DNA of 63,280 bases, filler included, from Asterionella formosa (lineage: Eukaryota): the NCBI GenBank assembly GCA_002256025.1. It is 16 parts of 16 records of this genome, joined end to end, with 100 filler letters (N's around TTAATTAATTAA, not from the genome) between each part and the next. Parts side by side here need not be neighbours in the genome. Positions count along the whole stretch, not along the records: positions 32,677 to 48,897 come from NKIB01005032.1; 15 more parts are not named here. One strand, written 5' to 3'. Shown in pieces: positions 1 through 63,280 of this stretch (position 1 is the first letter of the stretch; the number at the start of each line of letters is the position of its first letter). Below the pieces are notes generated by a model, which was not told the origin of the DNA, ran no database searches, and saw nothing but the letters and a program-made list of their open reading frames with translations. A program made the position numbers and the translations under genes.

Positions 1-168
1 TAGTCGCTCTTACGGCTGATTGGTGCACCCAGACCAAAGTACATTGGGTAGTCTACCAGGTAGCCACCCGTAGCTTGTGCTATGCTGGAAATTTGGTATC
101 ACAAAATATTTGTTTTGCATACAAATAGGTAGAGTCGTCTAATTTGATGTTCATTTCCGCTTCACTAA

Positions 169-1092
169 GGGTCGTTCTTATCATTTTCGATTTGGTATCA
201 TTTTTTTTGAAAAAGTATCATGAAACGGCTACTCGATTCAAAACGAAAAAATCCATTCTCCACAAAAATAAAAATAAAATTGTATCACCAAAAAGTATCA
301 CGAAAATTCAACGGTTACGGGCTGGCTACAAACATGTGCTTTTCCTTCCTGACTAACAGTACATAATGGTACCAAGCCAGTCCTCAAACCATGCAAGAAA
401 TCTACGCGAATTATGCATATGGACTACTATAGTCAATGGTATTTGCACAGGTATTTGTTGTAGTCACGTGATCATTTTCGTATTCTATTGCCTAGTACGT
501 GCTGGACGAGTGATAGTAGAATGTACCGGTAGTGACAGCCAAAGCCAAAGTATTTGCACAGCTAGTATATGTCGTAGTCACGTGATCATTTTCGTATTCT
601 ATTGCCTAGTACCTTGTCATGAATTCCCGGACCAGGTATCAGGGTACCTGGTACCAGGTACCTGTAATTAGATAGCGGGTATGTCTCTATGCACATGACT
701 CAATCTGTTCAATTTTCGACTCTGTGGTAGTCGTTCTTTGGTGTTGTGGCTGAACATTACCACACACGGCCGCTATAATGATTGTATTGTGCTTCTTTGA
801 TGCACACCATAATAATTTTTGTGTATATTATCTAGATGTCAATAAAAGTACTGCCCTGCAGGCGTATTTTCGGTTATTTTATTAGTGACAACGGAAATGA
901 TACCCGCGTGAAAACGTCAGTATCACTGATACCGTTTTTGGAGGGGGCAAAAAAAGGTATCAATTTTGTATCAATGATACAAAATTGATACCATCAAGTT
1001 ACCGTTGCTGATACTGTGTTTTGATACCAACCGTCACTTTTTGCCCGCAACCCGGAAATGATACAGCAAATTCGGAATGATAAGAACGACCC
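169..1092. mobile_element. Non-autonomous TIR element (MITE, PIF/Harbinger-like)
   Basis: TIR GGGTCGTTCTTATCATT at 169 and its reverse complement AATGATAAGAACGACCC ending at 1092. Flanks are TAA/TTA. Many subterminal TGATAC/GTATCA motifs. No coding capacity. Confidence 0.8.
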
Positions 1093-1224
1093 TTACGGAG
1101 CCTGTGTGGTACATGCTACAAGCCCCTGGTAACAGGTATTCAGAGACTTGTCAACATGTTGTCGTCAACACATTGACCATGTCGATAATCAGCTATTTCT
1201 CCATCAAAATGGCAAAGTATAGTT

Positions 1225-1950
1225 GGCGCTGCGGTGACGAAGAACACGATTCATCCAGAATCGACTCTGAAAAAGAAACATAATGCGATAGCGTATCACA
1301 GAGCGAGAGAAGCTGTGGCGGCAGGAACGATTCGGGTAACGAAGGAAGATGGAAAGACTAATTTGGCTGATGTGCTGACGAAGCCATTACCCCAAATTAC
1401 ACGAGAGTATTTGTGTGACAAGTTCATGTATTGATGGCTGTTGGATCACAGTGGGTCGAAGATTGAAGCCAAGGTTCATCGCGATGTCATAACCTATGAC
1501 ACCGGTTACCTCCTGGGCACGCAATGACGTGTGGCATCGAATCCAGGTCGATGTTTAGTGATATATTTGTTTGGTTTCACCTTCGACTGAACGAATATTG
1601 CAGTGCAGTGTGGGCGCGTGGATGAACGTACCGTGTCATACGGTACAGGGGACTAACTAGTCGTTAGAGTGTTTTAGCGATAGTACAGCGTGCAAGCTTG
1701 GAGAAGCGAATGCGCTAGAACGGCGTAGGTTTATATATCTTAAAAGTCTATCTTTTTAACCTTTATCTTTCTTTCCTTGTGCACCATGTAAGTTGTTCTG
1801 CCGACCACACTAGCGTATTTATTCGTGGTTCCTATACTTGATGGGTATGCTATAATACGATCTCGTACAAACAAGGTGACGTAGGGTTCTGTACACTAAA
1901 AAGAGATCGTACCGTCAATATCATATTATCGTGTACGATTACAACAGTTA
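1225..1950 (+). mobile_element. 3' remnant of a Ty1/Copia LTR retrotransposon (RNase H end, PPT, LTR about 1654-1950)
   Basis: ESTLKKKHNAIAYHRAREAVAAG...NLADVLTKPL is the Copia RNase H C-terminus (stop at 1434). A purine run ACAGGGGAC precedes TAACT at 1654. The segment ends ACAACAGTTA at 1950. Confidence 0.8.
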
Positions 1951-3337
1951 ACTTATATTTCATTATCACATACTCACAATCACTCGTAAATAAACCTATG
2001 ATAGTTTTATCACATTTATAAGATCAAATAAATGCACATATGATAAAATGTTCTTGCTGATATTTCTAATATATATTACTAAATAATTTTACAATAATAA
2101 GATGTTATTATCATCTCTATCATTACGTCAAAATATATGATTTGATGAATGTAATGCCATAGCGGTAAATACCAATATAGAACAGCTTGTACTGATGTAC
2201 CATGTGTGGTACCATCCGTACAAGCAAATGCAATTATACTGCTGCTGTAGCTGCTGCTGTTGCTTTCCCATCACATCATTGATAGTAATCGAACTCCATT
2301 TGCTTCATTGCATTCTTGTTTATCATTTCGCGTAACCATACTGCATCACTTGTCATATCAATACCAATCAGAGTTTACATCATGGAAACCAACAAGAACA
2401 TTTGGAAAGACAAAGAGGATAGTCTATTTGGGTTTACACTAGAAGACGTCTAAACATCGAGGAAGAAATTGAAACGGCTCATTGAATCGGTTGAGAGCAC
2501 ATGTCTGTTTCCTTCCAAATCTGATGATTTCGAGAAGGTTTACAATTCTCCAGAAAAAAGAGTTCATATGTTAATTCCATAGTTGCCCCAATGCATTTAT
2601 CAGAGAGGTCCTCTTATATGGCAAATTCAAAACATTTGAACCAATTTTTTCAAATGAAAAGCAGCGGGCAATTCTTATTGATCGTTCACCAAATCGAGAA
2701 GAAGCCAGTCGATCTCTCATGATAATGCACGATATGTTCCGTGATGAGACAAGGGTATCTCGTATACATCTGTATTGATGCGCAAGATCGCTCACCAGGT
2801 ACCGCTGTACCATTTACCAGGTAGTATAGAATCCATACCAGTAGTACATATGCATTTACATTAACCCAACGGCCCTACTAGTATTGTGCACCGGTATTTT
2901 AGTACCACCAAACCAGCACTATGGCTAACCAGGAGTTTCCGGAAGAAGCCAGCAACCAGTCGTCCTAACTTATGTATGTACCGGTATCTAGTGGTGTGGT
3001 ACCTGGTATTAAATTTCTGACTACCGGCATGGACATACGTTGTTCCTGTATCCACATTTGGGATCAATGATAATTTTATATATATAACTCATGTGGTATC
3101 TACATAGGAGACACAATGATCTTACCGGTCCCGGGTACTGGTACTGTACCGTTGTTACTCTTGTGTGTGTTGAGAGGGAGAAACGCTTGCAAAGGATGCC
3201 AGCTGCAGCTACAATAACAAGGAACTGAGATTCTAAAGTAGTATGTAGCTAGCTGTAGAGGGACCAGTACTCACGGGAATTGAGCACTTACAGGAATCTT
3301 GGTGGGATATACGGAGTAACCAGTATATGGTACCAAC

Positions 3338-6300
3338 ACCCCCTTAAAGTGAGAAGATCGTCTGTGAATAGATTTTCCATTAGATCTAACGTTTTACTCA
3401 GCATATGTTAAAAAACTGATTGATTATTCAAATATTTTGACATGTTGATGATAATTTTGATATATCACAAGCCGTGTCTGTATGATCAATCAAATTTGTA
3501 CATTAGGTTACTAGCATACGCATGTTAGGTTATGCGTATATAAGAACTCGTATATATTAGTTACCAAATCTAATCGGTTAACCAAAATTGTTTATATATT
3601 GATCAAATGTTCTGTTATGTTGATGATTATATTTTTGATATATCAATGACCGTGTCGGTGTGGTCAATCAAATGTGTTTGTCAGATTATTTGCTTACACA
3701 CGTCAGGTTACGCATAGAAAGAAGTCATTTATATTAGTTATCAAAACTAATATGGTAATAAAATGTTTTGATATATTGATACGTTGTTTGATTGATCAAT
3801 AGCTGTTGCTCTTTGATCAATTATTCTTGTTTTAGCAAAGGTTATGACTTTACACAGATCACCTTTCGTGTATGTAAACCTTGTACCCGACGATGCTATC
3901 AGAATGAATTCTGTGCAACAACGGTGCGTTCCTTGTTGCCATTCCGATTTGAATGCTCTACCGGTACAGTACATGCTTTGATCCAATTCTTGTACCGGTA
4001 GTATTCCTCATTATCTCTCCATTCAAATATCAGTAATCGAATTTCTTACAAGCCATGTGCGTTTGTTGAACAATCCCTTACGAGCTACATTCTTGCGGGG
4101 ACGACGATGATCTCAGTCTTATAACGAATGATATGGTCTCGATATTGATGGGGAATTATGCTGAAGATGTTTGATTGTTTGTTTGTTACTCGAAATCAAA
4201 AGCTTTGGTCAATTTATACGACAGAATTGGAGAACGATGCATTGAAGGCCATACCCGATTCCAATTCCAACCGAAATCAAGAAGATAATACCTTTTGATC
4301 ATAATTCGCCCATTGCGAACATCGATCCGTATTTCGAATCTGTTCTTCAACATGAGATGTGGATCAAAGTGAAGATGGAACAGATGGCAGCGCAGTTTGT
4401 TGCTCATGGCCTTAATCATGGGTCTTCCATCCTCCTTGACTAGCTATTGGCGAGAACGTTTGTATGCTGCAGAATTAGAGCCGCAACATCACGAATCAGG
4501 AAGTAGTTTCAATTCATTCAGGAAATAGTAGCATCACATGAACCTTGAATAGCAGGGGGTTCGAAATAACAATTGTAACTTTGCTTAATAACATTGTACT
4601 ATCCCATTGTTTTAAGAAATCTCTTTATCGGCAACATCAGAGGCAATATATAGGACAGCCTAACCCCATCGACTTCCTCAGAGCGTCTAATGGAGTCTAT
4701 CGAATCTGATAGACTTGATATCAAATCTCCCCCTTCCAAAGCAAAAGCAAAATGTAAATTAAAGGCAACTCCAGGCATGGTTGCCAATCCAGAAGAAGCA
4801 GTCCATGACTTGTCACCAAAGAGTTCCGAAATTGTAGGAGTGATTGGGAAAGTAAATAAAGAACAGGTCAAGGAGGAAATTGATTTGTCCCATTTATCCA
4901 GTAAGGAGTTGGAAATATTGAAAAAGGACATGGTTGCCAGTCTGGATGTAGTTCATGGGTGCATTTGGTGGCATATTGTTGTCTTTCTGATGTAGTCTAA
5001 AATGTCGAGGAAAGTGAGTTTTCCATAAAATCATTGCTGGTCCTATATGATTCCGAAATTTCCTTAAAGTTTCAAATGATGTTTTGTTAAACAAGCCAGA
5101 CTCTAGGACCGCATAGAATTTGTTGAGAACAAAAACAAAATCCAGGACACTGTCATCTAGTCTCTTCTCCTTTCCTTTGTCATCATGATCAAAGTATCTA
5201 ACCAGCCAGTAAGAGTCGTTCTTTACTCTTCCGTTGTCTCTGTTTTGCTTCTCAACTGTGGCTACCAAGGGGCTTATGATCGGTACTTTGTGAGACCGGA
5301 AGCAAGCTATAAAATTGTATCGGTGTTTGTATGCGCTGCTACCACTCAAAGTTTCTACACTTCCTCAGGACGAACGATAAAAATCAACCTAATTACGAGG
5401 TGAGAAACAACCGCACTCAATATGTTTGTGCACAATGCTGCAGAGGCTTTGTAGTGTCTGTCTGTGTCCATTAATTAGGATTTCGATATTAATAACATCT
5501 TTCCCTTCCATATATGCAGATGTGAGGGTTAACAACGCTACCTGTCACCCATCCATCAACAGTGAGAGCATAGGTAAGTTACTATACTCTCATTTGATGC
5601 TCGTTATGTCGATTTCTGGAACGTGAAGTGCATTATATAGATTGTTCATGTCATCCGTTCGTGGCACATGTGTGGCTAGAGATGCTTTAATCGTTGCAAC
5701 ACTTTTGCTAACATTGATATTATCTCCTTAAAATCATACAGGAACCTTGGAGAATGTGGCTTGCTACCATTCTTAATGGAAGCAACAATCAACCATGAGA
5801 GGACAGGTAAGCTATATGCATAAAGTGAACATTGGAGAATGTGACTTGCTACCATTCGCAATGGTAGAGGTTCGAATAAAGCATCATCAATTTCGTTTAC
5901 TCTCTCATTTCATTTTTAAAAGGCAATGATCTAAACATAGTGAAAATTAAGGTATGATTGAAGACCACTGTGTGCTCATTCTGATAGAGGATGCAAAGTG
6001 GAAAGTATGGGTGACCAGAAGTAGAATATTTGTGTATTAAATAGCAATCCATTAAATTCGATTTGTGTTCATCATTGATCGAACATGATAATAGGTTTGA
6101 TCAATGGGATAAATAAGTTAGATCAGTAGTAATGAATGTTACATCGAAAGCTAAAAATTCTATTTGATATTAGCATTCCAAAGGTTAGACAGAATGAATA
6201 ACTGATTTGATCTCACAATTACTATCTTTAGATCGAACACCAAAACGTTAGTTGATATCAATCAGTTTTTTTGTATGATAAATCAGTATTTCTGAATGAT

Positions 6301-6368
6301 CAATCAGATTTTCTGTATGATCAATCAAAAACTAATTCGTCATATTGAGAATTTTTTGGGGCAGTGGG
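3338..6368. mobile_element. Possible decayed DNA transposon with GATC/TGATT-rich subterminal regions
   Basis: Both ends are rich in GATCAAT-type motifs. Pieces such as AAAAAACTGATTGAT and CTAACGTTTT occur in inverted orientation at about 3385-3425 and 6242-6272. A diverged direct repeat of about 175 bp lies at 3441-3790. Fragmented ORFs inside. No clean TIR or TSD. Confidence 0.35.
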
Positions 6369-6385
6369 TCTTATAGCAAAACTGT

Positions 6386-6667
6386 TGTTAAAGTATTACC
6401 TTTTTTGATAGATCTATATCGTTAGACAAAGAAGACTTTAGATAGAGACGTTCGTTTCTCTTTACGTTTCTATATTCTTATTGTGAGTTTACTAATCTAG
6501 TTTAGGTTGTTCTGTTTGAACAAACAAACGAACTATTCTCCAAATGCTGTTTGCATTTCTAGAAACATACAATCATAGATAGACCCATGTCTATCTCACA
6601 CTTACTGATCATAGGTTTTTAACCATGATCATTCATTTCAAACTATCGGTCTTCCGAAATAGCTTAT
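6386..6667 (-). mobile_element. Solo LTR of the Copia family whose 5' end is at 32677-33274
   Basis: Near-identical to 32993-33274, which lies directly upstream of a Copia gag ORF. Confidence 0.85.
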
Positions 6668-7070
6668 TTTGTTAGGCCTAATGGTTTTTTATTTACAGAC
6701 GCTACAAGCAGCTTGTGCCGCCTTCCTAGGCGGTCGGAGTTTCCCCTAACGCTGCGGCTAAGACAATCATTTGTGAAGGGTGGTTGGGGACTCACCTACA
6801 CTAACAAAACTAGGGAAGCACAGGTCTTGTCAGCAGACAGCACAATGAATACTTGCCTAGAAAAAGGGGAGTAGGAATGGTCTATAAAACAGATTATCAT
6901 TTTGACTGGGTTGAAGTGAACTGGGAAAAAGAGGAAGATCAAGTTCCTACACAGTTCCAACTAAAATACTTCTATGGGGAAATGTTATTTCCTACAATAA
7001 ACCCTACCCCAAAGCCTAACCCGATCCTCCAAAATGATCATTTCCCAAGTTGGATCAATAAGCAACATGC

Positions 7071-8150
7071 TCACTCATGATGTGTGGGCTTGCAAAGTGG
7101 AAAATAAATAGTACAGATCAGCGCAACAAAGGAAGAAAATAACATCACTTTGAAGTTCATATATGAAGTCAAATTGAAAAATTGATGACACCATTGGTTA
7201 ACCACTGTTTCTCGGTTTTGGTTTTCGTTATTCACACGCCTGTATTGATCTAAATCAGGTGGGAAATTTTCGATGAATTCCAATTTTAACCAAACATTCA
7301 ATTCACTTATAATCTGCAATGCCAGTGCATTTATAATGATGGTGTAAGAGTCAAGCTCAATGAAAAAAATATGGAACAGATTGATTAAGTACACAATAGG
7401 CACATGTACAAAGAAAAAGATTCGGTCAAGGCTCACAGTGTGTTGAAGGATTCCACCATTGTGGTTGGTGGACAGTGGAATGATACGATTTCTCTGCTCC
7501 CATTCCTGTCTTAGCAAACGTTGCATTCGCAAAGACAGAGACAAGAAGTTAATGATAGCAGCGCACATAGCAAGTAATTTCTGCATTATGTTTGCTTTGT
7601 CATCTTTCCCAGGACAAAATTCAAATTCAACAACATCAACAATATCATTTATAAGCAAAAGATACGGAACCATGATCTGAATGGCGAGTGCAAGTAACAG
7701 GAGGGGTTTGCAATATCTGCAGTTATTGTTGTTGGTTGATTGATGATAACAAAATAAGGTAACCAGGCCAATATCCAAATTGTCTTGAATGTAAGATATC
7801 CATACATCATCAACGGCATTTGCAGTTGCATGACCAGCGGCATCCGCAGCTGCAATACCAGCGGCATTCGCAGCTACATCATTTGCAAGGTCGTCAGGAA
7901 CATCTTCCGCAACCCTTTCGTCTTGTTCGTCATCTGGAAGGTCGTCAGGAACATCTTCCGCAACCCTTTCGTCTTGTACGTCATCTGCAAGGTCGTCAGG
8001 AACATCTTCCGCAAAACTTGGGTTTTCTTCGTCAACTTCATATCCGCCAGGGAGACGACCTTGGAATGAATCATTGTTGCCTTCTTGCATTTTTTGTTGG
8101 CCCGATTGATCTGTAATGGGGCGGTTTTTTTTTTGATTTGTTTTTTCCAA
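7071..8150 (-). CDS. Uncharacterised multi-pass membrane protein with acidic 17-aa tandem repeats (first ATG at 8090)
   Basis: 359-codon ORF. About 3 copies of AEDVPDDL(A/P)DDxQDERV (51-bp DNA unit, about 7870-8020). Several hydrophobic segments follow. Confidence 0.65.
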   Translation of the reverse strand: MEKTNQKKNRPITDQSGQQKMQEGNNDSFQGRLPGGYEVDEENPSFAEDVPDDLADDVQDERVAEDVPDDLPDDEQDERVAEDVPDDLANDVAANAAGIAAADAAGHATANAVDDVWISYIQDNLDIGLVTLFCYHQSTNNNNCRYCKPLLLLALAIQIMVPYLLLINDIVDVVEFEFCPGKDDKANIMQKLLAMCAAIINFLSLSLRMQRLLRQEWEQRNRIIPLSTNHNGGILQHTVSLDRIFFFVHVPIVYLINLFHIFFIELDSYTIIINALALQIISELNVWLKLEFIENFPPDLDQYRRVNNENQNRETVVNQWCHQFFNLTSYMNFKVMLFSSFVALICTIYFPLCKPTHHE

Positions 8151-8689
8151 GTCTTTTTTGTTCTCGTTGAATTTGGTTGTTTTATCGAGTCATCTAGCCT
8201 ACATACGTACGTGGTACTAAAAACAACCATGCATAGTTTTGTTAAAGTGAGCTCATCTACGACCAGTACATACCCGGAATTCATGGGAATTTACATGCAT
8301 TGTCTTCAATCCTAACGCTTGTACACGCGGGACAAAGTATAGAGCAGTACGGTAATTTGTACTAGACTGGTAGAAATTGCCTAATAAGAGTAGACAAAGC
8401 TATATCTGAGCATGGGAGAAACGAAGCCTTAGGTTAGTACTCGCCAGTATCAAAGGCAGGCTAAATTTCTAGTCGCGCCTTTGAGGCTCGAAAACTCGGA
8501 CTTGTAGGGAGGGTGGGATGGAAAAGAAAGAAACGAGTTTGAGGAACCACAAAGAAACATCAGGACCGCAATGGGATCATTGTGACCTGATTACCATAAA
8601 TTCGCGAGCGTTTGACAAGAAAGTGGGCACTGGATGTGCATAATTTTGACTGGCGTCTTCACACTGAGCATTCAAAAAACTCACCTCCA

Positions 8690-9125
8690 TGCCAGAAATT
8701 CAGATTGCAGGGAACTATTCCAAATGTGGCACTTCTGAGCCCATAATTCCCAAAATTGTGGTAGCCATTGGTTTGCGATGGCTGGCTGGTGGCAGTTACA
8801 TCGACTTTTGTCATGCTTACGGTTGAAGCATTGCTTCACTTTATCGATGTCGTGATTTGTTCACTGATGCTGTACTAAACTGTGAAGAACTAGAAATTAT
8901 TTTTCCAAAAGAAAAAGAAGAATTCATCAAATTGACTTCCAGCTTTGAATGCAAAAGCTCAGAGGGCATGATCAGAGGATGTGTTGGTGCTATTGACGGC
9001 TTCCTAGCCACCATCAACCGCCTGACATTAGTTGAAAGTGGCAACAACCCTGGTTCATTTTTCCCGGTCACTAGCTACATGACTTATGGAATCAATGTCC
9101 AGGCTGTTTGTGATGCTGACGTCTG
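8690..9125 (+). pseudogene. Harbinger/PIF-type (HARBI1-like) DDE transposase relic
   Basis: Reads VAIGLRWLAGGSYIDFCHAYG*S...GCVGAIDGF...YGINVQAVCDA, which are typical Harbinger nuclease motifs. In-frame TGA near 8824 and truncated after VCDA. Confidence 0.85.
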
Positions 9126-11247
9126 CAAATAAAAAGTATCGTACATATAAGATCAGGGGTATTGTACAATGACTGGGACAGAATTTTTCTGTGCATGATA
9201 CACATTTTGTTTTTTGTGTTACAGGTACATACTTTATATATGAATATTTGATAAGCATGTTTATACTTATAATATTTGATCATATTGTTCTAATATTGAT
9301 CCATATTGACTCATAATGGTAACCACAAAGTAATCATAAAAATACAGTAAATGAGTAACAACAACTCAAGTCGAAATCACTACTTCTCTTTGAGTTTCAA
9401 TCGCTCTTCTCATGACCATGAATTACTAATTGTACTTACAAGACCATCATCGATTTACCTTAGCTAAATCCTCTATTGTGTATTTGTTCATCTTATAGCC
9501 ATATTAATACCATCGTATCTCTTTGAAGTATTAGTCCAAAATATGTGGAAACGGATTGTAATTTAAATACTAAATTTAGAATTGTTTCAATCTATCTATA
9601 GAAACAGTTATCTCACACCGTCTCACTCCTGTTCATTCTCTTGTCTGCTTCTTCCCTGCTACCCCGTTTCTGACACAACTGTAACTGCCCACTTCGTCCT
9701 TTCCCTTGTACTTGTCTGATTCCGAAGGATGAACTGATGTCGCTGATAGCGGCGGGTTGCCTCTCTTCGTTCCCTTCTTCTCCGTATCAGAGCTTTTCTT
9801 CATTATTAGTATTCATGTTAATGTTGTAACAACTGCGAAGCAAATACATGTTAGTCATATTATTTTTATGCAACAACATGCAGTTCCATTCTATTTTCAC
9901 TTACCATGAATAGATGTATTCCGTCACACAGGTTTTCCCATCACAATGTGTCCAACGATCCATTTCGATTGTTCACTGTATTAACTAATGGGAAGTAATT
10001 GTGTGTTAGCCTTGTCTTGTATAGCTTTTAATACAACAGGCTGTTCCAATCATGATGATATGGTCATTTACCGCAACAATGATACGAATCCTTGTTCAGT
10101 TCTTTCCATATTCCTCAATAAATCGTGAAGACATTGATGTTCAGAACTTCCCTATACTCTTTGTATACAATTACCCTGATAGATATAAAAGGATGTGTTA
10201 CTTATGTTCTAACGGGTGATTCTTGTGAGCATTGATCCAACGGCAGCACTTACCGCGACCGTCATTTATTCACATTTAATTTGTCCCCGAAAGTATGCAT
10301 ATACAGGTAAGCAAATAAACACTTGAAGAGAATGCACGCATTGAGTTACTGTCAACCCAACAATTGAATTTTCTGACATATTCATGTACACACGAGTCCC
10401 AATATAATTGAGCCAACCATATATGTATATATTTACTTCTATGTTTGAATATTTCAAACACCCGTGTACAGGTACTGTCGTACACATAGATCTGAATATC
10501 ATCAATTTTACCGATACTTAATTTGATTTTATTCAATGTTGTATGATTTCATTTTTTTTTAATTTAGTCTGTAAAAATTTCAGTAAGTGATATTAGAATA
10601 TGATATACAATGCTGTATGAGTTCATTATTTACCACCACCTAATGTAAAGTATAAATATAGATTGTACGACAATCCGGTATGGAGTAATAGTTAATGATA
10701 TAATTAAGCTCCATCATGGATATCATGGATGTGACATGTACGTAAAAAAGGGTAAGGTTTAGAATGCGAAGTATGAATACGTACTGCGGTTGTACAAAAT
10801 TTGGCGTAAAATGATCTTACGATTAGTTGTTTATGATCTGCTTAATTCTAGTGTTTGTGTTATCGTGGTGTACAGTAATACCTTTTAAAACATGCATTTT
10901 TGTAAATAGGGTCCTACTTCATCTACATCTATCATGTTCACAAGTAAGGACTGCTAGGAGAAAGTAGTGACAAGGTACCGGTTGTTATGAACAACTGTTC
11001 ACATCTTGTTGAAGGACATGATCTGATGATGTACGTATCTGGAGGTATGATATTTTTTCACTTGTGTACATATAAATATAGGCACACCTTCTTTATATCC
11101 ATAAGTGTGAAAGTAGCTACCGGGATGTTATTCGTCCATCGCAATGGTACTTGTAAGAGCATTTATATACAATCTCTCATTTCCCTTTTTTCAGCGACAC
11201 TTCATCATATGCTTCTTGTCATTTCTCACCACACCTGTTATACAATC

Positions 11248-12129
11248 ATGCCTCCAAAACCTGTGACTACAAAACCAGTGCGAGATGCGTAAGTTGCAAG
11301 GAGAGTGCCGCATTTGGCTCAAAAGCGAGTGATACCTGATTTTGGAACCTTTCCTACCAGTTACTTTTATAAAAGGTCAAAGCAGTATACTGTTCATGAC
11401 GCCTTTGGTAGTGCCCCAACTTCCACTCCGTACATTCCAACAAACGTAAATCCTCCTTTTACTACTGATACTACAAAGGCTCGTTTCAATCCTTCTATTC
11501 CCGTAGATTCTGTCGTGAATTTTGCCAGTGAGAATGAAGATGATGATTCACTCGATTCCGGTTCAAGAAAGGTTGCTGCTATTGAGACCACCCATAATAT
11601 TCACCACCTTACCTTTGTTTTTGAAAAGCTTTGCAATCGAAGTGATCAGGTGAATTATGACAAACTCAAAGATGAGCACATCAGTCTTCAAGAAATCCAC
11701 AACAAGCTCAAAGATGAGCACACCAGTCTTCAAGAAATCCACAATGACCTTGTTCGTTCTTACTATAAAATCTCATCTGACCTGAATCACTACAAAGGGC
11801 AACATTCAGTTCAAGTTTCATCCTTACATGGTTATGAAGATTCATCCGCTTTAGCAGCAAATTCAGCACAACATTTGTCTTTAGCTAAAATAGATTCCTC
11901 TGTTCTTGCAAAAGTTGTTAGTTATATTTTCAAAACCAAGAAATTTTGCTGTGAACAGGTAAGTGATGTATTGCCATACATCAGACTTACTATGGATGTT
12001 TTGTTACTGAAAGGATGTCACTTAAGCCTATTTTTGCATTTCCCAAAAAGGTTATATAAAACACCCAGCCATATCTGCAAGTTGCAACTCCGTAGGCATA
12101 TCGGATGTGAATGCAGATTGGTTTGCTAA
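11248..12129 (+). pseudogene. Disrupted ORF with a coiled-coil 14-aa duplication, probably transposon cargo
   Basis: MPPKPVTTK... at 11248 is in frame with ORF 11305..12129 across a TAA at 11290. KLKDEH(I/T)SLQEIHN occurs twice. Confidence 0.4.
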
Positions 12130-12199
12130 CCGATGTATCTCCCGGTTATTTCAACTAAAACCGCAGTTAGGCAAAGAAGCAGAGAGTGATCCTGAACTC

Positions 12200-13862
12200 T
12201 CAAACTACATATGGAATGTAAGTGATGCTGGTTTCACCATTTCTTTCCAATTGAAGTAGACTTTCTAAAAATTTCACAACAGTGAATGGTCCACAGGACC
12301 ATCCAGTATCACCTTCTGCCTGGTATAATAGTGAGTCATGAGAAGTTGCCATAAAAACTTGCAATGGAGCTTTTGTAGAATGATAGAAACTCTCACTCTG
12401 AATGACCTATTGCGGCTTATAAGCATGGATTGGAAGGTTGGCATCCCATGATGCTATTTCTTTTTCCCTTTTACATTCAGGGATGATGCAATATTTACGG
12501 GCAAGGTGAAACAATTGATCGAGATGTTCTTGGACTGTGGCTGCTTCTGCTGGATTGCGGATTTGACATATCCCTTCCTTAAGATCACATATGTAATGAA
12601 CAAAATGATTATTTCCACAAGATGATCTCTTGCAGTACACTGTAATCACATAGGTACACTCAATATACAACGGGTGACAATTGCCACTATAAGTGTCTCC
12701 ACCACAATCCATTTGTGGATTGTCATCAACATCCACAATAACACTCACATTGGATGGATGGAGTTCATGAGTTATGAATTGAATGAGATTTTGAATTGTT
12801 TGAAAATCCCAATATGCAAGAGATTTAAAGTCCTCAATTTCTTTTTTGAAATGTAACAAGTTATAAGTCTTTGCAGCATAAGTACAGACTTCTTGGGGAG
12901 TTCGAGAATAAAGTTCTTCCCAACGCTCGAATTGTGGCTTCGTTTTGGGAATGTTCATGTACATGAAGGTTCGAATGGGAGACATGAGTTGAAATAATTG
13001 ACATGCATTTCCCTCTATATATGAACTGCCCTCGGGATTCTCCATGATGGAATTATTGACAGAATCTTTTTCAGCTTCATATGATTCAATAAAAATACCA
13101 TTTTGATCATCCCGTTCATTGGGCATAACGAATTGGGAAAGGTTCAACATAGTTTGGCTGATTATGGTATTTTTGTTCTTCAACAACTTGATCTCTTCCA
13201 CAATATCCTGAACAGAAGTTTGATTTTCGAAAACAGGTTGATCTTCAGTGGTAGCATGAACAAAGATTCCTTTATTGTCATCTGGATGTTTCTCTTCATG
13301 ACCAATCCTTGACGAATTATTATTGTTTGTAATCTTTTCATTACTTGAAATTGTTGTTTTTCTTGGAAGGACAACAGAATCTATCAGACCAGCACCTAAG
13401 TCATCATCATCTCCATCCATCAGGTAATCGGGGGTAGGGTTGTCGACATTTTCTGTATTAGAATGCTTAGCCTCTTATTGTAGAGATACCCTTGTCTCAT
13501 CAAGGGACATATCGTGCATTATCATGAGAGATCGACTGGCTTCTTCTCAATTTGGTGAACGATCAATAAGAATTGCCCGCTGCTTTTCATTTGAAAAAAT
13601 TGGTTCAAATGTTTTGAATTTGCCACATAAGAGGACCTCTCTGATAAATGCATTGGGGCAACTATGGAATTAACATATGAACTCTTTTTTCTGGAGAATT
13701 GTAAACCTTCTCGAAATCATCAGATTTGGAAGGAAACAGACATGTGCTCTCAACCGATTCAATGAGCCGTTTCAATTTCTTCCTCGATGTTTAGACGTCT
13801 TCTAGTGTAAACCCAAATAGACTATCCTCTTTGTCTTTCCAAATGTTCTTGTTGTTTTCCAT
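12200..13862 (-). pseudogene. Ulp1-like (C48) cysteine peptidase pseudogene
   Basis: ORF 12407..13420 has NNHFVHYICDL (His motif). Reading through the TAG at 12407 gives YQAEGDTGWSCGPF (Gln/Cys motif). The frame also continues upstream through stops into the inverted-repeat arm. Confidence 0.6.
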
Positions 13863-16243
13863 GATATAAACTCTGATTGGTATTGATATGACAAGTGATG
13901 CAGTATGGTTACGCGAAATGATAAACAAGAATGCAATGAAGCAAATGGAGTTCGATTACTATCAATGATGTGATGGGAAAGCAACAGCAGCAGCCACAGC
14001 AGCAGTATAATTGCATTTGCTTGTACGGATGGTACCACACATGGTACATCAGTACAAGCTGTTCTATATTGGTATTTACCGCTATGGCATTACATTCATC
14101 AAATCATATATTTTGACGTAATGATAGAGATGATAATAACATCTTATTATTGTAAAATTATTTAGTAATATATATTAGAAATATCAGCAAGAACATTTTA
14201 TCATATGTGCATTTATTTGATCTTATAAATGTGATAAAACTATCATAGGTTTATTTACGAGTGATTGTGAGTATGTGATAATGAAATATAAGTTAACTGT
14301 TGTAATCGTACACGATAATATGATATTGACGGTACGATCTCTTTTTAGTGTACAGAACCCTACGTCACCTTGTTTGTACGAGATCGTATTATAGCATACC
14401 CATCAAGTATAGGAACCACGAATAAATACGCTAGTGTGGTCGGCAGAACAACTTACATGGTGCACAAGGAAAGAAAGATAAAGGTTAAAAAGATAGACTT
14501 TTAAGATATATAAACCTACGCCGTTCTAGCGCATTCGCTTCTCCAAGCTTGCACGCTGTACTATCGCTAAAACACTCTAACGACTAGTTAGTCCCCTGTA
14601 CCGTATGACACGGTACGTTCATCCACGCGCCCACACTGCACTGCAATATTCGTTCAGTCGAAGGTGAAACCAAACAAATATATCACTAAACATCGACCTG
14701 GATTCGATGCCACACGTCATTGCGTGCCCAGGAGGTAACCGGTGTCATAGGTTATGACATCGCGATGAACCTTGGCTTCAATCTTCGACCCACTGTGATC
14801 CAACAGCCATCAATACATGAACTTGTCACACAAATACTCTCGTGTAATTTGGGGTAATGGCTTCGTCAGCACATCAGCCAAATTAGTCTTTCCATCTTCC
14901 TTCGTTACCCGAATCGTTCCTGCCGCCACAGCTTCTCTCGCTCTGTGATACGCTATCGCATTATGTTTCTTTTTCAGAGTCGATTCTGGATGAATCGTGT
15001 TCTTCGTCACCGCAGCGCCAACTATACTTTGCCATTTTGATGGAGAAATAGCTGATTATCGACATGGTCAATGTGTTGACGACAACATGTTGACAAGTCT
15101 CTGAATACCTGTTACCAGGGGCTTGTAGCATGTACCACACAGGCTCCGTAAGGGTCGTTCTTATCATTCCGAATTTGCTGTATCATTTCCGGGTTGCGGG
15201 CAAAAAGTGACGGTTGGTATCAAAACACAGTATCAGCAACGGTAACTTGATGGTATCAATTTTGTATCATTGATACAAAATTGATACCTTTTTTTGCCCC
15301 CTCCAAAAACTGTATCAGTGATACTGACGTTTTCACGCGGGTATCATTTCTGTTGTCACTAATAAAATAACCGAAAATACGCCTGCAGGGCAGTACTTTT
15401 ATTGACATCTAGATAATACACACAAAAATTATTATGGTGTGCATCAAAGAAGCACAATACAATCATTATAGCGGCCGTGTGTGGTAATGTTCAGCCACAA
15501 CACCAAAGAACGACTACCACAGAGTCGAAAATTGAACAGATTGAGTCATGTGCATAGAGACATACCCGCTATCTAATTACAGGTACCTGGTACCAGGTAC
15601 CCTGATACCTGGTCCGGGAATTCATGACAAGGTACTAGGCAATAGAATACGAAAATGATCACGTGACTACGACATATACTAGCTGTGCAAATACTTTGGC
15701 TTTGGCTGTCACTACCGGTACATTCTACTATCACTCGTCCAGCACGTACTAGGCAATAGAATACGAAAATGATCACGTGACTACAACAAATACCTGTGCA
15801 AATACCATTGACTATAGTAGTCCATATACATAATTCGCGTAGATTTCTTGCATGGTTTGAGGACTGGCTTGGTACCATTATGTACTGTTAGTCAGGAAGG
15901 AAAAGCACATGTTTGTAGCCAGCCCGTAACCGTTGAATTTTCGTGATACTTTTTGGTGATACAATTTTATTTTTATTTTTGTGGAGAATGGATTTTTTCG
16001 TTTTGAATCGAGTAGCCGTTTCATGATACTTTTTCAAAAAAAATGATACCAAATCGAAAATGATAAGAACGACCCTTAGTGAAGCGGAAATGAACATCAA
16101 ATTAGACGACTCTACCTATTTGTATGCAAAACAAATATTTTGTGATACCAAATTTCCAGCATAGCACAAGCTACGGGTGGCTACCTGGTAGACTACCCAA
16201 TGTACTTTGGTCTGGGTGCACCAATCAGCCGTAAGAGCGACTA
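13483..16243 (-). repeat. Right arm of the 2.76-kb inverted repeat (contains MITE copy 15152-16075 and Copia remnant 14294-15019)
   Basis: Reverse complement of 1-2761. Runs to the contig end. Confidence 0.97.
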
Positions 16244-16343
16244 NNNNNNNNNNNNNNNNNNNNNNNNNNNNNNNNNNNNNNNNNNNNTTAATTAATTAAN
16301 NNNNNNNNNNNNNNNNNNNNNNNNNNNNNNNNNNNNNNNNNNN
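16244..16343. other. Artificial contig spacer (N44-TTAATTAATTAA-N44). Same spacer at 32577, 48898, 50005, 51112, 52219, 53326, 54433, 55539, 56645, 57752, 58858, 59964, 61070 and 62176
   Basis: Identical 100-nt block with stops in all six frames, seen 15 times. Confidence 0.99.
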
Positions 16344-17556
16344 TTATCTAGGTGCAGATGGGTTAGGTGTGTATTATATATCTGGCTGGATACCCATACT
16401 TTTCTACACATTTGCGAGACTAAACAATACTGGTTGCTTCGTCTCATATCCTACAGTCGTAACTGTACCATGGTACCAGGTACCAGGCAGGTACTCCGAG
16501 TACCTGGTATTTCATTTTACATGGTGCGTGTATATGATGCTATGTATCATAGGATGCATATTGCCATAGCACCACACCAGTGGAATATTCTCACCAGCAT
16601 ACCGCACTACCCGGTAGATACTAAGATTATAAAATGAATACATATGATGGCTCGACAGCTGCCTATAACGGACTGACGTACGGACATTCTACAGCAAGTG
16701 TAGACTTTTAGAGGGCACTTATACGTAGGATGTCAAGATTTAGTACGGCATGCATATTAATTGAGTCGAACTTGTCAATCTTGAATAACGTTCCAGCCAA
16801 AATCCCGTATTGAAATGCTGCGAGAATTTGAACAGCATTTGCTTGCCAAGACCTATATCAGCAAACCAAGGTAAATATTTGGATGGAGAATTTTCTAAGT
16901 AATCAATATTTCACTGAAGGAAAGGTATATATGCAATATAGATAGCATTGAATATTCACGATTGTAAAACTAAGTAAGTGGAATTGGGTTGTCAGTTGAG
17001 AGTTGAATGTCTAACAGCACAATGAGTATCTACATACAAATTTGGGAATAGAACATTAATTGGTTGTATGAACGATTACAAGATAGATCAAATAAGCTCA
17101 CAATTAGGTGGGATTGGAACAGAAGGTTTTAGTACACTGAGCTTGTCTAGAAAGAGCTACTAGCATTGCAGTCAGACTGCAGAAGAATTTATCAGTAGCA
17201 TACCTGCAAGCACAATGCGTTCATAACATTTTTAGTTCATATCTCGAAATGTCACTATTACGTAGTATTACACCGATGTTCTCTCTGTATGAATGATCTG
17301 TTACTTCATTTCAGCTGAATTATATTTTTCACTTGAAATGAAGCAAGAAAGCAATGCGAATGTAACATCTGGTGAACAGTCTTGATAGCTCATAGTATAT
17401 ATCGTATACTTAATTCAAGTTCGGTTGGTTGTGTCACAAGCGATTGATGACGCACTCTACACTAGTCAAAAAGTGTAGCATGGGACTTGAAATATAAATG
17501 TATAGTCTGTTTAAGCGTGTTTTATTGTTATATTATTGATTTATAGAATTGATGTG

Positions 17557-18245
17557 GTCCATCCAAATGAGACACTCGATTCACCCTATTTGAATGAAAA
17601 GAGACAAGCCATACTTGATGAAACTTTCACATTTGAAAATTATTGAAATATGAGTATGCAGCAAGCTCATGCATGCTATGTGTTATCATCAAGATAGCAA
17701 GTCAAAATAAAGGTGAATGTCAAGTCAAAAAGAGGGGTAATGTGTATGAAAGAATGTACAAACAATGATTATGGATCATGTGTTAAGGAAAACCATGGTT
17801 GCAGTTTGTCTTGCAAATGTTCTGTAAAATGTTTCAATAAAATTCAATGAACATAGCTATGCTTAAATTATAAGCCATTAATAGGTAACAAGAATACTTT
17901 ACTTCATTCCTATGACAAAAAATCTGATGAAAATTCCTGTTACCTAATAATTACTCATAATTGTATATTGAATTTGTTCACACATTTTGCAGAACATTTG
18001 CAAGACACACTGCAACCATGATTTTCCTTAATCTAGTATCCACAAGCATTTGTGCATTCTTTCATACTTTTACACCTTCGTTTTGATTTGCTATCTTGAT
18101 TATAACACATAGCATGAGCTTGCTGCATACTCATTTTTCTATAATTTTCACAAGTGAAAGTTCCATCAAGTGTTATGGCTCGCTTCGTCTGCAGTCTCTT
18201 TTCATTCAAATATGGTGGAATCATGACTGCATCATTTGGATGGAC
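17557..18245. repeat. Diverged fold-back: 17557-17848 inverted relative to 17967-18245
   Basis: Shared blocks such as ATGAGTATGCAGCAAGCTCATGC and TGTCTTGCAAATGTTCTG occur in opposite orientation. Spacer about 120 bp. Confidence 0.85.
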
Positions 18246-18900
18246 AATTTATATTTTTTGAGGGAAAAGTATATCTTTTCTTTGCTTTCTACCTTTCCAG
18301 AACATATAATGCCATGATCAGTCAGCGTACTGCTTGTATTCCTTGACCAGGTTCATTTGTAGATTGGGCAAACACAATGGCAGTAATTCCATGGAGGTTG
18401 CTTACATCTCTGTAGTCTATTTCAAGTGTAACTATTGATCAAATAGTTGCCTTTGAATTTCACTGCATTTGTCTGCCTTGCATGTATTTGCTTTGATCCT
18501 TCTGTCTTGTTGGGTTATACACAACTTCATTGTATTTCTCATTGGTCATATCACATGATCTTATTTTTTCTGTTCCTGTTGTTTCCTTTGCCTTTACTCC
18601 TGCATGTTGTTATTCTTGTAGTCGTTTTCCTTGCTCTTGTTTTAAATTTTCGATTCTCTTTGCAGTCCTTGTTCTTTTGGTTTTCACATTTGCTCCATCT
18701 CTTTTGCAGACGTTGTTCCAGTTTCCGGATTTGGAGTTGTCCCTCCTGCTGTCTTATCATCATTCCCTACTCGCAGTCATTGTTCTGGTTTCCGCATTTG
18801 GAGTTGTTCCTGCTGTTGGCTTTTCATTCCTTGCAGTTGTTGTTCCGGTTTCCACATTTGGAGTTGTTCCTGCTGTCGCATTTTCATACTGTCTTCATTG
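17967..18900 (-). pseudogene. Relic resembling the Cys-rich C-terminus of Ginger2/KRBA2-like integrase transposon proteins, preceded by 60-bp repeats
   Basis: Frame-broken GSIVTLEIDYRDVSNLHGITAIVF...MSMQQAH...CKSMKECTNACG...CSVSCKCSAKCVN. TAGTTPNxETxT repeats at about 18700-18890. Confidence 0.4.
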
Positions 18901-20449
18901 CAATTCTTCTTCTTCTGTGAAGAAATCAAGTTGAATCAGAGGACTTTTCCGGTATAAAAGTACAAGATGAACAACTGTGAACAATCAATACATTTGGTTG
19001 GCTGTGCATTGACTTCTAGTGAAGATTCACTGCATGTATCTACATGTGGCTACATGTAAGCAGTTGACAGACCAGCAAGTTGCGGTCATTTTGCTTAAAC
19101 TAACATTTTAATCTGGGATAAAGATAGCTAAATCCTTGGTTTCAGCAAAACTACCGCAACTTGCAGATCGCTATGACTTGCTCATCCTGCTGCTGTCTAA
19201 ATAAATCTAAGTTTTGATAGAGAAAAGAGGTTTTGGGTAAAATAAAAATTACATAGGATGAATTATTTGGCCTGCATCAGAAATATATACACTTACAGCT
19301 AATTTAATTGAAATAACAAATATATTCACCAGATTTGGAGTGCTCGTATCAATACAGCTGAATAAAATAATACAGCTGAAATGATGAATGTAACAAATCT
19401 GCTCGAAATTTGAGTTTTACCAATAGAGATACCAGTGTAGTGAATAAATAATTTTTTAAGTAAGCTTTACTAGAGCTCAAAATAGGAGATCTTTGAGTTG
19501 CACTGGAGCCCATAGGGGCCCTGGGAAATGAGGACATAGGCAGTGTGTGTGAGTCCATTGTGGGACTCTTGGGTGTTGGAGACCACTGGGAAACAACCAT
19601 AGAGATGGTGAGCAAGGGCAAGGATCCCACATATGGCTCTTAGAAGGTTGAAAATTTGTGTTATACAGCCAGTTTAGGGAACAGAGAGCAAACAGATGTG
19701 CGGCGGCTCCCAAATCGGACAAGGTGGTAAGGAGAGGGAGCAGCAGGGATGGTTCGGTAAATCTACGTGGGCTAAATCCTAAGAATATAGAAGGCGCAAC
19801 CCGGAATGTCATCTGTTGCGATGATAACAAATCTATGGGCATACCGGTAAATAAGCAAATATTCCTGGTTCTCCGAGTACCTATGTACTGTTTGCTGTAT
19901 AGAACTGTTCTCCAGAACTTCCAAGCTCGGACGAATACCGTAAGATAGTGTCCTCCTTCATGACCCCACCACCGTCCTTTTATTACTGTGTACCTGGTAC
20001 ACATTCTGCGTCAAACATCACGATTAGTTAGTACAATATACGAAGGAAGTGATGTTTTCCCGTTCCCCTCCTGCCCCGGAGAAATTTTAAGATTTGACGA
20101 AATTGTTTTCGCCCAGAAGGGAGTAGTGGTACGAAATACCAGTACCGTGCCGTGGTACCAGGCACCACCACTGGTATACCTATCATTATAAAATACTGAC
20201 ATGTTACCGCTATACATAAATGAACCCAACAAGCACGAGGAAAAATCACGTTTCCCCATCCAAATTCCTATTACTTAGTATTTTATATGTATCCATACAT
20301 TTAGCATATAAACTGGTATTAATTACTCCGAAGTACTTGCTCACAATTCTGACCACAACGCCGTCGGTCAATCCTAACCACTTACCTTTTTATTTTCAGT
20401 TGCAGTTCTATTCTTCCAAGAATATTAAAATCAGTTACAACTGTTGGAT

Positions 20450-21025
20450 ATGGCAGCCAGACCTACCACACAAATGAAGTCTCCTATCAATACGCCCACA
20501 AGCATGAACAGGTACATTGCTACCAATGGCATGGTCTCCAAAACTCCTTCCCCCTCCCGTTCACTGTGCCTGATTTCTCATGACTCCGTTGGTGGAGATG
20601 TGAAGTGTATGGGAGGATCTGAAAGTTTCTCTATGAAGCGCAGTCGCGACGACAGCATAGATAAAGATTTTCGTGAAGATCGAAAAGCCGCAAACCGTCG
20701 TTCTGCATACCAATCCCGACTTCGCAAAAAGCTCCTCATCGAAGAGCTACAGGAAAAGGTTGCTGATATCGCGAAGCACCTGGATATTGTTCGCGATGAA
20801 AATAAATCTCTCCTTTACAGCTTAGAGAGTGCTCTTTCCGAGAATCGACGTCTGCGATACGTCCAACAAGAAAGGCTCATACTCGGCAAGAATGGTGCCT
20901 TCATGAATGTCCCCGGAATGTTCTCCAACAATGGTGGCCTTGGTATCAACAGTGCTTCCTTGTCTGCTCTCTGGGCATGCAGATTATCGGGGGCTGGGTT
21001 TGATGCTTCGTCATTTTCGTTCTAG
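20450..21025 (+). CDS. bZIP transcription factor
   Basis: Basic region RKAANRRSAYQSRLRKK followed by a heptad zipper (LIEELQEKVADIAKHLDIVRDENKSL). Single exon. Confidence 0.9.
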   Translation: MAARPTTQMKSPINTPTSMNRYIATNGMVSKTPSPSRSLCLISHDSVGGDVKCMGGSESFSMKRSRDDSIDKDFREDRKAANRRSAYQSRLRKKLLIEELQEKVADIAKHLDIVRDENKSLLYSLESALSENRRLRYVQQERLILGKNGAFMNVPGMFSNNGGLGINSASLSALWACRLSGAGFDASSFSF

Positions 21026-22202
21026 AAGGGCATAGGCGCTGAGAGTATTCACAGTAGCACCGCAGGGAGTGGCCTTTTTCGTCAATTTCGAACTTTTCGA
21101 ACGAATACGAAAGTGTTGTGGAGGTCCTAAAGAAATTTCTTACCTTAGCTTATATTTATTAGTAAATTGGATTAATCGCTTTCATATATATATACTGATA
21201 CTTTGTCGGTAGTGACGAGATCATCGTTGTCCGAGAATCAGTGAATGGTTTTTAGAGTGGTACTACTCGATTTCTGAAACCATTACCGTCCTTGTGCTGC
21301 ATGCAACTATTATAATTCCGTTTGTTTCTGCTCAGCATCATATTTTTTCCACCTATCATCATGACACTACCGTAAATGTGCATGATACCATAAGGAGGTT
21401 GTACATCATCGTCTCTTTGATCGTGCAAATGGCCACTTGAAGTTGCCCTCATCCCCCCACCCCATTCGGGATGGTAATACCCGTTAGTTTGGTAGCAATA
21501 ATAAAAACATCCATAGCGATATCAGTCAGCTTGTAGAATAAAAGTAACTGACGCTGGAGCAACGCATGCAAGGTAATAGATGAATAGGGGAGGAACAATT
21601 CCAAGCAATGATAAGCGACAACAACAACAGTGCTCGAATTTACCTGACCTTCCAGGTAGTCCATATTTACACGATTCAGCTTATCGGCTCATTATTATGT
21701 TGAGTATTACATTGCTATTGCTGCTGTATGCATACTCGCTGGTGTATACAGTCCCTCACCAGTACCTGATATAAGCATACGTATGCTCTTTTCACTCTTT
21801 CTTTCTATAATTCTTCCCGTTTTTGCCACAAATCAGACATGTCACTTCGATATGATCTCGTGAAAACATCCTGCAAATTAAAAGGGAAATCATCATGCAT
21901 TCCATTGCTCTGTCCCAACCCATTCTTGATCCATCATTGCTTCAAACATAAAAAATGCACATACGGAATGTGATCAGCAAAGCAGCTGCTGCCGCCGCAA
22001 AACAGGGGATCGATGCAGTTTGACGTGTAAGGCAGCAGACTCCTTTGTCCACCGACGAATGAAGTGAACTGGATCATGAGAATTCCACAGAATTCGCAGT
22101 TAACAGCAACATATCTCCCATAGATAATTGCAGACATCTAAAATCTCGGTATGCCTTGAACCGCCTGGCTCAATGCCCAACGACGTCATCTCGTCTTTGT
22201 AT

Positions 22203-24206
22203 TTATTCTTCGTCATCCCATAAATCTTCTGCCATCGTCTCCAGCATAGCGGCTGCGGCTGCCTGGAACGAAGTCATTCCTGAGATGTTTTCTAAGATGG
22301 TGCCGTCCCTTGATTCTGTAACTTTATAAATGAAATCAATTTTATCTTCCTTGTAGGCATCGATAATTTTCGGAGAACATGCGGTACAACACATGAATGC
22401 CGGTACTGTTGGAGTCATCATGGTATAGCTAACGAGAGAGCCTCGAATTTGATGAGGCATAACGCCCAACGGGCTGGTTGACCCATCGCTATCACTAACT
22501 GTTGGAGAGAAATCCCCATTGTTCCTTGCTGGCGCTGGAGCGCAGTGTTGCTGTGGATGGTGCAAAAGGGAAACCATCAGTTCGACAGCCATGCTACTCG
22601 CAATCTGAGCCAACCCAGGTCTTGTTACAGTGCATTGTTGATCCAAAGTTCGATTGCGCATGGAATTTTCTGGGGCGACAACATCGTTACAAAAATAGCA
22701 TCCGAGTCCACCCCCATGTCTCATGACCAACCAACTGTCCAAACCAAGAGCTGCGTTGATAAGCATTTTGTTATGTACTGCTGCCAAGACAGTTGGCAGC
22801 CAACGCGATTCGCGAGTGTCGGTAAGCAAATAGACAACATCAGATTCTTGGACGAGAGTGTCAAGTTTTTCTAAGGAAGCCTGTATATTACTCATTTCGT
22901 CAGCATGACCCGGCATAGGAATCGATAATACGATACCTTCACTTTTCACGTCAGCTGCAATGGTTTGTAACGCCTCCGCAGCTGCCACAGCCTTTGGTCT
23001 TCCACCATTTTCGCAATCACGAAGTGTAAATAATGACTGTCGGACTGGATTTGAATAACTGACCTTTCCGTAATCCACAATCTTTAAATTTCGAATTCCC
23101 CAGCCCAGTAAGACTCTGGCTACATTGCAGCCCAACGTCCCAGCTCCCAACAAAAGTACCTTGGTATTTTGAAGTTTCTCAATATTCAACTCTGGCAGCA
23201 TTCTCCATTTCATCAGTTTCAGGTTGAGATCAGCCGCCTGTACTGCCAGATGCTTGCTGTCGAGGAGCGGTGCGAGGTTCACCCAGCGAGGACCTGGTTT
23301 GTTACGAGTATTCAATTCCCAACCCACTGCATTCAGCTCCTCGCCATAGTCTGATTTGTTTGGAACTGTAACGTGTACTACAATTGATCGATCAAATGTG
23401 GTGGGATCAATGGCTGACGGAGTTTCATCGTTGATTCTTGTCAAGCGTGTGGGTCTAAACGATACAATGGAGACAGTCTGCCCACCCAATTCCAGGTGAA
23501 AGCAAATATACGCAACAAGGTTGCGCATGGGCCACCCCATGGGAACTTCAGATTGAGTTGAACCGCTATTGGCTGAAGGATCCACGAATCCAAAGGAAAT
23601 ATTTGCCTTGTCCTCAATTTTCATGTATGCCGCTTTAGAAAATCCATGGCATGTTTCCTGATGGACCATGAAGAACGCAGGGCACTGTTCATTTTGTTTT
23701 CTGAGCTGAAGCCAGCTGGCGGACACATTCTGACGCTCTTGTTGGTTCCAAACATCCGTGATCAAAGCTTGCTTGACGGCTTTGATGGAACATCCTGGCT
23801 TCGTAGTGAGTGCTGGAACTGCGAACCAGTATAGAACATTGTGAGTTTTGAGGTCGGCAAATGTTAGGAGCAGTGAGGAGGTCAGACTTGACAAGTCGCC
23901 ATTTAGAAAGTCAGGAACGAAGCAACTGGTCAAAATTTGGTTCTTGTCCACTTCCTGAAATTTCTCAAGGGTATTATAACCAATCAAATGAGCTTTCATA
24001 GGAACGAGGTCATTTGACAACATGTACGTCTTTTCGAGACTGGTTTCTCGACACGCTAATCTGCCGTCGACAGCATAGCTGGCTGTGATGTCAATAGGAT
24101 CTTCCTTCAGCTGAATCGTGTCAAGTTTCTTCTGACAATAGCTGACCCAAAAAGACGATTCTACACTCGACGAGAGGGGAACAAACTTGATATTCCAGGT
24201 CGACAT
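22203..24206 (-). CDS. ATG7: Ubiquitin-like modifier-activating enzyme ATG7
   Basis: FADLK..YWFAVPAL, GWELN, DLNLKLMKWRMLP, LLLGAGTLGC, VSYSNPVRQSLF, TDTRESRWLP, LGCYFCNDV and TLDQQCTVTRPG (catalytic Cys). Intronless. First ATG at 24206. Confidence 0.98.
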   Translation of the reverse strand: MSTWNIKFVPLSSSVESSFWVSYCQKKLDTIQLKEDPIDITASYAVDGRLACRETSLEKTYMLSNDLVPMKAHLIGYNTLEKFQEVDKNQILTSCFVPDFLNGDLSSLTSSLLLTFADLKTHNVLYWFAVPALTTKPGCSIKAVKQALITDVWNQQERQNVSASWLQLRKQNEQCPAFFMVHQETCHGFSKAAYMKIEDKANISFGFVDPSANSGSTQSEVPMGWPMRNLVAYICFHLELGGQTVSIVSFRPTRLTRINDETPSAIDPTTFDRSIVVHVTVPNKSDYGEELNAVGWELNTRNKPGPRWVNLAPLLDSKHLAVQAADLNLKLMKWRMLPELNIEKLQNTKVLLLGAGTLGCNVARVLLGWGIRNLKIVDYGKVSYSNPVRQSLFTLRDCENGGRPKAVAAAEALQTIAADVKSEGIVLSIPMPGHADEMSNIQASLEKLDTLVQESDVVYLLTDTRESRWLPTVLAAVHNKMLINAALGLDSWLVMRHGGGLGCYFCNDVVAPENSMRNRTLDQQCTVTRPGLAQIASSMAVELMVSLLHHPQQHCAPAPARNNGDFSPTVSDSDGSTSPLGVMPHQIRGSLVSYTMMTPTVPAFMCCTACSPKIIDAYKEDKIDFIYKVTESRDGTILENISGMTSFQAAAAAMLETMAEDLWDDEE

Positions 24207-27184
24207 GGCAACGAAGAACGAAAAGAGAAGCGAATTTTGGAAAGTTGTTGTTGTCAATTGTCGCTGTCGTACACCAGAATGATAACTCTGAACATCAGTA
24301 AATAATTACACTAGAAAGACAGCAATTCCCGCTCTAGCTATCGTCTTGCCATTCGGGTACTTCTAAGTAATTTTTAGTCTTTACCGGTAAGTTTTTTCTT
24401 AAGTAATTTTTATTTAAGGGCAATATGGGGCACATCGAATTTAGCATGACAACCAAAATAACGGTAATATTCATAGAGATGGTACAACAAGCTTAAAACA
24501 CACGAGAATGATTGTAACATGCAACATCAACGAAAATTGAACATGATGTTTGGAGCATCCAAAGTATGAAATGTGATGTAATAAGTAGCATCAAATGAGA
24601 AATTAAAAAAATTGTTTTGGGTTAGAAATGAAACAAAAAATAAGAGTTCCAATGGAGACGTAGCTATGCATTGTGAATCATTGTAGTACTTACACACCAG
24701 GCAACATTGACTTTCCATCACCATACAATCGAAGACCGAAAGAAGAAGAAAAAAAGCTCAACCCAATGTAGACCTGCATCGTTGTTTAGCATAAATGGTC
24801 TGGTTGCTGGAACCATGCGCATCGCTGTAGTATCCTGACACCAGTAGCAGTGTTTCCGCCACAGTCATTCCTCTCCGCTGCCCACCAAACAAGCAACCCT
24901 GATCATTCGATTCTGAGCAAGCGTGATCGCCACGCTACTCCAGCACTATTGACTCTCTCTAGCTGAGTATTCATGTAGCTTCTGATACTAACTCGTAGTA
25001 GAAATGTAGCAAAGCGCGTTAGTACAAGAAAAGCATTGCTTGGCGGCAATATTGACATCATTGTCATGACTATACAAATCAACAAATACAATCAACAACG
25101 GCACAATACCACATCTTCAATGAGTAGTCATTGATAAATGCATTGGTTCTTATGTAGATATGCACAATCGAAACAAAACGACAGTGTGTAACGACAAACA
25201 ATGATGGAAGTGATCAAAACAAACCACAGAAGCAATCAAATCGGAAAGTCGGCCCGATCAATATGATCTACAATCCACATTCAGTGTTTCACTGTTGTAC
25301 TCACCGATCCGCTTCAACTAGCATAACAAGCAGCAAACGATGGGATCAAAGAAAGACTAATGTTTCCTATTGCAAGCCCAAATAGAGCAAAGGCAGGCAA
25401 GATAGAGTGAGAAGTATATTTGTGAGGACAAAATCGGGCATACGGTACGTAAAATCAATGAACATGTGAACGATATAATTCAACATTTCAGATCTTGTAA
25501 AAATAATACCGAGTCTACAGAGAAAATATTATAATGTGTTCAAAGTAAGCGTTAAAGCATAGCTTAAACCATGCATGGTTTTTTTAGTACCACGTACGTA
25601 TGTAGACTAGATGACTGCCAGTACCGGCAGAATATCCGTTAAGCATCATTACATACATGACCGGAGCAAAAACTTGCCACCAACATCAGATGTATCGATA
25701 TCATCGTTTGTCCGACGAAATATGGACGATGCGACTACATGAATGCCTCGAGAAGACAAGCAATCCAACAATCAACCGCATCCGTTAGGCAAAAAATCGC
25801 TACTGGTGTCATTGCGGAACTGATTTCCCTTCAAACCGGTCATGATGGACGACGATTGGCATGGTGAAAGGTGAATTGCCGGAGTCCACTTTTCAGGAGA
25901 CGAACAAAAACGAGGTGAATTCTAGATATAAATTATAAGAATCTGAATAGTATATAAAATGGTTTCCTTAAGTAGACCCCTTGCCGATTTCGGCAATCCC
26001 AGGGCTGGAAAACCGAGGGGCAATTGGCGTCTGTTGTCTTGCCAAAATGCGATCATATGAAATATTCAAAACATATTTTAATGATGGGCAATATCGGACC
26101 TTTGGCAATTTTCGAGGTGAATATAGGAAATATTCAAAATATTTTTTACATGATGGGCAATAGTAGGCTAAAATTGACATTCATGCTAAATTTGTGGGCA
26201 GTAGGTATTGTTGAGGAGGCAAAATTGCCTTTGCCTCCCTCGTAAGGGCTGCAGTAGCATTTCTTAGCAGAGAAAATGCGATTGTTTTATACATACAAAA
26301 CACTAGAGTGTAGTCGTCGTGGTTAGAGCATCCTGCATCATGTCGTTTCAGCCTTGCCCATGACGAACATGACGAAAACAACGGAAATCTCTTCGAAAAT
26401 TGAGAACAGCGCTCTCCTATGCCGCATATCGAGCACTACATAGAGAATATTATTGTAATAGAATTATTGCAATTACACTAATATTGACAACGAAAATTGA
26501 AATCGCCAATGGCGCATTTTTTCATGAAATTATTTAGGGATGCAAAATTCGAAATGACGATGTTATGGACAGATTTGAAACTTTTACAGTAGCTCTAAAG
26601 TGAATACGACGACTACATCAATAACATGACTAGTTGAAGCAAAGATGTGAAAATAGTCCTTTATTAGCCAACTGAGAATCGATTGATTGTACTGGCAATT
26701 TTTGAAGTTGTCAATGTAGGTCAGCACCGAAAAATGTAGTGTTTTTTTGGAACTTGATACCAAAGAAAAATGTGTAAGAGTAAAAAAATAATTGAATGCA
26801 TATTAATAACTTTCTATTTAATTATGAGGTGAAACCAGCATAAAAATATGGCCACTGAGGCGTGTCAGTTGAAGATTGAATAAGAAAGTATCGATCAATA
26901 AATAGGCTCCAACGCGTCTGCTGCTGTTTGTAACTTACAAATACTGTTTGTTTACCATTATCCTGAAAGTGAAAGGAGCAACATACATGTGTCAGTTTTT
27001 ATAACAGTTGTGGATTGATCCAAAGATTATAGCACTTACCGAATTCTTTTGTCCACATCGATGGTTGGCCACCAAACCGAAAAGGAGCTATTGAATCACT
27101 GAAAGGGGATGATTCATTCCATCTTTGTAATCCCAACAAGCAATTGATCATCCTGGCATTTTCTCTTGACGTGGTACCATGCAC

Positions 27185-27510
27185 AGATTGTTGATTCCGT
27201 CCTTCTCCATCATATTCACTCTTTCTTCACCGCATGGTGTATGATCGCATTGTATTGTCGTTTCAGTTTTTCGCATCATGTGTTGCTTGAGATCCTTCAT
27301 TTCAGGAAGTTTATGCATGACAAGGAACATGAAAGGCATTTGCTCTTGACTTAACCATCAATTGATTCCGCCCTTCTCCGTAGCTAGTCACTCCTTCCAA
27401 CAAGCTGCAAACTATCATTGTGTTGTATTATCACTTTCGTTTTCCGCGTCATGTGTGATGATCCTTCATTTCAGGAGCATAGTGTATGCATGACAGGGAA
27501 CATGAAAACA
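27185..27510. repeat. Diverged direct repeat, two units of about 170 bp
   Basis: TTGATTCCGyCCTTCTCC...GATCCTTCATTTCAGGA...TATGCATGACArGGAACATGAAA occurs twice. Confidence 0.75.
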
Positions 27511-28499
27511 TGATTTCAAATGTTTCAGCCATGAATACATCTATATACAGATTTGTAAGTTTAAATTAAAATTATATTTAGTTGAACATTTGTATAGTTT
27601 TAAACACGCTCATTATACGGCACATCCTGTGTATTCTATCATATATTTTGATTATTCATAATTCAAATATATATAATGCATGATGAATTCATTGTTTTCC
27701 ACGACCTGATGAATTTTTCAATTTGTTTTGTGTCAATTCTTATACCTACAAGTCAGTGGCTGATTTAAGTGAGCCCCTTAATGAACGGGAGTTATCACCA
27801 ATTTTTCAAATGGTCTAAATCATACATTTATGAATATAGACATATTGACCAGATAGATTTGAGAAATTCATATGGCTTACCGGTAGTACTGGATGTATAC
27901 TTGCTGGGTATTACTTTTATCATGGAGGTACCACAATAGTGTAGCGGAAAACTGAATATTATGTGTTAAGGATCATTTGATCATATTTTTAAGATCAATT
28001 TATCCTAATTCCTGAAAATATACATTGATCTTTAATTTTCTCATCAATGACACCGTTTATCATATGATCAATACGTTACTATGATCAAAGGTATTGGATG
28101 AACGAATCAAACTTTATTGATTAAAAAAAATACTTTATACCGGAGGAGTTGCTCATGCATGCATCAAATATAGTCTACACAAGGAGCAGTGCATCATATA
28201 TGCCCTGTTATTTTAATTCCTATGAAATCTCTTGATCTATTCTGCGCTTTTTCGCCACAATTGTTTTCATTGTTTCACTGGACAGCATTCAAATTGATTG
28301 GTTTCGAACAAAGCAATGATCAAAGTCCACCACATTGCAGAATGGTGAGTCTCAAAACTATGAATCAGCCAGGCGATTCAATGGGGCCATCTTTTGTGCA
28401 CCCTTGTTGTGTTTGTTTATTGACTTGGCAACTGTCAGCCGGCCAAGAGCAGCCATGGTATGCCATCACATATTGTCCATACGAATTTTCGAATGCGTT

Positions 28500-29900
28500 C
28501 AACCATGATAACTTTTGCTCCTAAATACCATCTCACCACCCTTGTCATAGATTTTTCTTTATCATTTGGCCTCACAGGCCCAGGTTAGTCAATGCCTCTA
28601 CCTGCAAGCTCAGCCAAGCACGTTGGCGTCAAGACAATGGGTCACCTCAACCCGATTTTTTCTCACATGCTCCGCCCATCCTAATTCCTTCATTGATAAA
28701 TTCAAGGTGCTATATTGATGTCAGGAAGACATTGTTCATTTTGGCAGCACTCAATCCATCCAGTCTTTGCTTTGAATGGTCTGACGATTGATCAAAGAGA
28801 AAAACGAAATGGTATGTAGGATGCATCACTTTAATAACGCACATCAACTGAATTATCAAACATTGCTGAGTGGTTATAGGTCCAGTAGCCTTCTTTGTTC
28901 TCTCCATACTCAGTCAAGAAATAAGACTAAGAATGGCTTTATAAAAATGGATGAACCATAGACTTCCTTAGCAGAATCGGTATCATCATAACTTGATACT
29001 GGTATTTGAGTGTTTTCACTGCAAATAGGTTAATTTCGTCAATTTCCCTCAATAACCAATAACTCAACTGATACAGCTGCTTAACATGCATCATTCCTTC
29101 ACCTTATTCCTTAGGTAGGAAAGGTTGTTCGCCATTACATAGTGACCACTTGAATATAGCTTCACTTTGACCAATAAAAACTACCACTGGGTTGGGAGGG
29201 TCCTGATGATGTATACTTTAGTTTCCGCCTATTGGCTGTATAGCTAGTGTCGAGCTTTTCACTTGCATCCGCCCGTTTGGCATTCTACCATTGCTTCCTC
29301 TCAATCAATACTAGCTGGTAAAATAAAAACCGTAATTAGATGAAATTTGACTTCCGGTTTCTAATTTTACATTGCACTACTGAAAGTTGAATCCATCAAT
29401 GGGCATTCAACTTGTGCTTCTTGCATTTTTGCAGGATAGACTGGCTGCTGGTCGAGAGGCCAAAGTGTCTGGCTTTTCATGAACATCTACAAAGTAGCGC
29501 TGTTGTCGAGTTTTGTGTCTAAATCCAACTGCTGCCATTCATTGAACCATTCCAGATACATCAAAGAATACCCTCCTATCGTCAAAGGCAAGGAACTAGT
29601 ATGATGAAAAAGGAAATCTGATGAGACATGAAAATTACGAAACCAGAATCACTCTGTTACGATACATACTAGACAGGTTCTTGCTTCTTGTGCTGCATAT
29701 CGCCTGCTATGCTGCGTTTCAATTCTAGATGTATTATGTTCTCGTTAGAGAGACGATGTTACATAGAAGTAGATTGTGCTGTTCCATAGTGGATGTTGTT
29801 TATGATTGAGGGTATAACACTGATCGATGCTCTGGTGACAGACCGGACCTTGAATGATGAGCCATTTCGTTTTCATTGGATTTCTTTTCAAGCTCTTAAC
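28500..29900 (-). pseudogene. Heavily decayed DDE DNA-transposase relic (IS630/Tc1-like, unclassified)
   Basis: Frame-broken motifs VVFIGQSEAIFK, NGEQPFLPKE, EYGENKEGYWTYNH and YHFVFLFDQSSDHSKQRLDGL. Confidence 0.55.
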
Positions 29901-31225
29901 GGATTGCATACAAACATATTGTGCACTGGAGATGATGATTCATCGAAGAAATATGATGACATGAACAAGAAATGAAGATTTTGTCGCAAATACTCATTCC
30001 TCTCGACATGGCTGTTTTGTTGTTGTTGCAAGAATCAGAGTGAGGAGTGGAGAGGATGATGAGCCAAACCACATTACTTTAGCTGGTACAACATTATCCT
30101 AAAAGAAAGAACAATACATATAATGATGAAATATACATAGTAAAAAGGGTTACTTTTTAAATGATGAGGGCATTTATCAAAATTATTAGATGATATAACG
30201 AAAAATTATGATCAGATGATCATAATCCTATGATGCATCATAGGAATATGATGGTTTTTATTTTTGCAGACATCCATTTCACCTGCATAGCATCTTTAAG
30301 CTCTTGAAGTATCTCATCCAGCACTGTACACAAAGAGAAGTAAACCTCTGAGCCCCCCTTGACACTTTGTCCACATCAATGATGATAGGCACAACTACGG
30401 CCATTATTGCTGGCCATCAAGCCAAGGATCTGACAATCAGGAAAGGGCGTGTCAGCGATGTCAACATTCATTTTGACAATAACAATATTGAAATCAGGAT
30501 GATGGACAAGATCATACTAGAAAAGAAATCAATGCATTCGCATTGCTTGATGTACCAAATATTAATTTACATATATGTTAAATTGGTTCGATTAATTTAT
30601 TTAGATGTATGTTCATATCTAAGTAACCCATAACAACAAACATTTTTTAGTATTCCAACCCTCATGTAGAAAGATGGTATGATGAAGTTTACGTAATCTG
30701 TCCTAAAATAAGCAATCAATGCAACTATTATTAGTCAGAGGAAGTACCTGGTACGTGCTAGTGTTTCATGTACAGGTACACTAGCTACCGGTACATGAAA
30801 AAGAAAGACAGGTGGAGAATGCAGGAATCGATCCAATCACCTAGCATGAATGCGTCCTAGTATCCAACCACCTAAGCAATCCCCCAACAAACAACCTAAC
30901 GTTGGTATCTAGGTGATGGAGGGTATGAAAAAGATTGTCACGTACAAGCAACCAAACATTGGTATCTGAACTAGGTGATGCAGGTTATGCAATATCACGA
31001 TCACATAGAAACAGCCCACCTTGCAGGTACTGGCGATAGTCTCTAGGGGGCTGGTTGCAACCTGAAGATCAATATAGTAGGATACGGAGGCCTCAGTATA
31101 GATTTTCTTTTGCATTTAATAATTAAGAGTAAAAATTGTGACGCATACAAAAATTGAGGCAAATTATTTGATATTTATATACTACCCTCCGCTCATTTCC
31201 CCTCAAAAGGTATGTAACATCGATC

Positions 31226-32576
31226 TGTTGTCGTCCTTCATGTTTGTTGATTTTGCTGCCTGCTTCTTGTTTGCTTCGTTGCTCTGTTGTTCGCTATGTT
31301 AGATCGTTGACATAGGTTGGCTTGCAGAACGTTGTGTCGAAATCGCGAGGACAGCGGTGTGTTTTCAATTGTTTGACAAGCTTCTCAACACTGATGGGGT
31401 CCGCTGTTGATGGGCTCCAAAGACTACCTTACTCAAGTCAAGGTCTCTCAGATTGTGAACTAATTGTAATTATATCTAAACTATCAATCCTGCCAACTGG
31501 TCCTGCCAAACTTAATCCTGTCAAATTCAATCTTACCAAATTCAATTCAAGACTTCTACTCCAACTAATTTTGATCCCACTGTCAGTCCCATGAAACATT
31601 TCACGACTTGACTCATCAGACTCTCAACGTCACCCGGAGTCTTTATAGCCTCCAACACCCTCCCCTTGAGAGTCTCTATCTTCATGGCTCTTCATATACA
31701 TATCATTACCACAGAACTTTGCAGTATGTTTTTCAAATAAATTTCTTGCCAAATTCTTTGTGAATAAATCACTATGATTGTTTTCTGTACCAATCCATTC
31801 AGAGATTATGACATTCTCTTCCTTCAATTCACGAAAAAAATAATATTGCACATCCACATGACGAGTTCGACCTCCAACACTCCAATTGTTTGTTAGATCG
31901 ACTGCACCTTTATTATCAATGCTTAGTCTCATTGGTTTCTTCACCTTGAGTCCCATTGACTCTAGAACCCTCATGACATACAGCATATCCTGCGCACATT
32001 GCGTGGCTGCAACCAATTCTGCTTCTGTCACAGACAATGTAACACACGATTGCATTTTACTTTTCATAGATGTTGGTGTCCCATTCAAAAACGTAGCATA
32101 TCCGCTAACACTTCATCTCCTATCCGGATCCTTGGCATCATCTGAATCCGACATGCCTGAAATTACGAACTCATAATTTGGATCACCATTCCATCTACCA
32201 CTTGGTTTTAACTTTAAACCACGATCAGGAAATCCAATGCAATATTTCATGACTCTATTCATTGCTTGAATATGTGCACCTAATGCCTCCATCATAAAAC
32301 ATGACAACTCTCTAACGCAATTCATGATCTCTGTTCTAGACCATTTCATCAAATGCAACAATTTTCCCACACCAGACCTATATTTTGTCATTTCTTTGAC
32401 AGATAACATTTCGGTCGATTTTCCTTTCCTCAAAACATCACCTGGCACTGCGGGAGTAATTGGATTGTCACCTTTGGGTAACTCAAACTCATCAGCAAAG
32501 CTTTGCAACAACACTGGTTGAGTCAGTTGCACATAGCCCTCATCAGGATTGTAATCCACTTTACATCCAATATATT
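31226..32576 (-). mobile_element. Ty1/Copia 3' part: RT end and RNase H with in-frame stop, PPT, and 3' LTR starting TGTTG at 31657 (far end uncertain, about 31226)
   Basis: YRSGVGKLL, SDSD..KDPDRR*SVSGY, VTLSVTEAELVA, IDNKGAVDL, RTRHVDV and NHSDLFTKNL. PPT AAGGGGAGGG lies immediately before TGTTGG. Confidence 0.93.
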
Positions 32577-32676
32577 NNNNNNNNNNNNNNNNNNNNNNNN
32601 NNNNNNNNNNNNNNNNNNNNTTAATTAATTAANNNNNNNNNNNNNNNNNNNNNNNNNNNNNNNNNNNNNNNNNNNN

Positions 32677-33274
32677 AACGTTTTCGTTTTGGCTTGGTTT
32701 ACGAGTCCGAAGGCGATTCCGGTGCAGCTCATGATGAGCAACTGGTACGCCTTGTCGTTGGCCTCGTAGATAGCCCTGACTCCTTTGTCTGTCTCGACTT
32801 CGTACTCTTCGTCAGAACACGGGTTGTGGTTCTTGGAGTACATCGTTCGGAATCCTCTTGCCTTCGCCAGAGCGAGCGTTTTAACGCTCCACTGGTACCA
32901 GTTCGTTTCGTTGCCATCAAACTTGATGAGCCTCATGCTCTCTTCAGACATTTCTGTAGACATGTTAAAACACTTAAGTCTGTTTATAAACGTGTTAAAG
33001 TATTACCTTTTGTATAGATCTATATCGTTAGACAAAGAAGACTATAGATAGAGACGTTCGTTTCTCTTTCCGTTTCTATATTCTTATTGTGAGTTTACTA
33101 ATCTAGTTTAGGTTGTTCTGTTTGAACAAAACAAACGAACTATTCTCCAAATGCTGTTTGCATTTCTAGGAACATACAATCATAGATAGACCCATGTCTA
33201 TCTCACACTTACTGATCATAGGTATTTAACCATGATCATTCATTTCAAACTATCGGTCTTCCGAAATAGCTTAT
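32677..33274 (-). mobile_element. Ty1/Copia 5' part: LTR (32993-33274) and gag N-terminus (ATG at 32963)
   Basis: LIKFDGNETNWYQWSVKTLALAKARG...NDKAYQLLIMSC resembles the Copia gag N-terminus. The upstream 280 bp is repeated at 6386-6667. Confidence 0.8.
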
Positions 33275-36044
33275 GTTGTCCGGCTCATTATAGTCGGAGT
33301 AGCAAAGTATAATGTGTGGTTGATGAGAGCTTGGTACATCAAAGTGGACTCATTCGAATCGTTTGACTCGTTTGACTCCGAGTCCTAACTACGTAGATGA
33401 GCTCACTTTAACAAATATTTTGCATGTACCACCCTGGTACAGAGTAGACAGGAATGTACTGCTCATGACGGTATGTACTTGTACTTGTATTGTACTAGGT
33501 ACCAGGTACCAGAATGGGGAGCGTCAGGACGACATTCGAATTGCCGTACAGTACCGTTGTGGTATGCATATCTTACAGACCAGATCACACACACTTCTGT
33601 TCTTGTTGAATTTAAACAGCATGAGGTTCTGTCGACGGCCTCACGGCCTCACCGCTGTCCTTTGTCTACCACATCGACGCTATATTCTTTTATCGCCTAC
33701 CGGTATCAGAATTGAATCAAATACGAGGGTGTGACTCGACGGAAGACCTGGGGATCGATGACTGTTCGACACACCCTTCTCTGCCGACTGCCGACTGCCG
33801 ACTGCCTGTCCGCTTGATGGTTCAACTGATGAAGGTTCTGATCTGGAATCTGAAATCTGCAATTAGATTTTTTTTAAATGTCAGCAATGAGCCAAGACAT
33901 CCAGTGAATTGATGATCCAATCCAATCCAATCCCATAGATCAACGATCTATAATAGACTTGAGACCAAAGATCAAGGCATATATTTATCAGTTATCCACG
34001 GAACATTCCTCATTTAATTTATGTCGGAGCCTCTACCGGTACTTGTAATCCCTTCCATGTCGGAAACCATCACTCAGAATGATCAAGCCAGTCTAACCAG
34101 ACATACCGGTATGCACTTTGATGCTTACGAATCAGGGGAAGATCGCTCTGGCTCACAACATAGAAACAAACTACAAACTTGGTGGGATATGAACATGAAC
34201 CTACATGTCGATTTGTACGAAACCTTTTGATGGTCGTCTACTTGCAACAGAAAATAGCGAGACCGAGAACGAGACTGGCCAATGCCAATGCCAATGGGTC
34301 TTGCAACGCACGACCAGGTGAAAAGACAAATATTTGTTGCTCTATCTCCATACTTTTCTTGGACTCTCACATGCCTCCTTCACCGCAATCCTTCAAAAAA
34401 ATTCAATCAATCCCCTTGCTCTACTGTGACTGTGCACAAATTCGCATTCACATTCACATTACTTAGGCAAGGAACATTTCATTGCATTGCATTGTCTCAC
34501 TGATTGATTCGTTACCGACAAAAGCAGAAATGTCGACGGTTTTGACAATTTTTCGCACAAGCCAACAACTATCCCAGAAATGTTTGTTCAAGTACGGGCA
34601 CCGGTAGTCAGTGCCATTATAGATATAGATTTTCTGCAAACCAAACAACGCCCTACTGGTACTACCGGTACCAGCAAATATGCAGGAGGAGCTTCCATTT
34701 TAATGTCATGGTGTTTCGCGTTCGCGAAATATAGTCGAGACTTATACATGGCGAAAGTTATCAGCTGGACCTTCTCAAAAGAATCTAGCCAAAGCAAAGA
34801 TTCTGTAATGTCAAAAAAAATTAAAAAGCAAAAATTGCAAGAAATTGACGATCGCAAAGAAACGATGAGCCACAGGAGGAATTACACTACCGGTATGCAG
34901 TTGCCACCAAGAATGACTCCGATTGTCGAACATGCAAAGACTGTGGCGAAAAGACAAAACTCAATCACGGTAAGCCCGCAAATGTCCTCGTTGATGAAAT
35001 TTGCTTTGAATCTCAACGATTCATTGAAGAATTCAAGATGACTGAAAACAGAACAAGCAAGCTATTCGGATTTATCAATGGTTTGTGTTTGAAAACATTG
35101 TATACTAAGGAGGGGTTGTATGTTGTTTGAATTTAACAGGCAGGCGGAGTACCGGTATATCATTTTATGTTTAGTTTTGTCGTACATGTTGGAGAATAAA
35201 ACTAGGATGCTGTCTATTCAACCGCAAGCATTTCTTCCGAAACTCGAGCTTTTTGCATCTACTGGTGACATGTAACAAATGGATGGTTCATGTCCTTTCC
35301 TCTCTATAATATCTTCTATACTTAATGTCTTCACTCACAGGCCAGACAATTGGTGGGTCAAAGCGTCAATGCATCGCCACTATGTATACTCTGTGCTGAA
35401 ACAAAAGAAACAGGAGTCTGATTTGAATTCGCATTTGCCATTGCATCTGCATTCGCATTCGCATGAGTCATCATGGGATGGTTCTCGGCGTCAAATCGCC
35501 CTGATTTTTCGACAAACATGTTTTTTGATTTTGACATTGAGGTGGGTTACTTCTAAAATAAATCTATCATGTCTTGTGATAAACCATGATGTTTACGGGA
35601 ATACTGGGTATAATGCCAGTTGACAGGTGCATAAATAGATGGCCAGGCCAAAATACGAGCCTTGCTTGTGTCGGAAAATTGTGTGGTGAAAATACTTTTA
35701 CGGGGTCAAGTATGACATGGTCGGCGTGATCGTGTTATTTTGTCATCTTTTTTGTTGGGACTAGAGTTGTTATGTAGGAGCAAAGAGTTAAACTTGCATC
35801 CTTCGTATAGCATCTGATGATGTCTTAATAGTAAAACACGCAAAGGAGTGTTCTGGTTACATTGTCGAACATAGTAGTTCGGACAAATGAAAAAAGGAAC
35901 AAAAACACTCCAAATAAATGGATTTGGGTTCAAGTCCACAGTTAGCAACAGCCTGACTACACTATATGACAGTTAAAATATTTTGCTTGCTTTGCCTGCT
36001 CAAGAAAAAGGTTCTGATCTATTGATAAACTATGATACATCAAT

Positions 36045-37607
36045 TCATCCAATATCATAATGACTTGCTGTCTCAACAAGGAGAGCAATAATCTGCACCA
36101 TTTGCTGACGTGGGCTATCAATTGCATTCTTGCTTGAGTTGACTTGAATCACAAAGGAAACAACTTCATGATCATATGTAACATTATCCTTTCTCTTAAC
36201 AATTGGAAACTCATTAATGTAGCCTCTGTGAGATTCAATCCATGGTCTACTTCCAGGCTGTCTCCTTGTATCAAGAATTGAAACATGTTTTGTCCCAATG
36301 CTTACCTTTACAACACCGAAGTCATCACTAGGACCTACATAAACACTGACTTTTAAGGAGATGAATGGTGGTAAAATGAAAGATATTGAGTCATCAGTTT
36401 TGTTGCCTTGCCAACTCCTTTTATGAATGCTTGTAGAACCAGCTTGGGCTCGTTCCACAATTTGGAAATTGTGCACATCCACAACATGCGGCCAGCGTGA
36501 TCTGTCTTCCTCAAGGACACTGTAGCATTCAGTGATGCCCATCATTTCAACCTCCTCGCTTACAGGTTTCGCTTTAGGAACATAATTGTGGCGATTGTCA
36601 ATGGGTGAAAATCTCAGAGCCGCTTCGAAGATTCCGAGAATTTGGCATGCGGCATATAAATGTCCATATTCATTTGGGTGTACATAATCAGAGTAGAATT
36701 TTGTCTTTGCCATTGAACCGGATACACATGCAGTCAACCCATAAGTGATAGCTTCAGTTAGGTCAAGAAATAGGAGAAAATAATTGTTTGCAATTTCTCT
36801 CCACAATTCGGTAGTCTCAAGAATGAATGTGCCGTTGTGGCGATCTGGTGACGAGGTAGCAACCAGAATAATGACAGGTGACCTCTTCAACAGTGAGAGC
36901 TTCCTAACTAAACCTTCAAGGTAAAGTACATTCGCCTTATCAGCACTAGGAACAAATTCAAGTATAATTATATCTTCATCACCATCAGAAAAGTCGCAGT
37001 AAAGAAAGTACTCGGTCTGGGTCGCACCTCGTGAAAGGTTTTTAAATTTACATTCAACATCCGGTCCAAGCAAGTTTTGCAGACCGCTTACAATTCCTGC
37101 CCCAAATCCACCTCTTTGGTCACAACACCCGGCCCCAATTGAGTCCCCAAGCAATGTCAGCTTGAGTTCACCTCTCGAAATACAGTCTGCAAGGATACTT
37201 GACAATCTGGATAGAGTTTGCTTGGCTACAATGAACGCAGGGGCATGAAAGCAATGCAAATCCCTGCAGACTGCAGTTGCAAATTGTCTCAGCTCCTTGG
37301 ATCCTCGAATATACGTAGACAAAGTTTGATCGATTGAAGAAATAGAGCGAGTCGCAATAGTATCACCGACAAAGTCTACAGCAGATTCATTAAAGGAGAA
37401 TGTTGCATTTTCATGTACTTTGAAGGATGTCTCATGATTAACCCCGAATTTTCTGAAAAGTCCTTGTGGTCCGCCCCTGCTGCTAAAAATAAGCCAAACT
37501 GAAACGGTGACAAAAAGAGCTGCCGAGATAACACATTTGATCTGACGTCCAACAAAGGAAGCATTGGCTAAGGGCGTATCATCTCTATACACTTCCCTTC
37601 CATACAT
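36045..37607 (-). CDS. SGNH/GDSL-like hydrolase with N-terminal membrane anchor
   Basis: 520-aa ORF. TM segment near aa 25-42. LLGDSIGAG (block I), NLSRGA (block II) and SDYVHPNEYGH (DxxH block V). Confidence 0.85.
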   Translation of the reverse strand: MYGREVYRDDTPLANASFVGRQIKCVISAALFVTVSVWLIFSSRGGPQGLFRKFGVNHETSFKVHENATFSFNESAVDFVGDTIATRSISSIDQTLSTYIRGSKELRQFATAVCRDLHCFHAPAFIVAKQTLSRLSSILADCISRGELKLTLLGDSIGAGCCDQRGGFGAGIVSGLQNLLGPDVECKFKNLSRGATQTEYFLYCDFSDGDEDIIILEFVPSADKANVLYLEGLVRKLSLLKRSPVIILVATSSPDRHNGTFILETTELWREIANNYFLLFLDLTEAITYGLTACVSGSMAKTKFYSDYVHPNEYGHLYAACQILGIFEAALRFSPIDNRHNYVPKAKPVSEEVEMMGITECYSVLEEDRSRWPHVVDVHNFQIVERAQAGSTSIHKRSWQGNKTDDSISFILPPFISLKVSVYVGPSDDFGVVKVSIGTKHVSILDTRRQPGSRPWIESHRGYINEFPIVKRKDNVTYDHEVVSFVIQVNSSKNAIDSPRQQMVQIIALLVETASHYDIG

Positions 37608-38818
37608 GATTAGGATATCTCACTAAAGACGAGGAAAAGATTGTGCGCTATGTGCTGGTGCCTTACGGTTGTACGGTTGTCAGGATAAAAGTAGGTTCTG
37701 TGTAGGTAATTATTGGGTAATTATTAGCTTATTACATGCGATTACTGTATCCCGCAGCTACAGATTGAGAGGTCTGTGTGTGTCTTCATCTACCAGTTTT
37801 ATTAACTAATAGTTAAAGGGATTCACAAGAAATGCCGTAATCAGAAGCAAGGATTCACAAGGACCTTAATGTAAAGGTCATTGCCGGTGGATGTCCTAAC
37901 ATTGGAACGGCTGCCTAATCTAGAGGTAAATTTATATATAAAGTCATGACGTAGCAAATAGTTGCGAGGTCTGAAACGATTTGTATGCAGATTAAGTCTG
38001 AGCAGTTAGCGATTTTTTCAAATTTTCAGCAAATCAACTCAGCGGTCAGCAAAACGAAGTCCACAGTCAGTGCTCGCAAGTTTAAGTCAGCCTTTCTATT
38101 ACAGTGTATACTGATGGTAAGTTTGTCCATCTCAACCTACCGGTACCACCAGTACCATATGCATGTATGATTTCATATCCATACGTACGACAGGACTACC
38201 GGTACATTGATACCATTTCAAATTATACTAATATTTATACCGGAATATCATATGTGTTTCACATAGCTACATACATACACAGGTACCGGTAAGTAAATTT
38301 GATTTTTACTGAGCGATGTTCCGTAGTAGGGGGACGCTGAGGCAGCAACTCCATCCTGACCATAACGAAATTATTGGACTGAATATCTCCACGAAAAATG
38401 ACAATCAACTATTGCTACTTCGTAAATATATCAAGCCTAACATAGACGAGGTATCCGTTCAATAGTAAAATTTTTTGCAGCAATATTGACGACAAAAATT
38501 AGAAATTGCTGCTAGAACTTGTTTCCGTCGTCGTTTGCTCAGTTTTTAAGATATGACCAAAGTAGTGACAGTTTTGAGTCCGCAATTCATAGCGTAATAA
38601 AATTTAGTAGATAATTATTTCTATCTAATGAACAAACAAATCAGAAAACTTGAGCGATATGAATTTCGGGGAAGGCGCAACATCTCAAATGCAAGAAATT
38701 ACCTCAAGGCATTTGTTTTGAATATTCGTGCCAATATGTATCACAACTCAATTACACCCATTATCACCCATTATCATTAGAACTTCGTGGAAGCAAGCAA
38801 GAACACAATCGTCATGAT

Positions 38819-39002
38819 AGCTGCTGTTACTGCTACTGTTACTGCTACTGCTACTGTTACTGCTACTGTTACTGCTACTGCTACTGTTACTGTTACTGCT
38901 ACTGTTACTGTTACTGCTACTGTTACTGTTACTGTTACTGTTACTGTTACTGCTACTGTTACTGTTACTGCTACTGCTACTGCTACTGCTACTGCTACTG
39001 TG
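38819..39002. repeat. (ACTGYT)n hexanucleotide microsatellite
   Basis: About 30 tandem ACTGTT/ACTGCT units. Confidence 0.98.
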
Positions 39003-39559
39003 ATGGTTCAGAATCATACAGTGATTTCGAAGGCAAAACTAGTTGATGTTACAACTACATATTTTGAAAGTTCAAGATATAATTGTTTTAGAGGATACTA
39101 AATCATTGCGAAAGACAACTCAAGTAGTAATGTATGGTACATATGCCAAGAAGGTATGAATTGGCCAAGAAATGACAGTGAAAAGAGTTTTCGCCATCCT
39201 CATGCACCAAATTGACGCAACCATGAACATCGCCGCTGTAGGCTGAAGTAAGTGCGCATTGTCAATGTAAAATTGGCAAATTGAAGTCGCACCAATATGC
39301 AAATGCAACGCCGACTCGAGAGAGTGTCCTTCAGCGCTTATCAGAAGCACTCATGTGACAATAGCTGACCAATTTAAGTACTGGTACAAGCACCCCGAGT
39401 GCTTGATGTTGTCTTGCGCTGTGTCGTGGCTCAGTTGTTCTAACCCCTTGGCGCTTTTTTCCCTCAAATACTCCATCCGTACTCACGATTGGCAGATTGA
39501 CTATCACAGCAAGCCGAGCATTGCAGTCATCGGACGCACGCTTAGTCAAAGTGTCCCTG

Positions 39560-39990
39560 CTGTAGAATTCAAATCTTTCCATTCTCAAACCAGCTTACAA
39601 CAACTTGGGCAACGAAGGTATGTTTTAATGCAGTGGCTGTCGGGATTTCAGCACACCGTGCTTTGGGATCGTTGGATCTTGGATTCAACCAAGTCGGCGA
39701 TGATGGGATTAGATCATAGGCATGTGCTTTGTTTGGATCTGCCTTGCATACGCTCTACTTGGTGGCAGGGATTCACATGCGGGAAGAAGGAGCCATGGCG
39801 TTGGCTGATGGGATCAGGAGAGGGTGCGCTGTGAACAAACTGTATTTGACTGGAAACCGGTTAGATAGGGCCAGATGGAGTGATTTCAGTAACAGAAGCC
39901 ATTCTAGAAGATGAACTGAGAGCGACATGTGGAGTTAGCTCTTTTTAGGCGGAACAAGCATGGGACCGATGGGTTGCCACACAGTTGCTA
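39560..39990 (+). pseudogene. Decayed RI-type leucine-rich-repeat gene fragment
   Basis: SALHTLYLVAGIHMREEGAMALADGIRRGCAVNKLYLTGNRL, with broken flanking repeats. Confidence 0.55.
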
Positions 39991-41327
39991 CAATGCGTGC
40001 TCTGAATGTACAAATCACACAGAATTGAGGAAGACACAACAGATTAAAATTTCATCATGCGAGTGAATTGGTTAACTCATCAGTTGATTGTTTTCAATAT
40101 AAAATCAATGCGTATTTTTTACTATAGTAGGACGAGGCTAATGGTGGATCATTCAGTGCATGTGCAATTAGGAGTAGTAACTATTGGCTGTGTCCTCTCC
40201 CTCTTGTCATATTTGTTCAAGTCACACTTGCAGCCTCAGAAATTTGTCCCGACGAAATTGTTCTTAGCAAGACTGCGCCAGATTTTTTCGTGTAGATTGT
40301 AGGTTGTTCTGTTGGTACAAAGAGGAAGTCATGGCTGCGCCAGGATTTTTGACCATCTGAATTCATAAAAACACCAACATTCAACACCACTGTGAACAAT
40401 TTTTTTCAACATGGGGAAGACCCTTACAATTAGCACCCCCCTTCCAGATTTTCAGCTGCCTCACTATAAACAAATCTTTTATCAGCTCACATATGGTTTG
40501 TTGCACCAAAAACAAAAGGTGGAATGATGCAACAACATTAAGATGGTCCGCAATGGATGCGTTTAAGGTAAGATTTATTTGCTTGCTATTTTTGCTATCA
40601 TATCACCAAGCGAAGGATAATTCATAATGATATGCTGCTGTTCTCAACATTCATTTGACATTTGAACAGGTCTTTTCAGAAAAGGAGTGTTCTTTTGAAA
40701 TCAGGAGTGTTAGAAGGTGAAATGATGCAATATGGAGTCTTGCAATGGAAGATTTTACTAAGGTAAGCTTAATCCTCAGTTTTTGTCATCACATCAGCAA
40801 AGCGAGCGATAAATCACGTGATTCTATTATTGTTCTCTACATTTATTTTACATTTTAGCAGTCCATTTCACAACAGAAGCATTATTTTGAATGCATCAGT
40901 GAGTTGCGGTGCTGCCTGGTGGCTGGCTAATGCCGATGTCTTGCTGTCAATTTGACTGCTCCGTGAAACAGTTGAATAGCACATGTGTGTGTTGCTTTCT
41001 GCTGTTGCTAGTGGATCCCAGACTTCTATTATCTGTGACCAATTCTCATGGTCCCCATCATCGAAAAATTATACCTTCAACATCTGTCTTGTATGCTTGT
41101 GAGTTTGGCATTGTTTTGAACACAACTTGCACTCTAGAAGTATATTCTGACTCAGTTATTGTTGGCTTCATCCTGTCGAACAGGTTCAAGGTTTTATCTT
41201 ATCATCCAGCTGGCCCTGTCAACGCAAAAACGATATTCCTTTGGAACAGCCAATGCCATTTCAATTTCAAATCAGTTGAGTTGTCCATACAAGCGATGAG
41301 ATAACAAGATTTGAACAGGCAATGTCA

Positions 41328-42143
41328 GGCCGTTGCTAACCGTTGAACAAAACCAAAACCCAAAAACTTATTTTTGGATTGGTTTTGGTTTTGGTCAGAC
41401 TGACGCAAAAACGATGCTATCGGTTTTTGGGAAATCCTAAATGTTGTCAACCACCCATCTACTGTGATGTACTAGGATGACAAAACCATTATAAAAATAT
41501 AAAATATTTCTTTTAGACTACTCTTACAAATGAATTATTATGATTCCTATTTGGGAATTAGTTAGTTTTTCCCGCAATTTGAGCGATGCTGCTGTCTTGT
41601 CATCCAACTACACACCGGTATGTATATACACTATACCAGTGGTGCCGTAAATATATACTCCGAGTACATATTACCAGGTACACAATAACAACATCATCTG
41701 TCGATTGCCGCTCATCCTCAATTGTTGATTGTGGTGAAATCAGCAATGATTCTTTGTTGTTGTTGTTGTTCTCGCCAGTGTGGTAACCCTGGTACTGGTA
41801 CCTGGTACCAGAGTACCGGTACTGTATAGCTATTGTTGTATATACATGATATGATATACCGGTATATGATGCATCCTATATGTAGTGATTCTACAACAAT
41901 AATAATTGGGTTTCTAGTGACTACATTCAAAGTAGTCAATATGGTATCCTTCATTTAGGTAACTTTGGAAAAAAACCTAAACGTAATGCTTTTGGGTAAC
42001 TTATTGGGATATGCTGGGCACGGAATCCCCTAAACATAATGCATTTGCATTGGGTTTTTCACTCCTGATAGCATTGTTTTTTAGGGTTGCCAAAACCAAA
42101 CTCTCTTTGGTTGGTGTTTTGCCCCCCCCCATTAGCAATGGCC
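41328..42143. mobile_element. PIF/Harbinger-type MITE with TCA target-site duplication
   Basis: tca-GGCCGTTGCTAA ... TTAGCAATGGCC-tca (11/12 TIR match, identical 3-bp flanks). AAAACCAAA subterminal motifs. Confidence 0.8.
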
Positions 42144-42600
42144 TCATCCTTGTCAATGAAGGTGAGTATTCATTGACAAGGAAACTGCTTGTTTAGTGGA
42201 AATTGGTCTCATCATCAATTGCCAACTCAGTCATTGCTCTAGTTGATGAATGGGGGCAGAGGGGTAAAAATTATATTTAGGAGCTCCAAATCACCTCTTA
42301 CTTGGTTGTATATTCCACTAACAATATATTATGTATACCTTACCCCTTTGTTGGGAGACAATTAAGGTTCTGAGCCATTTATTTGAGGTCATTGGTCGTT
42401 GGCGGAGCATCAGCACATGGTGTAGTGTACTATGTATGTAGTGACAAGCACGCACTTCTGATGTCAAGGATTTTGAATATTGGCGAAGCAGCGTCGTAAA
42501 ATAAATGGTATGTATTCCTTCAATGCTTCACAAATATTAACAACAAGCAGTTTCGTAACAGTCCTCTCGCCCTCTCTGACGCTCGCTATCCTCCAGCACC

Positions 42601-45163
42601 ATGCCCCCCACCATCGAAGAGCTCCCTTCCCGAGCTGCCTTGCGTCAAGCGCGGCGTGTATGTGTCAAGGCCGGAACGTCGGTCGTGACCAACGAAGACG
42701 GCCGGCCCTCGTTGACTCGCTTGGGGGCCATCACGGAACAAATCGCCGAGCTTTGTCGGGAGGACGTGCAGGTCATATTCGTGTCATCGGGTGCGGTCGG
42801 GATGGGCAAACGAGTCTTGCGCAAGCAGGGACGAATGAATATGAGCTTTCTGGAGCTGCAAGCCGATACTCACAAATCGCTGGACGAAAGTTGCGACCAC
42901 TCGACGCAGAAGGAAATGAGAGCGGCGACTGGCACTACCTTTGGGAGTCTCGTGAATCTGCAAGCACCTGCTCGTCCACACACACAAGCGGAGAAGAAAA
43001 AATACTATGACAGCGCATGTGCCGCAGCTGGACAGTTTGAAATGATGAACCTATATTCAAGTCTCTTTGATCAAGTTGACATTTCCGCCAGTCAAATATT
43101 GGTCACACAACAGGATTTCGTGGACCCTCATCGATTGAATAATCTGACTTATGCGGTGGACCGCTTGCTAGGACTCGGCATGGTACCCATTGTCAACGAA
43201 AATGACGCTGTCTCGGCAAATCAGGGATACACTGCTGAGGACGTATTCAGTGACAATGACAGTTTGGCAGCCTTGTGTGCGAGGCACTTCGGTGCAGAAG
43301 TTCTTTTGCTTTTGACAGATGTGGACGGTGTCTACGACAAGTCGCCCAAGGATGATCCATCCGCAAAATTGTTATCATTTTATCCGAACACGGGAACGTC
43401 TGTCGTCATTGGAGAGAAGTCTGCACAGGGACGAGGAGGTATGGGGTCCAAGATTGATGCTGCAATGAGTGCGGTGGCACCTGGATCGAACTGTGGTGCC
43501 TGTGTCGTGGCCGCTGGATCAGATTTGAATTCGATTCGGGCCGTTTTGGGACCCAAGCCGTTTCCGAGCAAAGGAACCATGTTTGTCACGGCTGGTAGTG
43601 AGTTAGAGCGACAAGCACAAATTGAATTGGATGCAGGGGTGAGTCATGATGTCATCGTATTGCGTATTTATTCAACTGAAAAGACACGCTGGAATTGGAT
43701 ATTCGTCGTTATATGGTAAAATCATGGACACTCACCAGTTATATGTTGTCCTTCATTTAGGACTCCGGGAACATCTCCCAAGATGCCCGGTACAAGGCAA
43801 CATCAGCCCGCAACGAAGCCAGAAAATTACAAGCACTTTCCCACTCAGTGAGAAAGGATATTTTATATGCCATTTCAAATGCCTTGATTGAACGTCAAGA
43901 ATTTTTACTAGAGGAAAATATGAAGGATGTTGTAGCTGCAGAAACCGACGGTATTTCCCTGTCTTTGCGAAGTCGACTAAAATTGAGTGCGGGGAAGTTA
44001 GACACTCTGGCGTCAGGCATTAAACAAATTGCTGACATGCCTGATCCACTTGGAGTTGTTAAGAGTAAAAGGGAGCTTGCTAGTGGGTTGGAGTTGAGTT
44101 TGATTACTGTGCCGATCGGCGTCTTGATGATTATTTTCGAGTCTAGACCGGATAGTATGCCACAAATTGCTTCCTTAGCTATTGCTAGTGGCAATGGTTT
44201 GTTATTGAAAGGGGGAAAGGAAGCCATCCATTCCAATGCTGCGATCCATAAGGTTATAGGAGATGCGATTGAAAGTGGGTCTGGTGGTCGAATTACAAGG
44301 GACATTATTGCCTTGATTGTCAGCCGCAGTGGGGTAAGTCAATTCTTCGGTTCTTGGATTGTTGCGTTCCCTACTGCACAAGGATCTCACATTGTGATTT
44401 ACACAAAAACATATAGGTCGCTGACATGCTCGCGTTGGATGATGCCATTGACTTGGTCATCCCTCGTGGCTCTAACGCCTTGGTATCATATATCAAAGAA
44501 AACACTCGCATTCCTGTTCTTGGCCACGCTGATGGAGTATGCCATGTTTACTTGGACGAGTCTGCAGATACAGCGTCTGCAATCAAGATTGTTGTAGACT
44601 CCAAAACAGATTATCCTTCAGCGTGCAATGCAATGGAAACCTTGTTGCTTCATAAGGCGACGGTTGTCAACGGAGTAGCAAGTGCGGTGCTCATGGCCCT
44701 TCGAGCGGCACGCGTAAAGTGTTTGGGAGGTCCGAATGCCATGAAAGTGGGTCTTACAGATGTCGCATCCGAGAAACTGAAGTTTGAATACGGAGACTTG
44801 ACTTGTCTGGTGGAGGTTGTTGAGAACATGGACGAAGCCATTGATTGGATTCACAAGAATGGAAGTGGCCACACAGAAACTATTGTGTGCAGCGAGGACA
44901 GTCCAGCCGGTGAAGAATTTCTTCGTCGAGTCGATACTGCATGTGTTTTCAAGAACGCTTCGACACGATTCTCAGACGGATTTCGGTTTGGACTTGGAGC
45001 CGAAGTTGGTATATCGACCGGACGCATTCATGCTCGTGGGCCTGTGGGTGTCGAAGGTTTGCTAACAACCAAGTGGCAACTTCGGTCACAAGGCACAAGC
45101 TATGTAGCCGAGTTTGCTGGAGATACCCCGTTGAAGACGTACACCCACAAGGATCTTGTTTGA
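42601..45163 (+). CDS. P5CS: Bifunctional delta-1-pyrroline-5-carboxylate synthase (glutamate 5-kinase plus gamma-glutamyl phosphate reductase). Exons 42601-43638, 43761-44333 and 44417-45163; 785 aa
   Basis: VKAGTSVV, VSSGAVG, NENDAV, DNDSLAA, GRGGMGSK, then IFESRP, LLKGGKEA, PSACNAMETLL, NASTRFSDGFRFGLGAEVGIST and HARGPVG. Two phase-0 GT-AG introns (GTGAGT, GTAAGT donors) restore the frame. Confidence 0.97.
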
Positions 45164-46754
45164 GATATAGACAAATAGTTGGGATACTCAGCCAAGAGTT
45201 CATCATATCTATCGAGCAGATATCTGCCTACACAACAGTTAAATACGAGGAAATGTTGGTAGCCTCTAATCACAGTGACAACCATTACAAAATCTATTTC
45301 GTGCAGCTTTTTATCGCCCTTAAACCAACTGGTGACGGCGGTGAATTCGCTTTTGTTGAAAATTCTGATCCCGTTTTTTGATTTGCATCCTGGTACATCT
45401 TCCTTCAGCGTTTCAAATCAGTTATCTCACAATCATTCATTTCAAAAATAATTAGGTAAACGAGATAGACAACCACCTCTCCCCAAGAGATCATGACATT
45501 TTTAAGATGAACAGCACGCCTTCCTTACCACGAGACTTGGCAAGCACTAGTCTTTTGAAGGCTACCTATTGCTGCTTCCAAGCTAGTATTATGGCTACGT
45601 TCTACCTATAGGTCGAAGTGGGAGGGGTTACGGTCCTCATTCTAGATTAGCTAACTTGTTTGAACAACCTTATAAATGAATGACACCAGCGGCTTCACCC
45701 TTTGTCGATTTATTGTGCATCATTGCGAAAGGGCGGTGTACAGGACAACTAGGTCTACCTAAATATCCCAAAATGACATTATTTCCATTTCCCAGTAGCG
45801 ACTTTCCGAACTGTACCCTGATGACGCCAAGGAACAAAATAGTAAAACATCCACTTCAACTACTGGTACATAGGTCAACAGAATACCATGATGATGGGAC
45901 CTGTAACTAATGGTCGGCACCTGATGCTAGGTACCAGTGTATTCCTATGTATGTATTATCTAGCAACAGGGCAGGTGATCTGCTCCCACACCAGGTACCT
46001 GGTAACCAACTATGATTTGCACTGCCAAAGAATGAAAATGTTCCGTGCTGCGATTTTTTCTATAAATTGCTACATAATTACATAAATCACACAATCATAC
46101 CTGGTATGCACCGTGCCAGGGACCAGGGGCGTGGTACAAGGTACTGGTACCAGGTACCATACCGTTATTACAACTGATGACAGGCGATGTGCTGGTATAT
46201 GCCGTAAAGGATTTGAAAGATCCAACCTCAAACGGAAACCACCAGCTAGGACTACCGGTAGTACATATTAAGTAGCCACCATTCATGTTGATGAAGATTC
46301 GCTCGCTGATTCTGACGCACCCACTTGCCTTTGCAGCTGCTGTCTACAGCATTATTGAAACATTCACTCCTAGGTATCACTATCGGGCCTTTATATTTCA
46401 GTTTATCTTAGTTTGGAGACCTGATTATATGTATACGGGCAGACGGCGCAGGTGACTGAGAGTGCCAGGGAGCGTTCCTGAAGCGAACCCCAAATGAATA
46501 AAGAACAAGCAGAGGGCGAAAAACTTGAAATAAAATCTTTCCTTAAAGGTCTTGAGCCCATGACGCCAAAGCGGGTGACTTGATGTTAAGACGAGCTTTG
46601 TTGCGTAGAATTCTACAGAAAATGTACCGGAAGCGGCATTCACAACGTCAGTAAGCACCTGGGAAAGAAAGTGGTCCACAGAAATCACAGGTACATACAC
46701 GACCTCACAATCCATCAGCCCGATTGCTTCATGTTTTCTGATCTTCGTTGAACC

Positions 46755-48006
46755 ATGACCGCCGCCGTTGCTCCCCCCTCTCCGCTCCTTAACGAGACCC
46801 AAGGTGCTTCTGCGCTGGCACGTAAGCGTCGGCGTGAGATCCTCCAGACACTTCGGGCCACTTCCACCATTCCAGATGCCGCTGCTTCATCGGCTGCTGT
46901 CGTGCCTCCTCCTGCGCTTGTGTCTGCTACTGTTATCGAAGTTCCTGCGGCCAAGAAGCCCAAGCTTTGTATCAGCGCAGATTCGTTTGACTCGCAGTCG
47001 AAGAAGCCACAGATGAAGTATGATCCGGAAGTGCCCATGACGAAGGATGAGGCTGCTGTTTGGAGAAGGGAGCAACGACGCAAACGCAATCGGGAGTCTG
47101 CCGCTGCATCTCGCCAGCGTCAACGTGACCGGATTGCTGAACTCGAAGATGAAATGGACGGATGGAAGGCCAAGTACGCTGATGTCTTGGCCAAAATTGC
47201 ATCCCTCGAGCAACTCAAGGATACTGACGACCTCATCGATTCTCTACCCCATATTACGGGTTCGCCAACCAGTGCGACCAGCTATATGAACACCAAGGCC
47301 CAACTGCATGAGCCGTGCTCTTGCTCAGACAAGCACAACCCCGTCTCGGAAGACGAAGAAGAACAACAAGAATCTCCCCTAATAAAGATCTCTCGACCAG
47401 CATAGTCAAGATTTTTTCTACCTCTATTTCGATTGAGACGACCAAGTGGAAACATTAAAAATTGCATAGCGCAACAAACAAAGACTTTGTCCGCCGCGAC
47501 ACATGACCGGGTTTTACACAGCACTTGATTTTTCGAGTCTGTTCTAATGACAATATCACCTCCCGGGTGACATTGCAACCCCTCCTCCGACCCTGTCATG
47601 TTCACGTGCACTTTTTGTTGGTTGGAATGCTATGCAACTGATTTCCTCCAAGTCTACCAATCGTTGGGTTACTGTCGTTTCGACAGAGAGTAACCTTGAC
47701 GCACACGTTGTGCGTTCTACTCTCTTTCGGCACATGATATCGCCCTCTAAGATCACCATTCCAGCAGTGAAGATCACTGGTGAGATTATTGTTACTTCTA
47801 CGTCTTCCGACAATTTGTTGCTTCCTATCGCCCTTTGCCCCGATCCTTGTGTCAGCCATGTTGCCGACGATGATGACGACGAGCACGTTCAGGAGCTCCG
47901 CCGCAAGAACACCTTTAAGAAGGCGACCTTACCCCTGCTTCTGTCCGACGAAGACGCGGAAGCTGAGTTTGACTCGTTCCTCCTTGACGCTGCTCAGTGG
48001 CTCTAA
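46755..48006 (+). CDS. bZIP transcription factor, candidate HAC1/XBP1-like. Unspliced ORF 46755-47405 (216 aa); predicted spliced form 46755-47400 + 47765-48006 (295 aa)
   Basis: WRREQRRKRNRESAAASRQRQRDRIAELEDEM is a bZIP domain. The downstream +1-frame ORF ends in an acidic-hydrophobic tail, EAEFDSFLLDAAQWL. The bZIP call is firm; the splice model is inferred. Confidence 0.85.
47401..47764 (+). other. Candidate IRE1-type unconventional intron (364 nt), highly structured
   Basis: Bounded by hairpins with 7-nt loops, CAG|CATA (47398-47404) and CAG|CAGT (47762-47768). Starts with CA, not GT. Removal joins the two ORFs in frame. Confidence 0.7.
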
Positions 48007-48997
48007 TTTAAATGCAGAACCTATCTGTTCATTCCTTCACACTTTACCATTACTCCATATTCACTCTCACACGCAAAGCGCAACTGAATTCACTGCTACA
48101 TTAGTTATAATTATGTTGTCTAGAACATTTTAAGTTATGGCACTTCCTTTTTATCTTGATTTAGGAAACTAGTGACATTCAATCAAGAGCTGCGTCTTTG
48201 GATTCACCCAGCGATTCATTGGTGCGGGTGGACTTGCATGTGATTTACTCTCAATGTTGTGAATCCCAACAGTACGGTGCATTCAAAGCATGATGTAGAT
48301 AGTATTACAGTTCATCTAAAATCTTCGCCCGTCTCCTGTCGGTGCAAGTACCTTGGTACTCCCAGACACTAGACAATGGTAGATGATAGTACCTGGTACC
48401 GTAGGAAAGAGAAATCAGAATTGACCATTCAAAAAAATCATTGAGAGCAAAGCAAAGGCAGATAAAGATCGTGACGTTGCATCCCGAAGGTAACTGGACT
48501 GTCTCGTAAGTACTTAGTAACGACGTTTATGGATCACGATAGTAAGAAAAGTAGGCAAAAAAAGAGTCTCAGTCGACGAGGGATTGAGAAAAAGTTGGTA
48601 GAGATGGAGAAACTACGGCATCATAGTGATGCAAAGACGGTTGGTCCATGACGTAATAATAGTCAACGCAATGCGAAGTGGTAGTCGACAGTGGACGTGG
48701 CAAGAAATGTTAATCGACAAGTAGCAAATATGCTGGTACCGTAGTCTAATCGGGCAACGATGGCATCATGGTGATGCCAGGAAAGCTACTTATGACGTAT
48801 CTACGATGTTTACAAAAATCAAGTTTCCGAAAGTGACGAAAAAAGTGAGAAAGTAATGCATCAATGCTTACCGAGGTATTCTCCAGAGGCAGACTTCNNN
48901 NNNNNNNNNNNNNNNNNNNNNNNNNNNNNNNNNNNNNNNNNTTAATTAATTAANNNNNNNNNNNNNNNNNNNNNNNNNNNNNNNNNNNNNNNNNNNN

Positions 48998-50004
48998 GAC
49001 CCCACCGTCATGCGAACGATGAATCGACAGGACTTCCGAGTCCTGGCTGCCGTCGAAACAGGAATGCGCACTCACGAACTTGTTCCTGCCAACCTGATCG
49101 CGTCCATCGCTTCACTTCGACATGGAGGAACAGGAAAGGTTTTATCGAGCCTCTTGCGAGACAAGCTCCTATCACACGATCAGTCCTGTGGGTATGACGG
49201 ATACCGAGTTACGAACGCTGGTTATGATATTTTGGCCTTGCACAACTTGAAAACTAGGGGAATCGTTGCTGCTCTGGGCGATAAGATTGGAACTGGAAAG
49301 GAGTCAGATGTCTATGTTGCGGCATCACCCGATGGCAAGCAGATTGTTCTCAAGTTTCATCGATTGGGCCGAACGTCTTTTAGGGATGTCAAGAATAAGC
49401 GAGACTATTTCATGGTCAATGCCGACAAGGGAAATGCAAGTCAGCCGAATTCTTGGCTTTTTCTCAGCCGAATCTCGGCCTTGAAGGAGTTCACATTTAT
49501 GAAGGCCCTTCATCAGGTCGAATATCCAACTCCCACACCTTTGGCACAGAATAGACACGTGGTTGTTATGGCGCTAGTCAGAGGCATTCCTCTCTACCAA
49601 ATCCACACAAACAGAGTTTCCGCTGAACAAGCCGAGTCCATCTTTCAACAGTCCACCGTTCTTGCCTCGCGATTGGCACAACACGGCCTCGTGCATTGTG
49701 ATTTGAATGAGTACAACTTAATGGTGGATTTATCTGGTATTCAAGATAAGATCGCCGATGATAATGATGTCGCAGAACACTATGTGAGGCATTCGGGGTT
49801 GAGTGTCACGAGCAAGGGTGCATTGTCGGCTCACGGCCCGCTTCAGAAGCACGCAATTGACGGAACAGGTGAATTTGTCACTGAAGAAGCTCCCAAACCT
49901 GCTCAAGTATTGGCGAACGGTGAACCGCGACCCATTGTAACTCTGATTGACTTTCCTCAAATGGTATCAACCCGACATCCCAACGCCAAGGATTTGTATG
50001 AACG
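48998..50004 (+). CDS. RIO2: RIO2 serine/threonine kinase (partial, cut by both contig ends)
   Basis: DFRVLAAVETGMRTHELVP, YDGYRVT..GYDILAL, IGTGKESDVY, LKFHRLGRTSFR, HCDLNEYN and IDFPQMVSTRHPNA. Confidence 0.97.
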
Positions 50005-50239
50005 NNNNNNNNNNNNNNNNNNNNNNNNNNNNNNNNNNNNNNNNNNNNTTAATTAATTAANNNNNNNNNNNNNNNNNNNNNNNNNNNNNNNNNNNNNNNN
50101 NNNNTATGTGCACTGTCGACTTTAGAACATTACAGGCGGAGTGACTTCGCTACTAAATTGCGTGGTATAATAATATACCCTGTAGCACGATGCAGAATAC
50201 AGTTGCTTCCCAATCATCTCATCATGATTGATAAGATGA

Positions 50240-50277
50240 TACCAGGTACCAGGTACCAGGTACCAGGTACCAGGTAC
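50240..50277. repeat. (TACCAGG)n heptamer array
   Basis: About 5 tandem copies. Confidence 0.9.
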
Positions 50278-50769
50278 TGTGATATCATGATAAGGTTACA
50301 TCGATTCATACATCACCAAAGTATGATACGTAATATAGAATAAAGTACATTTCAGAACTATGATACACTGATCATAAAATTATGATGATTTTATGTAATA
50401 ATTATGATATAATTGTGATCGAAATATGATTATGTTAAAATAATACAATGATAATAAAATACGATAAAATATATACGCAAGTGTTACCAAGACATCATAG
50501 AATATAAATCAAGCAATCATAAAGTATGTTAATTAATATATGTGTTTGTCGTTTAATGTATACAGTTAAAGTCAACAGTTAGCTAATATGATAGTATTAT
50601 ACAGTGGATAGCAAGTGTTGGTCGATCAATCGGCGAAATCACTGGAGAAACAGATGTAATAGGACCCTCTGTGATTAGGCTAGGAGAAGCGACTGGAGAT
50701 GCAGAAGAAACTGGGGGTGCATCAGGAGGAAGTGTAGCAAGTGTTGGTCGGTCAATAGGCGAAATCAAT

Positions 50770-51111
50770 GGAGAAAGCAATGAATTTACCAGGGAAGAGA
50801 AGCTCCTCTGTAATAAATTTAGATCCGGTGTAGAGGAACGGAGTGCCAATGAGGAGGAAGAACAACGGGTTGATTCTCAACACAGTCGACAAGAGTTCGA
50901 AACCAATACCAAGCCAAACACTTGTGAGAACAATAATGGCGGGAAGGTAGAGAAGATTTGATCTGAATTGGTCTTCTTTCAATGTGACAGTGCAAATTCC
51001 AGTGTCGATCTAGCATTTTGGAGATGTTGAGACTGCAAACTTCGATCCAGTTTCCTTGAGCTCCGTCTTCAATGCGTCAAACTCAGCATCTGGCATCATC
51101 GGTTCACCTTT
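50770..51111 (-). pseudogene. PGRL1-like (PGR5-like protein 1) gene fragment with in-frame stop
   Basis: KGEPMMPDAEFDALKTELKETGSKFAVSTSPKC*IDTGICTVTLKEDQFRSNLLYLPA followed by two TM segments. TAG at 51010-51012. The similarity ends before the expected CPxC motif. Confidence 0.7.
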
Positions 51112-51220
51112 NNNNNNNNNNNNNNNNNNNNNNNNNNNNNNNNNNNNNNNNNNNNTTAATTAATTAANNNNNNNNNNNNNNNNNNNNNNNNNNNNNNNNN
51201 NNNNNNNNNNNGAGCATTGA

Positions 51221-51435
51221 AGTAGCAACAGTCCTGAACATATGATGTTCTATTTGGTTTTAATTTTACGATTATATGATCCTAAAATTATGATGATTTA
51301 CTGTCCCACTGCAGTAGCAACAGTCCTGAACACATGGTATTCTATTTAGTTTTAGGTTTACGATCATATGATCCTAAAACTATGATGATTTACTGTCCCA
51401 CTGCAGTAGCAACAGTCCTGAACATATGGTGTTCT
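51221..51435. repeat. 92-bp tandem repeat, about 2.3 copies
   Basis: AGTAGCAACAGTCCTGAACA recurs at 51221, 51313 and 51405. Confidence 0.92.
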
Positions 51436-53425
51436 GTTGCTAGTTTACCACTCCGACTACCCCCAGTATATCACTTACTACCTGCTACTGGTGCTCTGTA
51501 TATATATATGATATATTGTTATTGTCATATGATGTACCGGTACACATGAAGAGCTCCCAACCAAAAAGGGGGCTTAAACAATTTGCCACCATAATCCTGG
51601 CGGTTATGACTTACACGGTACACGTAGTCGTGGAAAACAATGGACATATAGTGCATTGAGTATTTTCGAATTATTTATATGCAAGTATGATCATCTCAAC
51701 CATATCAGATGTTCCATATCGAGAGCGCATTTGAATTTTATAAATGTATAAGGCTTAATATATATATATATATATTTACAAATTTTATTACTATATTCAT
51801 GGCATGTATATTTTTGAAATCGTTCTGTCATGTTAACAAACAATGCCTGCTGCTTCATGAAAAGATACGTCGTAGTAAAGCACATGACAAGAAAAAAAAG
51901 TTTTCGCAATACATTACGAAAAACATTGTGACTTCGATACATTGGGCCTTCGAAGGATGGAGAATGTTTAAGGTAATGAAGCCATCAATGTGGTACTTGG
52001 ATGACAATCGTTGGGAGGCAGGCAGGACAACAATTCTTCTCGTCATTAGGGCCTGCCCGGAGTTGAAAAGCAAGTTGGAGAATGTCTCTATTGCGATGTT
52101 GGAGTCATTCATGTCATGATGGCTGATCGAGTGCCCACATCAACTTACCGCTGTATAACTGACGAGACCCAGGAGGGTGATGGAGAATCGGAGATGGCAT
52201 ATTCTATTAACCTCCCGANNNNNNNNNNNNNNNNNNNNNNNNNNNNNNNNNNNNNNNNNNNNTTAATTAATTAANNNNNNNNNNNNNNNNNNNNNNNNNN
52301 NNNNNNNNNNNNNNNNNNGGAAAACGAGGTAATATTTTCTAACCGTTTACCATTAAAAAGTATATATACATGATGAAAAATATATGAATGGCTTAAGACC
52401 ACTAAAATGCAAAATGAACGACTTAAAAAGTTGGATATCGCAAGAAATATCCTTCCAATTGTTAAAATGATTCATTTATCTAGTACTTGCATGCATTAGT
52501 TGACCTCTGTTCAAAGGGTTTTAAATGGGGTCGGCTGAACATTTTTCTACTTTTAGTCCAAAAACGGGGTAATATAGTGGTCTTAAGCAGTTTTTGACTG
52601 GTACCTGGTACCTGGTACCAGTACCTGGTACTACCAGACTTCACCGGATCTTGGTTCGGAGCGAGGCGGGCGGAGGAAGAAAGTAGACTGCCGGGTACCT
52701 GGTACAAGGTACTTTACTACAATCTTGGGTACCAGAAAGTTGCGCTAATTTTGCTGAAACTTAAGATTTAGCTATCTTTATCCCAGATTAAAGTGTTAGT
52801 TAAAGCAAAATGAACGCAACTTGCGGTACGTGAAAATGCTGTACACGTCCAGTAAAGCAAACTGAGATCATTACGAGGAGAGGGACGCTTGAACAGCCAG
52901 GGTCATGATGGGAGGGTGTACATGATTGAATTTAACTCTTGCTCAACATCGCAAACAACCATCATCCCAAAACAATTCAAGCTCCAGTAACTGGATCAAA
53001 GTCAACATGTATTCCAATCACAATTATTCTCGACAATACACCTTGTCTCATGACAGCCTTCCAAATCACGCAACCATTTCCCATGGTAGCATTCGACATC
53101 GAATATGACAAATGTGTCGACGTCGGTTCGTTCTTGCACGCTTTCTTCACGATACGTCATAGCGTCTTGTTCGGCTTGTGTTTATTTTTCATCCGCCGAA
53201 TTGGTCGAGAAGGAAAGAAGGATCTTGCCGAAATTCCTATCGATATTGCTGATGGATGTGAAAAACCAGAACTTAATCGAAAAATCAAACCAGAGACAGT
53301 GTCCAATTTGGCGTTGTTTGTTCTCNNNNNNNNNNNNNNNNNNNNNNNNNNNNNNNNNNNNNNNNNNNNTTAATTAATTAANNNNNNNNNNNNNNNNNNN
53401 NNNNNNNNNNNNNNNNNNNNNNNNN

Positions 53426-54432
53426 AATCGCATACTCAAGAAAGTAACCACGATTATGATATTGAATCTATCGCTAGTGACGACCACATCAGCGAGTCAG
53501 AAACTGAATCGATGAAACAGTGGAGACGGAAGAAGCGTGAAGAAGACGCACTAGCTGACCAAAACTCTATCCATTCATTCATTTTTGGTGAGTCCGACGA
53601 CACACCTGCAACACTTCTGGCTGAACCTCCATCAGAAATCGTAATGGACACTGAACAACAAGCAGCGATTCAGAAGCTAAAGATGATGCGGAAATCCAGA
53701 CGAGTAATTCCGGGTGAAGTATCTCATCAAGAATCGCATACTCAAGAAAGCAACCACGATTATGATATTGAATCTATCGCTAGTGACGACCACATCAGCG
53801 AGTCAGAAACTGATTCGATGAAAGATTGGAGACGGAAGAAGCGTGAACAAGAGGCACTAGCTGACCATAACTCTATCCATTCATTCATTTTTGGTGATTC
53901 CGACGAAACATCTGAAACACTACCGGCTGCACCTCCATTAGAAATCGTAATGGACTCTGAACAACAAGCAGCGATTCAGAAGCTAAAGATGATGCGGAAA
54001 TCCAGACGATTAATTCCGGGAGAAGCATCTCATCAAGGATATCATACCCAAGAAAGCAACCACGATTATGATATTGAATGTATCGGTGACTACAATTCTA
54101 GTGAGGCAGAAACTGAATCGATGAAACAGTGGAGACGGAAGAAGCGTGAACAAGAGTCACTAGCTGACAAGAACTCTATCCATTTATTCGATTTTGGTGA
54201 ATCCGACGAAACTTCTGCTACACTACCAGCTTCACCTTCATCAGAAATCGTTATAGACGCTAATCAACAAGCAGTGATTCAAAAGCTAAAGATAATACAG
54301 AATTCCCGACGATTAATTCCCGGAGAAATATCTCATCAAGAAACGTCTTTTCAGGATAGCAACCACGATGACAATATTGAATCTTTTGCTAGTGACGACA
54401 ATATAATTGAGTCAGAAACTGAATCGATGAAA
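53426..54432 (+). CDS. Fragment of a protein built from tandem repeats of about 102 aa
   Basis: Frame is open across the contig. A 306-bp unit recurs at 53426, 53732, 54038 and about 54340 (ESETESMKQWRRKKRE...QQAAIQKLKMMRKSRR). Confidence 0.7.
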
Positions 54433-54532
54433 NNNNNNNNNNNNNNNNNNNNNNNNNNNNNNNNNNNNNNNNNNNNTTAATTAATTAANNNNNNNNNNNN
54501 NNNNNNNNNNNNNNNNNNNNNNNNNNNNNNNN

Positions 54533-54900
54533 ACTGGTAATTGAGGTACCTTCCATCACAAATGAAATAGTAGCCTTTACATGTCATAGATGAATCAACA
54601 GTTAGCACATTCCACTCTTGCCTGCCAAGAAAAGAATTTCTATCATGTAGATTGGAAACTGTGATGTGCTTGTCGTTTCTTGTTCCTGCTGATTGAAAAA
54701 TCTTCTTCTGTGATCAGAAACCACCTCAAAAACAACAGAAGGATACCCCTTGGAACCTTTAAATATATTCTCATGGTAGACTGGACATCGATTCCAACCA
54801 ATGTTCACACAATCGACTAAGCCTACTGGTATACACCCTGGAATGCCGTCGTTATAGCTTTGTGTATGTATAATTACTACCAACATCACTGGATCATGCA
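54533..54900 (-). pseudogene. Harbinger-type (plant transposon protein family) nuclease relic
   Basis: GIPGC..GLVDCVNIGWNRCP...KGSKGYPSVVFEVVSDHRRRF...YFICDGRYLNY, with deletions. Confidence 0.8.
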
Positions 54901-56556
54901 ACGGATTTAAAGAATGTTATCTTTTTCAGCGTGAAATCGTCAGCTGTGTCTATATATAGGTACCGGCTCGCATGTACATCAGCCATACATATGATAGTAT
55001 ACCGGTCTGTTTTCTTATGAAAAATAGTTGTATACACCATTTACCACTACACTACAAATCGAAAAAATGGCATTTACGGCTATGTAGTGGTACGATTTCA
55101 GTCGTGTGCCATTTTGGGGTTCTATCATCGGAGCTCATTTTAATTGAGTAAAGCAAATAATGGAAAATAGTACCAGATACCGTCTAGACCATTCCCAGTT
55201 AAAAACGGCTGTGACCCACTGAGTTCTCCTCTTCGTTTGATTAGTTCGACTAAACCTTTTCCATCGTGCCTTGCGAGGATCCAACTTCCAGGTCTTGTTA
55301 ACCAAAGGAGTTAACAGGTTGCCGATCTGATGATATTCTCATTGAAGGTCGAGGTACAGATTTAGAACCCTTTTATGGCTGTGACAAAATTTGCTGGTAA
55401 TTGGGTCTCAGTAGTACTTAAATTTTTACCTATAATTGTATATACCATTACGATCACGGATCACTCCATTTGGTTTTCGCCAATTTTTTTAGGAATTTCC
55501 GAATCCAGATTTAATATCATGAGTACCGTAATATAAATNNNNNNNNNNNNNNNNNNNNNNNNNNNNNNNNNNNNNNNNNNNNTTAATTAATTAANNNNNN
55601 NNNNNNNNNNNNNNNNNNNNNNNNNNNNNNNNNNNNNNCGACACGACACTCGAAATATAACGTACCATATTGATTACGTTGACCAAGGCCATGATGTTCT
55701 CCTTTTCTTTGTTTCTCTCTGACGGCGTAGTATTATATCTTTGTATTCGTTATATTTCAATGCAACCAGTATGTTCTTGTTGTCATGGTTCTGCAATAAG
55801 ACGACGATTTACTCAGACTGCTGGGAGGATGGAGACAACACAAACCACAATTAATATTTAATAATGAAACTTAAATAAAATGACGATTTGTTGCATCGAT
55901 TTTTAGATAAAAATAAATGAGATACATGTTTTGCCAAGCAGAATTTGTTGTTGTTTGTTGTGCGTCGTTGATGGAGGAACACCCTCGTTTATGTACTACA
56001 TACCGGTAGGAAGAAATGTTTGATAAACGGTACCAGGTACTCTGGCAATTAGATGCCAGTAGTACGTACTCCTACATAGCCGGTAATTCGGTGTGTTAGT
56101 AAGTAGGAGATCGAATAATGCTGGCGGTAAACAATGCCGCCAAACTGACAAACGAACAAAATATCTGCAACAAAGATATGGTGTTTGGTCTGCGAGACAA
56201 AGACCACCGGTTGGATGTTGATGGATAGATACCGGTAGAATGGATACCACTGTATATCAAAATAGTGGCCTTCCATTTATTGACGTACCGGTAGTTTGTA
56301 CACATGACTTCTATTTACATCCCCGTAAACTGACATCCTGGTACCTACCAGGCACTGGTACCTGGTACCAGGTACCATGCATTCAGTAACTGGTACCGTA
56401 CTGAACTCCTACTGTCGAAACAACAGGCAGCATACCAGCAGCAATACTAACTACCAGGTAATATTGTTCCTTTTCTCGAGTACCGGTACTGGTGTAAACA
56501 ATCCAGTTCCAGTAATCAATCAATCAATCAATCATTCCAACAAACAAACCATTACA

Positions 56557-56583
56557 ATGACTGACATTGACGACGTTCCCCAG
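56557..56583 (+). CDS. Possible first coding exon (MTDIDDVPQ) of an unidentified gene
   Basis: A/C-rich leader, ACAATG start context, then a CAG|GTATGT donor. The contig ends inside the putative intron. Confidence 0.35.
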
Positions 56584-57851
56584 GTATGTATGAGCGTGTG
56601 CATGGACTAAGCACAACGTAAACAGTGAAGCAGCGAAGCAACGANNNNNNNNNNNNNNNNNNNNNNNNNNNNNNNNNNNNNNNNNNNNTTAATTAATTAA
56701 NNNNNNNNNNNNNNNNNNNNNNNNNNNNNNNNNNNNNNNNNNNNTGAAATGGATCATAATTTAACTATAAAATTTAGCAATGCTATTTCTGTTTTTACAG
56801 CTACCCAAGGAATGTTTTTCTCCTCTACTCGTCTCAATGTATAGCTATTCTTGTCTCGCCCTTGTGCCAGGCAGTGCCTAATTTCGCATCTCTTTTCCTG
56901 CTACGCAAGGTTTTGGTAACTTAATTATTTCAGCCCCTCAATTGGAGGGAGTAATGAAGCAATGTACATGCTGGCTGTGTACATCATATGCTCATAACAT
57001 TTTATCATATGTATACAGAGTACCAGTAGCAGGTAGTAAGTGATTTACTGGTAGTACTCGGAGTAGTAAGCAAGCAACAGATCATCATCATATATTCAGG
57101 ACTGTTGATACTGCAGCGGGACAGTAAATCATCATACTTTCAGGATTGTATGATCGTAAAATTGAGAGCAAGATATGCTATTACTCAAACTCGGTTCTGG
57201 TGTTGTATATGATAATGTAAATAGCACTGTTGGTCTAGACAGGTCCCGTTGTACCATATGGACAAATAAAACTGGTACTAATTGTGTCCATCTATTTGGT
57301 GGGCCCGAGTGCAATTATTGGATAGCTTTAATGTACTATGAAATTTAATTGACATAAATAGCACTGTTGGTCTTATGGTATTATATCAATAAAGCGTAAA
57401 ATATTAGATGTAGTGCCTAATGATTCATTTCAATGTAACAACACATGATTTTAAGATCATCGAACTTTTGAAAACGACAATAGTTACCTACAAGAATGTC
57501 TGCAAAAAACCATAAAGAGGTTCATGGAAACAAGCAACATGTGGCAAATACTGCCGGTATGGAACAAAGAAGCAAGTTCCAAAATGAGTTCGCAACGAAA
57601 AAGCGAATCGGTAATTATTCAAAGTAACCCAATTGGCAACAGGGAGTTGGTGGGGGTACTACCCAATCATACACGGCCGGTGACACCATCAGCTACACAG
57701 GATCCCCTCATTGATACTGAAAGCGACGATGACGTTTCTTCTTCAGTTGTTNNNNNNNNNNNNNNNNNNNNNNNNNNNNNNNNNNNNNNNNNNNNTTAAT
57801 TAATTAANNNNNNNNNNNNNNNNNNNNNNNNNNNNNNNNNNNNNNNNNNNN

Positions 57852-58857
57852 GAAGGGGATTTGTGACCTGCTTTTCCACAGCAGTAACATTTTCCTTCTA
57901 ACTGTGCAAACGATAAGTTCACGTCTTCGTCTTCCCTGCCTGCATCCTTCTGTTTCCTCTCTTTATCATTATCTCCTGTTTTCTTGTAGTTGGATTTATT
58001 TGTTACGTCAAACCGATGGTTGCTGAGAACATTATTTGATTCGGTGATGGTCTTTGGGTATTGATCGTTGCCGAGTGACTGTTGAGTGTTCAGCCCGGTC
58101 ATAATTGAACCGTATTTACCTTTATCGGCATTATCGAGATATAAATATGCCATAAATTGACTGAAAGCTTGTTCGCGAAATTTATCTCGTTGTTTGATGT
58201 CATTCTCATTGTATCCATCCATGGCTTCAACGAACTTGGTGAGGATAATGGGTCCTCCCATGTGTGACTTGAGCACATCTCGTGCCACACGAAATCTCTT
58301 GGTGTAGTCTTGTAGACTTTCTCCTTCCTTTTGCTTCGTGAACAAAAGCAATCTCATTGCATCTAAAATGATCGACATTGAATATCGATTCTCTTGAAAA
58401 TTTAATGCGTGTTCTTTAATTGCCATAAGCAATGTTATTGGGTTATTTTCGATCCTATTGTAATCGGATCTCGCTTCAATCTTGTTCTTCATGGCTTTGT
58501 TGCATCTTTCCCAGAGCAACGCATATGCCTTGGTATTATTATTTTCGTAGGCCTGTACCCTTTTACTGTAGTTGTCATAATCAGCCTTGAACTCAATCTC
58601 ATATTGTCGATTCTCTGCAGCGCGATCTTCTTCTGTTGTTGCAATGCTCACTTGCATTCTTGGCTTCCATGCCAATGTGCTCATTGGTTCTAATAACTTG
58701 AGTGCGGTTCCTATGTCATTGCCATAGTCGAACACTTTCTTGATATGATTGATGAGGTACTCAGTAGTAGTCTCATAATCAGATGCCTGCTTCGATGATC
58801 CGAGGTAGTAGTTATAGTCATTGACTGACTTCTTGATTGATTGAGAAGCAATATTGC
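57852..58857 (-). mobile_element. Diatom-type Copia gag fragment with zinc knuckle
   Basis: Frame appears open across the contig. KAYALLWERCNKAMKNKIE, KQKEGESLQDYTKRFR, ADKGKYGS, GNDQYPKT and CYCCGKAGH (CX2CX4H knuckle). Confidence 0.85.
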
Positions 58858-60063
58858 NNNNNNNNNNNNNNNNNNNNNNNNNNNNNNNNNNNNNNNNNNN
58901 NTTAATTAATTAANNNNNNNNNNNNNNNNNNNNNNNNNNNNNNNNNNNNNNNNNNNNACTTGTCCTTGGAGGATCCTTGTCTACTGCCACTTGGGGCATA
59001 GAGGGGAAGCTATGCAACAAGCCTTCGAACGAGGCGGTACTGGTAATATGTTGTGTTAGTTTGTCGGTGTCTGGCAATTTATATATATATAAATAATGGT
59101 TGTGCTCGATGGTTCATTGTCATGAACAATGGAACAAAGGTTGCTTCCCAACCTATAGCAGCAAACTAATCTACACTTACTTTCTAAATTATGTATTTTC
59201 AAACCAGTTATTAGAATGAGCATGATAACTGTCTACCTACCACTTTCACACTTATTAGGTCAAGGAGGGCAACCAGCAAAGTAGAGTCATTGTTATGTAC
59301 ATAACTTCTATATAAGTATGTTGTGGTGGCATGGGAGTGAGAAATTGCAAGGTGAGTACTGGTACTATGAAATTATGGAATTATGCCAGTGATGAGACAG
59401 TTGTTCATTTTGATCAAATCAATTAGCACCAAAAACCAGATACAAATGAGGAAGGAGCAAGGATCAATTGCTGCAAGCTCATGTGGCCTTGTCAGTGCCA
59501 TTAGGATCAGGCAACTAGAACACTAGTCCCAATGTTCTCATAGAACACACCCAAAAATTAACTCCTTATTTTATCAAAATGGAAATTTTTATAGCAAAAT
59601 TATAAAGCATTGATGCTAGGAGTCTCAATTATATACTATAATTCCATTGCATTGCATGCTCCTGGATGATGCCTACTAATATATAGACTTGACCACGGGT
59701 AAAGCAGAATTTAAAATGGCATACCCGGTACAGTTTTAAGGACAGACCAATGTGCAGACGTAATGTACAGTATCAAGATCTGATATTTAGATCATGCGAT
59801 AAGAAACCATTGATCCTACCGGTATTTGCACATTTCGTAGGGGGTTATGATTGTTGATGATTTAGGTAATTCTTGATTGGCTGCTGGTGTCGTCATTTTA
59901 GTCTGATTGTTCAATCCGCTGAAAACCCGGAAGTTGTTAGATTGATGGTGATGTTCTTCAACANNNNNNNNNNNNNNNNNNNNNNNNNNNNNNNNNNNNN
60001 NNNNNNNTTAATTAATTAANNNNNNNNNNNNNNNNNNNNNNNNNNNNNNNNNNNNNNNNNNNN

Positions 60064-61069
60064 TCATTGAGGGATGCACACAAAAGCCGCAAAACCTTAT
60101 ACCAAATTTCAATAGGAATCAACAGTTTCTTTTGCAACTCGTACTGTTCGAAAGACAGATTGCCATCTCCAAAATCAAGGGTTGCATATTTCTTTATCGA
60201 TAAAAGGAGCCTGGAAACACAATAAGTAAATGGACTTAAACTCGTTTCATTATCAAGAGTGTTAGTCGCATCTGGGTGTTTCTTAATCAAAATACAGACG
60301 ACCTCAAAATCAGGATAATCTCCTTGTTGCAAAGCGAGAAGAAGAGGTGACTGCAGGTTTCGAGTGCCATAGATTGCAACTGAATCTGGGTATTTTATTA
60401 TGATCTGCTCGATCTCTGGAGCTTTTTCACCTCGAAAAATTGCCAAATGAAGTGGAATAAAGGGCATTTTCATGAAGTTAATGGCATTGGGGTATTTGTC
60501 CACAATAGCTTGGATGGATTCAAGTGATACTGGCTTTTCCTCTCCTAGACCACGGTCAAGAGGAGTCTCACCATCGTTGGCTTCTATTGTTGCAGCTTTA
60601 GGGCAAGCTTCCAAAAGGGCATTTACAATTTCCACTGGTGCCCGGACTTTCATGCCAAGGTGCAGTGGAGTGTTACCCTTGTCGTCTTTCATTGTCGTGA
60701 CATCAGGACAGGCATCCAAAAGGGCCTTGATAACCACCACATTGGCCCCTTCTTCTATTCCAAGGTGCAACAGAGTGTTTCCATGGCGGTCTTGCACCTT
60801 TGCGGCTTCAGGACAAGCTTTCAACTGGGCTTCAATATCATCCACCCTGATCAGGGTTCTTTCCTCCAAGATCAGGGCTGCTGCTACATACCTGTAACAT
60901 TTAAAAACATTGTCATCACTGTTCTGCGATTTGAGAAAGTCCTTCCTTCTTATCTGGACTGTTCCTTGAATTTTATTAAGTAAGCTATCACCAATTGAAT
61001 TACTATCGAGATCAAGTTCAGTCAAGACAGTATTGACCTTGAGAGCCTCTGCAATGGCCTTGGCTCCGT
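60064..61069 (-). CDS. LRR plus ankyrin-repeat protein (internal fragment)
   Basis: GAKAIAEALKVNTVLTELDLDSNSIGD is an RI-like LRR. Ankyrin repeats follow (GNTLLHLG, GNTPLHLG, GETPL, IPLHLAI, SPLLLAL). Confidence 0.88.
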
Positions 61070-61499
61070 NNNNNNNNNNNNNNNNNNNNNNNNNNNNNNN
61101 NNNNNNNNNNNNNTTAATTAATTAANNNNNNNNNNNNNNNNNNNNNNNNNNNNNNNNNNNNNNNNNNNNGTTGGATCAGCAGTAGACAACTCAACAATAT
61201 CTTCGACGTCCTCATCAGCTACAACGCATTGCTTCTCTTCCGAATCAATGCGAATAGAGGCAGCATCAGAAGTTTCAGCCGTACCCACTACTTTGCTGCT
61301 CATTGCGCCAATTAATCGAGATATAGTCGATGTTGGAAGATTGGTATAGAGATGAGCAGACTACTGATTCTTGTATGACTCACGAAGCTGAAAGGTAATG
61401 TATACAGAGTACCATAGTATATATATAACAAAAAATAGTTGGCGCAATATTTAATAGTGTTGTGCTTGCGTATTTACAGTTATTTTATCAGTGGCAACG

Positions 61500-61710
61500 G
61501 ACATGATACACAGTGATCAACGGCTTGATCAGTGATACAGCATTGGTCAGGGGTCCAAAAACTGTATCAGTGATACACCCATGATACACCGGTGATCAGA
61601 CCAAAAAAACCGTTGGTGATACACAAAGAAAAACCAAACCGCCATTTTTGTATCATATTTCGGCGATGATACACCAATGACAACAAATAACAGAATGATA
61701 AGAACGGCCC
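61500..61710. mobile_element. One end of a MITE related to the 169-1092 element
   Basis: AATGATAAGAACGGCCC-TTA at 61694-61713 differs from the TIR by 1 nt and is preceded by TGATAC repeats. Confidence 0.7.
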
Positions 61711-63280
61711 TTATTCTATTGTCAAGGGGGTTGGTAGCTACCATACCAGCACCACCTTTTCCCTCTGGTTTCCTCTGCAATTTTTATGTAAAACTGTGGT
61801 GTTTTATTTAAAATCGACCTTGTATCACGTTTTCCAAAAGCAACGCAAAAGAACGCGAAGTTCGCAAAAGACCGCAGAAAAATGTCTTAAATCCGGATTT
61901 TCTCGTTCGTTTGTGGTCTTTTCGTCTTTCGAACTCCTTCACTGTGATACTACCACATATACGATTTCTATGCCGTCCATTGGAAAAAATGTTCATATTG
62001 CTCCTGGATGTTTAATGCCTTTTCAGAGCTCAAATTCGCTTCTTTGACGGAATGACAGTTGTGCATACTATTCAAGAAGTACGCGAACTTCGCAGAAGGC
62101 CGCGCGACTACAATTTCTTTTGATTTTTGGTAAATAAACAGCGAGGTCTGTGCACGATACACGTGATGAATTTTTNNNNNNNNNNNNNNNNNNNNNNNNN
62201 NNNNNNNNNNNNNNNNNNNTTAATTAATTAANNNNNNNNNNNNNNNNNNNNNNNNNNNNNNNNNNNNNNNNNNNNCGAACGACTCCTCGTCAGAATCCAA
62301 GTCTTGGATATCCTCATAAGCAGTAGCAAGCTTGATGATGCCTTCCATCGACCTTTGATCGTCGTCGTCCAGTCTCATACATTCGGTTTGTTTTGATGTG
62401 TCTTTAACAACTGATTCAATTATTATTGCACAAAAAAATTATGTGCAGAGATGGGGCATATCGTAACGACACGGAGGAACAAAATAAAATCACATTGATT
62501 TGGGCCGTAAATTTTGCTTCTGCCATCAACGTTAGCTGGGGTTGCAGCATTCTTGTGACTTCGGAGAAAATATCGAAACAATAGCCATGTTCTTTGATAT
62601 ACCAGCATACCTTGATCAGTCCTGAGTCCTGAGCAAATGGCCTGATGGTGATGGAATGCAACTTGCTGGTTGAACTGCAGAACTGACGGTGCATTGGTTC
62701 TTTGTTGTCAGATGACCCCGAGGGAAACCCATTTTACAACCATCTACCAATTACAAATTGTTATTATTTTAATGATCAACCGGGCATTCTTTGCTCACAT
62801 CGACTACCTGGTAACTAGAAGTAAAATCTTGATATTTGTTAACCAGGATAACAAGAACTCCGGGGTACCTGGTAACTGGTACCAGGGTACTTGTACAGCA
62901 AGACAGGGTCACCAGGAGAAGAACATTCCTTCATCCATAGAGACATCAGAATCGAAGCATCCTAAACATTCGACGACAAAGTAAACGTTGTTTAGGATGT
63001 CGATGACGATTTCTATCATCCCTGACATTTCCGCAAGAAAAATAAATGTTTACCAGCAGTAAACCGGGACTACCCGAATCCTGGTACCACTCCTGATATC
63101 GGGTACCTGGTTCCTGGTATTTTACATACAGTACTTCCCATGCTGGCTATCGTGATTCTTAAGAACATTTCTCCGTGGGCATTTTGACTCCCACGACATT
63201 TTCCGGTTCAAATTACATGCAACCTTCGGCGTAGTCAAACGTTGTTGCTTTTTGGGGTGTTTAAGCCTGTTTTTCCAAAT

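Follow-up and report, generated by a model that had tools for sequence, protein, structure and literature searches.

The gene studied here lies in a window of 63,280 nt (the whole stretch of Asterionella formosa DNA that was analysed), along which all positions below are counted. On the + strand it consists of two coding exons, the first of which encodes a bZIP domain, separated by a long intervening sequence:

46755..47405, + strand: bZIP exon 1 frame, from the ATG at 46755 through 216 codons to ...KISRPA, with the stop TAG at 47403-47405 in unspliced RNA
47401..47764, + strand: unconventional intron of 364 nt, from an RNA joint 47396->47761 and a fold with z -5.84
47765..48006, + strand: exon 2, codon G|CA and then 79 codons (VKITGE...FDSFLLDAAQWL) to the stop TAA at 48004-48006, from the sequence and its reading frames

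Exon 1 is covered by RNA contigs, and the domain (Pfam bZIP_1, E 1.1e-8) occupies residues 103-153 of its 216-residue frame; the intron begins downstream of it, at codon 216. Removal of the intron exchanges the stop at 47403 for a D/E-rich, acidic tail of 79 residues that ends in FDSFLLDAAQWL. Among the proteins of 15 relatives, eight end in ...ISR[PQ]A, two extend a few residues more and five go on as VKI...LLDA.[QE]WL, and the acidic tail is kept in diatom relatives both in these five proteins and in 21 spliced loci. The spliced-in tail is presumably activating; the unspliced protein shows, as judged by eye, no obvious membrane segment that would serve targeting through the peptide.

Removal of the intron and its cut sites

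The earlier note had read this segment as the intervening sequence of a bZIP transcript, and it is indeed removed in RNA without canonical ends. Contigs in which 47396 is joined directly to 47761, a skip of exactly 364 nt, were found in runs X2 and X6 (one contig each, from two studies), and unspliced contigs that bridge a junction in runs X1, X2, X6 and X7. The two forms coexist, and in run X1 unspliced poly(A) RNA is the sole form seen; the four RNA runs are environmental or carry no stress label. Because the word CCAGCA stands at both ends of the intron, the cut position is ambiguous by 6 nt, and in none of the seven possible registers are the ends GT-AG, GC-AG or AT-AC, those listed by the contigs being CC..TT. 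The four runs contain no contig with a back-joint and none of the free intron, though contigs cannot establish absence; intron contigs that reach a junction run on into an exon.

Our comparisons draw on 80 related loci in addition to the window, which together comprise 52 unspliced loci with both cut sites, 21 spliced transcripts and eight that were left unresolved. The distinct introns number 47, all between 217 and 787 nt long. In the window the cut sites, and the tail that leads up to the second of them, are as follows:

47395..47407, + strand: 5' cleavage hairpin, stem GAC/GUC and 7-nt loop CAGCAUA, cut after G47400, from the sequence
47746..47764, + strand: conserved unpaired 3' tail, CUCUAAGAUCACCAUUCCAG, from the alignment of 36 loci
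47759..47771, + strand: 3' cleavage site, UUC, loop CAGCAGU and GAA, cut after G47764

IRE1 is described, in the available text of PMC8674358, as cutting after the third base of a stable-stemmed 7-nt loop, CNG|CAGN. All 47 introns have C-N-G|C-A-G-U as their 3' loop, and 42 of them the standard flanking pairs, and free-energy folds of this site favour a variant with a 5-nt loop or a hairpin in exon 2; no consensus pairing is predicted here among 36 aligned loci, owing to the short stems and the invariance of the region. At the 5' site three standard flanking pairs are likewise found in 42/47 introns, and consensus pairing over the 36 aligned loci is confined to the 3-bp stem around the 7-nt loop (outer pair GC in 32, UA in two), an extended stem being modestly supported (73.5% paired vs 69.9 +/- 1.1). 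G precedes the 5' cut in all 47 introns, while C at -3 is present in only 29 and G at +3 in only three. The cut-site hairpins are weak at both ends, and at the 5' site 3 bp alone are universal.

Two-strand folds of the two junction regions yield best structures that differ, because palindromic GAUC words compete. The GAUC of the 3' tail is able to pair with AGAUCU in exon 1 or with AGAUC in exon 2, and in one group of relatives, clade B, a helix between AUGAUCU of exon 1 and AGAUCAU of the tail has 98% of its cells paired. An exon-exon hairpin, evaluated over 19 distinct spliced junctions, has a consensus energy of -1.8 kcal/mol and is too weak to claim.

The word CAGCA also occurs inside 44 of the 47 introns, at a mean of 1.28 per intron against 0.57 in shuffled sequences. 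We rejected a third IRE1 site at the copy within the core hairpin P2 (see below), where three pairs closing a would-be 7-nt loop are present in only 10 of 42 cases, compared with 42 of 47 at the true sites.

The fold of the intron

That the intron forms an extensive nested structure, of a density unusual for an ordinary intron or UTR, was the central claim of the earlier note, and it stands up to comparison both with shuffled sequence and with other parts of the window. The + strand of 47401-47764 has a folding energy of -109.4 kcal/mol, compared with -79.1 +/- 5.2 in 100 shuffled sequences, none of which does as well (z -5.84), and 65% of its positions are paired; inclusion of 30-nt exon flanks gives z -6.11, and the opposite strand folds less strongly (z -3.27). 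Among 86 other segments of 364 nt from the same 63 kb the mean z is -0.59 (sd 1.36), with 4/86 below -3 and 1/86 below -5. The parts of the fold are these:

47430..47511, + strand: P1 5' strand of a long irregular closing helix, from the minimum free-energy (MFE) fold and inverted repeats I1, I2 and I4
47518..47542, + strand: P2 core hairpin, ACAG, bulged C47522, ACUUGA, loop UUUU, UCGAGU and CUGU
47543..47548, + strand: single-stranded linker UCUAAU (YCUAAU), from alignments A3 and A6, unpaired in the fold
47548..47577, + strand: P3, a variable hairpin directly after the linker, from the fold
47590..47663, + strand: P1 3' strand, from the fold and inverted repeats
47667..47745, + strand: 3' hairpin domain, AGAGAGUA/UACUCUCU around GACGCACA/UGUGCGUU, from the fold

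The nested helices that had been picked out by eye recur in the MFE fold, namely 47430-42 with 47652-63, 47448-54 with its TTTCC side, 47462-70 with 47629-37 and 47501-11 with 47590-601, as do the pair CAACAAACAAAG / CTTTTTGTTGGTTG, inner hairpins at 47518-42 and 47548-77, and the ACGCACA/TGTGCGT hairpin at 47699-715; the main arms are also found by a mechanical inverted-repeat scan. In the predicted folds the long helix brings the two cleavage loops close together, as had been expected. However, a separate hairpin GGTTAC-TGTCG/CGACA-GTAACC (47667-95), which had been listed with the others, is absent from the best fold, in which its place is taken by AGAGAGTA/TACTCTCT, enclosing the 47699-715 hairpin. 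A natural variant seen in two runs, 47694 C>G, would break the 47667-95 hairpin and is unpaired in the best fold; like it, the variants at 47684 and 47707 lie at positions of the 3' hairpin domain that do not pair.

Compared with its nearest kin, the window carries some 50 nt extra in the stretch from GUAACC to the tail.

Eight of the ten intron substitutions in a close relative (run X7) lie on unpaired positions, although 65% of all positions are paired (P about 0.004), and the window's fold costs just 0.5 kcal/mol on the X7 variant, a result matched by 0/200 random sets of ten substitutions. The comparative evidence for the window's own P1 consists of this placement of substitutions in one close relative; X7 variants are the only test of that helix because the 80 loci include no close relative of the window, those of proteins 75-77% identical to its own (P0002-P0004) being absent.

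A conserved core and covarying helices

The fold is not peculiar to the window. Of 38 introns that were scored (a set that left out L067, of 787 nt, and eight other distinct introns), 36 have z below -3, with a median of -6.07; the exceptions, L004 and L005, are near-identical, represent one kind and have folds that do not exceed chance expectation (z -1.6 and -1.2). The long-hairpin plan and a core motif recur in most distinct introns, the sequences being otherwise unalignable between clades.

The core motif comprises P2 and the linker that follows it. Model R1, which consists of ACAG, a bulged C, A-U, a variable stem-loop, CUGU and YCUAAU, was built from 23 other loci with the window excluded; it matches the window at 47513-47551 (35.5 bits, E 2.4e-8) and 44 of 51 unspliced loci, in all 44 within the intron and with the core in its first 25-39%, leaving seven of the 51 without a match. 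The P2 pattern occurs once in the window vs 0.01 expected. Across 26 P2 hairpins, 91.5% of cells are paired against 76.4 +/- 1.5, and cells in which both partners have changed number 52 against 15.8 +/- 4.8 (0/500), while the sequences ACAG-C...CUGU and YCUAAU show little or no variation between clades. Most other introns, like the consensus folds of both clades, have a hairpin in the position of P3. A search of Rfam 15, which the earlier note had proposed, gave no match at E<=10 in 46500-48300 and none at E<=1 in 14 related loci (26,100 bases). The P2 core had not been singled out in that note.

A second check proposed there, covariation across orthologous loci, comes out in favour of the fold, since the corresponding helices covary in two sister clades. 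Pairs changed on both sides number 17 in clade B, against 6.8 +/- 1.8 when shuffled (0/500) and 1-4 with slid partners, and 22 in clade A, against 8.8 +/- 2.2 (0/500) and 4-7 when slid; the structures under test are favoured by having been predicted from the same alignments, which the slid controls answer in part. These compensatory changes sit in the long closing helix and the inner hairpins. P1, P2 and P3 covary in two clades other than the window's, and P2 covaries across clades. The introns have a common layout in which cut-site hairpins with 7-nt loops are followed by a leader of ~30 nt and then by P1; this leads to a three-way junction holding P2, the YCUAAU linker and P3, and the 3' part contains one or more hairpins and the conserved tail ...AAGAUCA..UCCAG.

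Discussion

Our preferred interpretation, which we think probable, is that this diatom bZIP gene carries an IRE1-type intron (HAC1/XBP1/bZIP60-like), that its mRNA is a putative IRE1 substrate and that the fold is a maintained RNA domain with a scaffold or docking role. Most likely, the domain would act as a scaffold that brings the weak 5' site beside the consensus 3' site and displays the conserved core to a factor. The fold would shorten the effective distance between sites separated by 364 nt, and IRE1, bound at the consensus 3' loop (CNG|CAGN) as a dimer or oligomer, could then also cut the non-consensus 5' loop; the GAUC words might hold the exons for ligation; and the invariant P2/YCUAAU core may be the docking site for a factor, for instance IRE1, a protein of ER targeting or the ligase. 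IRE1/ER targeting, suggested in the earlier note, may still be considered, given the presence of a core hairpin that hardly varies.

The domain could alternatively act after its removal, the excised intron itself being the product, as a stable and perhaps circular structured RNA acting in trans. Conservation of the core at the level of sequence (ACAG-C...CUGU, YCUAAU) exceeds what a spacer or scaffold needs, P1 keeps the intron ends near each other in the predicted folds, and IRE1 leaves 5'-OH and 2',3'-cyclic phosphate ends, which an RtcB-type ligase can circularise. We nevertheless think such a product unlikely, since neither a back-joint nor a free-intron contig appeared in the four runs and no Rfam family matches, although the missing contig is a weak argument because poly(A)/cDNA libraries would miss such species. 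An attenuator of the yeast HAC1 type, in which the intron would pair with its own 5' UTR and block translation until removal, had been suggested by analogy in the earlier note and fares much worse. The intron is long, as in S. cerevisiae HAC1 (252 nt in the available text of PMC6222058), and run X1 shows only unspliced poly(A) RNA, but the energy of a duplex with the 5' UTR is no better than for shuffled sequence (z +0.97 for the window), pairing between the -80..+12 region and the intron has a median z of +0.22 over 36 loci with 2/36 below -2, and most of the intron is engaged in pairing with itself. Nor is a block needed to withhold the tail, because the frame of the unspliced RNA already stops at the cut site, both in the window and in many relatives, and we consider an attenuator very improbable.

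Two further explanations would deprive the fold of a function, and both seem to us scarcely credible. The arms at 47430-47511 and 47590-47663 do resemble a long imperfect inverted repeat, and the variation in intron length among relatives (217-787 nt), with the window's 50-nt excess before its tail, would suit a MITE-like palindromic mobile element that had inserted in an older intron and folds as a by-product of its inverted repeats. However, the segment is not a repeat within the 63-kb window, a possibility that the earlier note had raised (best other blastn match E 0.79), the hairpin plan and core motif are shared by most distinct introns that cannot otherwise be aligned between clades, and the arms bear compensatory changes in two clades. 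Coexistence of spliced and unspliced RNA could reflect a spliceosomal intron with odd ends, or plain intron retention, in which the structure does nothing, and the YCUAAU linker resembles a branch-point word. Against this, no cut register gives GT-AG, GC-AG or AT-AC ends, and the 7-nt loops that contain the cuts match each other, both cuts being preceded by G in 47/47 introns; z below -3 in 36 of 38 scored introns, together with covariation, also speaks against a neutral fold.

A broader proposal can be made, though we regard it as speculative and on balance doubtful: diatoms, and perhaps other stramenopiles, may possess an IRE1-bZIP switch with an obligatorily long folded intron, in which P2/YCUAAU, within the three-way junction, serves as an RNA address at which IRE1, an ER-targeting factor or the ligase could dock, or the excised intron serves as a regulatory RNA. 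The plant bZIP60 intron is 23 nt long, and bZIP60u has a membrane segment. Were the first version true, an RNA address would replace the peptide-based targeting of XBP1u/bZIP60u and compensate for the non-consensus 5' cut site; either version would add a new family of RNA, and with it a new solution, to the most conserved branch of the UPR.

IRE1-mediated splicing of bZIP mRNA is the oldest UPR branch and has been described from animals, fungi, land plants and Chlamydomonas. In the literature that we searched there is no report of such splicing in diatoms, and papers on it may exist beyond that scope. The locus offers RNA-level evidence of an IRE1-type splice in a diatom, together with a family of long introns that has a covarying fold and an invariant core, and it provides a handle on the open question of how a long IRE1 substrate is recognised, how it comes to be cleaved at two sites far apart and how it reaches the ER membrane. 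It could also be a natural stress reporter for ecologically dominant algae, because both forms can be read from metatranscriptomes.

Comparison with known systems

Unlike that of the diatom, the introns of plant bZIP60 and Chlamydomonas CrbZIP1 are short, with no long structured form described. A parallel lies in their mode of activation, each being a bZIP factor of a photosynthetic eukaryote that is activated by IRE1-mediated splicing (PMC3216516; PMC13545648). There is a likeness in length with CTG-clade yeasts, whose HAC1 introns, according to the available text of PMC6222058, span 152-848 nt (626 nt in Candida parapsilosis), with hairpin loops at both sites; these long introns too measure hundreds of nucleotides and vary between related species. 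That text reports no conserved internal structure, the term 'secondary structure' being absent from it, and length appears not to alter function; length and structure need not matter, because the long and short HAC1 introns of Candida reportedly behave alike (PMC6222058). On the same partial source the CTG clade mixes short (19 nt) and long introns, whereas 47/47 distinct diatom-type introns are at least 217 nt.

Metazoan XBP1, with a 26-nt intron between twin stem-loops, shares the CNG|CAGN 3' loop found in 47/47 diatom-type introns. The 'RNA zipper' described for XBP1 in the available text of PMC4687415 has a possible likeness in the GAUC exon-exon and exon-intron pairings, which could hold the exons together. 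Unlike XBP1, the diatom intron is about 14 times longer and has a non-consensus 5' loop, an internal conserved domain and a weak junction hairpin (-1.8 kcal/mol).

The HAC1 intron of S. cerevisiae acts through pairing with the 5' UTR (PMC8881652, in its available part), whereas the diatom intron pairs with itself, has a conserved three-way-junction core and shows no detectable 5' UTR pairing; the diatom-type 5' loop also differs in lacking G at +3 in 44/47 introns. In other respects the two are alike: both are long unconventional introns of a bZIP mRNA, situated downstream of the bZIP domain, both have small-loop cut sites with G before the cut, in both the unspliced mRNA persists, and removal alters the C-terminus. 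Yeast HAC1 mRNA also carries a bipartite element in its 3' UTR, an RNA signal by which the transcript is directed to Ire1 foci. This element sits in the 3' UTR, the diatom core in the intron, and their sequences are unrelated, but by analogy the core might have a comparable role, as a stem-loop, constant in sequence, through which unspliced mRNA would be drawn to IRE1.

Removal of the intron from the bZIP transcript

The frame opening at ATG 46755 encodes a bZIP protein (Pfam bZIP_1, E 1.1e-8, residues 103-153), and the sequence around it was read over 46300-49000, with these features:

46731-46751, + strand: upstream frame of six codons (ATG...TGA)
46755-47400, + strand: coding part of exon 1
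47401-47764, + strand: intron, 364 nt
47430-47511/47590-47663, + strand: P1, the long closing helix
47518-47542, + strand: P2, the core hairpin
47548-47577, + strand: P3, a variable hairpin
47765-48006, + strand: exon 2

Unspliced, the frame reads ...KISRPA and then meets a TAG at 47403-05. Without 47401-47764, G47400 meets CA at 47765-66 and 79 further codons follow to a TAA at 48004-06, giving an acidic tail that ends ...FDSFLLDAAQWL. CCAGCA stands at both intron ends, so that the cut position is ambiguous by 6 nt, and none of the seven cut registers has GT-AG, GC-AG or AT-AC ends. RNA evidence over 46500-48200 came from contigs of four runs (X1, X2, X6 and X7) in four studies. X2 and X6 each contain a single contig (depths 21.8 and 71.9, respectively) that joins 47396 to 47761 and skips 364 nt; intron-bearing contigs are found in all four runs and are the sole form in X1; contig depth is a poor measure and we do not interpret spliced to unspliced ratios. 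Together these contigs show that removal is precise, lacks spliceosomal ends, and occurs alongside unspliced poly(A) RNA.

Three further observations concern this region. The upstream frame, which ends 4 nt 5' of the main ATG, lies within the transcribed leader, since RNA contigs begin at 46698 and 46718; a relative present in X7 differs from the window at 46734 and 46736, both inside this frame. A 121-nt RNA contig of X2 (record 6, depth 64.8) has matches of 24-25 nt at each splice site (47386-47409 and 47759-47783) separated by 55 unrelated letters, which would amount to some 70 nt of insert. Its source may be a different species whose intron is far shorter, or the contig may be a chimera produced when the conserved site sequences were assembled. 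Finally, at 48899-48998 two N runs enclose TTAATTAATTAA, which gives a stop in each of the six frames; it looks like a linker joining scaffolded assembly pieces.

Related loci and cut sites

A search with the exon 1 protein gave 802 proteins at E <= 1e-3 out of 3628 candidates. The names given by the source are those of diatoms (Synedra, Cylindrotheca closterium, Seminavis robusta and a Bacillariaceae genome bin); Durinskia, a dinoflagellate with a diatom, is also named among the relatives. Eight of 15 fetched relatives terminate in ...ISR[PQ]A and two are a few residues longer, while the other five read ...ISR[PQ]A-VKI... through to a terminus ...LLDA.[QE]WL, which is the spliced form, and are mostly transcriptome-derived. 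Scanning metagenome records with an alignment of the fetched proteins yielded 80 loci, making 81 sequences with the window: 52 unspliced with both sites placed, 21 spliced transcripts, and 8 truncated or unresolved. The 47 distinct introns all fall within 217-787 nt, and their lengths occupy all three classes modulo 3 (16, 18 and 13 introns), so that a frame shift is not required and stops within the intron suffice.

The 3' loop reads C-N-G↓C-A-G-U (the arrow marking the cut) in 47/47 introns, and so fits the IRE1 substrate consensus CNG↓CAGN given in PMC8674358. At the 5' loop, which is CAG↓CAUA in the window, the G before the cut is present in 47/47, C at -3 in only 29/47 and G at +3 in only 3/47. 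Three standard flanking pairs are found in 42/47 introns, at the 5' and 3' sites alike. Across 36 aligned loci only one 5'-site pairing is universal, GAC/GUC enclosing a 7-nt loop, with one covarying pair (GC in 32, UA in 2); beyond these three base pairs the 5' stem is modestly supported, 73.5% of cells being paired against 69.9 +/- 1.1 in shuffles and 29-49% when the partners are slid out of register. No consensus pairing was predicted at the 3' site of the aligned loci, where the sequence does not vary and stems are short; free-energy folds there favour a 5-nt loop or a hairpin within exon 2. With site stems this weak, it is sequence, position and the RNA contigs that place the intron in the IRE1 class. 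The intron is of the IRE1 type: its removal is seen in RNA, and we infer the enzyme.

At the start of exon 2 (47765-47779) a 6-bp hairpin, CAGUGA-AGA-UCACUG, competes with the 3' cleavage loop, and its like is predicted in many, not all, relatives. Three loci (L063, L065 and L066) have U as intron base 1 (loops CAG↓UAUA and CAG↓UACA) and an unspliced protein ending ...ISRPV, and the +1 position of the 5' site is therefore not fixed. The window's intron region has CAGCA in three places: the two cut sites (47398-47402 and 47762-47766) and the 5' strand of P2 (47519-47523). A related interior word, YAGCA, is present in 44/47 introns, on average 1.28 times per intron compared with 0.57 in shuffled sequence. 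The P2 copy was considered as a further IRE1 site; closing pairs exist in just 10/42, and the idea of such a third site is not supported.

The fold and its maintenance

Folded alone, + strand 47401-47764 reaches -109.4 kcal/mol; 100 dinucleotide-preserving shuffles average -79.11 +/- 5.19, and none of them is as good (z -5.84; z compares folding energy with shuffled sequence). The - strand gives z -3.27, and the intron flanked by 30 exonic nt at either end z -6.11; a separate script with 30 shuffles only gave z -8.4 for the intron, the discrepancy arising because the estimates of standard deviation differ. As a background, 86 further 364-nt segments from these 63 kb have a mean z of -0.59 (sd 1.36), four lying below -3 and one below -5. 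The earlier note's nested helices and both inner hairpins are all present in the best fold, and a mechanical inverted-repeat scan also lists the main arms. The separate hairpin that it placed at 47667-95 (GGTTAC-TGTCG/CGACA-GTAACC) is doubtful: in the best fold it gives way to AGAGAGTA/TACTCTCT around the hairpin at 47699-715, and a natural variant in X6 and X7, 47694 C>G, would disrupt its pairing and is unpaired in the best fold.

Elsewhere in the 63 kb, 52481-52844 (z -5.5), 641-1004 (z -4.6) and 62721-63084 (z -4.6) also fold well beyond shuffles. The second of these contains a perfect 18-nt palindrome at 956-992; of a perfect 14-nt inverted repeat at 52391-404/52575-588, only the second arm falls in 52481-52844. 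Within the intron, 47405-47413 (GUCAAGAUU), right after the 5' loop, is complementary to AACCUUGAC at 47692-47700 in the 3' domain, where clade B, one of two groups of related introns, has GGUCAAGAUUG; pairing over this distance would rival the 5' hairpin stem.

Of 38 distinct introns scored with 30 shuffles each (L067 and eight others lying outside the set), 36 have z < -3, with a median of -6.07; the exceptions, L004 (z -1.6) and L005 (z -1.2), are near-identical to each other. The common plan is a leader of about 25-35 nt, a long helix over 0.5-0.95 of the intron, a branched apex, 3' hairpins and a conserved unpaired tail. In clade B (seven introns, 70-94% identical, aligned with 25-nt flanks; predicted consensus of 122 pairs) 94.5% of cells are paired against 92.1 +/- 0.4 in shuffles, and in clade A (seven introns, 71 pairs) 92.5% against 85.3 +/- 0.8, figures flattered by predicting the structures from the same alignments used for testing. 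Safer evidence comes from double-sided changes, in 17 pairs against 6.8 +/- 1.8 for clade B and 22 against 8.8 +/- 2.2 for clade A (0/500 shuffles as high in either), and from slid controls, which give 1-4 and 4-7. The X7 relative is 95-99% identical to the window and has 10 intron substitutions, of which eight fall at unpaired positions though 238/364 positions are paired (P about 0.004). The window's fold costs only 0.5 kcal/mol when imposed on the X7 sequence; random sets of 10 substitutions average -97.9 +/- 4.1 and 0/200 are as good. Compensatory changes thus demonstrate selection on the intron fold in the two clades; for the window itself, the placement of the X7 substitutions only suggests it.

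A conserved core hairpin

P2, the first inner hairpin, consists of ACAG, a bulged C, ACUUGA, a loop, UCGAGU and CUGU, and is followed by UCUAAU and then the second hairpin. Its words surround a variable stem-loop in 42/47 distinct introns by pattern match, and the window has a single instance of the plain pattern, where 0.01 would be expected. When 26 distinct hairpins of several clades are aligned with MAFFT, 91.5% of cells are paired against 76.4 +/- 1.5 shuffled (0/500) and 28-44% slid, with both-sided changes in 52 cells against 15.8 +/- 4.8. At the second inner pair 12 hairpins have U-A, 10 have C-G, 2 have U-G and 2 are unpaired. A covariance model of 23 hairpins, excluding the window, finds 47513-47551 (35.5 bits, E 2.4e-8); the 63 kb contain one more match, which lacks the stem (E 0.26). 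On the 80 loci the model gives 47 matches, covering 44/51 unspliced loci, always inside the intron and starting at 0.25-0.39 of its length; the remaining three lie in truncated unspliced loci, and none of the spliced transcripts scanned has a match. In both clade consensus folds the inner end of the long helix closes a junction that holds P2, with P3 next. The outer helix and linker are invariant, without covariation, which points to recognition of sequence beyond shape alone. Rfam gave no match at E <= 10 for the window region or at E <= 1 for 14 loci, and we rate this P2/YCUAAU core, which the earlier note had not singled out, as a new conserved RNA motif.

Possible roles

Most plausibly, the fold is a scaffold: it would bring the non-consensus 5' loop up to the consensus 3' loop, a single IRE1 assembly could then cut both, and the exons would be kept together for ligation. 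The authors of PMC8674358 suggest that dual cleavage may gain efficiency when both stem-loops are bound simultaneously. In the window's best fold P1 extends over nt 30-263 of the intron, and a compact hairpin makes up the 3' domain. The flanked fold pairs exon 1 GAUCUC and ACCAG with exon 2 CUGGU and GAGAUU; the clade B consensus has a helix between AUGAUCU of exon 1 and AGAUCAU of the intron tail (6/7 pairs invariant). Palindromic GAUC words at the exon 1 end, intron tail and exon 2 start serve these pairings, which are candidate structures in competition with each other.

The earlier note's analogy with yeast HAC1 envisaged a cis-regulatory RNA, with pairing to the 5' UTR among its proposed checks; such pairing is not supported (window z +0.97, median +0.22, 2/36 loci below -2). 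A multi-copy MITE would also give a dense fold, a reading we consider very unlikely: there is no second copy within the window (best other match E 0.79), and the plan is common to introns that cannot be aligned between clades. The P2/YCUAAU core most plausibly binds some factor. A targeting role for it is attractive because the 216-residue unspliced protein has no hydrophobic segment evident by eye; the excised intron may also have a trans-acting life of its own. We favour the scaffold.

Comparison with known systems

IRE1-spliced bZIPs are known from plants and Chlamydomonas. Budding-yeast introns of this type range from 19 to 848 nt and their length appears not to alter function, according to PMC6222058, in which the term 'secondary structure' is absent. 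A search without most subscription journals found no paper on IRE1 or unconventional splicing of this kind in diatoms. We rate the intron as a known splicing switch, in a lineage for which no report was found, that combines an obligatorily long, covarying fold with a new motif.
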